A stretch of 64,000 bases of DNA from positions 1 through 64,000 of the forward strand of contig JBEWZL010000156.1 of the NCBI GenBank assembly GCA_045837725.1, written 5' to 3'. The notes below the pieces were generated by a model, which worked only from the letters and a program-made list of their open reading frames with translations, had not been told where the DNA came from and did no database searches. Position 1 is the stretch's first letter. Each line of letters opens with the position of its first letter. Of the stretch, positions 1 through 64,000 are shown in pieces. Source of the DNA: Vermamoeba vermiformis (Eukaryota). The position numbers were made by a program, and so were the translations under genes.

Positions 1-967
1 ATTTGCGAAATATTTTGTGTTTCAACGCCTGCTTCGCTGAAATTCGTTCGCTCGGATCACCGCCAATGAGATCTTCAAGCAAGTCACAGGTAACAGGGCA
101 ATTAATCTTTCCGATAATATTGAGTTCTAATATGGCTTGGTATAATGTAGTCAGAATAGGCGTGCGACATATCCTCATTTAGCAACTGGATCGTTTGACT
201 TAAAGTTAGTTTGACTTGCGTTTAAATCGAGCTGCATTAAAATACTAACCAATTCGAGGAATAATACGCCGGCACGACGGACATCTCCTTCACATATATC
301 GTACTTGAAATCAAGGAGGTAGTTCATGTTTGTGTGTTCCGCATTCGCAAAGTTGGTCAAATAAATGTGAGGCTTCTTCTTGTTGCTCCACTGCCACGTA
401 ATGCTGCTAGGCCCGACATTATCGTGGCATACATGGCGCTTATGACAGCACGCTAGGGCCTGAAGAGATTAATTTTATTACGAAAATAAATTTTAAATAA
501 ATTTTAATTAAGTTGCTTACTTTTAACAACTGCCGGGCCACGATGTATGCGTATGGATGTAATGTTGATCTACAGTAGTCTTTGTATTTTGGAGTGATGG
601 TGATGTGGCATTCCAGCGTTGGATTCACCCGGATGTACTTAAGTATGAGTACTGCTCGGGCAATATACGGGCATTTATCATCATCTACCAAATCGTGCGC
701 TAGATACTCGCTGTTTAAATGGCGTTGTTGAATATACAGCTGAAAATACGCATTTTCTTTTGTTAACGGTTGGTATTGTCCAATTAACGATTCAAGGGAA
801 GGATTTTTGGTCGCTTCAGTCAATAATACGTAGCTATGCAACGTAGAACCTATATCCGAGGTTCTAATAAAGGTTTAGTACAAATATTGCAAGATCGACC
901 AAGTGTTACCGTCGTACCCGAATAAATCAGTCAAATAAGGATACTTAGTACAATTTATGATTGCCAT
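1..967 (-). CDS. Protein kinase-fold protein with degenerate catalytic motifs (pseudokinase); multi-exon, runs off the window edge
   Basis: Spliced translation gives RQLLKALACCHKRHVCHDNVGPSSI (subdomain VI), IYLTNFANA (VII), DVRRAGVLFLEL (IX) and CDLLEDLIGGDPSERISAKQALKHKIF (XI). ATG at 967. The junction near 170-250 is unresolved. Confidence 0.7.
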
Positions 968-1337
968 TGTGCTTGCGTTTAATTTAGAAATAAAATAACT
1001 TCCAAAAAACAAAAGTTTTGTTTGAAAGCAAACGGCTACAAAAAGCGCGCGAAAACCATTTTAGTTTCAATCCACTAATGACGCGCCAAAGAGATACAGT
1101 GGAGTCCATGGTACCTTAGGATATAGATTTAGGGTGGCAGGAATACGAAATGGAAAAAGAAAAAATAAGTTTAAGCTGATCAACAACTCATTCAAGTTCG
1201 CCTACATCCGCGACATGGACTTGACGCTCATCCAATAATGGAAATTTGAATATGGTTTCAGTTTGATAGAGCTCGCTATGGTACGAATACGCTTCAAGAA
1301 TTAAAACAATCAAGACTAAATTTTTTTTGTTTACAGA

Positions 1338-1781
1338 TTCAGCCGAGTTACTCCTTCGTACGCCGAGAATTTGACAAATTTGAAAAAAAATCTACGAGAT
1401 ACATCGCCAAATTCTCACACTGGAGTTCGTTGCGACAATTGTGGTGTTACTCCGATCTACGGTGTCCGCTACAAATGCGTTAATTGCCCCAATTTTGACT
1501 TATGTGCCAGTAAGCATACGCAGCTTATTAACGACCTCAATATTATACTCACAAATATTATATTTGTTTTGGATCGGATTTACAGTGTAAATGCGTGACA
1601 TATATTTAACGAAATTTCAAACGGTGTTAGCTGATTGGTTCGTTTTTTAGACTGCGAGACATTGGACACCGGCCACAACAAAAGTCACGTGTTCTTAAAG
1701 CTGAAATTTGCCATCACCAAAGAGCCTGACAACACTACCCCGCTGTTACCGAACATCACAGTGCAAGCGAACAATAGTTAG
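1338..1781 (+). CDS. ZZ-type zinc-finger protein; 5' end unresolved, possibly a pseudogene
   Basis: HTGVRCDNCGVTPIYGVRYKCVNCPNFDLCA joined over a GT-AG intron (about 1509-1650) to CETLDTGHNKSHVFLKLK, stop at 1779-1781. No clean upstream start exon was found. Confidence 0.7.
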
Positions 1782-2224
1782 TCCTTCAGATAGTCAATTA
1801 GTCCTACTTTACCTAAGCAAAAAACTCGAGTCATTTTTACCAAGGTATTTTGATAGTCGATCGTTGTTGTATTTGCAGTTGGAAATTTGTTAAAAATTAA
1901 ACCCCAACAGAAGCGTTAAAGCTGTAGAAGGCAATAGGATTATTACTGCGAGCACGTTGAAATGGCTTTTTGATGAATCTAGAATCACGATCGTGAAATC
2001 AAATCACAGCAAAATTAAATGGCACGTGCAAAAACCTTTGTAAATTAAATCAGGACTTCTAACCGGTCACAACGTGTCAGAAATAAACCAGAATAATGTC
2101 ATTACTGCCGATGCCGGCATCGTTAACAATTTTAGACGGATTTTCAGTTGAAACACCCCGGAGGTCAAAAACCCTCTGCATCCAGATTGTAGTAAAAGAA
2201 GTGCAAACGTAATAAGTTTAATAA

Positions 2225-2975
2225 AAGGGGAGAGAACGGAGACGCCACCCCCAAACCCAAAAACAAACCCCCCCGCCCCCCCGCCCCCCCCCGCCGGCCC
2301 CCAGCAGCACAGAGGAGGCCGGCGGCCGGGCAGGGAGGGGGGGGCCCGCCCGGGCGGGCGGCCAGGGGGGACCGGGGGGGGGGGGGAGGGGGGGAGGGTG
2401 GGGAAAGGGGGGGCGGGCAGGCCCGGAAGGAGGGGAGCGGCCCGCCCGCAGAAAGGGAGCCCGCGCAGGGCCAGGGCCGAGGGGGGGCGGGGCCGGGCCG
2501 GAGAGCCCGAAAGAACGGGGAGGGCGCGACCAGGAGGGCCGGGGGGGGGGCCAGGCCGCGGGAAGAGCCCGGGCCGCCGGGAGCCCGCGGGCCGGGGAAC
2601 GGGCAGCCGGGCGGGGCGGCCTGCGCGCCCCGGGGGGAGCCGACAAGGAAGGGCCCAGAGACTCGGCCGGGCCAGCGACAGGGAGGCCGCCCTCGCGCAA
2701 GCCGGGGGAGGGGGGCGGGGAGGAGAGGGCACCTGAAGGGGGGGGAGGAGCGGGGGCGAGCGGGGGCCGGCCGCCGGGAGGCCGAAAGGGGGAGAGGAAA
2801 GGAAGGGGAGGGGCGGGGCCGGCCGGGGGAGGCGGGGGGGGGAGAGGGGAGGAAGGCAAACAGAGAAAAAAAGAAGGGAGGGGAAGGATGCGGGGGGAAA
2901 AAAAAAGGGGCAAGGAGAGGACTCTCCGGGACCGAACGGAGGAAAAGAAGGAAAGAAGAATAAAGGGGAGAGCGA
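2225..2975. other. Extremely G/C-rich, T-depleted low-complexity tract; probable low-quality sequence
   Basis: Abrupt switch from AT-rich DNA to poly-G/poly-C runs with almost no T on the + strand. The overlapping ORFs are Pro/Gly/Arg low-complexity. Confidence 0.6.
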
Positions 2976-3135
2976 CGTTAATTTTATTTGACGATTGCCA
3001 CACAAACCCTTCGCAACGCGTCTTGTGTGAATCTTCTCTTTATTTGCTAGTGCGTACACTTTACTACAAGATTCACCAAACAATCGGAAACAAAATCGCT
3101 CCAGTTGTTACCATAACAATTAATTGATCGCATCA

Positions 3136-6100
3136 ATGAACAATAAATCGCCGGTACGTACTTTTAGTTCTGAGGAAATTTTAAATCGAATTCTCTTTTA
3201 ATTAAAAAGAGAGAGAATAATTTAGGAGTGTCTTGTTAATTCATGATTTATTGCGTTGTCGTTAATTATATTTAATTTAGATTTTTACGTTGCGATATCC
3301 CTACGACACTGTTGGACCTCTCGTTCGTGTCCAGAGCCTGAGCGTTGCCCTCAACGATAAAATCTATTATTTTCGCGGTTCTATTTCAAGGGACGAAGTA
3401 ACAACCGATGTGTCTTGTGGCACGATCAGAGTATTTGACACGACATCCGGCACTTGGGCTCAGATCGAGACAACGCCGCCCCGGCCAAAATGCAAAAGCA
3501 CTAAATTGCGGGGTGTGACAGTAGGCACAGATATTTGGGTGTTGGAAGGAGATAACTGGCATGTTTTTGACACGATCCAAAGCAGATGGCGCGACACTTC
3601 AATTCAACTCGACCAGCACGCAGCCGAACATTACGCAATCGCAGTTGTAAAGGATAATATTGTATACTACGACAATGCACATGGCTTCGAAGATATGCAC
3701 GTGGTCATTCTCGATACCAATGCCAAGATCTTACACTCACATCCGGAAGGCTATGGCAATCTCCCGTATGATCGCCGCAATCCACTTATGATAGCACTCA
3801 ATGAGGACATTATGTTCCTATACGCACCTTATGCAAGTTACGAGGACGAAAGAGCCAAGAAGAACGGCGAAATGTTCTTCTACGACATGAAGCAAGGCAA
3901 GTGGGCTCGTGCCGACACTTCCAAGAAGCTGAAACGAATGCAAGAATATGTGTTATATATTGGCCGGATCGAGCACCTACTCTTGTTCATGTCGAAAAGA
4001 TCCATTTGGACTTTGGACTTGCGCACCTTTGCTTGGAAAGCGCATGCAATCAACGTGGATGGCACCACTAAAGGCCTCGTCATTCGTGTGGCAACCTTGC
4101 TAGGTGACAAGATCTACTGTTGCATGAGCAACGGAAAGGTGTGCGTCATTGACATTACAGGCATTAAGACTGCACGAAGTCAACAGATCATGACCGGCAT
4201 CATCGAACGGGCAAAAGTGCTGCTGGCCGCTATTAAGGTAAATCAAGTATTATTAATATGGGGCGTTAGTTAACACGTAATAGCGCCCTAATACAGCCGT
4301 TGATGAGTTCAGTGCCGAGCCAATCCTGGTGGACACAAAGCTTGACGTTGTCAAGTTGAACGATATTAAAAGCTACAAAGAAATCCCTGCAGACTTCAAG
4401 TCATTATTTCCGCTCATCGGCCCCAAGACCATCGTGTCCAACACCGTCCCCGAGCCATCAGACACAGTGCGCATGCACAAGAACTACCTCCACTACCTGA
4501 CTCTCGCATGGTCAAATCACTTCTCAGTGGTGTTGTCACCAGACATTATTTTCTTCACGATCTTGTGCGAGATTGCAGATGTGATCTTGGGTGATCCAGA
4601 TTCATATCGACATTTGTTCACTGACTCGACTGAAAAGAAAGAAATTATGTCGCTGACTCACGGTGTTGAGCACATCGATGTTACTCAGCTAATACACGGT
4701 AAGCCATAGTTTTACTTGATAATTGTAGTCAGTAGCAGCCTCTAAGAACACATAATAGGTATCGCGAAGAACGTGCCAATTGACTCGAGTATTTTCACTG
4801 CAAACTTCACGAGCAGTACAGCAGACTCACAACTCGCCATTCAGTCTGCTTTCTGCGAAACAATGTCTGCATATTATTACTACGTTTGTGGACTCTGTGG
4901 TATTCCGCGCATCAAGGTCCTTGGCACGAAAGAAGACTGGCAAATGATTGAACAAAAAGTTCATCGCATGCGCACCGAAGTGTTCAGCCTAGACACCACC
5001 ACGACCAAGAAACTGAGCACGTATCTTTCAAAGATCGAGTCACAAGTGCGCAAGATTTACACGACAAGAGACCCATCGTTCTGGAAAGACATGTTCTACA
5101 TTGACGACTGTCAGAGCGGTCACGTCGCTGTAGTCACTGGGTGGATTGCGATGTTTTATGTAGAGCACGAGGCTGTTAGAAAGGACGGGCACACAATGTA
5201 CTCGGGCAACGACTTTTACAACTACAAAGCTCACATCTCAACTGTCAAGTGGAGAAACATCGAAACAGAGCGGCAGTTTGAGCTCAAGTGTGGTCTTTTC
5301 TCGAGCAGAATTGTTAGTGGCACAAATGAGCTTGACACAAAGTATCCGTGGCTTGAACCATCATTCAGTCACGTGATCGTCGAGACTGACGGCTCAGGCA
5401 AGATGTCGCCCGAACGTTTCAAAAAGTACATTGAAACTTTAGACGGAGGAGACCGCTCTCTCATGGAATCATTCTACGAAGTGTGGAAAGACAATCCAAT
5501 GGAGTTCGTGAAAGGCGACAAAGAGCTGTCATTCCGTTATCAGCTTGTTGGAATGCAAATTGATGCGTGGAAAGAACAGTACAAGAAGACTGGAAAAAGC
5601 TTACCAAGCATCGATTTAACGAAAGGAAATTGTGGCCAAGCATTAAGTTCTAATAGAGGCTACAAAGACCTGAACAAACCCGCTGCCGAATCACTCGCGA
5701 ACAAGATCTGCGAGTACTTGGCACTCGATCGACATGTCAAAAGTGTCAAATTATGCAATGGCAGAGAGGCAGCAGTACCGCTTGAAGAAGCAATAGTCAA
5801 GTCACTGATTGGCTATTCAGCACTCGAAGAACTCAGTCTGGCTTGCATCACCACGCAGCTTTACGATTTGTTGGCACAGCTGCTAGTGCACCCTGAGTGC
5901 AGATTAAAGACGCTCAAGATTGGCGGTGACGACGGCGAAGTATTTCGCCAACCAGCACCCAATCTTGTCAACTTTGCAGAGGCGTTATTGCAGACAAAAG
6001 CTCCATTAGAAACGCTCTTCATGATTCCATTCTCGGATGTTCGATTAGCACACTCAATCAGCCATTTATGCACCATGGCTAATGGTCTGAAGAAGTTCAA

Positions 6101-7037
6101 GTTGGGTTCAAAGTACATTGGGTCACTCGTCAATGTGCCCAGGATGATTTTATTGCATGGAGTTGTCACATCAAAAACAATAGAGGAAATTACTTTCTTT
6201 GATATCGGACAACAAGAGGTGATTCAAGACAATAAGATGCACTTTGCTCATGCGCTAGATAACGAGTTGATGGAGTTCATCGTTACCAATTTGCAGCAAA
6301 ACACTTCACTGAAGGTCATTAGCAACCTTCGCGTGTTATTCAAAGAAGAACAAATGTCACGAGTTCTGAGAATTCCAACATTACGAGAGATAGACACATT
6401 TCGGACAAAAGACTTGTCGTTCTTAACCGTGACAAGACAGCTCAAAAAAATCAAAGTCACCTTGACCGATTGCACTACCAAGCATGCGGAGTACTTGCGA
6501 GAGTTTTTGGCCGATGAAAATTGCACGCTAAAAGAGCTGAATTTATCACATAGTGAGTTTAATGCACACCCTGAGGCTATAACTATTATTGCTCGTGGCT
6601 TCTTAAACAACAAATCACTACAAGCGATCACTTTGGACAGTATCCAAACACACCAAAAAGTTGATGATGAATTGTGTGAATTGCTGACACAGTGGATTGA
6701 ACGAGAAGACTGTAGTTTGGTCCAAATTAGCTTTTATGATCGAATTTTTGAACACACTCACGTGCAAAGAATTCTCACGGCACTGCACTACAACAAAATC
6801 ATGACCAGCTTTAAGGCGTCAATGAAGATAGCCGCCTTTGGAGAGTGCCAATGTCTCATGGACCTTCTTGCCAATAATACGACATTGACTAGTGTAGGAA
6901 CCTTTTCAATGCCTTGGTCACGTCAGTCTTTGAACGTTGCTGATGAACAACTGGAGGCTTTGAAAGCTGCAGTCAAGGCCAGAACTGACTTGAAGTGCAC
7001 ATTTGATTCGGATTTCATTAAGAACCAATACTACTAA
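3136..7037 (+). CDS. Kelch-repeat + DUF4419 + RNI-like LRR fusion protein (about 1220 aa)
   Basis: Exons about 3136-3153, 3281-4237, 4284-4698, 4759-7037 joined by GT-AG introns. Kelch-like blades (VALNDKIYYF, VTVGTDIWV, FDT..W); DUF4419 motifs AWSNHFSVVLSPDI and CGIPRIKVLGTKEDW; C-terminal LxxLxL repeats (CTLKELNL, NKSLQAITL, NTTLTSV). Confidence 0.75.
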
Positions 7038-7325
7038 ATGCAATCAATTACTATTCTTGTTAAAAAGGTGAGTAGATGTCAATTTAAAGAACCAATCGTT
7101 TGTCCCAACAGACCAAGGCTGACATTTTATAGGTGAAATCTTAGCCATTTGCGATTGCATATGACTAATGCTCTTTGGATGTGCAGGGATATGACTCACT
7201 TTGACTTAACGCCACCCTGTATGAAGAGAACAAGGAGCTACTCGACTATTGATCAAACAACCTTTGATATATGATAATAAAGTGAACGATTGTCACTCGT
7301 TTGGTTTTATTACGATTCTTGAAGA

Positions 7326-7943
7326 CTACTGCAAATATGACATGTCAAATTTGATCTCGTATATTTCATTGCCAGATAGACCGAGGGCTTTGGTGTCAGT
7401 AATGATGAAAATATCGACTATCAAGTCGTTGATGTAACCAATGATCGCTCGTTTGCTGATTGAGAAGAAAACTTGACACAGCTTGCTTTTGTGGGAAGTA
7501 TGCCACGTTAAAATGTCTCTATTTAACCAACGAAAAAAGAATGCACGTTCTGGCAAGCTGATCGAGAGGTAAGGGTCAGGCAAGTGCTCGATTTTGTCTG
7601 GCATAGTGTTTGTATCTTCTACGTGGGTAGTCGACAATTCATTGGTCAGTTCACGAACGGTGAATACTCCAGATTCTGAGAAAAAAAAGTTTAGAACAAA
7701 CACGATTTATTTTTTCTTCTGGATATATTTAGGATTAATTGTGGTTATCACATGTTGTGGCTGATTATTATTGGCATTGTACGGAGGCAGCAAGTACCCT
7801 GTAAAGGAAGTCGTGTAAGCAAACTGACCGTTTGATTTCGTGCTTGACGTACATGGCGTGGCTGTGATGTACTGAGGAATATAAGGCGTGTTATTTTCAG
7901 CGCTATTTTCGCTGTCTTGAATAGGTGGATCTTCTTCTGGCAT
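7326..7943 (-). CDS. Hypothetical protein (2 exons; apparent 1-nt deletion in the A-run near 7710)
   Basis: ORFs 7707-7943 and 7326-7703 join through a short GT..AG intron only if one extra A is added to the poly-A run. No recognisable domain. Confidence 0.4.
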
Positions 7944-8078
7944 TGATGATTAATCTAAAAGACAGAAAACCGAGAAATTTAAAGTCACCCTGAATCCGCT
8001 TCGAAAAATCAAAGAAAGATATTTCACAAGTCACCGCCTTTATTGTGCTTAATACCACAATTACAAAGCGATCAATGT

Positions 8079-10822
8079 TTAAAACATGGCGGCAATAAAC
8101 AACAATGCGAATGACAGAACGGATCCGAGTGTCACAGCCGCACCACTCGTTCTTGTAGGAGTGTTGTTATTAGGACTGCTAGGACCTGACGAAGGCGAGT
8201 TGCTGCTAGGATTGGACGATGAAGGCGAGCCATTGTTCGTGCCAGGGACGTACGCACTTGGCGATGTTTCACTGCCTATAAACAAAGTCATCGTAAGCTA
8301 CTGGCTCATGAACAAGACAGTTTGACACGTGTCAACTTTTTGCGACAACTTAATTGATCTAAGATCGCTTTCGAGGTTCGATTGTGACACGTGTCAAATA
8401 CGTACTTCGAGCACAAGAGCTAGCGGCAAATGCGAGTGAGACAGCACCAGTGCCAGGGTTGACAGTTGACACGGCCCACTTGATCGGAGCAGTGACTTGA
8501 TCGCTCTTCAAATAGACATCTACAACGAAAGAAAATGATTGGCCCAAAGTCACGTGACTAACATTCTGTTACGTACCGAGACCAATAGCAGATCTGTTGT
8601 CGTCCCATTGAATTTCAGCGGTGTAAGTCGTGGACGAGGAGCTAGGCAGCAAGTTGTGCAAGTCCGACGTGGCAACATATTGTTTATCCTGCGAGTTTGG
8701 TGTGAGCTTCTGTTTGACACGTGTCAAAGGGTGTCATCAAGGTACTTACGCCATCGACGATCACGATCGACAAAGGGTAATAAAATCGAGCAATGCCTGC
8801 ATTGCGCACTTGAACGGCAACATTTGCGCATTTTGAGCCATAAGGCACGTGGTTGGAGCAAGCGTCAGGTGTCAAAATGTCAATTCTGTCAATGACGAAG
8901 TGATAGCCCATTGCGCGGTGTGCTTCAAGAGCTCTCATGGCTTGATCAGCGCTGAGCGTATTGAACAAATTGTAGAACAATAACATGGAGGTCTATCAAA
9001 TGAAAAATCAGACTGGGTTGGATCAATTTTGACACGTGAAAAATATCGAAAATGACACGTGTCAAATATAATTTTTTTACAGGTGTCACGAGGGACTTTT
9101 TTTTGACACTTACGTTGACACTCGTCAAACAGTTAATGAATGCTGTGGCATTTACGGCGTTGGCAAATGCAGTGATTTGAATGGTCGGTTGAACTTCACC
9201 GCCGACAGGCTTCAAGCCGACATTAGTCAACCAGCCCTTATTTGACAATCTGAAAACAATCTCGTGTTAACATTGGGCGAGGACGTACTTCCTAATATGG
9301 AAATGTTTTAGTAGTCAAACGTACCTGGCTCTGAAACCGTCGCTGCCACAGGTACTCGCACCAAAATCATCGTCGTGGAATCCGATGTTAGTGCTAGTGA
9401 TATAATCAATAGGACTGTATTGCAAGAAATCGGCGCTAACCTAAAAATTGAACAAAAAATTAACACTTTTTTTTGGATCTGGTGGATCCGGTCATTTCTT
9501 ACAGTCAACATGGTGATACTAAATGAAGAGTTATAAGCACTAATAATGCGCTGTTGAACAGCCGTCGAGGCCATTAAATTCTCATCAGGATAAGTGTGCC
9601 ACTCGCCCCAGTGTCCCAAAAAGCCGAGCTGAACATAGCGGGTCAAAACGATAAAAAAACTATCTTTGTAACGCTAGAATAACAACTATATCATTATTAT
9701 AGTACTCACATTGATCATAGCAATGCGATTATCTCCATCATATTTGGCGCCCATTGCTTTGATGAAAGTTTCCATGGCGCTGTAAATTAGATCAGTAAGA
9801 TTAGCTACCGTCAGATCTGATCATAATATTCTATAATACTAATAGTAAGTATGACGTACGAAACAAAGTTCTCGTTGCTGTAGTCGGGAGATTTACCGCT
9901 GCCAATGTCAGTGTAGGTCGTGTAAGGCACACTCGACAAAAAGGACGGCATCGCGTAAGCCGGATCTAGTAGTGATAAGATTATAGTTAATATACAATAG
10001 ATTGATAAGTATGGAATGAATAAGTCCGTTCACCGCACAAATTAAAAGTACGGAGGATTGCAAAATGGAGCGGATCCAAAATCATTACCTCCGTCAGGAT
10101 AATCTACGTAGACTCTAAAAACAGTTTGACGACCGCGACTCTTGACGTCATCGAGAAGATCTTCAATGGCGGTCCAGTTAAATGTATTAACACCTGAAAA
10201 AACGGTATTATTTCCATTTAAGGAAAGTAATCAAAGTAATAATTATTTCTCAATCTTGTATTAAATAATACTGAATACAGTGAAAAGTTAAGCGTATGAG
10301 TCGTGTTTAATATGATTGAAGTATTAAAGAGCTAACTGACTGCTTTGTAGCAGTAAAAATTGCAAGATGATCCGCCATCCAAAAATTTTGGTTCAATAAT
10401 CGTAGAATTATGATCAAATTACATATAAATAAGTAATTATAATCTATTTATGATGTTTGGATAATTACCCGTCATCACATTGGCCCAAGGAATGTAATTG
10501 TATTCAATAGACGATTTTACTGTGGTGAACCCTGGATCAATCGAATTCTGATAGGAAAAAAAGCCTATAATGAACGGTATAATTAAAATCATATTTTGAT
10601 ATTCGCAATTTTGTATCTTTACCTCGGAGAGGATTGTCGTCCGTATTTGTCACATCTGAAACAGAAATTCTCCGTTAGCTAATACAATATGATATACTAT
10701 TAATTAATATAGTTACCAAAAGTGTACTCTTGATTATAGCAAGAAACGCCTTGTTGCAACGAGACGGAGATCGCGCTCAAAAGAACTACGGCCAACAGCA
10801 AGCCAGTGCCACGTTGGTTCAT
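8079..10822 (-). CDS. Secreted, probably GPI-anchored glycoside-hydrolase-like protein (DUF4832 / GH-A TIM-barrel type)
   Basis: Signal peptide MNQRGTGLLLAVVLLSAISVS. Motifs NPLRGF, FNWTAIE, VFRVYVDYP, SPDYS, KYDGDNRI, LGFLGHWGEWH, IGFHDD, PVGGE, MGYHF, VRNAGIARFYY. Ser/Pro/Asn linker and hydrophobic C-terminus. More than 10 introns. Confidence 0.75.
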
Positions 10823-11514
10823 TCTTTTCTACTGATATATAAATATAATATTATATAATATTGATATAGATGGAGTTTTGGTGCTCAAAACAAAATGGAA
10901 GTAAATTAATCACGGCGGAGCCTCCGTTAGCTCACCCAAAAACTTTGTGATTCAATGAAAAGTTATAACCACGTTCCTGGCAACTACGTTCTTCCACGCA
11001 TCAAACCGAACATCACCAAAAGAAAATGGACGGTCCGTGATAACAACTGTGAAGAGTGGAAACCCAACATTTCCACGGGAGAACAAGAGAGCCTGATCCT
11101 CCTTCAGGGGAAGGGTTGAATGAATATTGCACTCATATAATGGGACTTTATCACGTTAATTCTTAAGATCATTCATTCTTTTAAATTAATCAAATCCGAT
11201 CTCGCAATTATTCCTTCCGCTCTCTTATCATTTATCTTGTATTTTCCTATCTATTTTAAAACCAAATAAAAATCTAATCTCTTGTTCCGTTTATAATTGC
11301 GTTCTCATTAATTTGACTTTTCCTATTAATTTTCAGGGGGTCCAGGGTCCAACCCTGGCACGTGGTAAATCAGTTTGTGCGAGTATCTTTTTGGTGATTG
11401 CTGGATCAGATCTGTTCACTGAAAAGTTAAAATCGAAACAGATTGAACGAGAATTAAATGAGCAGGTGTCAGTTTTCAATGAGATAAAGTTTTATATTTA
11501 CATTCGCAAGCTTT

Positions 11515-12909
11515 TCACTCTTTGTTCTTCTTTTGCCGTCCGATCCGTTCTAGCGCATCATCGTGCAAGTGATAGGCTTGTTTGAAGGTCTTAGTCTCGG
11601 GGTCAAATAGCGTAGGATTAGGCACTGTATCATTAACACCTCCAATAGAAGTATATCTAATTAAAAAGAACGTTTGTAAGTAAAACTAGAATTAAGTACG
11701 AATTTTGTAGCGGATGTGGCAAGTTAAGTGATTTGATTATGATCTTAGCGCTATTTAATACGTACCCTTGGTCATATAGACTGCAGTAAGGCAGCTTTAG
11801 ACTCAGTAAAAACTTCCATACATCGTCGTACTTCCAATCGAGTACTGGAAACACACGCATAAAGTCTGGAAATCCATTGTCTGTGGGCGTCATAGACTGT
11901 AATTTATCTATTACAGAATACATTAGTATCGTTAAGGCACTACGTTGTTATGTTATCCCGATCCAAGCCGTTACAAATTTTATTCTTATTCAAAATTGCA
12001 TAAAAATACTTAGAAATTTGGTAGATAATATAGCGTAAGCGGAGATTGATATTAAGTGTACCTGAATAAGGATCTGTACGCCTAGTACCCATAAATATAG
12101 CTTTGATATGCGGGTATTGTTCTTTAATCTCTTGCAGCCCTTGTTTGTAGTTATGTGACTCGATTGTAATGACGTGAAGATTGTACCTAAGTAGTATATT
12201 AATTAACTATTGATATTATAAGAAGTTGAAGGAGCTGATCTGAACGTTCTTTAGCAAAATAACGTCATCACTGCGGATCGCGCTAGAGCACGAAGCAATG
12301 TTGTTATAGAATTATATAGCAGTACTCACATTTCGGCTGTGCCATTCATAAAATCAGTTACTTCTTGAAAGCTGTCTTTCATCAGAAAATAAATTGCGTA
12401 CAATTTCATCGCATCTATGTGGCCGTCGTGTTCTATTTCTTTGCGCTTGACTTTATCATGCAATACTAAGAATATTAGGTGTAATAATACTACGCTGTCT
12501 TTGCCTCCATTGTATGCAACTGCAATCTCATTAAAACTACGAGCAAAAAATTAGATAAAAATCCAGAGTGGCAATAAATGAAAGAAAATTATATTAAGTT
12601 ATATGGTATAATTAATATTGATTTAAAATTAATTTTAGTGTGGTTGTAAAACAGATTTTACAAACGGACTTATGGAGATCAAGATTATTTACACAACAAA
12701 AATTACAATTAACGTCGGGATCTTTTATAAATAAATTATTAACAATATACTATTATATGTACGTACTTATACTTGCGGAATACTTCGACAATCAGTTGGA
12801 TCGAGTCATCTAACCGCTTCAAAAAATCTGTGTCGTTTGTTGCTCGTAGTAAATGCATTGCATGATCTAAATCGAAAGATAACTTATTTGACGAGATGGA
12901 TGACGTCAT
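11515..12909 (-). CDS. FAD1: FAD synthase (PAPS-reductase family)
   Basis: [59 protein letters not shown] and ERIGR across spliced exons. Confidence 0.9.
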
Positions 12910-13171
12910 GTTGTGCTCTTTCGTGCAGGATCTTTCATAAATACCGATTGAATTCACCAAAAACCATCTTGTTCACCGAAATGTCTTTCGAAACCTTTCC
13001 AAAACCCAATATAACTCATAGTATACAGTATTCGTCAACTAAGGCTGTGTTAATGCGGTAATTGAGGGTCATTGCCAAATAGAAGAAAAGATCGGCAAGA
13101 TGAATTTTCGCATTTTATTAACAAAAAGGGGTGTTTGAATTATATTATGACTACATATTACAAGGGTTTCA

Positions 13172-15163
13172 TTACTCGGTCTTTTGACCAGACGGATCTT
13201 GCTTCCTTGCTTGTGCGACGAGCGAGACGGCAAGGTACGATAAATACAAGGTAATTGCAGTAGAGGCTAATGACGGAGATTGAGGGTTGTAATTGTGTAC
13301 GAGCCAGCCTCCAAAAGTAGGCGCAACAATTCTATCAATAAGGAGCAGTTAGGTTTAGTTAAAGTTCAATAGTAAATCTGGAATCCGATCCAAAAGTATA
13401 TTCGCGAATATTGAGTAGAACGCTTACCTTGTGAGTGACCCTAAAGCAGCTGAAAAGCCAAGAGTACTTCCAACAATTGACGGATGAACTTCGGTCCTAA
13501 AAATTATTCTTTTAGTAATCGTGTGGGCACGCGACTTTTGACCACTCTAAACACTTACGAAACGAGCGTAGAGATCAAGGTATTGGAAATTCCGCTTAAG
13601 AAGCCCAAGGGCACCATCATCAATGCATGTTGCAAATAAGACCTAAAAAGGAAAGTTAAAAAATTACGCTAGATCTGGTGGATCCGACAAAGGTTACATA
13701 CGAGGTAAATCCAGAAACGAAATAAGATATAGCCAATAAAGGCAATGAATACGTCAATAACTTCAACACGCCATATTTAGCTGTGAGCTTATGGACTCCT
13801 CGTGCTTGAACCATCGAAAACACGATACCGTACAACGCTAGCAAATAGCTATTCGATCTATTTAAAGTATTAATACGACATTAGTAATATAAATAATGCA
13901 TTTTAACTTACTTTGCGTCCAAATTGAGCACCATCGAGTTATAAAATCCAAAAGTACTTTCAAACAAAGTAAAAACAGTGCCGTAGCATAATCTCAACCA
14001 GAGAATTTTGCCTATATCAATATATTAACTAAGTATTCGTATATATATTAATAGAATAGAATTCTGATACTTACGCAATCGCGGTTGTTGAAGACAAGTC
14101 CAAAATGCATTCAAATTCGGCAAGAATTCAGACTTATCGGCTTGAATTAATCTCTTCTCTTTAGGCAGCGATTCTTTTAAGAAGAATATGATACTAAATG
14201 ATTTATATTAAAATACTGAAACACTATAATTGCGGATCTAATAATAAAAGTTACTTTACCTAATAAGGTTAATGAGCGACAAGCCGGCAGCGATTTGTGC
14301 AGGTAATTTAGGATTGATATGCACGACTGAACCACCAATAGCAGGACCAAGAATAAATCCTAAGCTAAATTTGGATCTGTTAATCTCGAGAATTTATGAC
14401 GTTGGTGTTTATAGAAATTAATTGCAGAAATCATTTTTATGATAAATTTCGATAAATATTACTTACCCAAACGCAGCGTATAACATGCCCATTCCTTTAG
14501 CGCGCTGGTCCTTTGTCGTGACGTCTGACAAACAAAAAAGTTAGAAAATTTTGCAATAAATAAGCGATTAATGGTCTGATTATGCCTCATTATTATAGTT
14601 CTGTTGCTCTTATGCATTAATTTTTACCTGCAATGTACGCTTGTGCGAGGGAGATATTTCCTCCTAAAATTCCGTCCAAGATCCGACTAAAGAACAACAT
14701 GAACGGGGTCGTGGCTATAAAATAATATTAATCAATATTTCCTTATGATTCTTCATATTTATTATAATTTAGTTGCAATTTCCAGTGTGATTTTCAATTT
14801 TGCTAAAATATTTACCTTGAGCTAACATTATGAAGCTAGCCAATGTGCCCAATACGCAAATTATAAGCAAAGGCTTGCGTCCATATTTATCTGATAATAT
14901 GCCGATGAAAGGAACGGCGATCAACTGAAACAAGGTTAGGACATGATTCTTAATTGTAATATATTGAATTACTCGACGTCATATCAAAATCGGAATATTT
15001 TAGAATTATTTACCTGTGCGATTGCGTTTGAGGTTTGTAAGAGTCCGATCTCCGTTGGATTCAATCCGTATTCTTTACTAAGATACGGGAATAACGGCAG
15101 GACAATACTAAATCCTAATATATCTACAAGTACAAATAAGAATAGAGAAACTAACGGACTCAT
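13172..15163 (-). CDS. MFS transporter, tetracycline-resistance/DHA1-like
   Basis: DILGFSIVLPLFP, motif A GILSDKYGRKPLL, SRILDGILGGNISLAQAYIADVT, LGFILGPAIGG; multi-exon. Confidence 0.9.
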
Positions 15164-15893
15164 CTTGCAAGACGCCGTCAGATCTTGAGAAGATTACGTA
15201 GAGGCCTCGATAAATTAAACACAACGTTAATAAATAGAGCGATCAATCAACTAAGATATCGCCAGTGTTGTGTTGTTACTATCAACAATAAATAAAGATG
15301 TAAAAAGATATTCCCAAACGAAAAGGCACAAAGTGGCTCGTGCGACTCAAATGGGAAAAACACAACCCAAACCCAAACCCAAATGAACCTTCAAAATGAG
15401 GCTAAAAATACCTCTTCTCGTTGATATCATCTTGATGATTATTATACAATTACACTGTAAGCAAGCTGTGGGCAGATCGAAATAAATTTGTCAACAACGG
15501 TTATTCGACCGACTACTAGATTTATTGAAGTGATCGTTTAAATTAATCCTAACGGTTAAAATATCTTAATTAATTGTCGTTAATCCTAACATGAATCCAC
15601 GGTTTTACCTTGATCTCGACTATCTTACCTTTTCTCCAAGCCTTTTGTTTCCTTAATACACCACTTTAGAGACTATATTTTAGTTTGGATTTCTCTTTGT
15701 TGTTGTTACGTAGTTATAATCAAAAGAAAATGAATTGACCAATAGTTTCGTTTCGCGGGGTTTTCGGCGCGCATTTTTGGCGGGCAATGAAAAAATCATT
15801 TATCTTTTTCGCTCTTGTGTATTTACAACAAGCGTCAAGACGAACTTTCTAACTTTAAGTTGTTATTCTGGATCGTCTTAACAGCTCCTCATA

Positions 15894-18800
15894 ATGCATA
15901 TTAAGAAAGTAATTATCAAGGGTTTCAAATCCTACTCCTCGCAGTCGGATTTCGATACTTTTCACCCTAGAACCAACGTAATCGGTATGTATATATTTAA
16001 TATAGGCTTCATATAATTTTTGAGTCGATCTGGCAAGTTTTCTAATTTTTGTTTTAAATCAGTTGGTAAAAACGGAGCTGGTAAATCAAACTTTATTGAT
16101 GGTAAGCATTTAATGTGCTATATTAGCGCTCGATTTAATATTAAACGATTTCTTCTAGCCATCAGATTCGTTCTTAGCACAGACAAGTATCGCAAGCTCC
16201 GATCTGAAGACAGAAAGGCTTTGTTGCACGTAAGTCCTATTGATTTAATATACGCGAGTAAGTACTAATATCATCTGATGCATAGCACGGTACTAAAGAT
16301 ACCGTCTTGTCTGGCTATGTCGAAATCCACTTTGATAACAGCGACAAGCGTTTGCCGGTAAGAAATCAATTCCTTAAAAATATGTTAAATATTATGGAGG
16401 TTTTATTGTTGGATTAAACGCTAACTGCATCTGATTCTAAGGTGGATAGCACTGAAGTCATCTTGCGAAGAAACATTGGTTTGAAGAAGGACGAATATTT
16501 TTTGAACAACAAACACGTCTCGTAAGTACATTATTGATAAATTGGCCTTTGAAAATTTGATTTTGTCAAATCTGAGTTGGCGCCAAAAAACCTAAATCCG
16601 CCAAATAATCTCCTAAAATATCCTAATTAATTCCCTATTTTTTTAGAGCTGAGGACGTTATGAACTTGTTCGAATCCGCTGGTTTTTCGCGCTCTAACCC
16701 TTACTACATTGTCATGCAAGGTCAAGTCCAAGCTCTTGCCAAAATGAAGGCCTCTGAACGCCTTGAACTCTTGAAAGAAGTCGCTGGTACCAACGTGTAC
16801 GAAGAGCGTCGCGCTGAGAGTTTGAAGATTCTGCAAGACACTGAGAGCAGAAAAAAGAAGATCGAGGAAGTTCTTGCGTACATTGAAGAACGTCTTTCTG
16901 AGCTCGAATCTGAAAAGAACGAATTGAAGGAATACCAACAACTTGACAGAGACCGTCGTGCGTTGGAGTACTCCATCTACGAATCTGAAAAGCGAGCGTG
17001 CGATGAACAACTTGCTGAGCTCGAAGAATCACGTGACACTGATGCCACCAAAGTAACACAATTCCATCAACAAGTGCTGAGCAGACACGACGCTGTCAAG
17101 GCCGCGGAGAAGGAGCTTAAGGCATTGTTGGCCGATCAAAGCAGAGCTACTGCCGATAAGGATCTGTACCAAGGCGAGAAGCAAGAGTACATCAAAGCCA
17201 AGGCCAGATTGGAACTTGAACTTAAGGACTGCCAAGACATCATTGCTGCTCACGAGAACAGACGCAAAGACATCTCCAACGAACTGAAGGACGTGCAAAA
17301 GTCCATCAAGAAGACCAACTCAGACCTCGACAAAGCCCGTCCTAAGTACCAAGACGCCGTCAAAGAAGAGGCTGACTTGAAGGAGAACTTGAGCTCGAAA
17401 GAACGCAAGGTCCAAGAACTTTATGCCAAGCAAGGTCGTAACGCCCAGTTCTCGTCCAAGAAGGCTCGTGACGACTGGATCAAGAAGGAAGTTAAAGAAC
17501 TCGAAGCTGCTGTCAACACTAAGAAGAAGCAATTAGAAGCTGTCCAAAAGGAGCTCGAAGAAATCGACGAGCGTCTTGGCAAATCAAAGTCTAAGTCAGA
17601 CGACAGAACCAAGGGTCTTCAAGAGCGCAAGGAAGCTTTGGACAAATTGAACGACGAATACAACGACCTCAAGAACAAGCGAGACGAATTCGCTAACCGC
17701 AGAAAGGACTTGTGGCGCCAAGAAGCTGAGAGCGAGAGCGAGACTTTGCGCCTTCGCACTGAATTATTGAAGGTCGAACGTCAATTGCAATCAACTGTCA
17801 GCAAAGAAGTCAACCAGGGTCTTAGCTCCATCAGAAGAATCGCTGGAGAACAAAAGATCAGCGGTGTCTACGGCCCTATGATCGAGTTGTTTGACGTCGA
17901 TGAAGAATATATGGCCGCTGTTGAAGTCACTGCCGGCAACAGTCTGTTCTACGTTGTAGTTGACACTGACAAGACTGCCACGACTTTGTTGGACGAATTG
18001 AACAAGGAGCGCGCTGGTCGTGTTACGTTCATTCCTTTGAACCAGCTTGCCACTAAGGAGCCCAAGCACGCTGCTTCTTCATCAGCCACACCTTTGACTG
18101 ACATTCTCACTTACGACAAGAAGACCTACGAGAAGGCATTCAACCAGATTTTCGGCAAGACTTTGCTTTGCCAGACCCTCGAAGTTGGTGCTCAAATCTC
18201 CAAGTCTCACAACATGAACTGCGTCACCCCGCAAGGAGACCAAATCAACACTAAGGGTGCTTTGTCCGGTGGTTTCTACGACGTCCGTGTGTCCAGACTG
18301 AAGGCCATGAAGACCATTAAAGAGTACCGCGAGAAGTTGCGTGGCATTACTGAGCAATCAAAGAAACAGAAGAAGCAAATTGCTGACTGTGATCAACGCA
18401 TCAACCAGATCCTCGGTGAAATGCAAAAGATCGACACTGAGCGCGCTAAGCAACACGAGGCTTACGAGACTTTCGACACTAAGGCTAGATCTAGTGCCAA
18501 GAAGATGTTGGAAGACCAAGAGAAGTTGGAGCAGAAACAACGCGAGTACAACGAGCAACAAAGCTCTATTACACAGTTGGAAGAGTCTATCAAGGCTCTC
18601 CGTGCTGAATTAGGAACTGAATTGCTCGACAAGCTCACTGCTGCCGAACAAAAGCAACTGCGCGAGCTCAACGACGACATCACTAAGTTGAACGAAGAGC
18701 TCATCAAGGTCTCGCAACAACGCGCTCAATTGGAAGGTCAAAAGAACGAGTTGGAGAACTTGCTGCAAAACTTTTTGTTGAAGAGACAAGAAGAGTTGGA

Positions 18801-20111
18801 AGGTGTTTTGAACTCACTCGAGATCAGCGAAGAACAAACACGTTTGAAGCGCATTCAATCCGACTTGGACGGTGTCAACGCCTCACTTGCTGACATTAAC
18901 AAGCGCCAATCAGAGTTCGAAAGCAAGATTGAAGACAACAACAAGGCTATCAACGATCTCAAGAACAGAATCGAAGATCTTAAGAAGAGCGAGAGCGATG
19001 CCCAAAAGAAACTTCAAAACGAGTCTAAGAACATGGAACGATTGTTGAACAAGCGAAGTATGCTGTTGCAGAAGCGCGAAGAGAGCTTGAAGAAGATCCG
19101 CGACATTGGCTCGTTGCCCACTGAAGCCTTGGAGAAGTTCCGCGAACTCGAACTTCAGGATATGCACGTGCAATTGCGTGACATCAAGAACAACTTGAAG
19201 AAGTACAGCTCCGTCAACAAGAAGGCCTTGGACCAATACGTCAACTTCACTGAGCAACACGAAGACTTGTCTAACAGAAAGAACGAGTTGGATGCCAGCA
19301 AGGGCGCCATTGACGAGCTCGTCGAAGAGTTGGATCGCAAGAAGGACGAAGCTATTGAAAGAACTTTCAAGGGAGTTGCCAAGTTCTTCAGCGAAGTCTT
19401 TTCAGAACTGACTGGAGGTGGCCGTGCCAACTTGATTATGCAAAAGGTAAGTCCTAAGTGGCTCTTATGATCGTTGTTTATGAGTGCTAACGTTATTGTT
19501 GAACAGCCTAAAGGTGAAAAAGAACTCGAAGGCCCCGAGAGAATTCGAAGCTACCGTGGTGTTGAAGTTCAAGTCGCATTCAACCCTAACGCCCCTGAAT
19601 ACCAAAACATGTCTCAATTATCAGGTACGCATGGCTACTAAGTAACCATAGTGACAAGGCTTCGTATTAATCCTGTCTTATTCTCGTAGGTGGTCAACAA
19701 TCATTGGTCGCACTTGCTTTGATCTTCGCCATTCAACGTTGCGATCCTGCACCGTTCTATGTGTTTGACGAAATCGACCCTGCCCTCGACGATAACCACC
19801 GACATGCAGTCGCTGTGATGATTAAGAAGCAATCGAAGGTCATCCAATTCATCACCACTTCGCACAGACCTGAGCTCGTGTCCGCTGCCCACAAGTGCTA
19901 CAAGATCACGTTCACCAACAGAGTCAGCAACATTGTGTCCGTTATGACTGAAGAGGCCTTAGAGCTCATTAAAGAGGTCGAAGAAGAAGAGGACGCGCAA
20001 CAAGAGCGCTCTCGATCGGTCAATGTCAGTCGAACGAGCAGAAACAGATCCGTTGAAGCTGCGCAGTCTGAAGAAGAAGAGGCTGAAGGCGGTGAAGCTA
20101 GCGATGAATAA
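15894..20111 (+). CDS. SMC3: Cohesin subunit SMC3
   Basis: MHIKKVIIKGFKSY, Walker A GKNGAGKSNF, acetylation patch GLKKDEYFL, FSRSNPYYIV, hinge GRVTFIPLN, signature LSGGQ, Walker B PAPFYVFDEID. Large exon about 16648-19446. Confidence 0.97.
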
Positions 20112-20355
20112 GCGTGTTTTGTTCGTATTTGCGTGTAGTTGATTAGAATTGTAATATAGTATTAAAACATTATCTAAAAACGAGATCGGATCCGTTGGGC
20201 AGCTTAAGCTTTACTTGACTTAACGTCGTTATTCAAAACAACGTTGAACAGGAGCTTAAATTGTGCTCGCATTTGCTCAGGTGGTCTGAGGCTGATTCGA
20301 GGAAATTAACATCCATTTTTCAGTCATAAATTTCCATCATTACAGATCACCATAA

Positions 20356-23300
20356 ATGAGCGTACGAAAAAGAGAAAGAGACATTGATGATGATATGAGC
20401 GAGGAGGATTACATACCAAAGGCAAAGAAACCCCGCGTAGATCAGAACGAAAAAGCCGACGCCAAAAAATCCAAAAACAAAAATAAAAAAAAGGAGATGG
20501 ATGCCGAGCCTGTCTATGACATGGAAGCTGACCAGGAATGCGTAGAACTGCCGCCAGAAATTCTTGTGCAAATATTTGGATATCTTCGAAGAAAAGATCT
20601 TAATTCTGCTGGTCGCGTGAACCACCATTGGCAGCTGTGTTCGAGAGATGATTCATTATTTTGGCTGCCTATTTGGAAGATCGGTTTGCGCGAAGATAAG
20701 GGCGGTTATGATGCCGCCTTATGTTGGAACAAAACGTCGTCCTATCTAAAGCAAACACACCAAAGTAATCGATTATATATGGACCTTCGCATTATACAAC
20801 CCGATCTTAAGATCTAACTTATTATTATAGAGCTAATGCCCAAAGCAGCCCGCGAGTTTCACTTTGGAGAGGCAGCCGTAAACGCGACACCAGTCTCTGC
20901 AACAATGATCCAAGGCGGTATGCTGTCTGGCTTAAATACTAAACATAGTCGCGACGTTACTATGTTTGTCGTGGTAAGTGCTTTCTTAGCAAAGAAAAAT
21001 GGTGCCTTTTTTCTAAGAATTGGATCGCATATTTTAGCTCAAAGATAAGAAAGGCCAGGCGATTGCCATGACACGATTTGTTGCTCCTAATGCATGTTGG
21101 GCCCCTGATTTGTCAATGGATTGCTATCGCCATACCATCAGCCCGAATAACTCCTTCCCAGCTGGAGTCAAGGGGTACACTCTCGACATTGAAGTGCAAC
21201 CGTGGAGGTAAGCATGCTATTAATAACACTCGTACCGAATTTATTGTAAACCGCCATTTTATTTTCCTAGAATTGAGCGTGATGTGCGTGAAGGAGCGGC
21301 GCAGCACCAAGCCGTTGGTGGATTCGTTCGACGAATTGTTAACAAGCTGAAAAATTCTACTAATAGCTATGACTTGGACATTACCGAGTTTTTTGATCCG
21401 AAAGAATGTTATTTGCCTGCGGTAAGTCTCGTTTCTTATTTCTAACGAATTCTCTACCCACGCTCGATCGTACAGGTTGTGCCCACGTTATCAGAACAGC
21501 CTGACAAGATTAAAGGGGTTAAACTGCACCAATATCAACTCAGCGCCATTAACTGGATGTTAGCGACTGAAACAAGCCAAAAGGGTAAGCGGTTTTGAGG
21601 CATTTTATTCCTGGATCCGTCTTTCGTATGCACACCGGTCTGGCCGCAAAATAGTCAAGTGGTACCTCCTTATGTGAAATATATTGAATAATATGATCTC
21701 CGAACGACCTAGTTGTGGTTAGGACGTACTTTTTGTTTAGAAAAACCGACAATAGTTTGAGGAGGGCTATTTGCTAACCGTTTGTTTATTCGTAGCCTTC
21801 ACGATTTCTCCATTATTCCCTGCTGTTGCCAATTTGTCCGTGTTCATTGGTGAAAGAGAGCACAAGTTCGTAACGAATGATAACGCGAAAGCATACGATT
21901 GGAATATTATGCCAAAGGGCGGAATTTTAGCGGATGAAATGGGCTTGGGAAAAACGATGGAAATGATCGGACTTATTTTATCGAATCCGATGAAAGAAGC
22001 GCCTGAAGCCAAACCCTACTTTAGTACCAAAGCAACCTTGGGTAAGGCTTACTAAAGGACTAAATGGTTCATATTCTTAATATATTCTGACTTATTAATA
22101 TAGTCGCTTGTCCGAACCATTTGGTGCAACAGTGGCACAACGAGATTGAAAAGCATTCGGCCGACAAACTCAAAATTTTGCAATTAACGACCATCAATCA
22201 CATTAAAGCAACGACTTATCAACAGATTATCGATGCTGGTAAGTCTTAATGACCATGTATTATCAATTGCTGCCAATCCTTGAAATGTCCTCATTTTTTT
22301 GATGGATCGCGTACTGGACAAATTTATTAATTTAAAATTCAAAGTTATTTCTTAGAGCCGCGGCTATTAATATCTCATTTTTAATCAGACGTTGTTATCG
22401 TATCATACAACTTGCTTCAAAACAAAAACTACGTCGCGTTTCCGCACGATCCGAAGACTTTTGGTGTCAAGAAACAAAAGAAATATCTTTTAGAATCTAT
22501 CGGCATCGAAGACGAGCCGTCAGTTGCTGACCTGACAGCGTACAAGCGCATGACATTGATGCGCAAGTCACTTAAAGAGGTGCAAGACAAACAGCCGAAG
22601 AGTATCAAAGGCGTGATTCTCGATCACTTCCATTGGCACCGCATAGTTATGGACGAAGGTCATGAACTCATTAACGATAAAACTGTCAACGGTAACTACC
22701 CTAATTATGATCACCTTTATTACTTTTCGAAACAAAAATCAAAGCAAAATAATTATTTTGATGTCGGGCATTGTAAACTTACCAATCTTGCTAGACTTTA
22801 TGCTTGCCAAATTTAGAAAGACCTACGCGTGGTACATGACCGGAACGCCGTTCCCGACTTTGTAAGTATAAAATAAGTGCATAATAAGGTTTAGAAGATG
22901 ATGTATTAATACGGAGCTAATAATAGCAACGCGCTCGATGGCGTGAGAAAATTTTTGGATTTTTACGTGCCCAAGCCAAATGAAACATCAAAGGATGACA
23001 AAGATGAGGAGGACGATGAGGATGGGGAGGGCGATGAAGATGAGGACGATGATTTTGGCACTTTTGGCACCTTCACTAGCACTCACTTGGACAATGTAGA
23101 TTTTAAGGACTATCCCGAGTACCGCAAATCAAGCTATTTAAAGTACGGCAATTGGAATAGAAGCGAGAGAAAGCCTTATAACATCTTGTACTTTGAGTAA
23201 GTATTCCCGATCGATCTGGAGATATTTCCAAAAAAGGAAACTGATAGCATTTACGACAGCAATATCCTGAACAACATGTTAGTTGACAATTTGCTTTGGC

Positions 23301-24927
23301 GCAACACAAAAGTGAGTCGTTGAAAAATATCTTGTTGTGTCACGTGCTTATTTTATTCATGAAATTTCGTTTAGGCGAGTGTTTCGGACGAATACAAAAT
23401 GACTGACACGAAGCACGAGTGCGTCTTGTTGGATTTCACACCAATCGAATCCGCAATTTATGAAGACCTACAATTTGCCAAGCCTAAAAAACAGTCGCTG
23501 TTCCCCATAGCCCGAGCAAAACAAAAAGAAAAAGAATTAGATCCGTTACGAGAGCTGTGTTGCAAATTGGATCCGGACTGGGGTGACAGTTTGACCGACA
23601 TCCGCAAAACTTTTATCACTAAGAAGATTAACGATATTGATAATGATGAAGACTTGTCACATACATTACAAAAACGCTTAATTGAGTGCAAAGATATGTT
23701 GGCGAGCAAAACTTTCAGTGGCTGGGATGTTTATGAAGCGCGCAAGTTTATTCAAATGTATCCGACTAAAATGGACGAAGTCAAGCAAAAGTTAATTACA
23801 CATCGAAAGATTAAGAAGAAATTGGAAGATTATGTAAGGACCTTATTAGAATAATGTCTGATGAGTCTAACATTTGCCACAGGATCCAGCCGTTGAGTTG
23901 AAGAACGCAAAGGTATATAGTTTCTCCTTTAATAGAGAACTAATCCTCATGTTTTCATTTTAGGAAAAACTGATCGAGAAGCGTGGCACGAAGCTAGGAA
24001 ATCTCGTTGTGTATTTGCAAAAATTGTTCGCGGATGCACCGACCACGCGAGTGATCATCTTCTCACAGTTCAGCGATTATTTGCAACTCATTGAAAGCGT
24101 TCTTGACCAGCACGATATATCGTCCTGCACGGTGGAAGGGTGAGTCGAACGGAAAAACATTATTACCATATATAGTGATGAGCTAATCCGTTCATGAAAA
24201 GCAACGTGTTCCGCAAGACCAAAGCACTGGACAAGTTCAAAGACAGCGAGTCAGAAGTGAAAGTCATTTTGTTGAGTTTGAGCAAGGCTGCCTCAGGAAC
24301 CAATTTGATTGAAGCCTCGCACGTGATACTCATGGGTACGTAATGACATCAACACCAATTTAGTACAAACATTTTTCCTCGCAATTACACAGTAATTTTA
24401 TTCGCCATTCTTTGGCAAACTTTTTTTTCGCTCGTTTCAATTGGCGTTGATCGTACAAGATTCTACTGACATAATTAACTTCGCTGTGTTTATAACGGTG
24501 TTGTTTTTTTCTAATGTCTCGTGCGCTTTAGATCCGATGTCTGGTAGTCGAGAAGAAGCACAAGCGTACGAAACACAAGCCATTGGTCGAGCACAACGAC
24601 AAGGCCAGACCAAGCCAGTGACAGTCGTGAGATTTATTATCAAGAACACTATTGAACACGATCTCTACTTGAGAAATGTCAGTCATAGTAAGTAGATCAA
24701 GATCCGAACCCAAAAACAATTGAAAATGACACGTGTCACAAACTACTGATATTAACAATTCTACTCTAATTATAGACAAGCTCAGTCGCAGTTCATCAAT
24801 GATGGTGCGCAGTGGCAGCTTTGTCAACTTCAAATTGGACGATGATAATGATGATTGCAATGAGTTCAGCGGTGACTTGAACGATGAAGCTGAGGCAGGA
24901 GATACTGACGCGATGAGCGACGATTAA
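20356..24927 (+). CDS. F-box + SNF2-family (Rad5/Rad16/SHPRH-like) ATPase
   Basis: F-box LPPEILVQIFGYL..VNHHW; GGILADEMGLGKT; WHRIVMDEGH; WYMTGTP; IIFSQF; SGTNLIEASHV; QAIGRAQRQGQTKPVTVVRF; many introns. Confidence 0.88.
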
Positions 24928-25197
24928 GTTGATTATTAGTTTGTGATGGTAGTGTAGGGTAGTAAAATTTGTGTATTCTTTTCAACGTCAATGTTGCACC
25001 TCTGACTCGTCATCAAACCTATCCTTCTAGCAATAGGGCCACATGAACCAATGAACAAAGCAGATCCGCTGGTCAGTGCAAAGCCTGCCTTTAATGATGC
25101 CTCAGCCTAGACTGTCTACCGACTGCACAGAACAGCAACTTGACGGACAATGGGCTCCCACACAGATTTTTTTCTTATTTTCTTTCACTGCTTTGAA

Positions 25198-25950
25198 ATG
25201 GAATTGAGCTCAACACAAAGTGTGCTTAATTTAATACTGCAACATGGAGAATATTTACTGCCGCTTATTATTGAGTGGTGTAGCCTGAGAGCGCAGCTGA
25301 ACTTAACGCAAGTACGGCATCCAACAATTTTATTTTTTAATTGCACGATTAATATTAATTTAATTACACGAAATTATGTGAATAAAAAATATTAATATTT
25401 TAAGAGGTTTCAAAAGAATTAATGCGCCTTGGCGAGGACGATCGAATCTGGAAAAAGCTTCTACAAAGAGATTTTGGCCATAAAGTGGATAATTATAGCG
25501 TAAACAATAATAGCAAGGCTAATTCAACGCCAAAATTTAAAACAATTTACGCTCGAACGTGGATTAAATGTTGCAGTCAGAACGAAGCACTCAAACGCAA
25601 GCTATCAATATGGTTCATTAATGAACTTAATACCATGAGCAGATATATTGATTTTCCTGATAACATACGAGATTGCCTCCACGTCAAGACAAGGTAACAA
25701 CATCCAACCCGGATCTCGATTCAAAAGTATTTTAGTAACCTCTATTATACATAGCTTCCTACCAAATGACCGCACCATCAATATTAAATACTTTGGATGC
25801 GCTCAATGCAACATGTGGATGCATCTGGTCTGCGACAAAAAGAAAGCAACCCGTTTGCTATTGAAACATTTAGAAGTGCGCAGTTTGCCCGAAAAATATA
25901 AGAAAGAAATATTAGGAGAACGTACACGTATTACTAGCGACCCTAAATAG
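25198..25950 (+). CDS. Small F-box-like protein with C-terminal Cys/His motif
   Basis: LPLIIEWCSLRAQLNLTQ|VSKELMRLGEDDRIWKKLLQRDF (F-box-like) and CAQCNMWMHLVC; three exons. Confidence 0.6.
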
Positions 25951-25963
25951 CTCTATTGGTATT

Positions 25964-28102
25964 TTTTGAAGCCGAATCTGGCATCTGGAAATCGCCAAAG
26001 ACTTTCGCTCACGTGGTATGCAGTTAAATATGATAACATAAATGCAGGTCTAACATTGTTCAGGATTCGGACGCAAAGAAGGAGTTGAGAATTCTCAAGA
26101 ACGAAATTTCCAACCAACCTCCCCCTCGAAGACCAAAAAGGTCGTTTGAACGAGGGTGTTTGAACCAGTTCACTTAATTTCAATCTTTTCTCGAGAAATC
26201 ACATGGAAACCACCCCCTGAGGTCACTTACCATATTTAGAACCATGTCTGCGATAAATACAAACTTCGCTCGCTCGATTCATTCATCAAAATCAAAGCAG
26301 TTGATAAAGCAACAAATTAACTCAAAACAAAACAAAAAGGTTATATCAATCTTATTTTAACCAAAGAACCCACTTTGATCGTTATTATTATCAATTGAAA
26401 AATGTCCGATAAGAAGACCAAGCCGCACGTCAGCTTAGTTGTCATTGGTCACGTCGACTCTGGCAAATCTACCACCACTGGTCACTTGATCTACGAATGT
26501 GGTGGTCTCAACGAGCGTATCTTGCGTAAGTATAAAACAATACAATCTGATCCGATCCGTCAAATATCTAACGAATTGAACCCTGCAGAACAAATCGAAG
26601 AAGAGGCTCGTCGCTTGAACAAGTTGTCATTCAAGTTCGCGTTCATCATGGACAAGTACAAGTCTGAACGTGAGCGCGGTGTGACGATCGATGCCAAGTG
26701 CTGGAAGTTCGACTCGAACAAGTACACTTTCACCATCATTGACGCCCCTGGTCACCGCGACTTCATCAAGAACATGATCACTGGTACTTCACAAGCCGAT
26801 GTCGCCATGTTGGTCGTGTCTTCTGCCAAGGGAGAGTTCGAGGCAGGTATCTCCGAGCAAGGCCAGACCCGTGAGCACGCATTGTTGGCGTACACTTTGG
26901 GCATCAGACAAATGCTCGTGTTGATCAACAAGATGGACTCGACCACCACCAACTACAGCCAAGAGCGCTACGAAGAGGTCAAGCGCGAAATCTCCGCTTA
27001 CTTGAGCAAGGTTGGGTAAGTTTTTTTGATTGACATTTTGATGACACGTGAAAAATATTTGATGACACGTGTCAAATTGTTGTCGTTGGTGTCAAGTTAC
27101 TGACATGTTCTATGTTTAGATACAAGCCCGAGATGATCACTTTCGTGCCAGTGAGTGGCTGGACTGGTGACAACTTGCTCAAGAAGTCCGACAAGTTGCC
27201 CTGGTACAAGGGTCCCACGCTCTTGGAGGCACTCGATGCCTTGAAGGAGCCCAAGCGTCCCAACGACCGTCCATTGCGTATTCCAGTGCAAGACGTGTAC
27301 AAGATTGGTGGTATCGGCACAGTGCCCGTCGGACGCGTCGAGACAGGTGTGCTCAAGATCAACGACCAGATCTTGGTGGCACCTGGCAACTTGACCAGCG
27401 AAGTCAAGTCCATTGAAATGCACCACCAATCAGTCACTGAGGCCACTCCTGGTGACAACATTGGCTTCAATGTGCGTGGTCTTTCAGTGAAAGATTTGCG
27501 TCGTGGAGCAGTCGTTGGTCACCTCAAGAACGAGCCTCCCGCTCAAGCCGTCGACTTTGTGGCTCAAGTCAGTAAGTGTCACGAACAAACACATCTTCAA
27601 TACGCACTTGTTTCAGTGAACTAATGATTCATAATCTTTGCAGTCATCATGAACCACCCTGGTGAGATCCGCGAAGGTTACGCCCCCGTGCTCGACTGCC
27701 ACACCAGTCACGTGGCCTGCAAGTTCTCAGAGTTGTTGGCCAAGTTCGACAAGCGCACTGGCAAAGAGATCGAGTCTGCCCCCAACGTCAAAGTGCTCAA
27801 GAAGGGTGACTCGGCCTTGGTCCGCTTGGAGCCCACGAAGCCAATGGTCGTTGAAGCGTTCACTGAATTCGCTCCTTTGGGTCGATTCGCAGTGCGTGAC
27901 ATGAAGCAAACAGTGGCTGTCGGTGTGATCAAATCCGTGAACAAGAAGTCCAACACTGTCGAGAAGAAGAAGTGAGAGCTCATTCGCTTGTTCTGCTCCT
28001 CTCTTGTGTGCGGAGATGGAGACGTCATTAGTATTATGATTGATCACACAGCTTGTAAATAGTGCCAAATAAAACAAACAAATCGTTTCCATCAAAGCCG
28101 TT
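25964..28102 (+). repeat. Left arm of a 2.1-kb inverted duplication (promoter, EF-1alpha-like gene and 3' UTR)
   Basis: Near-identical to the reverse complement of 34441-36555, including about 430 bp upstream and about 125 bp downstream of the CDS. Confidence 0.95.
26402..27975 (+). CDS. EEF1A: Divergent elongation factor 1-alpha, copy 1
   Basis: [66 protein letters not shown]. Introns 26526-26588, 27016-27119 and about 27572-27642. Confidence 0.95.
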
Positions 28103-28196
28103 GTGCGTGACCATTCAACTGATCTATGGCAATAATATTGTCCTCTGTATTAAAAATGGAGAAGCTGTTCATAATTAATCGGCCGTCGGTTGGCTG

Positions 28197-28293
28197 ATTT
28201 TTGGGTTTTTTTTAAATAAGTAAAATTTTATTTTTATATTTTTTTTTATTCCCCTTTATAAAAAAAAACCCCCCCCCCCCCCCCCCCCCGGGG
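28197..28293. other. Homopolymer tract (poly-T, poly-A, about 21-nt poly-C); possible assembly junction
   Basis: Consecutive homopolymer runs unlike the flanking sequence. Confidence 0.55.
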
Positions 28294-28309
28294 TTCAACT
28301 CCCGCAAGA

Positions 28310-28862
28310 AAGATTATAGTTTAATCTGAAACAAAGTTACAACTAATGAAATACAAGCACATAGAGCTCCGATTTCAACGTCAGTTTTTCATATTGGTCG
28401 ATTCTACTGACGTATCAGACTTTGGGGTCTCATTCTCTGACATGCACAAGTTTCTTGAGGCCTGCAGGTGAATTTTTTTTTCACTGGTCACATCTAACGA
28501 ATTACTATTTATTTTACATTGCGCCAAAAATAGTAACGATATTAACAAAAAATTCCATTAATTTCATTAGTTTAGACGGCGATCAGAACTAAGAAACTAT
28601 CCAAAAATTAGATCTAATTCATTAATATTGTTAGTGACCTCCACTTACCATTATATTGCGCAGATATTCTAACAGATGGCCTTCATATCGATATTAAATA
28701 CGTTGGCTGAGCGAAATGCAGTACTTGGGCTGCGCATCTGGGGGCGACAAAAAGAAAGCAACTTGTCTAAGCGTCCGCAGTTTGCCCGAAAATATAAGAA
28801 AGAAATATTAGGAGAACGTACACGTATTACCAGCGACCCGAAATAGCTCCATTGGTATTTTT
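28310..28862 (+). pseudogene. Degenerate direct-repeat paralog of the 25198-25950 F-box-like gene (3' part)
   Basis: About 28776-28862 is nearly identical to about 25879-25965 (cgcagtttgcccgaaaa..ggagaacgtacacgtatta..aaatagctc). The upstream part has a stop codon, frameshifts and a deletion. Confidence 0.8.
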
Positions 28863-29297
28863 ACGAATTAAGAACGGTTCGTGTAAGTACACTAATACCT
28901 ACGATAGACTATAGTGAGCTTATTAATGAATATTTGTGTATGATCTTGCGTTATTTGGGATATTCAACGCGATCCGTTGCGAAAAATCGGTTCAATTTTG
29001 AAATCTAGTTGCAATTTTACCGGATCTGAGTTACTACGCAATCCTTAGTCATCATCTTTACGCAAGTAACGCTCACCATTGCATTTTAGGTCGTTCAAGT
29101 GCGAAAACGCGAGATCTACAACTGCCGTAGAATCTATGGCCATGTGATTCAGATCCGCCAGGGCTCTATGGTCTAATCTCAGGAAAAGAAAAACTATAAA
29201 TTGGCAAATCAGTCGGTCATTATATTCATCAATTGCTCAAGAAGCAACACAAATCAACGCTCTAGAAGAAAAATCCTTCGTCACATCCAAATCCAAC

Positions 29298-29907
29298 ATG
29301 TCTTTCAACATGAATATGAACGTCCCGGGCATGTCCGTTGGTATGAATATGCCTAATCAACCTCAATATGGCCAACCCGGCATGAATGTCAACATGGGAA
29401 TGCCTGGCATGTCCGTTAATATGGGCGTGCCTCAGCCTTACGGATACCCTCAACAACCCGGCATGAACATGCAGATGGGCATGCCTGGCATGTCTGTTAA
29501 TATGGGTGTCCCTCAGACTCACGTCGTCGTTCAAGAGCATCATCATGTCGTGCACCAGCCAGTTCAAACTACCGTTGTTACAACGCAATCCGTCGGATCT
29601 GTAACTTGTCCTGTATGCACTGGAAAGGGTGGTTTGGGTAAGTCATAACTAGTACTATACTATTGTACCGACTAGAAGCTCATATTTAATTTGTTTAGGC
29701 ACTTTTGGTCCGTGCAACAAGGGCGACATGCATTTCAAGAGAACTTGCCCGTTCTGCGATGGCATGGGTACTGCGCGCGCAGGATCACGTGCTTGTCATA
29801 TGTGCCAAGGCAAGGGTGGATTAGGAACGTTTGGTCCTTGCGATTTTAAGGACATCCACTTCAAATCTACTTGCAACGTTTGTAATGGCAAGTGCCACAT
29901 CTACTAA
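29298..29907 (+). CDS. Met/Gly/Pro/Asn-rich repeat protein with four CxxCxGxG-type zinc-binding motifs (no J domain)
   Basis: Repeated MNxNMGMPGMSV. After the intron at 29638-29698 the protein carries CPVCTGKG, CPFCDGMG, CHMCQGKG and CNVCNGK, with a duplicated GLGTFGPC..D.HFK.TC unit. Confidence 0.85.
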
Positions 29908-30122
29908 GCCTGATGTAGATATGTAATGTTTATATTATACGGATTAAAACCTTTTTGAAACCAAAATTCATGTATGATCTTTAACGACCTTGCGTTAAAG
30001 ATCGCTAAACCTCGATTTAGCAACCACAGAACTAATTACAATTGTTACCGAGTGATCACAGGTCATAATAATAACCCTCCCTATTTGTAAATACACAATA
30101 ATACAACGCTGAGTACAAGAAG

Positions 30123-31786
30123 ATGGATTACGGTAAGCAAAATATTTTAGTTAGTCGCTGAAATAGTTCGCATAAATTCTAATATAATATATTAATGATA
30201 TTAATACCAATTTAGGCTCTGTTGGCATTTTTCCGTTCGATCTAATGAACAAGATCTTTTTGCAAACTTCAATCCAAGCCGCAGTATCCATCTACCTGTC
30301 TTGCAAATACTGGAGGGATAAATACGAGCATATTATTAATCACGACACTATAGTTTTGCAAATTACAACGGGTTATTACGAAGCAAGTACTACCGCTTGG
30401 CACACGTTTAAAAATGGATGCGGTAGGTAAGCTTATTTGCCCTTAATATTAATATTAATCATATAATAGTATCATTCTACTGCGGAAAAAACAGGAACAA
30501 GACCACCACTCAAACTAGCCGAGGATTTTTTTCGTCAGTCCAAGATCTCGTCAATTTTTTGAACAAATTCCAAAAAATAATCACAGACTCGGTGCAAGAG
30601 GACGGAAAATCGGAAATTCAGAGGGTTTTACTTCGCACAACCTCCTCAAATGGCATTTCACGATATTTTGGCCGCGCCAATGATTTGTACTCCCGTCTCC
30701 CGACTTGCAAGGGAGTGCAGGAACTGAGCCAGCAAGCAATGGAGGAATTACGCAAATTAATGAATGAGATTAAATATGAATATGTTGCTAGCAAAGTAAT
30801 GGATGAAGACTTTAGAAGTTTGATGTCAAACTTTTTTATCCGGATCAACGTCAGACATCGAAGATTGTCCAGCGATATGGATGACGATGATATTATTGTT
30901 AAGCTTAATAGACAAGGCGATTGCAATCTAAAAATTGGGCAACACGAAAGTTGGATTCGAACTTCACCGATGGTTTATCAAGAGATCGTAGAAATAGCCA
31001 AAAAAAGCCAATTCAAGACAAGCATAGCGTGGAATGTGCGAAATTATCGTGATCATCGTATGGCCGAATCATTTGAACTGGCCCTAAAGGACAATAACGA
31101 ATGTAAGTCAAACAATTTTAATTTTTTCCTTTTTTGGAAATTCCGGTACAAAACACGACAACGAACTCGCTCTCACCTATTTTGCTATAACAGGGTATTA
31201 TATTCAAGAATACAAGATCAAAAAAAGAGACGGCTCAATTCGTGTTGAAAATAACGGCTGCGAAACAGCCACGATTATACAAGTCCTCAAAGCTCTCGAA
31301 AGGATCATTCAACATAAATCATTGCATATAAATCCGTTCTTAAAGGAGACTATTATATTGCCACCACCTGATTCATTCGCGTAAGTTAAGAGAAATAACC
31401 CGGATTCGGATGCAGAGTTAATTGAAATTTATTCCAGGTATCCGTTGGCGCGATTCCAGCATTACTGTATTCCTATGTACGGATTTCCTATTGTATTAGA
31501 GTTCAGAATGGGTATCCGTAAAGGCGCTTTGTCTAGAAAGAGAAAATATGTGGATGTGAGTCACTTCTTCCGCTATAGTGAAAAAGCGCTGCCAATCGAA
31601 GAAATTACAGAGCTGCTATTATTTATCGAACAAAATATGGATTATCGCAAGTTGCCTACCTCCACCAGACACTCGACAATGATTATTCACATGACCACGG
31701 AATACGATTTTGATAATTTTAAAGTACATCAAAAAGCAGTTGACAAAGTAGTCGCTTTTGTAAAGAAATATAAAGCTGCATTTTGA
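30123..31786 (+). CDS. F-box-like protein with unknown C-terminal region (about 450 aa)
   Basis: FPFDLMNKIFLQTSIQAAVSIYLSCKYW; five inferred exons separated by GT-AG introns. Confidence 0.6.
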
Positions 31787-31882
31787 AATAAAAAAGTCCA
31801 TCGGATCGGATCTGGTCGACGTTAAATCGATACGGCTCGCCGGGTACGTGGATACTACAGTCTTGTCAACTATTATACTTAC

Positions 31883-32453
31883 ATGTCAGAGGAGAGTGTG
31901 GAGATTTGTGTGATGAACAGCGTTACCGCCCTCAATCAGCATCAACTCTGTCTTGAAGTCGTGAGGGGAATTTCATTTGAACCACCTTCAACAGGGCTTT
32001 GAATAGTCCACTGGTTCGTAGCGGCATCATGATCAGTGCCGAGGGGAATTTCATTTGAACCACCTTCAACAGGGCTTTTGAATAGTCCACTGGTTCGTAG
32101 CGGCATCATGATCAGTGCCGAGGGACACCTGTTCGTTTTTACGACAACCTCATCGGAGACTTGTTTGCCGCGGACTCGCCTGGTGGAGAACATCGAAGTG
32201 TCAGCAAGAGTGCTGTGTCCATTGGCACCGCATGAAGTGCCCTTGTACTGGCACGGTAGGACGAAGAGCAGCTCTCGCGATGAGTGGTCAGAGCGGTGGT
32301 TCGCTTGCTGTGCACGCCAAGGGCACTGTCACATTGTAGCACTGGCATGGTTCGCAGCGCTCGAAGTTACCGTATGTCAATGCCGTTGACACGTGTCAAA
32401 TCTAACTTATGCGCTAGATCTTGCCATGGTTCCCGCGCCTGCAGATCCATTAA
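31883..32453 (+). pseudogene. Disrupted gene with a degenerate SWIM-like zinc finger
   Basis: The frame from ATG 31883 is broken by a tandem duplication. The downstream frame has FACCARQGHCHIVALAW; intron at 32372-32417. Confidence 0.45.
31963..32119 (+). repeat. 78/79-bp tandem duplication
   Basis: 31963-32040 and 32041-32119 are identical except for one extra T in copy 2. Confidence 0.95.
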
Positions 32454-32615
32454 ATATTCAACATTAACTAACACTTTTACTTGTAGGATGATCGATGAGT
32501 GCCTTGGCCTTATAATGCGTTGCACGTTCTTGGTGACGGTTTTCAATGAATTTGAAAAAAAGTTGAATCAGTAAAGAATTGGATTTTATTCTTCAAAACA
32601 TTTCCACCAAGTCTT

Positions 32616-33043
32616 CTACTGTAGATAAAGGGTCTTAATACCCGACAAAAATTGTCTATCATCGAATTTTAGCGATGCAGAAATGAATTCTTGCGGGGGC
32701 AATTGTTGAGTGCATCTACACCAAAAATGGGTTAAACATCAATAAGAAGATAAGGTTAATCTTACTTCGTGCAGATCATTATATCCATGTTCAGCTTATT
32801 GCCGTCAATTTTGCCTACATCCACTTGGACCAATTGTTTTTGCTCCGCTTCTCGAATGCTAGTAGAATTTAGATTGAGCCCTTTAATAGGACTCTTACCG
32901 CCTATGACATCCACTGAGAGGGTCAAGCGCTTCTCTTTGAAAGAATAAGAGCTTGATTCTTGGTGGACATGGAGATCCTCGATCTTCAACTGACGTTCGA
33001 AGTTACCGATTTTCATCCAAGTGTGTTCGCACATGGTGCTCAT
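32616..33043 (-). CDS. Orphan zinc-clasp beta-hairpin protein A (125 aa)
   Basis: MSTMCEHTW ... MICTK|CTQ with intron 32716-32765; splicing completes the CxxC. Confidence 0.7.
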
Positions 33044-33202
33044 TGCTTGCGGTCTACTTGAATAATTGTTCGCAAGCAAAATTCAATATTGGACCGTTTT
33101 TTTTCTATTCTTTTCGCAACTTTCTGCGACGTTTTCCAAAAGAATTAACCCCAGCAGTAAAATGCCAATTTTCAGTCAGTATCATATATAGTTATCAAGA
33201 GA

Positions 33203-33517
33203 ATGTTGAAAAAGTTCGGTAAAGCGTTCACCAAGGCCGCGCACCAAGTTACTGGCCACGAGCATCGAAAGAATAAACGAAGAGCGAGACAGGTCCAAGT
33301 CATTCGCCAGCAAAATGAGCAGGTGCAAGTGTTTACCGTAACACTTCAAACCGAAGAAGAGGTTCCCGATGTTGTCAATCCTCAAGAGCTCCGCGAATGC
33401 CCGGCTGATCAACATTGTTGGAAACCGATCGAATCTGCCGTCACAATCGAGTCTAATGGTACTCAAATAACCGTGACAGGCAATATATGTATACATTGTT
33501 TACGAATGAAAGAATAA
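33203..33517 (+). CDS. Orphan zinc-clasp beta-hairpin protein B (104 aa)
   Basis: Single ORF containing CPADQHCW ... ICIHC, with AATAAA at the stop. Confidence 0.65.
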   Translation: MLKKFGKAFTKAAHQVTGHEHRKNKRRARQVQVIRQQNEQVQVFTVTLQTEEEVPDVVNPQELRECPADQHCWKPIESAVTIESNGTQITVTGNICIHCLRMKE

Positions 33518-33573
33518 ACTTCGTATTGATTTAAATAGAGAAATTTAAATTTGTTCATTTGAATTCTTTAACG

Positions 33574-34380
33574 ATGTCGTGCACCACAACCACAGGAGCT
33601 CATAAATATGAAGTAAAAGGCTACAGACATACGAAAATATCGTATTCATCTCAAATAACAACCAAAGAATTAATAACAATAGAAGAATGGCGTTCTAGTT
33701 CCAGATGGTTCGGATTGCAAAAGGTCAGAGAATACTCTCGCTGGACTCGCAATACAACTGTTAGTTACAGCGTTGAAAAAGATGCATCATCTACCATCGC
33801 CATAATTGAGTGTAGTGCTTGCAAGCATCAATTAGAAGTAAGATCCGTTTTTATTCTTTTTCCTTGATCTTACGTTGACTTCACTAGTTCGATTCCACTC
33901 ACGTTAAAGAATTCTACAACTGTCTAATCAGCAATCCTGATATCGCACAAATGATTACTTCGGATACTCCTGTCACGAATACAACCCTCAGTAACAGATC
34001 CACATCTGGTTGTCTAGCCACGCGTTGTCAAAGACACGTATTTGATGTGAATACTGCTAGCACTATAGATATGCGCTACGTCGAAGCGAATGTCACACAA
34101 GCTCTAAAGATGGATTCAAACGATAACTACGCATTGGTATGTGAAAAATTATCTCGCTACTAATTAGTAATTATCGTTCTTAATTTCGAGGAATAATATT
34201 TAGGTGTGGCTGAATGCCCCAACAACTAAAGTGACGCAAGACGTTAAAGCCTCGGTAAAGTTGTTCCGATGTACAGTTTGCGGCCTCTATTCAACACCAT
34301 GCCTGTCAAAAAAACAGCTCGAAGAACTCACGCTGATGATTCCTGGTGGAGATTCGTTGCTCAAAAGAATTACAATGTAA
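33574..34380 (+). CDS. Orphan tandem zinc-clasp beta-hairpin protein C (229 aa)
   Basis: Exons 33574-33837, 33888-34136 and 34204-34380, all phase 0. CTTTTGAHKY...ECSAC and CQRHVF...RCTVC; AATAAA near 34421. Confidence 0.75.
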
Positions 34381-34440
34381 TTTAAGTTTCACGATCAGGA
34401 AAGCGTAAATTTTTAACTGCAATAAAATACTTACGATGGA

Positions 34441-36555
34441 AACGGCTTTGATGGAAACGATTTGTTTGTTTTATTTGGCACTATTTACAAGCTGTGTGAT
34501 CAATCATAATACTAATGACGTCTCCATCTCCGCACACAAGAGAGGAGCAGAACAAGCGACAAAATGAGCTCTCACTTCTTCTTCTCGACAGTGTTGGACT
34601 TCTTGTTCACGGATTTGATCACACCGACAGCCACTGTTTGTTTCATGTCACGCACTGCGAATCGACCCAAAGGAGCGAATTCAGTGAACGCTTCGACGAC
34701 CATTGGCTTCGTGGGCTCCAAGCGGACCAAGGCCGAGTCACCCTTCTTGAGCACTTTGACGTTGGGTGCAGACTCGATCTCTTTGCCAGTGCGCTTGTCG
34801 AACTTGGCCAACAGCTCTGAGAACTTGCAGGCCACGTGACTGGTGTGGCAGTCAAGCACGGGGGCGTAACCTTCACGGATCTCACCAGGGTGGTTCATGA
34901 TGACTGCAAAGATGATGGGTCGTTAGTTCACTGAAACAAGTATGTATTGAAGATGTGTTTGTTCGTGACACTTACTGACTTGAGCCACAAAGTCAACAGC
35001 TTGAGCGGGAGGCTCGTGCTTGAGGTGACCAACGACTGCTCCACGACGCAAATCCTTCACTGAAAGACCACGCACATTGAAGCCAATGTTGTCACCAGGA
35101 GTGGCCTCAGTGACTGATTGGTGGTGCATTTCAATGGATTTGACTTCGCTGGTCAAGTTGCCAGGTGCCACCAAGATCTGGTCGTTGATCTTGAGCACAC
35201 CTGTCTCGACTCGTCCGACGGGCACTGTGCCGATACCACCAATCTTGTACACGTCTTGCACTGGAATGCGCAATGGACGGTCGTTGGGACGCTTGGGCTC
35301 CTTCAAGGCATCAAGGGCCTCCAAGAGCGTGGGACCCTTGTACCAGGGCAACTTGTCGGACTTCTTGAGCAAGTTGTCACCGGTCCAGCCACTCACTGGC
35401 ACGAAGGTGATCATCTCGGGCTTGTATCTAAATATAGAACATGTCAGTAACTTGACACCAATGACAACAATCTGACACGTGTCATCAAAATGTCAACCAA
35501 AAAACTTACCCAACTTTGCTCAAGTAAGCGGAGATCTCACGCTTGACCTCTTCGTAGCGCTCTTGGCTGTAGTTGGTGGTGGTCGAGTCCATCTTGTTGA
35601 TCAACACGAGCATTTGTCTGATGCCCAAAGTGTACGCCAACAGTGCGTGCTCGCGAGTCTGGCCTTGCTCGGAGATACCTGCCTCGAACTCTCCCTTGGC
35701 AGACGACACGACCAACATGGCGACATCGGCTTGCGAAGTACCAGTGATCATGTTCTTGATGAAGTCGCGGTGACCGGGGGCGTCAATGATGGTGAAAGTG
35801 TACTTGTTTGAGTCGAACTTCCAGCACTTGGCATCGATCGTCACACCGCGCTCACGTTCAGACTTGTACTTGTCCATGATGAACGCGAACTTGAATGACA
35901 ATTTGTTCAAGCGACGAGCCTCTTCTTCGATTTGTTCTGCAGGATTCAATCGTTAGACATTTGACAGAGCGGATCTGATTGTATTATTTTAACTCACGCA
36001 AGATACGCTCGTTGAGACCACCACATTCGTAGATCAAGTGACCAGTGGTGGTGGATTTTCCAGAGTCGACGTGACCAATGACAACTAAGCTGACGTGCGG
36101 CTTGGTCTTCTTATCGGACATTTTTCAATTCAAATTGGTTTTGTGAGTTGCTCTTTGGTTAAAATAAGATTGATATAACCTTTTTGTTTGTTTTTGAGTT
36201 GATTTGTTGCTTTATCAACTGCTTTGATTTTGATGAATGGATCAAGCGAGCGAAGTTCGTATTTATCGCAGACATGGTTCTAAATATGGCAAGTGACCTC
36301 AGGGGGTGGTTTCCATGTGATTTCTCGAGAAAAGATTGAAATTAAGTGAACTGGTTCAAACACCCTCGTTCAAACTCCTTTTTGGTCTTGGAGGGGGAGG
36401 TTGGTTGGAAATTTCGTTCTTGAGAATTCTCAACTCCTTGTTTGCGTCCGAATCCTGAACTATGTTAGACCTGCATTTATGTTATAATATTTAATTGCAT
36501 ACCACGTGAGCGAAAGTCTTTGACGATTTTCGGATGCCCAGATTCGGATTCAAAA
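34441..36555 (-). repeat. Right arm of the 2.1-kb inverted duplication
   Basis: Reverse complement of 25964-28102 with scattered substitutions and small intronic indels. Confidence 0.95.
34572..36121 (-). CDS. EEF1A: Divergent elongation factor 1-alpha, copy 2
   Basis: Same protein as copy 1 except the visible LKNEP/LKHEP change; same three intron positions. Confidence 0.95.
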
Positions 36556-36617
36556 CTTCTTGTCGAACACAGATAATCATTGTAAATGATGACATATGGT
36601 CATATATTCGTCCCCGT

Positions 36618-38060
36618 TCAATAAGGTACTAAAGAGCTTCCTTCTTCGTCATTAAGCACAACTTTTCCTTCGTGAAGATCTACGCATATATTGTATTAAT
36701 CGCACGTACTTCTCATTGCTTAACAATATATTTCTATACTCACCTTCACTAGTAATCTCGAATAGACGCACCACATTTGCCAAAGTATACTTCTCGAACG
36801 GAAAAAAATCTTCAAGAGGGATCTCCTTCGCACGCAACTTCCACTTCCGTAGTAATGCATCAATTGAGTTATGCGAGCTATAAATATTATTAAGACACTA
36901 AATTATATCGATATAATCATATTAAATGGTACCTTCGTTCCTGGTAGCTCGTAATATATTTCAAATTTTTGTTTTTACGCATGAAGTACGCGACGCTTGA
37001 AATGTTATCCTCGAATACTAAGCAATGAATCGATGTTAGTACTAAAGTATAGACGGGACCTACTATATAATGTACCTTCTGAATTATCATAAAAGCAATC
37101 AGCACCGATAACATAATCGACTGGATCTAGCGTCAAAACTTCAGACGAATATTTGCCCCACGTAAATCCTAGAACTTTCGTTTGCAAGAAAATAGGAACT
37201 TTTTTCTTAGAACCTAAAATATACGTTAGAGACAGCCTCTATAATATTTTCCTGCAGTTTGAAATTATTTTTATCTAATAAAAAATCCGTTACTCGGCAC
37301 TTACTGAGATGATAATCGACTGGATTATTTAATAATATGCTCTGCTTGACATTGTCTAAGATATATTGTGCCTCTTCACGATCAGTGAGCGTTACTCTTG
37401 CGCCACAAGCTGCAGCCAAGATCCCGGGCAAACTTGTGCCGCAACCAATCTATACAATTAACACGTTAATTATAATACTCCAATATGCGCTTATAATTTT
37501 TTCTTTTTTATACGAAGTAATAGGAATTATCTTTACCTCAAGAACGTGTTTATTTTTTAGATCGGATCTGATATGCCAAATGTATTCAGCCAGAACTTTA
37601 GCTGAAGGCCATACAAATAATCCATAGTCAGTAGATGCAGCCTATATAATAATCAACGAGTTAATTGACAAAGAACAAAAGAAAAAGCATTGCGTCAGCC
37701 AATAATTTTTGCTAGCCTCTCATTTGGCGTAATAACTTCGTTAATAATTGTAATAATATTGCGGAATTATTATACACGCACAAATTCTACCAGCAGTACT
37801 ATAATAGCGTAATTGACAGTTTGCAAACTTGATCTACTCGCTGCCACGCACGTTATGTACCAGCTGTAACGTACCTGATGTATTTTAATTTCTACATTTT
37901 CGCCAGTATTATTATCTTGAAATTTGAATGAGGAGATCTGGGTGGCATCTTCAGGCACCGGATCTTCGTTTGTTCTTTTCTTTGGCGTCTTTCGTCTTAA
38001 CTCATGAATATTACTATCATAATCATCATTTGAAATAAACTCGGCTGTAATGGCGCTCAT
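36618..38060 (-). CDS. Family-16 (METTL23/METTL21-like) protein methyltransferase
   Basis: YGLFVWPSAKVLAEYI, KHVLE|IGCGTSLPGI, VTLTD, LGFTWG, VIGADCFY, SYQERS. Confidence 0.88.
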
Positions 38061-38193
38061 TATAAAATTGACAAAACAATCAAAAATCTGAAAGCGCTGC
38101 AAAAAATCTCAGTTTGAAGATTTTTATCCCAAGCCACAACAGGAGCTTAAAAAACATTTATTGTTATATTTGTGTGCATAATAATAGATAATA

Positions 38194-39230
38194 ATGAAGA
38201 TTCTAGCTGTGGTACGTTGAAATAGCGACAAAATCGCCATTTTTGATTTTATAACCGTCACATCCAATCAAAATATTTTTCACAAATAATCTCGTGCGTG
38301 CTTATTTAATATAGTGATAATAATGCGAACCTATTGTTCACTTGAATTTTAAAACGCTCAAAGTATCGAAATTCCTAATTTTTAATTATTAAAACAAAAC
38401 GCGCTTATAGAATCGATAAATAACGAAATATCTTAAACCAAATGCTCAATATATTACATTATTATAGGCAGTTCTTTTGGCAATCGTTGGTTTGGCGATC
38501 TCAGAACAACTTTTTATTACCCCAACGGATCCTATGGAGGTTACATTAACAAAAAGTGGATTTCTTGCATCAGTAGCAATCAACCCTCCTTTTAGGTAAA
38601 TAATTTAGCTTTAATTCAAAATTTCAAACCATTTTGATCTCTTCGCCTACCGGTATTTCAAAATTGATTTATTAACCTTGATTTTGCTCTTAGAATGTAC
38701 TACTGGGCTAAAGCTAGTCCCTCTGGCGCAAAACTTGAATCTATGTTGCTCAGCAGCGATGATTACTCCAAATTTCTTCGCGCCGAAGTGACCGATCTGA
38801 AGCCTTTCACTGATCTCTCTGGAAGCGGCAACTTGATCGAATTCAAACGTAAGTCCTATATTTCAAACTCACTATCTGAAGCAGCTAATAATAAGATATA
38901 TAAGGCATCAATTTCATCAACGCTAAGAAGGAAGATCCGGTTTACTTGGTTATCGCCCTCAGCTCCGACACTCCTGCTGATATTACTAATGCTACTGTCA
39001 AGTATTATTTCGATTACATCCCCGTCTTCGTCGGCCTCGAGTTGTGGTCTTTTGCCTTAGTTTCAGCCAGTACGTAGCAGATCTAGACTTACGTCAAAAT
39101 TATTTGCTCTGAACTAACCTATCTTATTTCAACTATAGTCCTCGGTGCCATTGGTATTGTTGTTTTCATCGTCTTCTTGTACTTTATGATTACGTTGTTT
39201 ATCAACCCTTGCTGCTCTCGATACACCTAA
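38194..39230 (+). CDS. Hypothetical type-I membrane protein
   Basis: Signal peptide MKILAV|AVLLAIVGLAIS, five in-phase exons, C-terminal hydrophobic helix followed by PCCSRYT. Confidence 0.7.
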
Positions 39231-39367
39231 GCCCGATGTAAACTAATATTCCTTTTAAATTAACTACGCATAGTATTGTCTTATATTAACATATTTATTG
39301 TACATTGCTAACATCTTGAATAAATAACTTGGCACAAGAGTTTAGCGAACAAAATTCGATCCATTTA

Positions 39368-40225
39368 TTACTTCTTGTTCTTCAAGATTACCTTTCTAAA
39401 CGTTAAACTAATACGTCTAGTGCGCTTGTTTTTTATTCCATGCCAATCATCGCTTGCTCGCGCAGGAATGGAGTGTTTCCAGTCGTAGCGAGCTTTGCCT
39501 TTCATAACCAGCAACGAGTTTCGCTCCAATAGTAGATCTAGTTACATTTTATTAATTTTACCAAGCGTAATATGTCAAATTGCTATTACCTATGGTAATT
39601 GGCTGCTTGACACGTTGAAAACTCATTACAGCACTAGATCCAAGACTGACCACCTGTTAGCACGAAATTGAAGATAGTAATCTTCTTACGTACCTTATAG
39701 AAACAATTGTGTCAGTAAAAATGTCCGGTTTATCGACATGCGGGCTAATTCCTTGACCAGGAGTATATTCTATGAAAAAAAAAAGTCAATGCGACCGCTT
39801 GAAACCACTAATTTTGAAATTAAAATACCATTTATAATTAATTGATCTGGTCTATCAGTTATGAAACCCTTTTCTATCAGTCGTTCGATCAACGGCTCGC
39901 AGAATTCAGGCAGATCGCCAATTTTATTGCTTTCATCGAGGCTTTTTGACTTATAATCGTATCTATAACCATAATGTTGCACTCTCCTCTTCAACTCAGA
40001 AGACCACGTATGTTTGTCTATTTCACTAATTAACTTATCGTGTTCTTCCTTCGAAATAAAGTTCCTAACAATCTCCAACCCTTCAATTGCCTCTTTCGCT
40101 GATTTTACGCCAGCATTAATTGCATTTTCGTATGATTCCTCCACTGAACTCAACTTGACCTTCTTGAGAGCTGGCTGCGCAACATCCGAAGGTTGGATCT
40201 CATCTCGCTCTCGTTTCTTCTCCAT
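39368..40225 (-). CDS. AlkB-family 2OG-Fe(II) dioxygenase (ALKBH8 AlkB-domain-like); start uncertain
   Basis: RRVQHYGYRYDY, DQLIINEYTPGQGISPHVD, SLGSSAVM, ARYDWKHSI, RRISLTFR. Confidence 0.9.
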
Positions 40226-40918
40226 CAGCTTCGTAGGAATGGAACAATAGTGCTGTGGTGTATCTACCAAGAAATTCTTCGAACTAACTACAGCGTAAAG
40301 TTTAGCACTTTTTCGAGTGTCCCATAATATTGTTGTCCTCGACAAACATATATACCGGAAAGCTTTTGCTTGTTTCGCTTTCTTTTGCTACACGCAACCA
40401 TTACGTACCTCCCTTACCTCCGCAAAACAATGCTCTTCCAACCACCCACAGCTATTTCGTTGATGATTATAATAATTCATGTATTTTTAATAACACCGAA
40501 TCCATCGCGCCAAACTGTCAGTAAGAATCGGAATGACACCGTTCGTTGAGTATTCTTTTAATAACAAAGTTGCAAACTTTTCTTTCCTGTTTCTCCTCTC
40601 TTTCGCACGGGTTGATTGAGTTTTCCGCATTGAAATGTTAGGACCAAAAAAACGAGCTCTTATGGCGCGTTTTTGGTTTGGGCTCTTTTTCAGTCCTTTG
40701 TGGAGAGAGAAACAACAAGAGGAAGTTTTGCTCACCACGATATTGTAATATAGTGACCTGTGTATTATTTGGGACTCGTTAACAAGGTGATTGTCGTTTT
40801 ATTTGCGGGTTTATTACTGATTTTTGGATTTACTTTCTCATCTGCATTATTTAATTATTATTATCGATTATTTTATGCCCTATCACGACGAGAATAATAA
40901 ATAAACATTGAATTAAAG

Positions 40919-43900
40919 ATGCAAAAGTGGCAACATTCCTCTGCGCCTTATAGAAAAGTTCGCCGAGTTCAGTTTGGAATCTTGGGCCCGGACGAAATTG
41001 TAAGTATTCATCGTTACGTATTCGAGTCATTTGCAGATCATCAATAACAACTAGAGACCAAAAATACGTGTGGAGAATTAACAGGCTGCAAGCCAATCCA
41101 CAACAATAAAAAAATTTCGATAAAAGCAGGAAACTGCTGTTCGCACTTCTCAAGTGAGTTGCTGCGTCGGCCAATCCTTGCATGTCAATATTAATTTTTT
41201 TAAACGGAAATATTGCACCTTGAAAACAAGATTTGTTTGAATTTTGTCGATCGTAGATTTGGAAGTTGTTAACTGATTTTATTTTTCATCGTTATAGCGG
41301 CAATTATCCGTATGCGAAATTGTGCATCCAGAGACCTTTGAAAATGGAAAACCGAAGCAAGGAGGCTTGGCAGATTTGCGTATGGGAACCATTGCCAGAG
41401 AGTACCGCTGCATTACCTGCGAAGGAGATAGCAACGAATGCCCTGGACATTTTGGTCATATTGAATTGGTGAAGCCGATGTTCCATATCGGCTTCTTGCC
41501 AACTGTACTCAAAGTACTGCGTTGTGTTTGCTTTTCTTGTTCAAAGTTGCTTGCTGACGAGGTACGATCTTATTACTCAATTGTATAGTACTTGGCGAGT
41601 ATAACATACTAATGTCACTATTTGACGTGCAGAGCGATGATGCTTATCAAAATGCTTTGAAGATCCGCAACCCTCAAGACAGACTTCGCGCCATGTATGA
41701 TATCTGTAAAAATAAGCGTGTTTGCGAGGGCGCTCAGCAACAAGAAGAGAATCAAGATAACAATGAGGAAAATGAAGATTTGGAAGGCAACAAGAAAAAG
41801 AAAAAGCCACACAACGGTTGCGGTGCTGAACAACCCAAGGTCAGCCGCGACGGATTAAAAATTTCAATCGAATATAAAAAAGAACAAGAAAATGGAGAAG
41901 AAAAAAGAAAAGTTTTATCTGGCGAAGAGGTAAATACTCGGTGACATAGTTTTTACGCAGATCGTGATCTAACAAATGCTTTTAGGTGTACAATATTTTA
42001 AAACAGATTTCTGACGACGATTGTCGTGCGATGGGCTTTGACCCTCGCTTCTCGCGTCCAGATTGGATGCTTGTCACAGTTTTACCTGTGCCACCTCCCC
42101 CTGTTCGTCCTAGCATTGTCATGGACTCTGCGCGAAGAGGTGAAGACGACTTGACGTACAAATTGGCTGATATTGTCAAAGCCAACCAAATGTTGCGAAC
42201 TAAAGAAGAGAGTAACGCTCCTGCACATATCATCAAGGAATTCGCTCAGCTCTTGCAATTCCACGTCGCGACATTTGTGAACAACGAAATTCCCGGTCAA
42301 CCTCAAGCCACTCAAAGAGGAGGCCGTCCGTTGAAGACGATCAGTCAGCGTCTGAAGGGCAAAGAAGGTCGTGTCAGAGGCAACTTGATGGGCAAACGTG
42401 TCGACTTTTCGGCTCGTTCTGTCATTACTGCCGACGCCAACCTTCATTTGGATCAGCTTGGTGTGCCTTTGTCGATCGCCAAGAACTTGACTTACCCTGA
42501 AACAGTCACTCCCTTCAACATTAAGAGGTACGTTTAACTGTCATTATATCGGCATTATTGCTTGGTACTAATTTATATGTAGGCTACACGAGCTTGTTGA
42601 AAACGGCCCTGACGATCACCCTGGTGCCGTCTACGTCATTCGTGACGACGGTGTCAGAATCGACTTGCGTTTCGTCAAGCGAAGAAGTGAAGTTCACTTG
42701 AACTACGGATACAAAGTCGAACGTCACGTGCAAGATGACGACGTGGTCATTTTCAATCGTCAACCTTCTTTGCACAAGATGTCTATGATGGGTCATCGTG
42801 TCAAAGTTATGCCCTTCTCGACTTTCCGTCTGAACCTTTCTGTCACTACTCCTTACAACGCCGACTTCGACGGTGACGAAATGAACATGCACGTGCCTCA
42901 GTCTTTGGAGACAAAAGCAGAAATTTCCCAGATTATGATGGTCCCTCGTCAGATCATTACCCCTCAGGGTAACAGACCTATTATGGGTATCGTACAAGAT
43001 ACTTTGCTCGGCTGCGGTCTCTACACGAAGCGTGACACTTTCCTGGAGAAGGACGTCGTCATGAACATCTTGATTCTGATGCCCGACTGGGACGGCAAGA
43101 TGCCCACTCCTGCTATCCTCAAGCCAAAGCCTTTGTGGACCGGCAAACAGATCTACAGTGTTATCATTCCCAAGATCAATCTTCACAGATTCTCTGCTAC
43201 TCACAGCAGCAAGGACATGCAGGAGACATCGCCCGCTGACACTGAAGTCATCATTCAAGATGGTGAAGTTCTTGCCGGAATTTTGGATAAGAAGGCTGTC
43301 GGTAACGTCGAAGGAGGTCTCATTCACACAATTTGGCTCGACTACGGTCCTGAAGCTGCAAAGATGTTCTTCTTCCTCACCCAACAACAAGTCAACTACT
43401 GGTTGCTGCACCACGGCTACACCATCGGTATCGGTGACACTATTGCCGACGAGAATACTATGGCTTCGATCAAGAAGACTATTACACAAGCCAAAGAAAA
43501 GGTGCAAGAATTGATCATTCAATTGCATCAAGGCGCTTTGGAGTCTAAGCCTGGTATGACACTGATGGAGTCCTTCGAGTCCTCTGTCAACAACGAGTTG
43601 AACAAGGCCAGAGACGATTCTGGTAACAGTGCCCAGCGCTCTTTGTTGCGCTCCAACAACATTAAGAACATGGTCGACATCGGCTCCAAGGGTTCTTTCA
43701 TTAACATTTCACAAATGATTGCTTGTGTCGGTCAACAGAACGTAGAAGGCAGACGTATTCCTTTCGGCTTCAAGCAACGAACCTTGCCTCACTTTGTCAA
43801 AGACGACTATGGTGTTGAAAGCAGAGGCTTCGTCGAAAACTCTTACTTGCGTGGTCTCACGCCCCAAGAGTTCTTCTTCCACGCTATGGGAGGTCGTGAA

Positions 43901-46632
43901 GGTTTGATCGATACTGCAGTCAAGACCTCTGAAACTGGTTACATTCAACGTCGTCTCGTCAAGGCTATGGAGGACGTGACAGTTACTTATGACGGTACTG
44001 TCCGAAACTCTTTGGGTCAAGTGCTTCAATTCCTTTACGGAGAAGACGGTATGGACGGTACCTACGTCGAGAAACAGAAGATTGAATGCATGCAAATGGA
44101 CAACAAGACATTCGATCGTACTTACCGCTATGATCTCGACTCCAATGATCTCTCGTTGGGTCAAGATATCCTCGACGAAGAAATCCTCGAAGAGACTCGT
44201 AACAAAGATGACGCTTTCTCCATCTTGGAGCAAGAGTACGAGCAGCTCAAACAAGACAGAAAGCTCTTGCGAGAAGTCATCTACAAGAACCAATTGGCCG
44301 TTAGTGACGAAGACTCGTGGGCTTTGCCTGTCAACTTGCGCCGCTTGTTGTGGAACACTCAACGCCAATTCGGTCCTGAGATCAAGCGTCCTAGTGACTT
44401 GCCTCCCACCGAAATTATCGAGAAGGTCAAGCTCTTGACTGACAAGCTGAAGATTATTCCTGGCTTGGGCGAAGACGAAGTTACCAACGAAGTTCAACGT
44501 AACGCCGTCTTGCTGTTCAACATCTTGGTGCGATCAATCTTCGCCTCCAAGAGAGTCTTGCGCGAGTACAGACTCGACCGAGAATCGTTTGATTACCTCT
44601 TGGGTGAAATCGAGAGCAAGTTCTCCAAGGCCATCGCACACCCTGGTGAAATGATTGGTGCCATTGCCGCTCAATCTGTCGGTCAATTGGTCACTCAGAT
44701 GACGCTCAACACTTTCCACTTTGCTGGTGTGTCTTCTAAGAACGTCACACTTGGTGTTCCTCGTCTGAAGGAAATTATCAACATTGCCAAGAACGCCAAG
44801 ACTCCCTCTATTTCAGTCTACTTGAAGCCTCATGCTGCTCGAGACTCTGAAGCTGCCAAGGGTGTCTTGTGTCGCTTGGAACACACCACGTTGTACAAGT
44901 TGACTGAATCCACTCAGATCTACTACGATCCGGATCCTCTGAACACCGTGATCAAAGAAGACGAGGAACTCGTTCACTTGTACTACGACTTCCCTGGCGA
45001 AGAGCAAGATCCTCGCACTTTGTCCCCGTGGTTGTTGAGAATGGTTCTCAGTCGTGAAGCTTTGGCTGATAAGCGCTTGTCGATGTCCCAGATTTCTGAC
45101 AAGATTGAAGCTAACTTCACCAACGACTTGAACTGTATCTACTCTCACGATAACGCTGACAAGCTCGTCTTGCGTTTGCGCTTGAGACAAAACCCTGATG
45201 AAGAGGTAGATAAGACCGAAGAGGCCGATGACGAAGAGCTCATTCGTCAAATCGAAGCCAACTTGCTGCACGAAATGACTTTGTGCGGTATCAAGAAGAT
45301 CAACAAGGTCTTCATGAGAAAAGAGAAGCGCGGCTCTTACGACCAAAATGGTGCTTACAAGAAGGAAGAAGAGTGGGTGCTCGACACTGAAGGAAGCAAC
45401 TTGATGGAGGTCCTCAGCTGCCCTGACGTTGACACTCACCGCACCGTCTCTAACGACATTGTCGAGATTATTCAAGTGCTCGGTATTGAAGCCGTTCGTG
45501 GTGCCTTGTTGACTGAATTGCGTCGTGTCATTTCGTTCGACGGTTCTTACGTCAACTACCGCCACTTGGCTACTCTCGTGGACGCTATGACTGCTCCTGG
45601 TCACTTGATGTCCATTACTCGTCACGGTATCAACAGAACTCGTGCTGGTCCGTTGATGAAGTGCTCTTTCGAAGAGACTGTCGATATGCTTGTTGAAGCA
45701 GCGACATTCGCTGAGAAGGATTACTTGCGCGGTGTGTCCGAGAACATTATGTTGGGTAACCTCGTACCTGTGGGTACTGGCTACTTCGACTTGTTCTTGA
45801 ACGACAAGATGCTCAAGGACGCTATTGTCATTCCTCACGACAGACCTGGAGAGATGGACGTGTTCGATTACATTGACGAGAACCCTGGCTCACCTGGCAA
45901 CTTCGAGGCGCAGACCCCGTTAGTGAACATGATGTCGCCAGCCATGAGCCCTGGTCCCTCCGATATGTACTCGCCTTACGGTGCTGGTGCCATGTTCTCA
46001 CCGTACACCGGTGGCGCAATGTTCTCGCCCGCTCGTCCTGGATCTCCTTCCTCTCCCGCGTGGGTTACTGACGGCAAGGCTGGCTACTCACCCACTTCGC
46101 CCACTTACAGCCCAACCTCGCCCAAGTACAGCCCCACTTCGCCGAACTACAGTCCGACGTCACCTGGCTACAGCCCGACTAGTCCCAATTACAGTCCCAC
46201 TAGTCCCAGATACAGCCCGACGTCGCCTAACTACAGTCCGACGAGCCCGCGCTACAGTCCTACTAGTCCTAACTATAGCCCGACTAGTCCTCGTTACAGT
46301 CCCACGAGCCCGCGGTACAGTCCTACTTCACCCCAGTACAGCCCTACCTCGCCGCGCTATAGTCCTACAAGTCCGAGATACAGTCCGACCAGTCCACAGT
46401 ACAGTCCGACCTCACCTCGGTACAGCCCTACCTCGCCGCGCTACAGTCCCACTTCGCCCAATTACAGTCCCACTTCGCCGGGCTACTCGCCGTCGTCCCC
46501 GCAATACAGCCCGTCGTCACCTCAGTACTCGCCCTCGAGTCCTGCTTACTCTCCTGCGTAAGTTTTGTTCAACCGATAGCGGATCACGTCGTAGTAGTAC
46601 TAACGTTTTATTCTTGCAGTAAAAAGAAATAG
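40919..46632 (+). CDS. RPB1: RNA polymerase II largest subunit
   Basis: [44 protein letters not shown], bridge helix, TQMTLNTFH and heptad CTD. The last intron 46558-46619 gives ...SPAKKK*; the unspliced stop is at 46561. Confidence 0.99.
46085..46558 (+). repeat. RPB1 CTD: 22 complete YSPTSPx/YSPSSPx heptads
   Basis: 21-nt coding tandem repeat, counted from the translation. Confidence 0.97.
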
Positions 46633-46981
46633 AGGAGCATAGGTGATGTGCTCTTGGTCCACCATAGCATTAACCGCTCTAAATATGTTGTAAATATTCA
46701 AAACGAACAAACAGTTTGAGAGGGTTTGTTGTGGCGCCAAGGCACGCAGACATTGGACGATTAAATTCTATTTAATAACGGCAAAACAAAACAAAAAGTG
46801 TAAAGCTAAAAAACAAATAAATCGAAATTGTTCAAATAAGATCTAGAGAGTTAGATTGGATTTGATCCAGGATCGCTCCAACAATAACCGAACGCAACAC
46901 AACAAAAAGTAAACAATAAAAGTAGACAATGTTTGTTTTTGAGACTTTTTTTGGTTTATTCTTATTCTCTCTACAAGCAGC

Positions 46982-47937
46982 TTAATAGACGCGTTGGACC
47001 TTGCCCATAGTGCTCTTAATGTGGAGAGAACGAACGTTTTGCCAGCCCTTCTTCAACAAAGAGATCAAGAAGTTGATGGACAAGTTGAGGTTAGTTCTCA
47101 ACTCCTCAGGAGTCATCTTAACGTGACCGACGGCGACACCCAAGCACAAAACCTTCTTCAATTGGAACTTGACGGTAGAGCTAATGTCAGCGATCTTCTC
47201 CTTGATGTTATCGTTGTGAGTGATGGGGGAAGGGAACTTGTTCATCTTGTTCAATTGGGGACCCAAGACACGAGGAATTTGCTTGATGATGGTATCAGTG
47301 GAAAGGAAGGCGTCGTACTTGTTGGCCCACTTCTTGATGACCTTCTTGTTCTTGTTGAACTTCTTCAAGCCGTCCATATCGATGAAGTCAACGCCAGCAG
47401 CCTTGGCTTCGTCGCAGTGCTTGGCATCTCCGATCACGCAGACCTTTTGGTTAGGTCTGGCGATGTTGGGCAAACGGTAAGCACCGGCGAAACGCTTATC
47501 CTTGTTGGGATCGTAGTTCTTGAGACCGATTTGGAGCTCGACGGTCTCGAGGAAGTGTCTCTTGTTGGTCTTGGCTCCTTCCAAAACGGCGAGGATCTGC
47601 TTCTTGAACTCTTCTTGATTCAACTTGCTGTTATGAATATTATTAGTATATAGTTGCACATATAATAATTATTGGCAGTTGGATAAATGAAATCAGGCTT
47701 TGCTGTTACGATCTTTTTCCAATTTTAATTAACTCGATCAATAACCACCATATAATTGCCAAAAAATGTATTTTCATTTGAATGATATTGTTCGGGCATA
47801 AAATGATATCGGGGACGATTTAATTCAATTACTGTGAAGTAATGCGATTCAGATTTGGTCGAATCACCAATCCATCACCCCAATAAGCAAATTATTGCCG
47901 GACAAATACTCCAAACAAGCACTAAAACATACCTCAT
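46982..47937 (-). CDS. RPL10A: 60S ribosomal protein L10a (uL1)
   Basis: 5-nt first exon ATGAG, intron 47628-47932, then [20 protein letters not shown] ... [13 protein letters not shown] ... KSTMGK. Confidence 0.97.
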
Positions 47938-48143
47938 TGTGGTGTAGTGCGAGTAATATGTTACACAGCGGGGCCAATGAAAGAAAGAGTTAGTGCATGG
48001 GAAAGAGATACAAATACGGGCCAAAATTTGACCGTCAAAATTTGGACCAATCACGAAACGTTTAAAAGACAAATTTGGTGGTCAAATCTGCGTTTCGGTC
48101 GCCTTCATTCACGCGTATTTCGCATTTGTACCTTAAGCGCGCA
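47938..48143. promoter_or_regulatory. Compact bidirectional promoter (RPL10A / SEC12) with CCAAT boxes
   Basis: About 206 bp between divergent ATGs, containing GGCCAATGA and GACCAATCA. Confidence 0.45.
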
Positions 48144-49942
48144 ATGGAGAAGAATAGCGAAAAGAAGGAAAAGAAGAAAGTAGAACGACCAAAGGATGGT
48201 TCGTGCCCGATCCGGATTCGATCTTGTTTACTCAGATATCTTACATTGCCATTTTTAGATTGGTCATCCAAAAAAGAACTCGATTATCCACCGTTTTGCC
48301 TCGATTCAAAGGGTGGATACTTAGTAGTCTCCGGTGGAGGCGGTGAAAGTAAAACGGGCATTCCAAACGAATTGGTGCGTACACATAATTAATGCATGTC
48401 CCTCATAATACTGTCGATATTATTTCACGATACTTAGCCCAAAGAAATTGGCAGGAAATTATTTGAAATTTTTCCTTTTGCGATCGCGAGTTATTTTGAG
48501 TACAAGCTCAGCTAACACCTTCACAGTCCATCTACAAGATAAAAAATAACCAAATTAAAGAAGTAACATATTTGGACACTTATCCTCGAACCCACGTCAA
48601 TATTAAGTTCCATCCAAAGGTAAAAAAAATTACTTTTTGTTGCGACGCCTAATAATTTATTTTAATTTTGATTTAGAACGATCAATTAGCCGCTGGAACA
48701 GGCAGTAAATGCTGCATATATACATACTCAAAGGATGGGTAATTATGAATTCTTACGTCGAAATATTTTTTTGTTGCTGACGTCGTATGAATGCAGCATC
48801 GTATTAGAACACAGTTTTCAAACAGATTTTTATGATAATGCCGAGGATAGTGATCAGGTATATTATACGGAGTGACATAGTATAGGACGTGCTAATGACA
48901 TGCCTTGTTATAGAAATTTGTATTTTTCACGAAAGACGATCAATTGATTACCGGCGGAAGTGACGGAAATATCCGAATTTGGAAAAAATGGATGCAAGAA
49001 GACGCAAATGAAAAAGCAGATATTTTGTGCAAAGTAAACGAACCAATTTTGACAGCTGCGTTAAGTGAGGACAGTTCGAAGGTACGGCTACAAATACTAT
49101 AGTATTTAGTATATATGATATTAATAGTACTATTAGTTGGCACTGACCTCGAAGAAAAATTGCCAAATTTGGACAATTAAGGATAAATCTAAGGTAGAAT
49201 TAACCGGCGCAGATTGGGAGTTTAACGGATGCGGATTTACGGCCAGTGATAATCAATTAGTTACTGCACTATCAAAACGAAAAGTTGGCACTAAATTAAT
49301 CAAATGGGACATTGCTACGAAGAAACAGCTTCAATCTGTCAACGTGTTCAAGGGATTTCATCACACGGCATTTGCCACGAGGTAAGGATCTAAATCTTGG
49401 GCATTTTAACACGCTATAATGCAAAAGTTAGTAATAATTACAGTTTATATGGTAATGATATTGCTAACGATAATTTTTGCGCTTTACGAAGAATTTTTTT
49501 TTTCTTGCGGATCCTCCTTTTATTGACAATTTTTAACAATATCATATGCTTATATAGTATCTAATCATATGTCATTATAGTCCCCGAGGCGAGTACGTAG
49601 CATTAGGATCAGTTAAAGGCACAATTTCTGTATACGAAACGAACCGCATGTCTCGAGTTATGGCGGTCAACAACGTTCACAACTTTATTATTACTGGCTT
49701 GCATTTTGTCGAAGAAAAAGGCGCTGATGGCAAGACTAACGTGTTATTGGTATCTATTGGTGCTGATAAGATCTTGAATGTGACACCTGTCAAACGCCAG
49801 GCTGGTACGTACCCGTGAAAAATATTTTGTTTCACTGAAAAGCGGATCTAACATACATTATTATTTGATAGGTATCTCTTTCACGTTAATTTTGGCGATT
49901 ATAGTTCTATTGTTGGCTATTTACTTTGCCTTAGTAAAGTAG
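48144..49942 (+). CDS. SEC12: Sec12/PREB-like WD40 guanine-nucleotide exchange factor for Sar1
   Basis: K-loop GGGGESKTGIPN, WD40 repeats (LITGGSDGNIRIW, VHNFIITGLHF) and a C-terminal TM helix. Confidence 0.88.
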
Positions 49943-50159
49943 AGTTTTTGGCTAGCCAGATCCCCAATTTATTGTTGCAATTCAGCAGAGGACGTGTTAA
50001 AGAATCATTGATGAATCTAATTGCAGTTTTTGGCACTCAAAATAACCGAGTTATTATTAGGGACAATTATTAGTTATAAACGGCTGCGTATAAAACTTAA
50101 CCATGTGGTCGAGACTTGTCGAAAGGATTTTAAAATCATTATTATTATCAAATCGCAGT

Positions 50160-52493
50160 TCACATTACAGAGCTCGTCACACCAGGGTTCCTAATATACA
50201 TTTCTAACTCGTCAATTTGCCTGCGCAAGTTTTGAACTAAATCATTTGAAGGTGAGTGCGTAATGTTGAGTATTTTAAACGACTCTTTGAAGTGTTCTAA
50301 CGCTTTTCTTTCTTCGTATAAGTAACTGCCATATTAAAAATTAATACGAAGGTCATTTTGGTATGTTTTTTTGTACCTTTCAAGCTTCGCTAACGTCGTT
50401 AATTGAAGGCCCAATAACGGCCATCTAGGATCATAGACCGCTATATATTGTTAGTATAATATCGTATATGAGAGGTATCGTATGAATGGTACCTCTATAA
50501 ATAGGAATGCTTTTTTCGCACCAGTGCTTTGCTCGCGTGAAATTTGACGTTTGTACGTTCAAGTTCATCAATTTGTCGTAAAGTTTCATCAAAAACGCGT
50601 TTTCTTGGTACAACATTTGTTCGAAAGTCGTAGATAACGGCTCTAATAGCTTAATCTGATGTTCAACTACGGGCGTAGAGTCAATAAAGCCGCGAAATTT
50701 CAATTCGAATTTGAATTTTACCTTCTTCAGTGGTTTTTGTTGGTGCTGTCCAAATCTTGAATTCTTCGAGGCTCTTATTGTACTTTTGTTTGACATCAAA
50801 TTCTTTGTAATCATTCCAGCTCTTATTGCATTTGTTGCAAGTTAATTGCTCTAAAAGAACCTTAGTTAATTTCGACTGGTCGGTCGAACAATTTTTTTTT
50901 TTGTACCATTATCTGGATCTACTAAACCTTGGCATAAGTGTATCGCTGCATCGAAACGCTTTAAGTGTAAGGTTATATTCGTTATCCTACAAAAATATTA
51001 GCGAGGTGTTGTGAGATCTAGTGAAAAAAAATGCATTGCGTACCTGACACTTGTGACATTGACACGTGAAATAGAAGTGATCTTGCAATTCTTTTTGACG
51101 TTCTTCTTTTGACACACCGACCTCTACGTACGGAATAGTGATCTTTTAACATAATCAGTGAATTAGCACTTGCGTCTAAACAATGACATTATGACACTTT
51201 GACACGTTGAGTGTCACTTTTTAATTTTGCTTACCTCATCTCCAATAGCGATGTTTTGAATGGCTCGTACTTTGATTGTAATGCCATCGAATATTACAAC
51301 GCAATTTGGGCCACAGCTGTTGACACGAACATTAGATCAGTTATTCCGTACTAGTAACAATAAAAGCCTTACCTATGGTTTAAAAGAGCTGCCGTAGGAT
51401 ATAAACCTAAATAATAATATCAAATAGTTGTTATTATTTTAATTTTAATGTTGTAATTTTTGTTACCAATGCCAATCGGTTGCATTTCAGGGTTGGTAAT
51501 GTTGAAGTTATTTGTAGCGAACTACAAAAACATTAGTTGGTATTGACCTATACTATCTGATTATAGGTGCCTAGCACTTACTTTACAGAAAAGATCGAGC
51601 ATTTCTGTCGCGGTCAACATGCACTTCGGGTCCACGAGTTGTTGCACGAGCATTGACATTTGAGCAAAATTTAACACTTGTTCTTCGCTGAATTTATCTC
51701 GATCTAGCAAATTATATTAATATTAGATATATATGAATGATTAATATGGTCTTAATGATGACTGGCTGCGATCTGGATGTACTTACAAGAATTTAAAAAT
51801 TCAACGTCTTTCCAACTCAGTCCAGTTTGGTATTCTTTCTTTTCTTCGATTTCTTTTTGTCGTTTTCTTAATAATCTCGCCATTAATAATAAAGTTTCAG
51901 TCGGTCTGTTCGGATGTAGCTTGACCAAACTTTTGCATTCTTCTTTATGCTCAGCCCAATGCCTTTTCTAAGACAACAATGTTATTACAATACTTTTATA
52001 TATGACTATAATTATAATTACGTACTTGGCAGGGTTCTGAACAGTAATACACGTATTTACATTGCGAGCATCGTTTTACGGCTCTGATCTCATTGCCAGC
52101 CGCAAAGCAATTCGAGCAATAAAGCTATATTAATGTAATTAATAAAATATCATATTATTTACGGCAATATTACCGATAGATTTTGTGGACGAAGGATAGA
52201 AACTAGCGGATTCGCACTAAATACTAGATCCCCTGTGAAACAATTTTAAAAATTAGAATAGCAGGAAGAATATCATTACATGTATATTTAGAATGCATAT
52301 TAGTAATGCGATCAATATTTAAAATTGTTTGAGTCCAGGTGAAAACCACATCCAAACATTTACCAGGTGAAAATGCCTTTGTAGCTCTTAATAGTCTTCC
52401 TTTCACATCGTCTGTATCCACGCGCAAATGAAATGACTTTAAATGATTATCGATTTGTGTATTCATTCTGTTTGCGTTAATCAAATGCGACAT
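50160..52493 (-). CDS. SMYD-family SET-MYND lysine methyltransferase
   Basis: KGRLLRATK, CSNC..RCSQCKYVYYC..CQ..HW..HKEEC, GLYPTAALLNHSCGPNC, FYFTCQCHKC, TPR-like tail. Confidence 0.92.
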
Positions 52494-52570
52494 CCGAAAA
52501 AAAAACCTTGTGTTCGCCAAGATTGACTTGAGTATCGAGCGGCCTATAATTATACAAGACAAAGTAATAT

Positions 52571-53975
52571 TTACAGTTGTTTAGTCAGAGCAAAGAGACA
52601 GTACAAAGGATTATGATCGCTCAATTTTCTGTTCCCGATCGTATCCGCTAAAACACCGTATTGCTTGCATCTAGATCAATAGTTATTACACAGATAATCA
52701 ATAGTACGGCATATTATAAATATATTCTTACGCAATTCTTTCGCCACGAATAAAGATCATATCGATAATCGCCTGAACTTCGTTGTTCCAGCCTACAAAA
52801 GTGAACGTGCCTCCAATATGCGGTGTTTCTGTTGTCGGTATTTGTTTCATTTCCAGTAAATTTATACCTGCATTAACATTGATTAATTAATAAACATCAG
52901 TAAATCAAATTAAATTTCGTACCAGCTGCATCCGCCTCTTCATTGAAATCTCCGCATAAAATTATCGTAGCCTCTGGATATTTTTGTTGAAGTTCATCGA
53001 GTTTATCATTAATCTAAGCAATAGAACAAACGTGTAATAATTAATACTTCAAAAATGTCGATGCGAACGTACCACTTCAGCACTAAAAATTCTGGCTTGA
53101 GAACCGACATGGTCCCAATGAGTATTCATTATAATTAACTCCCGATTAGACCTACCAAAAATAGATATCAGATTGTGCGGGTGATTGTTTAATTGGTTGA
53201 TCCAATGTCATTTTGACAGCGTGTCACAAACTTACAATTTGTCGAATAAATTCACCCAAATCGTTTGTCGAACGCCTGTACAGCATATAAGATTAGAATT
53301 ATAAAATACAATATGACATAATTTTGTTGAGCATACATGCTGAGTCCCAACTCTGACTGCCAGGTACATCCGGTTCTGTACTAAGCCAAAAACAACCCTT
53401 GTCTTTCAGCTCGAATCGATTCTTCTTCCAAAATATAGGTTGATATTCACTAGCTAATTTATAGCGGTTAAGTTAAACGGAGAAGTTGGTAGCAGAAGGT
53501 ACTTACTTCCGTCTGCGTTTCTTCCTCGTCCATAATATTCATATTCAGTCAATTGACTAGCAATAAATTTTGATTGAGGCTCGTGAGGTTCTTGATAACA
53601 AATAATGTCGACATCGTAATGACGTGGCATTTCAGCAATTGGATCTGCACAGTAGAGCAATTAAATAAATGACCCCTATTATTTAAAAATGTATTTGATA
53701 TTATAGGTATAAAAAGTATGATTTATAGGTCTAGAAAATGCCGAGAAGATTTTTTGTAATTTTGTTGGTAACTTACTCTGCCTGTATTCCCAATCTTCCT
53801 GCCAATTATTACTGCCGCTTAGAGGAATATTAAATGATAATAATTTTAGTGGTATTTCATTGTCTTTTAATTCTATTGATGGGATCTGCGTCCATTTTCT
53901 TTCTTCGTTTAGCAACCGATTATGTAACCCTGGATCCGTTACTAAAGCTTGTGCTTTGTTTAGTTGGTTGCCCAT
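52571..53975 (-). CDS. Endonuclease/exonuclease/phosphatase (EEP) family protein
   Basis: LLSFNI, DIICYQE, YGRGR, FWLSTEP, NTHWDH, ILCGDFN, IDMIF, SDHNP. Confidence 0.9.
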
Positions 53976-54525
53976 ATTTGCGCTCAGTAGTGTTATCCAC
54001 TTGTTGGTAGTAGTTTGAACGGATGCACAAAAAAAATTGAACTAGCCAAGTCTGTTGAAGAGATAGATAGTTGGGACCCGAAATAAATAAATAAATTGTA
54101 TAATAAAATCCGAAGAAGGGTCCCGATGCAATTGCAAAATCGGCAAGCCACCGCCAAAAACGCCTCTCCTACGATACCACACGTAAAAGAGAAACAAACG
54201 CAGAGGGTGTTTGGATGCCTGACTGAATTTTTGAGATCGTTACCCGGTACAGTAAAGAAATACCCCAATCCGTACCATCGCCGCCAGTTGAGAAAGCCGC
54301 GACCGGAAAGGAAAGAGGACGCCCTCGACCCCACAAACTAGAAAGAGGGAAGCGCGCGGAAGCAGCGAGAGAGGAAGAAGGAAGGGAAGAAGGGGGGGCG
54401 TCTGTCACCTGGGTTTTTTAATTGTTGGTCGGGCTGTCAGCCCCCAACTATCTATCTCTCTGAAGCTGGGTTTTGAAATTGATGAATTTATTCAAATTAA
54501 TGCGTACAAAATTCGACTATTAAAT

Positions 54526-56523
54526 TTAGTTATTAGCGCCCAAGAGCTTCTTGAATCCTTCCTTTTGTTCCTCAGTCAACGTTTCAGGGAACAAAACAGT
54601 GAACTCGACAAAGAGATTTCCTTTTTGGGAAGGGAAATTATGATGTGGCATGCCTTCTTCGGCAATAACGCGAATAAGACCAGGCTTGGTTACGCCATCC
54701 GAAGAAATTTCAACTTTGTGGCCGTCCAAGTGCTCAATAGTCTTAGTGTAACCAACCAAGGCCTATATAACGATAAACATAAGTGATATTAAATATTGAG
54801 GCGAAAAGTGATGCGAATAAATTATTTCAAACTTGATCTGGATGTTGGATCGCTAAAAAGACGTACCTCTAACAAAGTAATAGTAGTCTTGTAGTGCAAG
54901 TCATTGCCACGGCGAACAAAGAGAGGATGAGGTTGAGTCTTAATCTTGAAGATAACGTCACCAGGGTTGATACCAGGGTTCTGGTCATTCTCGCCTTCAA
55001 GCACCTAAAAGAATTGCCCGCGTTAATAAAAAATAATATTAAAGCCACATTATTATCATAGTAGAGGTACTTGGATATTAATATTAAGTATTATATTAGA
55101 GTCGTTAAGTAGTTCGCGGAATTGTTCGAGATCTACTTACAATAGCGTGGTCCTCAGGCATGCCTTGCTCGACGACAACAGTCAACAATTCCTCGCCTTG
55201 AGTGACCTTGTGACCACTGCAGTGAGGGCAAACAGAATTGATAATACGACCTTGACCACCGCACTTCTCGCAGCTACAGAGGTGCGTTAATACACGTGTT
55301 CGCACGAGTAAAAATTTTTCGTGTTAAAATTCGAAATTGAGCCGTACTTGCAATTCGAACAAAATGCATATTAATTACTATTAAAGTATTGGTACTTACG
55401 TGACTTGAGTTTGAGTGACGAAACCAGGGCCCAATCGTTGAGTCTTGACTTGAACACCACTGCCACCGCAAACAGGACACTTTTGTACGTCATCAGGGTT
55501 CTAAAATAAAATAAATATTAATATCAATATCAATATAAAATAAAAGCAATATTTATCGCGTTAGAGAATAAGCAAGAATTATTAGTAATAAAGAAATTTG
55601 TATCCTAAGCGAAATGTTACTAACCTTGGCACCAGTACCGCGGCACTTAGGACATAAAATTTGCTTCTTGTGCAAGACTTGGAAAGTTTTTCCGTTGTAC
55701 AAATCTTCGAGCGTGACGGGCAAATCGATTTCAAGGCTCGGTCCTCGCTGCTCTTCTTGTTCTATTCAAGTAATGTTAGCATCATTAAGAATTTATGGAA
55801 ATAATAGTACTTACGTCCATGGAAGTGACCATGACCACCAGTAAAGCTAAATATTAAAAGAAATTAATACGTGCTAATGACACAGTGGTGACGTCAGATC
55901 GGAGTTAGTAAAAATAAATCGTAGAGGAATATTAAAATTGCTTAAAAATATTCGAAATGTACGAAATTATGCAAGCAGTAAATGGTATAATTATGATTAT
56001 TCTTTTGCAAGTGCCAGATCCAGATTTCAAACTTACGCTGAAAAAATATCGAATGGATCTCTGAATTTAGCGCCACCGCCTTGTTTTAAACCTTCTTCAC
56101 CATATTGGTCATAGGTACGACGCTTTTCTTCGTCAGAAAGGACCTCATAGGCTGTGGAGTTGGATTTAGGTTAATATCAATAATGCGGTTGCAGAGAAGG
56201 ATTATAAATCGAGAATAAATAGCAATAATAATTACCATTGGATATCTCCTCGAATTTTTTCTTCTTTTCCTCGTCTCCCTTGTGCTGTAATTTAAAAAGG
56301 AATTATTACATATTCGCATCTACACGTCTGAATATTCCTGCAGACTTACCTTATCGGGGTGGTAAGTAAGGGATAATTGGCGGTAGGCTTTTTTGATTTG
56401 TTGCTGAGATGCGTCACGAGGAACACCGAGGATCTTGTAATAATCCTTGTCGGCCAATGTCTCCGTAATGCAAAACACTACAAATACAAAAATACCAATC
56501 AATATAATATTCCTTGTGTTCAT
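54526..56523 (-). CDS. ER-luminal DnaJ co-chaperone (ERdj3/DNAJB11/Scj1-like)
   Basis: Signal peptide, [13 protein letters not shown], CxxCxGxG motifs and C-terminal [12 protein letters not shown]. Confidence 0.92.
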
Positions 56524-56735
56524 GGTTGGTACTGGATAGCTAGAATGCGAAACAAGCAACCAACAGCCACGTCATTTTGGTAGATTTCGCTATTTTGCTT
56601 GTCAAATTTTATTTTCTGTCATAGCAACGTCATATCATTACAAATTCACCCAGTACACTACACGACTGTGGTTTACTTTTGGCGTTAGGGCGAGCCCGTC
56701 GAATAACAGCGTACAGGAGATCCGGGATTTTCGCA

Positions 56736-58867
56736 ATGCTAATCTCGCCTTACAAATTAATTTTATTATTGTCTATATTTTATTTATGCAGTATTTCATA
56801 TGCCGAGGATCCCACGTAGGTAGAATCTCATCACGAATTTTTCATGAATTAACAATTTGGTAGTCTAGAAATCTATAAAAATCCTCCTGTATTTACAATC
56901 GAAGGTAATATAAATGTATATAGGCGACATACATTATAATCTAATAATGCATTGCTTTCAAAGGTCAAGTTGAGAAAATTGACGCGCCATCCAACATTGA
57001 TTACAAAGCCTTCGTTAAACAATACAATGCACCCATCATACTTAGAAAAACAGTAATCGACGAGTGGGATGCGCGTCAAGAAATGGGACGTGGAGTATTT
57101 AAATAAGAACTTGCCAGGCCTAGTAAGTCATGACGCGATCCGGTAACTTTAAACTAACCAAAATCCAACCCAGAAAAAAGTTCATATTTCAAATTCGTAT
57201 AAAATTGACTTCTTTAACGGCGCCAAAGAGTACCCGATGTCCGTTTTGCCCACAGTGCCTAAGGAATGGAACACTACTGTCCGCGAGTTCATGTCCACAC
57301 GTGCTTTCTTCGCGAAAATTGAGAACCCCACGGACACTGACTACGTTTATTTCACTGGAAGCATGTACACGCTGCATAAGTAAGTCTACTCTATCATATG
57401 AGAGTTAATATAACGATTGCCTAATTAGGAAAATTTGGCCTGATGTGAAGCCTGTGGATCTGTTCTGGATCAGGAAGGAAGGCAAGCAAGTTAACATTTG
57501 GTTAGGCAAAGCTGGAGTTACTTCACAAGCACATTACGATGCTTCTTATAATTTCTTTGCGCAAATTTCCGGAAAGTAAGTCTTCGTGTTACAAGTTAAT
57601 CGGATCTGCGTAGGTTACTAAGCTAAGTGCTTCTTAGAAAGAGATTTCTATTGTTCAATCCCACGGAATACAAAAACTTGTATATGTACCCTATGCTTCA
57701 TCCGTACGCACGCGAGTCTCAAGTCAACTTGGAAACTCCTGATCTGGCTACCTTTCCTAACATTACGAAAGCACGTGCTATCGAGGTAAATATTCACTAT
57801 ATATTAGTAAGTTTTTATTAATGTATTTATATAGGCGATCTTAGAGCCTGGAGACTTGTTGTATTTGCCGCCGTTTTGGCTTCATCACGTGACAGCTCTG
57901 ACGACGAGTATTTCGATCAATGTGTGGAGCGATGCTGAAGAACAAGTGATCTATAATAAGCACTTGACTAAGCAACCGTTGCCTTTTAGCGCTGAATGGG
58001 AATTGTAAGCGGAGTCACACGTTTTCGATATCTACTTAATTTTAACGAATAATTTTAGATCCAAGCGCATCCAATTGGTTCGTTATTTCTTGTACCAATT
58101 AGTCGATGCAGTGTTGGGCAAGCATTGTCGTTATAAGTATAATCTTAATGACTAGTCATACTAATGATGTATTTAGGTGAAAACAAGGCACATGAATTCT
58201 TGCACGAGACTATCTATACTTCTCGATACAAAACGTTCTTAGCAACTGCCTTTGCTAAACCACCAAGCATTGATTTAAGTATCTGCGAACAAGGACTTGA
58301 GACTTTGAAGTCCTCAAATATTAGATCCAGATCTGGATCGCACATCGAGAACAAGCCACAAGCTGTTGCTACTGGCATTGATTCGAGTAGCATTAACGGC
58401 GAACACGTGAATCATTTCGAAAAAGTGTCACAGTACGTAGACGAGCATAAAGATGACGTCGTGGAAGGAAATGATGGAGATGATGTGGCGAAGACTGAGG
58501 ACCAGCAGCAAAAAGAGAGTCAAGAAGAGGTTAAAAAGGATACTATTGAAGAGAATAACGAGCCAAAAGAAGAAAAAATCCAAGACGAGAATACTGAAGG
58601 AAAAGTCGAGCAAGAAAATGTCGAAGAGAAGAAGAAAAAGAAGCGATCGAGAATACTGAAGATGAAACCGACCAATCACCGTTCGCCAAAGAGATTAAAG
58701 ATATTGATACGTTCTTGAACGAGAAAATTATTGGTGAGTTTGAAAGAATGAAAAAATACCAAAGAGAAGGCGTGATGGACTTGCTATTGGATTACTATAT
58801 TGAAGGTGTCGTAGAGTTGATGTTCGGCGTAGCTAATGTACCTTATTATTTCGACAAATGTTTGTAA
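56736..58867 (+). CDS. JmjC/cupin-8 hydroxylase with hydrophobic N-terminus; apparent frameshift near 58630
   Basis: NIWLGKAGVTSQAHYDASYNFFAQISGKKRF, LEPGDLLYLPPFWLHHV, SISINVW. The acidic tail continues in a shifted frame to TAA at 58867. Confidence 0.85.
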
Positions 58868-59134
58868 AAATCTCCGATAATAAAGATTAATTGACTAATT
58901 TGGAATTTAAGCGGTATTAAGCAGTCATAATATTGAATACTAACTCTAATTTCTTAAATTTACGGATTGAATGGTAATTTGGATAGGGAAAGGCGCGTAA
59001 GGTAGATCAAAATAGTTCACAAGATCACGTGGCGCTTTCGAACAACGTTTCAGAACGGGACAAAACTAATTCTAATTCGCATTTGTAGAAACAACCACCA
59101 TTAAAGTTCCATGTATATAGTTGCGCTCTAAGCA

Positions 59135-61556
59135 ATGACCTTCTGTAGAAATTGTGGCGCCAAATCTGACGAAGCGGGCAGATTCTGTCACGAGTGCGGT
59201 ACCAAGCGTGGTGAAGGCAACGCTTATTGTTACCATTGCGGTGAGGCTGGTGGAGACAATAATCCTGCCAAGATCTGCACTCTATGTAACAAGAAGGCCC
59301 CTTCTGGAATCCCAGATCTCGGGCCGCCAAAACGTCCGGAACGTTCTGAGTAAGCAGCGAATATATTGAAATTATACAATAATTATGGAGATTCTTTACA
59401 GCGACTACGACTATTACTTACAGCAAAATTTAATATTAAATAATTCGAAATTAATCAGAATGACTTGAATCGAGTTTGATGTTCACGTATATTTATACAA
59501 TTAGCATATTATACAAGAAAATAATAATAATAATTTGTTTTAGTCGAGCACCACTGCAAAGGAAGAGATCCAGTTCAGGTTCAGTTTTGGATGCAGCTCT
59601 TAAAGCAGCCAAAGCTCCTTCAACAGACACAGGTATGAAAATCAGATTAACATTCCTTAATTTTATTATCATGTTTTGTTGATACGGTATCTTTAATTCG
59701 TTCAGAAAATTCTAAAATATTTGCAAGCTTGGCATTTACACTGTATTTTATTCGAAGCAAGGATTTAAGTTTAGTTGATATCTATATTAGGAAATAATAA
59801 TCTAATTTTCGAATTAAAGAAATTACTGTGGAATGGTTGGCAAAAGCGACTGGAGAAAATAACGCGTCTCAAGTGAGCAGCTGGCATCAAATTTTAGCGA
59901 CCGAAAGAATAACAAGCACCAGTATATTAAAAAGGACTATCGATTCTCCATATTGGACCAGTTTAGTCCTTCCGATCGGAGTTAAAGTTCAGATCGAGAC
60001 ATTTATCAAGTCCCCTAGAAGCAACACTGAAGAGGCTGAAGAAGCAATAGGCGAATTAGAATCACCAAAAACAAGGCCTAGCGCCATGAACGGATTAAAA
60101 CCAAAGTCAAAAACATTGCGTCAAGTGCGCGGTGAAATTAGCACTGCGAGTAATAACGAACAAAATGATCCTATACCTGAGATCAATATTAGTCCTGTTA
60201 AAGCGGTTAGTCCTAAGGGAGGCAAGCCATTGTAAGTATAATATAGTCTTGACCGCCTCAATAGTAACTATAGTTACTTACATAATGTTATTTTAGACCG
60301 CCCATCCCGCCTAGAAAAGAACGTAAGCCCTTAGCAGTAACAATTCCCAGCACGTCCATTCCATCACCTGCCTCACCAAAATCAGCGACTATTTCACCGA
60401 TGGAATCACCGCGAAACAAATCTGGACCGAGCTCACCACGCGGTGTAATGTTTGCTGAGCCAAGTTATTCACCTCGTAGCCACGTTATTGTTGTCGAACA
60501 CAGCTCTCCTCGCGAAGAAAAGAGTGGCTCAATATCTCCTCGTAAAGGCGATGCTTCACCACGGTAAGTGACATGAAAAACACCTCTGGTGCGGACAGCG
60601 ATTAATTCTTTCTGCAGTGCTATTGATAGCAGTACACCAAGGGCGCCGCCGCCAATTACGAGTGAAAGTTTGAAGCCATCAAAATCCGACACAACTGTTG
60701 TGCCACCACCGAGACCACCGCGTAGACTAGTCAGAACAAACAGTGAAGGCGCGTCTACAAGAAGCAAAATTGAAGCTCCACCTGTTAGGCGGAGAGAAAG
60801 TGATGCTCCTGAGATGAGAAGTACAATTAGTACCAAGAATAATAACAACGATGTTGGCGAGCCGGATGTGAAGTTGGTACGTTTGAACGGAATTCAAAAT
60901 ATTGTCAAAATGGTATTGATGCATTGTTCTAGGTTAAATCTACGTTTGGTACTTCGGGCAAGTCAAAGACACTTCGAGATAAAGCTCTAAATTTGGAAAT
61001 TAACAAGCCCGTGGCAAAAAGCAGTGTTGTAAGTACACCACTTTAACAACATTTCACGTGCTGACAATAGCATTTAGGGCGATTCTATTGGTCGTATTTT
61101 AGCCGACGTGACGGGTCATAACGAGTCTAATCAGTTTAAGGCCTATGTGTCGCATTGGGAGGAAAAACCAAAGGCTTTAGATTCGAAGAAAACAGTGACT
61201 ATGATGAGCATAATTGTTTCTAACGGAGCTGAACATTGGTCTGTGTTTAGACGTTACGGACAATTCGAGAAGTTGGACTCTGGGTTAAAGAAGAAGGGAG
61301 CCCTGCCTTATAGCGATAACACGTTAAAGAATCTCGGAAAGCCGTCGGATCCAGCACTTTTACGCGACGTTTTGAACCGCTATTTAATGTACATATTAGG
61401 AAATCCTGTCGTCCAGGCTCATCATTACTTGCATAACTTTTTGATGCCGGTACGTATCAAGTACTTAAATATTGTTGCAAGTTACTAACGCGGATGTAGG
61501 TTCAAATCGGAGATGTAAAGCCAACTCAAGTCAATCAAAAGAAAGAAGAAAAATAA
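59135..61556 (+). CDS. Double zinc ribbon + SAM-like + Pro/Ser-rich linker + PX-domain protein
   Basis: CRNCG..FCHECG..YCYHCG..ICTLC; WTSLVLPIGVKVQI; PX motifs WSVFRRYGQFEKLD and LNRYL..IL..FL. Confidence 0.75.
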
Positions 61557-61700
61557 TGGTGATTGATGGTTATTTATTATGTTCATAGTCCTAGAGATGT
61601 TAGAGCGATGTAAATAAAGAATCGCATAACCAAAATTTATTCTGATCTGCTTCCTTCGCTATAAGAAAAGATAAAGGAGATTTATTTTACATACGTCGTA

Positions 61701-63099
61701 TTAAGCATTTAAAGCGTCAATAACTTGGTACAAAGATTCGTCAGCGACGCTATTATAAGACAAAGTCAATTGTTTCAAGCTCTTGTGGTTGTTCATCGAA
61801 ATTCCTTGTGAAAGTAAAGTCAGGCCTGCAGTACCTAAACTATTGCCCATAAGATTAACTTCTACTAGACGTAGTATTAACGCCCAATAATTCTGCTACG
61901 TGGCGCGATCCAATTCGACCAATCGTGTTCCAGCCAAGATCCATACGAATCAATGAGATATTATTTCGTAGCGCTTGGCAGATATGTTTTGTGCCTTCCG
62001 GGCCTATCAAACGAAAGAGTTTAGCAATCGATTACCAAATTAAGAAGTCCAATAAATTGTCCGAAGAATTTCCTCGCAAAATAAAGTAGTTCATTTGTAC
62101 TGGCAGAAAACTTGGTACTATCGAATGATAATTATAATTACCTATCTTATTTTGTCTAACACTAAGCTGAACTAAACCAGTGTTATTTTCCAACCCTTCT
62201 GCAAGCAACTTCGCGCCTTCATCGCCTAACTCAACTTGATTCAAACTAAGCCTTTGAAGAACATCGTTCATCGTTAATCCAAGGGCTATGCCTCGTGCGC
62301 CCTATAAATAGAGTGAGTATAATTCGTTATTAATGAGTTCAACGGATCTTCTTAAAATTTAAATTTCCGATCGAGTACTTACGTTGGCTCCGAGTGTTGA
62401 ATTTTGAGAGATATCGAGCTCTATTAATGTCCTATTCACAGCTAACATATCGCCTAAGTGTTCAGAGCCTTGCGGACCAATCTTGTTGTTATACAGATCC
62501 AGTCGCATAATGTTCTTATTTGATTTTAACGCCTCGCTTATTAATCGAATGCCGTCATCACCTAAAAATAGGATCATTGTTAAATATTACTATTATAATT
62601 CGAATTAATGGTTTGTAATCGTACCAATCGAATTATTTGACAGATCGATTTGCACTAACGACGAATTCATTTTAATAAGAGCAGCCATATATTTAGCACC
62701 TTCATTGTCCATATTGACGCCTGATAATTTCAAGCTGGTCACGTGCTTATTATCTTTCAAGCACATTGTGATTTCGCGGGCAAACTGTCCATCCACGTTC
62801 AAAAAATTGACTTCGTACGAAGTAATCGTTGGATCATTATTGGCAATTTTATCTAAAATCTAGAAGAGTATATATTAATAATTGCAGGGTTATCTAGGGT
62901 GGCATTTCGTCTCCGGTAAATTAATGCACAGCGTATACGAATAAAATTAATTAATTATGCATAATAAATTGTAATCATATATTATTGGAAGCCAAATATG
63001 TATTAGTTGATCTAATACGTATTTTTTGGCGTTGAGCAAACGGATCGGGTAAATTGATTTTCAATTGGATCTTGATATTTAACTTACACTATCATCCAT
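61701..63099 (-). CDS. RNI-like leucine-rich repeat protein (NLRC3/tropomodulin-type LRRs)
   Basis: Repeated LxxNxxLxxLDLxxNxIGxxG units across exons; start MDDS|ILDKIANNDPT. Confidence 0.88.
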
Positions 63100-63399
63100 T
63101 ATGGCCAATAAATATTAGTTCGATAAATATAAATAAATACAGATCTGCTATGTTAATAATAACGACCCCTTTTGTGTTCGATTATCAACTTTCAGGTAGA
63201 AATTTTAATTTCTAAATTCACGCGTGAGACAGACAACAAGCACAGTAATCAAGACACGTGTGTATTTATTTATTTTGAAGTGCTTGATTGTGGCCACTAA
63301 AATTCATCGGACAAAGCAAACGCTAACCTCAGCAGATCGAACTGAAAAACCAGATCGAGAGAATCTCCGCCAATAACCATATTTTAGCAATTATAAATT

Positions 63400-64000
63400 A
63401 TGCAAGTGCACCCAGAAGACGTTGGAGTATTTTTCAACTCAAAAGTACCATCCTACACGCAGATATTTCATAATGAATACGATGGATTCTTAGCTAATCA
63501 AGGATTCTCTTCAAAAAATCTCCATATTGATATTTTATACGGTAAGATTAATACTTAATTTATTTTACTCCCTGTGAATTACTGAAATTATATTCAATTT
63601 TTGTTGATTTTGCCGATTTAGCCTATTTCAAAATAATATTATACGATCAAACAATATTAGTATACGATCCTATATTAATTACTATTCTGGTTTTAATTTC
63701 AGGATTTCGAGATCTGTATCACACCACAAGAAGTTATCGGCACAAAATTCTGTCAATATTTGGCCGCGGAGGTATCGCTAATGTAAGTACATATTATGAA
63801 CTAAATATCAATAGTGTGGTTAATAACTTGTTTAACAGCGGAGGTGGGTCAAAAAAGAACGGATCGAAAATTTCAAACCGATAGCTGGCAATGTAGTGTG
63901 GGATGTGGAGAGCCATACGATAAGATATTGTCCTAATAAGGTAATTATCATATTTAAAACTATGTTGACGAAATCACAGAAATTTCCTCGCACATCCAGT
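63400..64000 (+). CDS. Hypothetical multi-exon gene, truncated by the window end
   Basis: ATG at 63400 and GT-AG-bounded exon-like blocks; phases are ambiguous. Confidence 0.35.

Follow-up and report, generated by a model that had tools for sequence, protein, structure and literature searches.

Three adjacent small genes in a Vermamoeba vermiformis contig encode lineage-restricted proteins with a putative Cys3His metal clasp

Introduction

Orphan proteins with zinc motifs are common, and where three cysteines and one histidine are retained together as metal ligands, structural Zn(II) is the commonest case, as in zinc ribbons and related clasps. Two described kinds appear closest to the proteins reported here, the likeness being one of layout only: the CHC2/CHCC zinc ribbons for protein B and the beta-tent clasps for proteins A and C. 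The ribbons (zf-CHC2, PF01807, the DnaG primase zinc-binding domain, and zf-CHCC, PF10276, the NDUFS6-type domain) share with B the ligand order Cys, His, CxxC and a short beta-hairpin between the half-sites, and the unit of B (C-x4-H-x24-C-x2-C, about 35 residues) resembles them in size and layout. They differ from the proteins of this locus in the spacing of the ligands and in a genomic and protein context unrelated to that of the three genes. In A and C, moreover, the 53-81 residues between the half-sites go far beyond a ribbon.

Domains of the Mss4-like or beta-tent kind (Yippee, Mis18, MsrB, and CULT/cereblon) are all-beta, about 100 residues long, and built around one structural zinc whose half-sites lie 45-70 residues apart. 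This layout is like the one that we propose for A and for both units of C. The beta-tent domains have two CxxC knuckles, whereas the proteins of this locus have C-x(1-6)-H-x-aromatic plus a single CxxC. Beta-barrel pore-forming toxins, with the stems of aerolysin and haemolysin as examples, are a third point of comparison. Their likeness to the locus is limited to A, which has a few short amphipathic strands containing Ser/Thr; unlike the toxins, the three proteins have no long uninterrupted amphipathic hairpin, no significant periodicity, no homology to such toxins in the Pfam and PDB profile searches, and no secretion signal.

Here we analyze a trio of small adjacent genes, A, B, and C, at positions 32616-34380 of a 64,000-nucleotide stretch of V. 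vermiformis DNA (contig JBEWZL010000156.1, positions 1 to 64,000 of the forward strand), which we call the window. A reading of the window made from its letters and open reading frames (the original prediction) had singled out these genes as carriers of a recurring Cys/His pattern.

Results

The gene models were built from ORFs and their translations. Gene A lies on the minus strand and has two exons and a product of 125 aa; gene B, on the plus strand, is a single unspliced exon whose 104 aa product has a basic N-terminal part followed by a C-terminal Cys/His unit; and gene C, also on the plus strand, has three exons and a product of 229 aa. All coordinates are given in Table 1. The gene coordinates return the same 159-bp divergent gap between A and B and 56-bp tandem gap between B and C that the original prediction had given. 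The intron of A interrupts the CxxC, falling between C91-T-K and C94. A fusion of B and C, or read-through from one into the other, was considered and rejected, C being out of frame relative to B in the window.

Table 1. Positions of the exons, introns, intergenic regions, and motif residues of genes A, B, and C in the window.
Feature	Position	Strand	Description	Supporting evidence
Gene A exon 1	32766-33043	-	codons 1-92 plus 2 nt	ORF, translation; X5 contig 32766-33042 joined to exon 2
Gene A exon 1, first half-site	C5 33031-33029; H7 33025-33023; W9 33019-33017	-		
Gene A exon 1, C91	32773-32771	-		
Gene A intron	32716-32765	-	50 nt, GT..AG, phase 2	X5 joint 32715/32766, depth 397
Gene A exon 2	32616-32715	-	C94 32714-32712, tail, stop TAG 32618-32616	
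A/B divergent intergenic region	33044-33202		159 bp	
Gene B	33203-33517	+	104 aa; C66 33398-33400, H71, W73, C96, C99 33497-33499	partly covered by X5 contig, 33200-33440
B-to-C spacer	33518-33573		56 bp	
Gene C exon 1 (unit 1)	33574-33837	+	C3 33580-33582, H10, Y12, C80, C83 33820-33822	covered by X5 contigs
Gene C intron 1	33838-33887	+	50 nt, GT..AG	X5 joint 33837/33888
Gene C exon 2	33888-34136	+	C100; unit 2 first half-site C135 34026-34028, H138, F140	
Gene C intron 2	34137-34203	+	67 nt, GT..AG	67-nt skip in X5 contig
Gene C exon 3	34204-34380	+	unit 2 CxxC, C194 34270-34272 and C197 34279-34281; conserved tail; stop TAA	
Motif in A		-	C5/H7/W9 ... C91/C94; insert 81 aa; CxxC spans intron	
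Motif in B		+	C66/H71/W73 ... C96/C99; insert 22 aa	
Motif in C, unit 1		+	C3/H10/Y12 ... C80/C83; insert 67 aa	
Motif in C, unit 2		+	C135/H138/F140 ... C194/C197; insert 53 aa; spans exons 2 and 3	

In the Logan contigs of run X5, A and C lack each of their three predicted GT-AG introns, which are skipped with exact borders. X5 is classed as "RNA?" by an automatic label, which is a guess, and we read it as cDNA because contigs without introns and with exact borders are expected of cDNA. The source of X5 is a close relative of the window with few differences per gene; its contigs cover all of A, B, and C to some extent, and 9 of the 12 coding differences between the window and X5 are synonymous (4/5 in A, 3/3 in B, and 2/4 in C). 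Raw RNA-seq from X21-X23, which carry the organism label of the best DNA holder of the stretch, yielded 0, 1, and 0 reads on it, the presence of the organism in these runs being known by label only, and thereby lend expression in that organism no further support. A, B, and C are real, transcribed, and spliced protein-coding genes under purifying selection. According to the original prediction, two of the motif copies would be visible only after splicing; the X5 joints match its splice models exactly, and the spliced models bear this out, with the CxxC of A split by the intron and C unit 2 extending over exons 2 and 3.

The motif, C-x(1-6)-H-x-[WYF]...C-x2-C, occurs four times in the three proteins (once in A, once in B, and twice in C), and each copy was located in the gene models where it had been predicted. 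Composition-preserving shuffles contained the motif in 0/20000 cases for A, 19/20000 for B, and 98/20000 for C, with two or more copies in 9/20000 shuffles of C, figures that overstate significance since the motif was set only once the data had been seen. Among the six-frame ORFs of at least 40 aa in the 64-kb window, the unspliced motif is found in B and C unit 1 only. In every unit, a hydrophobic strand-like stretch precedes the CxxC.

The four copies had been described as one architecture, a description that holds for the motif and fails for any similarity beyond it. A blastp comparison among A, B, and C found no similarity, the hhalign probabilities for the three small family alignments were below 1%, and global alignment of the four units stayed at z < 1 against shuffles. 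The positions of the introns relative to the motif also differ between A and C.

Scanning metagenomes with the alignment of A led to L001 (5356 nt) and L002 (2826 nt), a pair of contigs that share 99% identity and carry orthologues of A, B, and C in the order and orientation seen in the window. Protein identity between the window and the L001 orthologues is 45% for A, 56% for B (54/97; 55% in the alignment A4), and 55% for C. The gaps on L001 are 150 bp between A and B and 60 bp from B to C, compared with 159 and 56 bp in the window, and a stretch of the B-to-C spacer just upstream of the start codon of C is common to both. Introns are present at the same three positions, with lengths of 53 nt in A, 48 nt for C intron 1, and 50 nt for C intron 2. 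In the A orthologue the Cys of exon 2 is kept, as is the PPQE stretch that follows it, and the C orthologue has C-x-H-x-F at the first half-site of unit 2. The best-conserved part of C is exon 3, with 58.6% identity over 58 aa and the CxxC kept.

Outside the trio, the two loci do not correspond. The neighbor of the trio on L001 is a RhoGAP fragment, no EF-1alpha lies beside it, and none of the other L001 ORFs of at least 80 aa matches the window, over short flanks (about 0.46 kb to one side of the trio, 3.1 kb to the other). What is conserved is the trio, and its flanks differ. With order and orientation maintained in a diverged relative, A, B, and C form a conserved gene cluster, and the original prediction's own test, that the trio should recur as a linked cluster in relatives, came out in its favor on both contigs. 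No flanking terminal repeats suggestive of a mobile unit were found around the trio.

Conservation within the proteins is concentrated on the motif. In the L001 trio, 16/16 motif Cys and His residues are kept versus 2/13 of the other Cys and His residues (Fisher p = 2e-6), the 16 including C135, where the aligner put a gap opposite and the relative's Cys directly before K-H-R-F was matched by eye. The two non-motif residues that are kept, H19 and C100, both belong to C. The motif's aromatic residue remains aromatic in 4/4 units. In the alignment of B, C66, H71, W73, C96, and C99 are invariant in 6/6 sequences; because C72 and H98 vary among these six, the ligand set of B is probably C-H-C-C and does not draw on these nearby extra residues. 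The exon 1 homologues of C, P0010 and P0011, keep C3, H10, Y12, H19, C80, and C83. The distance from Cys to His varies between orthologues, with values of 3, 4, and 6 in C unit 1 and of 1 and 2 in C unit 2, and the overall range of 1-6 is looser than that of classical zinc knuckles. The original prediction had a C-H-C-C zinc site in each copy, and the complete retention of these residues in the orthologous trio would fit a metal site that closes each unit.

Homologues of B were found at 96, 88, 72, and 74% identity, in addition to the L001 orthologue. Those of A are P0008 and P0009, both at 99%, and P0012 at 47%, and those of C exon 1 are P0010 at 94% and P0011 at 58%, the latter identical to the L001 exon. 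A HMMER search of 1.84 billion representatives, with A exon 1 as the query, gave 2 matches at E up to 0.001, namely P0012 and P0013. The second of these is a 552-aa repeat protein matched over residues 25-56 only (E = 5.9e-4), and it was treated as a chance match and rejected as a relative of A. For B and C exon 1 a word-based method was used, by which distant relatives could be missed, and the searches and folding of A and C used single exons as queries. No relatives were found in a metagenome scan with the profile of B, in viral-contig scans with the profiles of C and B, or in a scan of prokaryote genomes with the profile of B. A, B, and C are lineage-restricted new families, confined to a narrow group of related microbial eukaryotes.

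Searches for known families gave a similar picture. Hmmscan against Pfam-A at E up to 10 returned no relevant match for B or for any exon of A or C, and the L001 orthologues had no match in Pfam at E up to 0.01, the profiles of the CHC2/CHCC ribbons included in both cases. PDB profile searches with the alignments A1, A2, and A3 reached a best E-value of 0.65, and neither these nor the Pfam searches matched the trio to the Mss4-like or beta-tent domains. In the ESM Atlas, the best scores for B and C exon 1 were 0.80 and 0.83, with no family attached. That no named family had been recognized in the original prediction is in line with these Pfam, PDB, and Atlas results. A literature search on such proteins yielded general zinc-finger papers only, which does not establish the family as unpublished.

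We generated predicted structures for B and for C exon 1 with AlphaFold2. The model of B, made from a 5-sequence alignment, had a pLDDT of 46.2, too low for geometry; that of C exon 1, made from 3 sequences, is all-beta with six short strands, and its pLDDT of 48.7 is likewise too low for geometry. Within the units, strands were the one kind of structure that DSSP assigned in both of these low-confidence models, which is weak evidence for a beta-rich fold. Foldseek comparison of the C exon 1 model with the PDB gave 0 matches at E up to 0.001, a result that the pLDDT of 48.7 makes meaningless. A complex prediction for A exon 1, C exon 1, B, and 3 Zn, run without alignments, scored 0.00 against a mark of 0.34, which speaks on neither side of binding or oligomerisation.

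The inserts between the half-sites had been described as Ser/Thr/Val-rich with alternating polar and apolar residues. The combined fraction of Ser, Thr, and Val is 0.20 in A, 0.21 in B, and 0.31 in C, so that the first part of the description applies to C at most, the values of A and B being ordinary. The second part did not survive comparison with 500 shuffles, above which the beta-amphipathic moment does not rise significantly in any of the proteins (z = 1.65, 0.08, and 0.74 for A, B, and C). At best, alternation extends over 7-9 residues, and these stretches include Asp and Lys; in A, local amphipathic strands are seen around residues 38-47 and 82-91. Charged residues make up 21-26% of A, B, and C. 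The maximal 19-residue mean hydropathy is 0.65-0.91, with no hydrophobic segment in any of the three, which is consistent with the predicted lack of signal peptides. No stretch of sufficient length for a membrane-spanning hairpin is present in A, B, or C.

Discussion

The trio is inherited as a fixed set in which A and B diverge and C follows B in tandem at a distance of 56-60 bp. A, B, and C are each soluble, hydrophilic, and probably beta-rich, with one unit in A and in B and two in C, the Cys...His-x-aromatic half-site and the CxxC knuckle being the most constrained parts. That three Cys and one His are kept so selectively in each unit leads us to propose a single metal site per unit. The four residues of a unit would form a Cys3His site for a single structural metal ion, most likely Zn(II), and this ion would tie together the first and last strands of the unit. 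We consider such a clasp, read from sequence and conservation, to be somewhat better than an even bet. In B, with its 22-residue insert, the site would form a CHCC clasp like that of a zinc ribbon, and in A and C it may hold together beta domains of a larger size (53-81 residues). Domains clasped in this way could act as small intracellular binding modules, a role in which we place far less confidence than in the clasp itself. The conserved, strongly basic N-terminal segment of B might serve in nucleic-acid binding or in nuclear or organellar targeting. The 159-bp region between A and B is presumably a shared bidirectional promoter, by which the genes may be co-regulated.

Three Cys and one His conserved per unit would fit a different chemistry as well as they fit zinc. 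The Cys3His sets might bind an iron-sulfur cluster or act as redox-active thiols, making the trio a small redox or cluster-handling module; 3Cys-1His ligation is found in mitoNEET-type [2Fe-2S] proteins, and the basic, acid-poor N-terminus of B could be an organellar presequence. We regard this as distinctly unlikely, given that no Fe-S family was matched in Pfam at E up to 10, that the spacing appears to differ from that of CDGSH or Rieske motifs, and that a CxxC placed after a hydrophobic strand is a usual mark of structural zinc. Rather unlikely, too, is the possibility that A, B, and C are unrelated lineage-specific neighbors gathered under a loose, after-the-fact motif, in which case the Cys and His residues would play different roles in each protein, such as separate small zinc knuckles, N-terminal Cys lipidation in A and C, or disulfides. 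The lack of sequence or profile similarity among the proteins and among the four units is what such a history would leave, and the differing intron positions relative to the motif in A and C and the spread of insert lengths from 22 to 81 residues agree with it. It sits poorly, however, with a motif that is absent elsewhere in the ORFs of the window and rare in shuffles, with the retention of the quartet and the aromatic residue in all four units at 45-56% identity while other Cys and His residues are lost, and with linkage that persists despite different flanks. Adjacency, a pattern exclusive to the cluster, and parallel conservation suggest that the four units may have arisen from one ancestor through tandem duplication, or that they follow a shared design.

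The original prediction took the inserts to be long amphipathic beta-hairpins and A/B/C to be a hetero-oligomeric pore or a beta-tube filament acting as a cytosolic defence or cell-death effector. Tight gene linkage that is conserved while the flanks differ, expression of all three genes in X5, and the local amphipathic strands of A could be accommodated by this view. Yet the beta-amphipathic moment does not exceed that of shuffles, the alternating stretches are short and carry Asp and Lys within proteins that are 21-26% charged, the insert of B has just 22 residues, and neither the Pfam nor the PDB searches returned a pore-former family; in the model of C exon 1, six short strands take the place of the one hairpin that would be expected, a point that at a pLDDT of 48.7 decides nothing. 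Nothing in our results points to a pore, a filament, or a cell-death effector, and we give this view a very remote chance. There is even less to be said for A, B, and C as spurious ORFs or non-coding transcripts yielding no functional protein, a view with next to no probability. The failure to match any known family, low recognition scores from a language model (1960 and 1609), and poor structure models are what one would expect of it, but the frames stay open across exact splicing, 9/12 substitutions are synonymous, and at 45-58% identity the orthologues still have uninterrupted frames, with their introns in matching places.

If the Cys3His clasp is correct, the trio would represent new families of small zinc-stabilized beta domains in which the half-sites are separated by unusually long inserts. 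In kind, the proteins would be familiar ones, small metal-clasped proteins that here form new lineage-restricted families. It is highly unlikely, in our estimation, that they go as far as a co-inherited, co-regulated three-component hetero-complex of a new zinc-clasped beta fold, with a role in, for example, stress, dormancy, or defence and with the fold family, marked by its shared Cys3His clasp, having arisen by tandem duplication and then diverged too far for its sequences to be recognized as related. The trio bears on no long-standing question at present. A three-gene cluster that stays intact across lineages differing at about half of their residues is uncommon for unrelated-looking eukaryotic genes, and the trio is a compact case of orphan genes maintained together.

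The window is eukaryotic nuclear DNA, and it also encodes RPB1 with CTD repeats, an SMC hinge protein, a kelch protein, and, in spliced genes, EF-1alpha. The insertion typical of EF-1alpha from animals and fungi appears to be missing from this EF-1alpha, which would make a protist outside the opisthokonts the likely source. Rfam gave 0 matches on the whole window.

Genomic setting of the trio

The three genes for Cys/His-motif proteins (A, B and C) lie inside the roughly 6.3-kb spacer of an inverted repeat, the arms of which are about 2.1 kb long and 95% identical to each other. Both arms contain a spliced EF-1alpha gene, the two genes lying tail to tail, and 191 bp separate the stop codon of gene C from that of the right-hand EF-1alpha. 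Unlike the window, the metagenome contig with an orthologous trio, L001, has no EF-1alpha adjoining these genes. There, a RhoGAP domain fragment adjoins the orthologue of gene A, whereas gene A of the window lacks such a neighbour.

A tandem repeat is located about 0.5 kb past the 3' end of gene A. On the same side is an ORF for a Met/Asn/Pro/Gly-rich repeat protein, which contains a second tandem repeat and ends in a CPVC knuckle, an end that may coincide with an exon border. A Pfam search with this ORF returned no match; its product may be similar to the N-terminal region of LITAF/SIMPLE-like proteins.

Features in and around the trio and elsewhere in the window
Feature	Location	Strand	Details
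Kelch-repeat protein, DUF4419 protein, SMC hinge protein, RPB1	Window 2067-7037, 16627-19467, 42572-46558		
Inverted-repeat arms	Window 26000-28103 and 34441-36518		
Met/Asn/Pro/Gly-rich ORF	Window 29298-29648	+	
Tandem repeat within this ORF	Window 29373-29523		81-nt unit
Tandem repeat past gene A	Window 31963-32124		79-bp unit, 2.1 copies, 98% match
Gene B N-terminus	Window 33203-33300		Residues 1-32
Common stretch before gene C	Window 33550-33573; L001 1245-1268		
RhoGAP domain fragment	L001 2252-2476	-	Adjoins A orthologue

Conserved elements and transcription

The 56-60-bp spacer before gene C has diverged between the window and L001 except for a common stretch in the final 20 or so bases upstream of the start codon. 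This stretch may belong to the core promoter or the 5'-UTR. The N-terminus of B is strongly basic and almost devoid of acidic residues, a basic character kept in all six B sequences compared, and it could direct the protein to the nucleus or to an organelle, or else act as a nucleic-acid-binding tail.

When about 13 million raw reads were examined from each of three RNA-seq runs (X21-X23), all labelled with the organism that gives the best DNA match, the region 32350-34560 of the window received 0, 1 and 0 reads, respectively. Either the genes are silent in these samples, or the runs mainly contain an organism other than that of the window.

Other genes in the window

RPB1, with CTD heptads, is encoded in an uninterrupted ORF of 1329 codons. 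Because intron-free long ORFs such as this adjoin genes with introns of 50-67 nt, the sequence suggests the genome of an intron-poor protist.
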